Shown: piece by piece, positions 1 to 5,972 of the stretch
How the letters are laid out: every line of letters starts with the position of its first letter
Position numbering within the stretch: position 1 is the stretch's first letter
Origin: Candidatus Helarchaeota ASGARD archaeon Hel_GB_B
GTDB taxonomy: Archaea; Asgardarchaeota; Lokiarchaeia; Helarchaeales; HEL-GB-B
DNA length: 5,972 bases
Assembly (NCBI GenBank): GCA_005191425.1
Contig: SUPR01000161.1
Coordinates: 1 to 5,972, forward strand
Reading direction: 5' to 3'
The notes under the pieces: model-generated
What the model was told of the DNA's origin: nothing
Databases searched by the model: none
Seen by the model: only the letters and a program-made list of their open reading frames with translations
Made by a program: the position numbers and the translations under genes

Positions 1-2
1 AT

Positions 3-908
3 ATAATATGTTTTTTTCAATCTAAATCAAAATCAGCCAGTGAAATCAAAGGGAAATCATATAAAGTGGATGGAAAAAAGGTTCAGCAAATAATATTTTA
101 CGACTTTCCGGCTTCTCTTAAAATTGATCGTGATAAATGGAAGGGAAATGAAATAGTACCAATGATAAAAACGTTAGAAGAAAAAAATTGCATGAAATGT
201 GGAGGTAAAGGAATTATTGTTTGTAAGACATGTAAAGGAACTAAATTGGTGACGTGCAAAAATTGTGGAGGACAGGGGACGGTTAAATGTTCCTATTGCG
301 GAGGAAAAGGTAAAATTGAAGTAAAAATTAAGGTATTAAAAGGTCCGCAACAAGAAAAAAGTTATAAGATAATCAAAATAAATTGTCCAAAATGTTTTGG
401 GGGATCTGGGAAAATTACATGTCAACGATGTGGTGGTACAGGAAAAGTCCCATGCAGCGATTGTAAGAGCCAAGGAAGTTGGCGGTGCGATGAATGTGGT
501 GGTTATGGAGTCTTTTATTATTACGAAGCATTACCAGTTCCTTTTAAAGATATAACAGATTTAATTCCGCACTTAATTTTCAAGAAAGAATACGAGAAAT
601 ATCTTGGTGAAAAAATAAGTAAATTAGATCTGGAAAGCGTCGAAGGAATTAAGATCACAGATATCAAAAAATTGACCAGAAAGGACTTAGAACCTCAATT
701 AGGATATTGGGATAAAAGCGTTGAGAAATTAATTTCGCAAACCAAGAACGTTTTTAAAAATTCTGAAAAAAATAACCTTGAAGACCCAAAATATCCGATA
801 TATTTGTTTCCATTATTGGAACTAGATTGTAAAACTCCAAGAGGTAAAAAATTTGAGATTTTTAGCATAGGGACTGAACAAGGATACATTATCATTGACC
901 ACTTTTAA
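3..908 (+). CDS. DnaJ-type zinc-finger repeat protein (8 CxxC repeats), SSUH2-like; 5'-partial
   Basis: The frame is open from nt 3 (IICFFQSKSKSASEIKGKSYK then VDGKK), so the GTG at 66 in the ORF track is probably internal and the gene starts upstream of the window. Eight repeats lie at 189-509: CMKCGGKG, CKTCKGTK, CKNCGGQG, CSYCGGKG, CPKCFGGSG, CQRCGGTG, CSDCKSQG, CDECGGYG. No J-domain HPD motif is present in the visible part. Stop is TAA at 906-908. Confidence 0.85.
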   Translation: MICFFQSKSKSASEIKGKSYKVDGKKVQQIIFYDFPASLKIDRDKWKGNEIVPMIKTLEEKNCMKCGGKGIIVCKTCKGTKLVTCKNCGGQGTVKCSYCGGKGKIEVKIKVLKGPQQEKSYKIIKINCPKCFGGSGKITCQRCGGTGKVPCSDCKSQGSWRCDECGGYGVFYYYEALPVPFKDITDLIPHLIFKKEYEKYLGEKISKLDLESVEGIKITDIKKLTRKDLEPQLGYWDKSVEKLISQTKNVFKNSEKNNLEDPKYPIYLFPLLELDCKTPRGKKFEIFSIGTEQGYIIIDHF

Positions 909-921
909 GAAGTTTTAATCG

Positions 922-958
922 ATTTTAATTTTTTTGATTTATTTTATTTTTTATTTTT
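922..958 (+). terminator. Oligo-T archaeal terminator candidate downstream of the zinc-finger gene
   Basis: Several T-tracts (T7 at 929-935, T6 at 947-952, T5 at 954-958) begin about 20 nt after the stop codon, as expected for archaeal intrinsic termination. Confidence 0.55.
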
Positions 959-989
959 AAACAAAGCTTTTTTAATAAATGTTAATAAA

Positions 990-1014
990 TAGTTTATCAG
1001 AATTTTATAAACTA
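990..1014. promoter_or_regulatory. Inverted repeat TAGTTTAT-N9-ATAAACTA overlapping the chaperonin promoter (candidate operator)
   Basis: Perfect 8-bp arms at 990-997 and 1007-1014 with a 9-nt spacer. The right arm overlaps the TATA candidate. Confidence 0.4.
998..1011 (+). promoter_or_regulatory. BRE/TATA promoter candidate for the chaperonin gene
   Basis: Purine-rich CAGAA (998-1002) is followed by TTTATAAA (1004-1011), about 30 nt upstream of ATG 1040, implying a very short 5' UTR. An alternative AT box lies near 962-978. Confidence 0.55.
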
Positions 1015-1039
1015 ATCAATGTAAAAGGTCAAAATATCT

Positions 1040-2683
1040 ATGAGTCTTTCAGAGCGGCCAATGAAATTATTAGAGTCAGAATTTAAGAGGATGAATAAAG
1101 AAGATGCATTACATACAAATATAGTCGCTGCATCTTTGATGGCTGAATTGATCAGGACTTCATTTGGCCCATTTGGACTAGATAAGATGATAATAGACCC
1201 ATTAGGAGATATAATAATAACAAATGATGGCTCAACAATTGTTAAAAATTTTGATGTAAAGCACCCTGTTGCTAGGATTTTAGACAATCTTGTTAGAAGT
1301 CAAGACTATGAAGCGGGTGATGGAACAAAAACAGCAGTAATTCTTACCGGGGAATTATTAAAACAAGCATTTCACCTTTTAGAAAATAAGATCCACCCTA
1401 ATGATATAATTAGTGGTTATGAAATAGCTTTAAAATGGGCAAATGAATTATTAGACCAAAATGCAATAAAGGTGGACATTAATGACAAACAAATCCTAAG
1501 AAATTTAGTTTTAACTGCATTAAATTCTAAGTTTCAAGTAGATAATGAAGAGTATCTTGCAGATTTAGTTGTTGACGCGGTTATGACCGTGCTAGAAAAA
1601 GACCATAAAGGAGATCATTTCGTAAATCTAAAAAATATATTTGTACTTGCTATTAAAGGAGGTAATATTAGAGATAGTCGTTTAGTTCGGGGTATGGTAA
1701 TTGACAAGGAAATATTATCTGGATTAATGCCTAAAAGAATAGAAAATGCTAAAATAGCAATGATCGAGCCTAGTCTTGAACATAAAAAGGTTCACGAATT
1801 CAAACCAAAAATTTCTATTATTAGACCTGACCAAATGAAAATCTTTAGAAATGAAGATCTAAATATTTTAAAAAAGTTTATTAATAAAATGAAGGAAACG
1901 GGAGTCAATGTCGCCTTCTTCAGGCGGGATATTTCTGAAAAAGCGCAATCATTTTTAAATCAAGCTGGAATCATAGCAGCTAGATTTGTATATAGAGATC
2001 AATTTTATGCAACTCAAAAAGCAATTGGGGCTAATTTAATTACAAAATTGGATGATTATTCAGAAAAAGACCTTGGATATGCAAAATTAGTAGAAGAGAG
2101 AAAAGTTGGCAAGAAAAAAGTAATATTTATTGAAGATTGTAAAAACCCTAAGGCAGTTTGTATATTATTGAGGGCAGGAATTAAAAACGTAGGCTATGAA
2201 CTAGAAAGAAGAATAATGGATGCATTGTCCGTGGTTAAGAATGCAGTTGAAGAAAAAAAGATCCTAGCTGGTGGCGGAGCTATAGAAATAGAACTATCGA
2301 GAAAAATAAAATTTAAATCCAATACAATGCATGGTAAAAAACAACTAGCAATAAATGCTTTTGCAGATTCCTTGGAAATAATTCCTAAAACACTTATTGA
2401 AACAGCCGGACTAGACATTATAGATATGCTGGCTAATCTAAGAGCAGCTCATAACCTTCAAAATGATGACTCTAGATTTATAGGACTTAATACTAATACT
2501 TTTTCATTAGATAATATGATAAAAGCGGGAATAATTGACTCATACCGTGCAAAGTATCATGCTATAAATGCAGCATCAGAAGTCGCCAAGTTAATTTTAA
2601 GAATTGATGATATAATAGACCAAGCAGAAGAATCGGCTTATGCGCCACCACCAAAACCTCGCGAACCCATAGAAGATGATTAG
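1040..2683 (+). CDS. ths: Group II chaperonin (thermosome / CCT-TCP-1 family) subunit, divergent paralog
   Basis: 547 aa with family motifs TSFGPFGLDKMI, ITNDGSTIVK, HPVA, AGDGTKTAVILTGELL, TALNSK, DSRLVRGMVIDKE, ERRIMDALSVV (catalytic Asp, D394), GGGAIEIEL, IIPKTL and LILRIDDII. The helical-protrusion/lid segment typical of group II is present (EHKKVHEFKPKISIIRPDQMKIFRNED). Confidence 0.97.
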   Translation: MSLSERPMKLLESEFKRMNKEDALHTNIVAASLMAELIRTSFGPFGLDKMIIDPLGDIIITNDGSTIVKNFDVKHPVARILDNLVRSQDYEAGDGTKTAVILTGELLKQAFHLLENKIHPNDIISGYEIALKWANELLDQNAIKVDINDKQILRNLVLTALNSKFQVDNEEYLADLVVDAVMTVLEKDHKGDHFVNLKNIFVLAIKGGNIRDSRLVRGMVIDKEILSGLMPKRIENAKIAMIEPSLEHKKVHEFKPKISIIRPDQMKIFRNEDLNILKKFINKMKETGVNVAFFRRDISEKAQSFLNQAGIIAARFVYRDQFYATQKAIGANLITKLDDYSEKDLGYAKLVEERKVGKKKVIFIEDCKNPKAVCILLRAGIKNVGYELERRIMDALSVVKNAVEEKKILAGGGAIEIELSRKIKFKSNTMHGKKQLAINAFADSLEIIPKTLIETAGLDIIDMLANLRAAHNLQNDDSRFIGLNTNTFSLDNMIKAGIIDSYRAKYHAINAASEVAKLILRIDDIIDQAEESAYAPPPKPREPIEDD

Positions 2684-2699
2684 AACCAAATTAAGAATG

Positions 2700-2757
2700 T
2701 TAAATTTTGAATTTAATATAAGAAAAATGAAGAAAAATTAAAGCCCTAAAAATTAAC
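2700..2757 (-). terminator. T-rich terminator candidate for mobB in the convergent ths/mobB spacer
   Basis: The minus strand after the mobB stop reads TTAGTTAATTTTTAGGGCTTTAATTTTTCTTCATTTTTCTTAT, with three T5 tracts. It includes the duplicated 9-mer AAGAAAAAT on the + strand (2720-2728, 2730-2738). Confidence 0.4.
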
Positions 2758-2761
2758 TAAC

Positions 2762-3514
2762 TTAAAATTTAATCTCTAATTGGATGTCTGATATTGATTT
2801 AGCTGGGAGTTTAAGAGTTTCAATACACCCAACAAGAATATTTTTTAACAAGTTTGCTGCAAACCTATTTAAAGCAATATTTTTTTCATTGACATATAAA
2901 AAAACATCATCAACATCTCTTGCAACACATTTTTCTAGTTTGACATCTCCTTTAAGAAAATGATTATAAAATTCTGCACATGATTTATAACCACATTTTT
3001 GACAATTCAATAGAGGGATATGGGGATATGCTAATTTTTCTACTATTCCAGGAATTTTCTCAAATTCGATATAGAGCTCATGATCTTTTAAGTCTATTTT
3101 ATGACTATAAACACCTACTGTATTGTTATTAATAAATATGTCCAAATCATCTATCTCATTGATTAATGCAATTTGTGGTATAAAATTCATGTCTTTAATT
3201 CCTTCTAAAATTACAAAATCAACTTCTTTTTCTACAATCTTAAAAATTTTAGACCTTACATTCTCCGCACGATAAATTATTCCACTTGATTCTGGAGCAA
3301 TATACGAAATTAGAGTAGCTCCTGCTTCGCCATAAATTGCTGTATCTTTCCCTTTAATATCAATTCCAAATCCTGGATGGTGCATTGATTTTATAACGCA
3401 AACTTTGTATCCTTTTTTTGTCAAATATTTTATGATATTTTTTATAAGGTAAGTTTTACCAGATCCAGAATATCCAACTATTGAGAAATATTTTGTATCC
3501 ATTTTAAGCCACAT
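2762..3514 (-). CDS. mobB: Molybdopterin-guanine dinucleotide biosynthesis protein B with C-terminal Fe-S domain
   Basis: Walker A GYSGSGKT (3475-3452), VIKSMHH...IDIKGKDT...AGA and DFVILEGIK are MobB motifs. These are followed by C-x2-C-x4-C-x16-C (3004-2927) and a C-terminal LYVNEKNIALNRF...TLK segment typical of archaeal MobB. The start may instead be ATG 3502 (MDTKY). Confidence 0.9.
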   Translation of the reverse strand: MWLKMDTKYFSIVGYSGSGKTYLIKNIIKYLTKKGYKVCVIKSMHHPGFGIDIKGKDTAIYGEAGATLISYIAPESSGIIYRAENVRSKIFKIVEKEVDFVILEGIKDMNFIPQIALINEIDDLDIFINNNTVGVYSHKIDLKDHELYIEFEKIPGIVEKLAYPHIPLLNCQKCGYKSCAEFYNHFLKGDVKLEKCVARDVDDVFLYVNEKNIALNRFAANLLKNILVGCIETLKLPAKSISDIQLEIKF

Positions 3515-3621
3515 CCTATTTATAACTATTTTAAAAAAAGACGCTAATTGTAATTATCATGGTATATATAATATTATTTCTATTGTGAGAACATTTTCTA
3601 AAAATTATAAATTCTGTTTTT

Positions 3622-3637
3622 ACACTCAAACACTCAA
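3622..3637 (+). repeat. Tandem 8-mer ACACTCAA x2 in the divergent mobB/longin spacer
   Basis: ACACTCAA at 3622-3629 and 3630-3637, read directly. Function unknown. Confidence 0.3.
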
Positions 3638-3752
3638 GGAGAATTATCTATTTTTTTAGGCAGACAATAAAATTTTCCATAAAATAATTAAATATTAGTT
3701 TGAATTATAATTAATTAATTGGATAATATGTACCTAAAAAGGCAAATTAATA

Positions 3753-4610
3753 ATGATCAGAGAAATATGGTTAGTTGAGAAATTAAGGGGTATTTGTTTA
3801 CTTCACAGGTCATATAGTTCTTTACAAACAAATCCAGACCTTTTGAGTTCATTTTTAAGTGGACTTTATGCATTTAGCGAGGTTGAACTATCAAAATATG
3901 GTTTAAAAGAAGAAACCGAAATTAAAGGGATTGAATCAATAGACATGTCCGGATTTAGATGGGTTTATGTTGATATGAAGGGAATTTTATATATTGTAGC
4001 AGCAGACCGTGAAGATAATGTTGATATTCTGAGAAAACAGGTCAAAGTCATAAGACAGAATTTTCTACATCATTTTGGGTATAAAGACGAAAAAAGCTTT
4101 TCTGAAAATTGGAATGGAAATATATCGCAATTTGAAGGAGAATTTGAAGATATATTAGACGAATTAGTCCAGAACTGGGAACAAGTAGATAATGTGAGCT
4201 TAATTATTGCCCAAAAAATGGACCTTGTAGAGATTTATCAGCAATTTTATTTAGCATTAGGGAGAATTTTAAAGTTCATTCCTAGTGAACAAACACTTGC
4301 AAAATTAAAATATAAGATGTTTAATGTAAAAAACGAGAAAATCTCAAAAAAATTAAAAAATGTAGAATATCACTCAAAGACAGGCTGGGATATAACTGCA
4401 ATTGACTTGATAAATATAAATATTCAAGAATTGCAAAATAACTTGAACATCTTACTAGAGGAATTTGTTTTAACCTTGAAACAATTAGCTGGGACTAAGG
4501 TTGTTCATAGATTAAGCAGAAAATTCGTTTTCCCTATAATTTTAAAGACTTATTCCAGATTAAAAGATTTAAAAATCGACGAAAATATCTTGAAAATTTT
4601 CTTAACCTAA
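3753..4610 (+). CDS. Longin-like domain protein (Asgard type) with helical C-terminal extension
   Basis: The N-terminal ~140 aa follow the longin/sedlin-like pattern: MIREIWLV..GICLLHRSY (beta hairpin), PDLLSSFLSGLYAFSE (helix 1), IESIDM..FRWVY..ILYIVAADRED (beta strands), ILRKQVKVIRQNFLHHF (helix 2) and W.GNISQFE.FEDILDELV (helix 3). The remainder looks helical and is not recognised. Confidence 0.7.
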   Translation: MIREIWLVEKLRGICLLHRSYSSLQTNPDLLSSFLSGLYAFSEVELSKYGLKEETEIKGIESIDMSGFRWVYVDMKGILYIVAADREDNVDILRKQVKVIRQNFLHHFGYKDEKSFSENWNGNISQFEGEFEDILDELVQNWEQVDNVSLIIAQKMDLVEIYQQFYLALGRILKFIPSEQTLAKLKYKMFNVKNEKISKKLKNVEYHSKTGWDITAIDLININIQELQNNLNILLEEFVLTLKQLAGTKVVHRLSRKFVFPIILKTYSRLKDLKIDENILKIFLT

Positions 4611-4840
4611 TGAGTTAAATAAAAAAAGAAATTGTTATTTACCATTATGACATGAATTGGTAATAATATATTATTCTCCTTAAAAATTATAAGTAATTGA
4701 AAAAAAGGTAATAGGAAGGGAAATTAAATCCCTTCAATTTAATTGAGGTTGAAATATGGCTATTGTTTAAATTAATAATTTTTATTATAATCGTTAAAAT
4801 CATTTCTAATATTAACCTTCGGATATTTATATTCATAAGT

Positions 4841-4857
4841 GAAAAAAATTTTATTAA
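4841..4857 (+). promoter_or_regulatory. BRE/TATA promoter candidate for the glycosyltransferase-like gene
   Basis: GAAAAAAA (4841-4848) is followed by TTTATTAA (4850-4857), centred about 26 nt upstream of TTG 4879. Confidence 0.5.
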
Positions 4858-4878
4858 TCTATCAAAAATTTTCTTTAT

Positions 4879-5972
4879 TTGAGAAAATTGAATGTCTGTT
4901 ATTATATTAGCTCACATGGGTTTGGACATGCAACTAGATCAATTGCAATAATCAGAGAATTGATTAGAAAAAATATTAATATTATTATACGGGCAAATCT
5001 GCCTGAATGGTTAATAACTCAATCATTTAGAAATTATTCAATTAAATATTTCAAAGGATTTGAGACATTAAAAGTATTCCATAATGAAGATTTATTAATT
5101 CTTGAAAAAGATAAGTCAATTAATTATCTAACTAAATATTATAGAAATTATGAGAAAATTATTAAAAAAGAAGTTAAATTTTGTAAAAATAATGGTATTG
5201 ACTTAATATTATCGGATATTGAACCATCTGCATTTGAAATTGCGGATAAATGCGGAATTCCATCAATTGGGATAAGCAATTTTACTTGGATCGATATTTT
5301 TCCAGAGTTTATACCAAGTGATTCTAAGATATTAAAGCGATTTGAAAATTCTTATAGAAAAGCATCATTTGTGTTTAGGCTACCATTCCATTTCGAGATG
5401 GATTATTTCTCAAAAATTATAGATGTCCCCTTAGTATTTAGAAAATTAACAAGATCACCCGAACAAGTTAAGATACAATTAGATATACCACCTCATAATA
5501 AATTAGTATTTATCCAATTTGGAGGACATTACTTCAGTACAATTCAAAAATGGAAACAAAAATTATCAAAATTTTATAAAGAAAATCCAAGTTTTGTTTT
5601 TATTACTAATAGGTTTTCGGATTTTCAACCTGTAAAGTCCAATACCTTCATTAAGCAAATTCCATTTAATGATGTGGAAACCCAAGATTATATCCCTGAA
5701 AATATAATTATTGGGAAAACAGGTTATTCATTGGTATCAGAAGTGATTGGTTATAATTCAATATTTTTTTATACAATACGAGAAAAGTGGAAAGAAGATG
5801 ATCATTTACAAGAGGGAATAAAAAAATATGGCATCGGAAAATTCTTTTTAAGAGAAGATCTAATCAATGGAAACTGGATTGATTATATAGAAGAATTCAG
5901 TAAATCAACTAACCTAAAATCTAAATCTAAAATTAAAAAATTTGGACAAGATTTTATTGCAAAGTATATTAT
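4879..5972 (+). CDS. GT-B-fold glycosyltransferase-like protein (homolog of the L-arabinokinase N-terminal domain); 3'-partial, not in the ORF track
   Basis: Translated by hand: 364 codons with no stop up to the window edge, and an in-frame TAA upstream at 4855-4857. It begins (M)RKLNVCYYISSHGFGHATRSIAIIRELI and contains DLILSDIEP, GIPSIGISNFTW, RLPF, IDVPLVFRK, VFIQFGG, IGKTGYSLVSE, IREKWKED and REDLINGNW. The start is TTG 4879 or TTG 4888. Confidence 0.88.
   Translation, partial: MRKLNVCYYISSHGFGHATRSIAIIRELIRKNINIIIRANLPEWLITQSFRNYSIKYFKGFETLKVFHNEDLLILEKDKSINYLTKYYRNYEKIIKKEVKFCKNNGIDLILSDIEPSAFEIADKCGIPSIGISNFTWIDIFPEFIPSDSKILKRFENSYRKASFVFRLPFHFEMDYFSKIIDVPLVFRKLTRSPEQVKIQLDIPPHNKLVFIQFGGHYFSTIQKWKQKLSKFYKENPSFVFITNRFSDFQPVKSNTFIKQIPFNDVETQDYIPENIIIGKTGYSLVSEVIGYNSIFFYTIREKWKEDDHLQEGIKKYGIGKFFLREDLINGNWIDYIEEFSKSTNLKSKSKIKKFGQDFIAKYI

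Follow-up and report, generated by a model that had tools for sequence, protein, structure and literature searches.

The window, a stretch of 5972 nucleotides that makes up the first 5972 bases of contig C71 in a 3.5-Mb, 94% complete assembly, begins inside an open reading frame (3..908, + strand) whose product carries a cysteine repeat of the type found in the chaperone DnaJ. An earlier note on this DNA had proposed that the product is not a DnaJ fragment at all but a full member of the SSUH2 family, and that as such it could be an overlooked eukaryotic signature protein, present in Asgard archaea. SSUH2 (C3orf32 / fls485; human UniProt Q9Y2M2) is listed in plants as 'protein SSUH2 homolog', and to our knowledge its biochemical function has not been established, the usual label being 'putative chaperone'. 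At least four CXXCXGXG motifs, along with truncated copies, are present in the human protein of ~39 kDa (PMC2838759), and a link between SSUH2 and dentin dysplasia type I has been described (PMC7818184). The question raised by this locus is thus whether the archaeal gene shares its ancestry with SSUH2, with DnaJ or with neither. The answer that we prefer, and hold with roughly even confidence, is that it encodes a soluble Asgard zinc-ladder protein belonging to a distant branch of a superfamily of SSUH2 and bacterial proteins, rather than specifically the archaeal ancestor of SSUH2.

The truncated gene and its Asgard relatives

The very first bases of the window already lie in the open frame, which means that the contig end cuts the gene at its 5' side; the assembly holds no sequence upstream of it. 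The complete form is seen in P0001, a protein of 354 aa encoded on four other contigs, which is 99% identical to the window protein (3 differences) and extends it by 53 N-terminal residues. By this comparison the 5'-truncated gene at 3..908 (+ strand; 301 codons and a stop) keeps 85% of the full length, counted from the 3' end, and the complete product, of about 40 kDa, is a member of an Asgard zinc-ladder family without J domain; the window genome has a single copy. The window protein contains 18 Cys in its 301 residues and no HPD motif. It is Lys-rich, with a pI of 9.25, and has no hydrophobic segment (maximum KD19 0.8); to judge by these sequence properties, the zinc-ladder protein is soluble and basic.

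Homology searches returned ~140 related clusters, and because these keep the frame, the gene is real; the pattern of CxxC repeats is, besides, far above chance expectation. Every named cluster stems from an Asgard MAG, the lineages represented being Hel-, Loki/Prometh-, Hermod-, Heimdall-, Hod-, Odin-, Thor-, Frey-, Jord- and Njordarchaeia; the names of the relatives fit an assignment of the window's genome to Helarchaeota. The window protein aligns end to end with at least 28 relatives at 35-74% identity. Within the phylum the spread is patchy: the C-terminal domain is present in 92 of the 301 genomes sampled, being frequent in the window's own class, where 55 of 69 are positive in one family, and not detected in some other families, with 0 of 76 in one of them.

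The relatives (P0001-P0051, P0055-P0201) occur in two forms, one of ~354 aa with eight zinc knuckles and the other of ~319 aa with four, and have in common an N-terminal segment with the pattern 'PN.D..F..W ... WKG..VP', then the four- or eight-knuckle array with a hairpin at its tip, and a C-terminal segment with the pattern 'LPVPF ... LGY ... IYLFP ... GKKF.I.S.G'. The window protein shows the same features. It had been expected that an automatic pipeline would label such a protein 'DnaJ-like' or hypothetical, and names of this uninformative kind are indeed given to the relatives: 'hypothetical', 'zinc finger-like domain-containing' and even 'RecJ-like exonuclease'. No Pfam model matched the flanking domains, NCBIfam returned no match, and our literature search met no mention of CXXCXGXG proteins in Asgard archaea. 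The zinc-ladder family is thus a distinct one, so far seen only in Asgard archaea, among which it is widespread, unannotated and at times mislabelled.

Predicted architecture of the zinc ladder

The eight CxxC motifs begin at residues 63, 74, 85 and 96, and at 128, 140, 151 and 162 (DNA 189-497), so that there are two four-motif blocks, with a period of 11 residues and a 28-residue spacer between the blocks; six of the eight fit CxxCxGxG. With a sub-threshold Pfam match they define a zinc-knuckle array at 189..509 (+ strand), for which four Zn(Cys)4 sites are predicted. What precedes the array, 3..188 (+), is the remaining part of an N-terminal segment assigned from the alignments and from the strands and helices of the model to an alpha/beta base domain. 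This segment closes, just before the first knuckle, with a W-K-G...V-P motif that is invariant in the family, its VP lying at 156-161; this V-P is among the resemblances to SSUH2 that the earlier note had listed. What follows the array, 510..905 (+), is the C-terminal segment of the base domain: in alignment and model, an LPVPF strand directly after the last knuckle, then helices and a terminal sheet. The array itself is interrupted, after motif 4 and before motif 5, by a conserved beta-hairpin (312..383, +), recognised from the model and the alignment columns; it corresponds to strands 157-166 and 171-180 of the P0001 model and to the conserved columns 'V..GE.Q.K.KK'.

The AlphaFold model of P0001 has a pLDDT of 82 and a pTM of 0.60, with most of the flanks at 85-95. 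It places a short strand at each knuckle, helices and strands in the N-terminal part, and the strand, helices and terminal sheet named above in the C-terminal part. The weak PDB matches of the modelled base are cystatin-like, with a helix packed against a curved antiparallel sheet. The two flanking segments, ~115 aa on the N-terminal side and ~130 aa on the C-terminal side, are predicted to fold together into one alpha+beta base, into which a DnaJ-type cysteine-rich hairpin appears to have been inserted.

How the knuckles pair can be approached from the two family forms. In the alignment the short form has two symmetrically placed gaps of ~21 residues each, which remove exactly motifs 2-3 and motifs 6-7; cysteines are invariant in motifs 1, 4, 5 and 8 only. 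In the cysteine-rich (CR) domain of DnaJ, motif 1 pairs with motif 4 and motif 2 with motif 3, and this nested Zn(Cys)4 hairpin served as our template. From the symmetric loss of motifs and the invariance of the remaining cysteines, together with this analogy, the most likely arrangement would be a nested pairing of 1-8, 2-7, 3-6 and 4-5 binding four zinc ions, since rungs can go missing in pairs from a nested zinc hairpin. The paired knuckles would then make up a rigid ladder bearing the conserved beta-hairpin at its tip, and the shorter relatives a two-zinc ladder.

Relation to SSUH2 and to bacterial proteins

In general build the Asgard protein is like SSUH2. Both are of about 350-430 aa, lack a J domain, and carry an internal CXXCXGXG array (in the Asgard protein eight CxxC, six of them with xGxG) between flanks that are not those of DnaJ. 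To this extent the proposed SSUH2-family identity is supported; for its other part, a resemblance reaching beyond the cysteines, the comparisons made here gave no significant sequence match. The layout, too, differs from that of SSUH2, being a regular 4+4 or 2+2 with a central hairpin. Animal SSUH2 is said to end in a Cys-rich, CaaX-like tail, although how far this feature defines the family is uncertain; the Asgard proteins have no such tail, just as the earlier note had remarked, the window protein ending in ...IIIDHF and its relatives in ...YSNF, with no terminal Cys.

The resemblance beyond the cysteines was assessed with a cysteine-free C-terminal profile in an exhaustive HMMER search of 1.84 billion representative proteins at E <= 0.001, a database size that requires ~37 bits, so that very distant relatives would escape. 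The profile found 56 proteins, all of the same Asgard architecture, full-length or fragmentary, and at this threshold nothing outside the Asgard family. No protein named SSUH2 was returned by the homology searches made with the window protein, a 43-sequence Asgard profile and P0052, and no solved SSUH2 structure by the PDB searches. When P0001, the C-terminal part of P0001 and P0052 were used for feature searches of the ESM Atlas, the yield was limited to bacterial, archaeal or viral clusters and to scores at noise level. The entries PF27659 and DUF7895 were considered as SSUH2 domains and set aside; where they match, they cover single knuckles only.

Human SSUH2 was brought into the comparison as the sequence quoted in the earlier note. 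A paper on the human protein gives the peptides EKKLLHFIQLV and KRKAKQSRR, which bears out one of the quoted fragments (PMC2838759). The quoted C-terminal 35-mer scored 1.5 bits against the Asgard C-terminal HMM, a value reached by 127 of 5000 shuffles (p about 0.025). Neither this comparison nor the exhaustive search, with its exclusively Asgard yield, thus gave a clear SSUH2 match once the cysteines were left out. The columns of the proposed FFQSK..VDG resemblance vary even inside the Asgard family alignment. What the groups do have in common outside the array is less specific: a hydrophobic strand comes straight after the last knuckle in Asgard, Bacteroidales and SSUH2 proteins alike, and the terminal motifs of the SSUH2 and Asgard proteins may be related.

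A weak match, P0052, led to the 'cysteine-rich protein with zinc finger' family of Bacteroidales (P0052, P0217-P0239 and, from Bacteroides thetaiotaomicron, P0353), whose members are 430-500 aa long and have far more CxxC motifs than the eight of the Asgard protein. Their C-terminus takes the form YKIPVT.I...CN.K.Y...IVG.N....YD.LP. and is a much better match than the Asgard one to the quoted human C-terminus: against the Bacteroidales C-terminal HMM the 35-mer, again an unverified quotation and not a database sequence, on which the result depends, scored 23.7 bits as compared with 1.5, and none of 5000 shuffles reached this score, the best giving 9.1. On the evidence at hand the Bacteroidales family thus looks nearer to SSUH2 than the Asgard family does. 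In a fold search of the Atlas, the Bacteroidales model (pLDDT 84) paired over 278 residues, at a TM of 0.45/0.45, with a plant cluster that bears the name 'Protein SSUH2 homolog isoform X2'; further matches, which span both flanks, are to clusters of Actinomycetota, Chloroflexota, Pseudomonadota and Myxococcota.

Between the Asgard and Bacteroidales families the likeness is one of architecture and, faintly, of sequence. Domain order is the same, and so is the order of secondary-structure elements, the two models being co-linear: in each, the array is preceded by helices, a hairpin, a helix and strands, and followed by a hairpin, a strand, helices, a hairpin and strands. Of the best 50 PDB chains for the Bacteroidales base, nine are also in the list for the Asgard base, including the cystatins 6i1m and 5zc1, YpeB and YpmB. 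Among the Atlas matches listed for the Asgard model is a cluster of Bacteroidales type, at a TM of only 0.29; this listing gives no more than three rows that lack a Pfam family, so that an SSUH2 cluster may be concealed in it. In sequence, hhalign aligned the last 40 columns of the two C-terminal domains with P = 0.005 and a probability of 7%, the score of 22.7 being reached by none of 200 column permutations (mean 12.0, maximum 21.1); with a broader Asgard alignment P rose to 0.07. In the reciprocal HMM searches, most members gave weak matches located in the corresponding terminal segment. The similarity, weak but reproducible, concerns the terminal beta-hairpin motif (P-I-Y-L-F-P ... G-K-K-F-x-I-x-S-I-G ...; 795..905, +), the sole stretch beyond the cysteines in which the likeness to the SSUH2-like proteins of Bacteroidales could be measured. 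Between the N-terminal domains of the two families there was no similarity (hhalign P 0.47), and a C-terminal domain of Bacteroidales type was not found in the window genome.

A common origin is made plausible by the shared topology of the insertion, the co-linear predicted structures and the weak, reproducible terminal motif. We accordingly judge it somewhat better than an even bet that the Asgard family descends, distantly, from the same source as the bacterial SSUH2-like families and, through them, as SSUH2. The strongest competitor is convergence, in which a CR hairpin of DnaJ type was put independently into an unrelated alpha+beta domain, leaving nothing in common but the cysteine repeats. 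This would account for the purely Asgard yield of the cysteine-free profile, for the dissimilar N-terminal domains, for the 1.5 bits of the quoted SSUH2 C-terminus and for the low hhalign probability, with a P of 0.07 in the broader alignment. It fits less well with an array that sits at the same topological point in both families, with the same elements in the same order on either side; with cystatin-type chains that recur in the PDB searches of both models; and with a profile similarity that, whichever family is the query, is located every time in the corresponding terminal hairpin and scores above all 200 permutations. On balance we consider convergence unlikely, while keeping it in serious view.

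Descent of eukaryotic SSUH2 from the Asgard side fares worse. On this view SSUH2 would have its immediate prokaryotic forebear, or its sister, in the Asgard family, and a eukaryotic signature protein would have been overlooked. The similar overall build, the corresponding size (about 354 aa, with the human protein put at about 39 kDa; PMC2838759), the lack of a J domain and the occurrence in many Asgard lineages would suit such a descent, and the literature search found no paper that links SSUH2 to archaea. Set against it are the clear preference of the quoted human C-terminus for the Bacteroidales profile, the SSUH2-like structural neighbours of the Bacteroidales family in several bacterial phyla and in plants, the patchiness of the Asgard family, not found in any sampled genome of one archaeal family, and the location of the FFQSK..VDG resemblance in non-conserved columns. 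This descent strikes us as improbable. The related proposal of one ancient superfamily, built on a variable zinc ladder in a cystatin-like base, in which eukaryotic SSUH2 stems from the Asgard branch, is similarly a long shot. The signature claim of the earlier note is accordingly not upheld: SSUH2-like architectures occur in Bacteroidota, with structural neighbours in four more bacterial phyla, and where similar and apparently closer proteins exist in bacteria no Asgard-eukaryote signature can be claimed. Such an outcome had been given in the earlier note as one that would count against the claim.

For eukaryogenesis the result is therefore mostly a caution, in that an SSUH2-like build does not by itself mark an Asgard-eukaryote connection. 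Should the distant superfamily that we prefer prove correct, the Asgard and bacterial proteins would be tractable prokaryotic models for SSUH2; should descent from the Asgard branch prove correct after all, the gene would be an overlooked eukaryotic signature protein and a prokaryotic model of a human disease-linked protein. In either case, natural ladders of two, four and many zincs would be useful for working out the role of the module.

Possible role, and the DnaJ resemblance

The zinc centres of the DnaJ CR domain contribute to client binding, and BSD2, a small plant protein that consists of a CR domain only (PDB 6ekb/6ekc), holds Rubisco large subunits (PDB 6ekc). By analogy with these two, the most likely role of the Asgard protein would be that of a protein-binding rod: a J-independent, zinc-stiffened structure that might act as a holdase, assembly factor or adaptor, with the conserved hairpin at its tip, or else the base, as the site presented to clients or partners. 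The architecture departs from BSD2 in that the Asgard array sits in a base domain of ~245 residues.

Zinc knuckles could instead bind nucleic acid. The protein is, after all, basic and Lys-rich (pI 9.25), and in three loci of Loki/Hod type the gene stands beside a divergently paired small ORF and a DEAD/Helicase_C/DUF5814 helicase. This helicase neighbourhood is missing in Hel-, Frey-, Njord- and other loci, no RNA-binding family was matched in Pfam, and the characterised CXXCXGXG members, the DnaJ CR domain (PDB 1exk) and BSD2, bind proteins; by comparison with these, nucleic-acid binding would seem a poor prospect next to the protein-binding rod.

The resemblance to DnaJ is itself confined to the array. 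The CR domain of type I Hsp40 proteins (PF00684, PDB 1exk) has the same CXXCXGXG motif and period, and correspondingly the nearest Pfam matches of the window protein are DnaJ_CXXCXGXG, sub-threshold at 25.9 bits against a cut-off of 32.7, and BSD2_CRD (PF25436), at 17.6 bits against a cut-off of 27. Foldseek searches of the PDB found only DnaJ CR and BSD2, both weakly (E > 0.01), and profile searches made with the N-terminal or the C-terminal domain gave no PDB match below E 0.1; a Vps28 match of the full-length profile at E 0.013 was regarded as chance. Unlike DnaJ, the Asgard protein bears an additional hairpin at the tip of its eight (or four) knuckles, and it lacks the rest of the chaperone: no J domain (PF00226) and no DnaJ C-terminal domain were matched in the window protein or P0001 (Pfam, E <= 0.1), and P0001 and its relatives have no G/F region. 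The statement that the eight CxxC repeats lie in flanks foreign to DnaJ is thus confirmed by counting and by Pfam, and it extends to the whole family, whose members share the flanking alignment columns.

That the ORF is nonetheless the remnant of DnaJ or of another J-domain co-chaperone, its J domain lying beyond the contig end, is suggested by the 5' cut and by the DnaJ central domain being the best Pfam match, and is practically untenable in view of full-length orthologues that begin 53 residues upstream with a conserved N-terminus unlike a J domain and in which neither an HPD nor a match to PF00226 or to the DnaJ CTD is present; the J-domain genes of the window's genome, besides, are on other contigs (C102, C65 and C118). 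The rejection of a DnaJ fragment, one of the points on which the earlier note was right, thus rests on the full-length P0001, whose 53 extra N-terminal residues hold neither an HPD nor a PF00226 match, and is complemented by a canonical DnaK-DnaJ pair elsewhere in the genome, in an operon on C102.

In the window the zinc-ladder gene is followed, in the same direction, by a gene for the thermosome, a group II chaperonin (1040..2683, +). A partnership of the two was considered and set aside, as their adjacency is limited to Helarchaeales and the neighbourhood is not kept in other Asgard lineages: the loci of Frey-, Njord- and other lineages have neither the thermosome nor the helicase neighbour, and across the Asgard lineages no gene neighbourhood is conserved in support of a chaperone role. 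The intergenic stretch at 923-985, an AT-rich sequence of low complexity, has matches on other contigs.

SSUH2-like proteins of gut Bacteroidales

Proteins of 430-500 aa from gut Bacteroidales (P0052, P0217-P0239 and P0353) carry CxxC knuckles that far outnumber those of the J-less zinc-ladder proteins of Asgard archaea, the family to which the 5'-truncated ORF at 3-908 (+) belongs. The C-terminus of these bacterial proteins matches, at 23.7 bits, the putative human SSUH2 C-terminus given in the earlier note, and the predicted model of one of them matches a plant 'SSUH2 homolog' cluster. The Bacteroidales family may be a bacterial relative of SSUH2, and as such merits separate study.

Surroundings of the family gene in other Asgard genomes

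In Helarchaeales, the gene upstream of and divergent from the family gene encodes an Rce1-like CPBP membrane protease of the CAAX-protease family (PF02517; 4869-5609 at locus L007, 4869-5672 at both L008 and L009, 5136-5870 at L011). The adjacency is curious, since the earlier note ascribes a CaaX-like tail to animal SSUH2; such a tail is missing from the Asgard protein, however, and coincidence is the probable explanation. In Loki/Hod-type genomes (n=3) the family gene is divergent from a conserved ORF of 52-53 aa and a DEAD/Helicase_C/DUF5814 helicase of ~890-980 aa, found respectively at 4728-4886 and 1692-4634 (L012), 4725-4886 and 1884-4562 (L013), and 4690-4851 and 1903-4572 (L014). One 1.4-Mb Asgard contig (L016) carries tandem family paralogues of 354 and 355 aa, at 5001-6065 and 6135-7202. 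Two other members, P0035 and P0039, are labelled 'RecJ-like exonuclease' by JGI, a label that finds no support anywhere in their sequence.

Other genes of the window

The thermosome subunit gene at 1040-2683 (+) yields a product that passes both the alpha and beta thermosome cut-offs of NCBIfam; judged by sequence, it is a group II chaperonin, which we call somewhat divergent because its score against the archaeal thermosome model TIGR02339 (563.5 bits) is under the cut-off of 671.1. On the opposite strand, 2762-3514 (-) encodes a fusion of a MobB-like P-loop domain (PF03205) with a putative Fe-S cluster domain (PF04060), similar to PRK14494 MobB/FeS proteins but scoring far short of the cut-offs for that group. 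The 285-aa ORF at 3753-4610 (+) weakly matches PF19036, the first longin domain of FUZ/MON1/HPS1, at a sub-threshold 23.0 vs 26.1 bits (E 9.7e-5); its product is possibly an Asgard longin-domain protein of the trafficking type. The ORF is conserved in related contigs, where its neighbours are the same.
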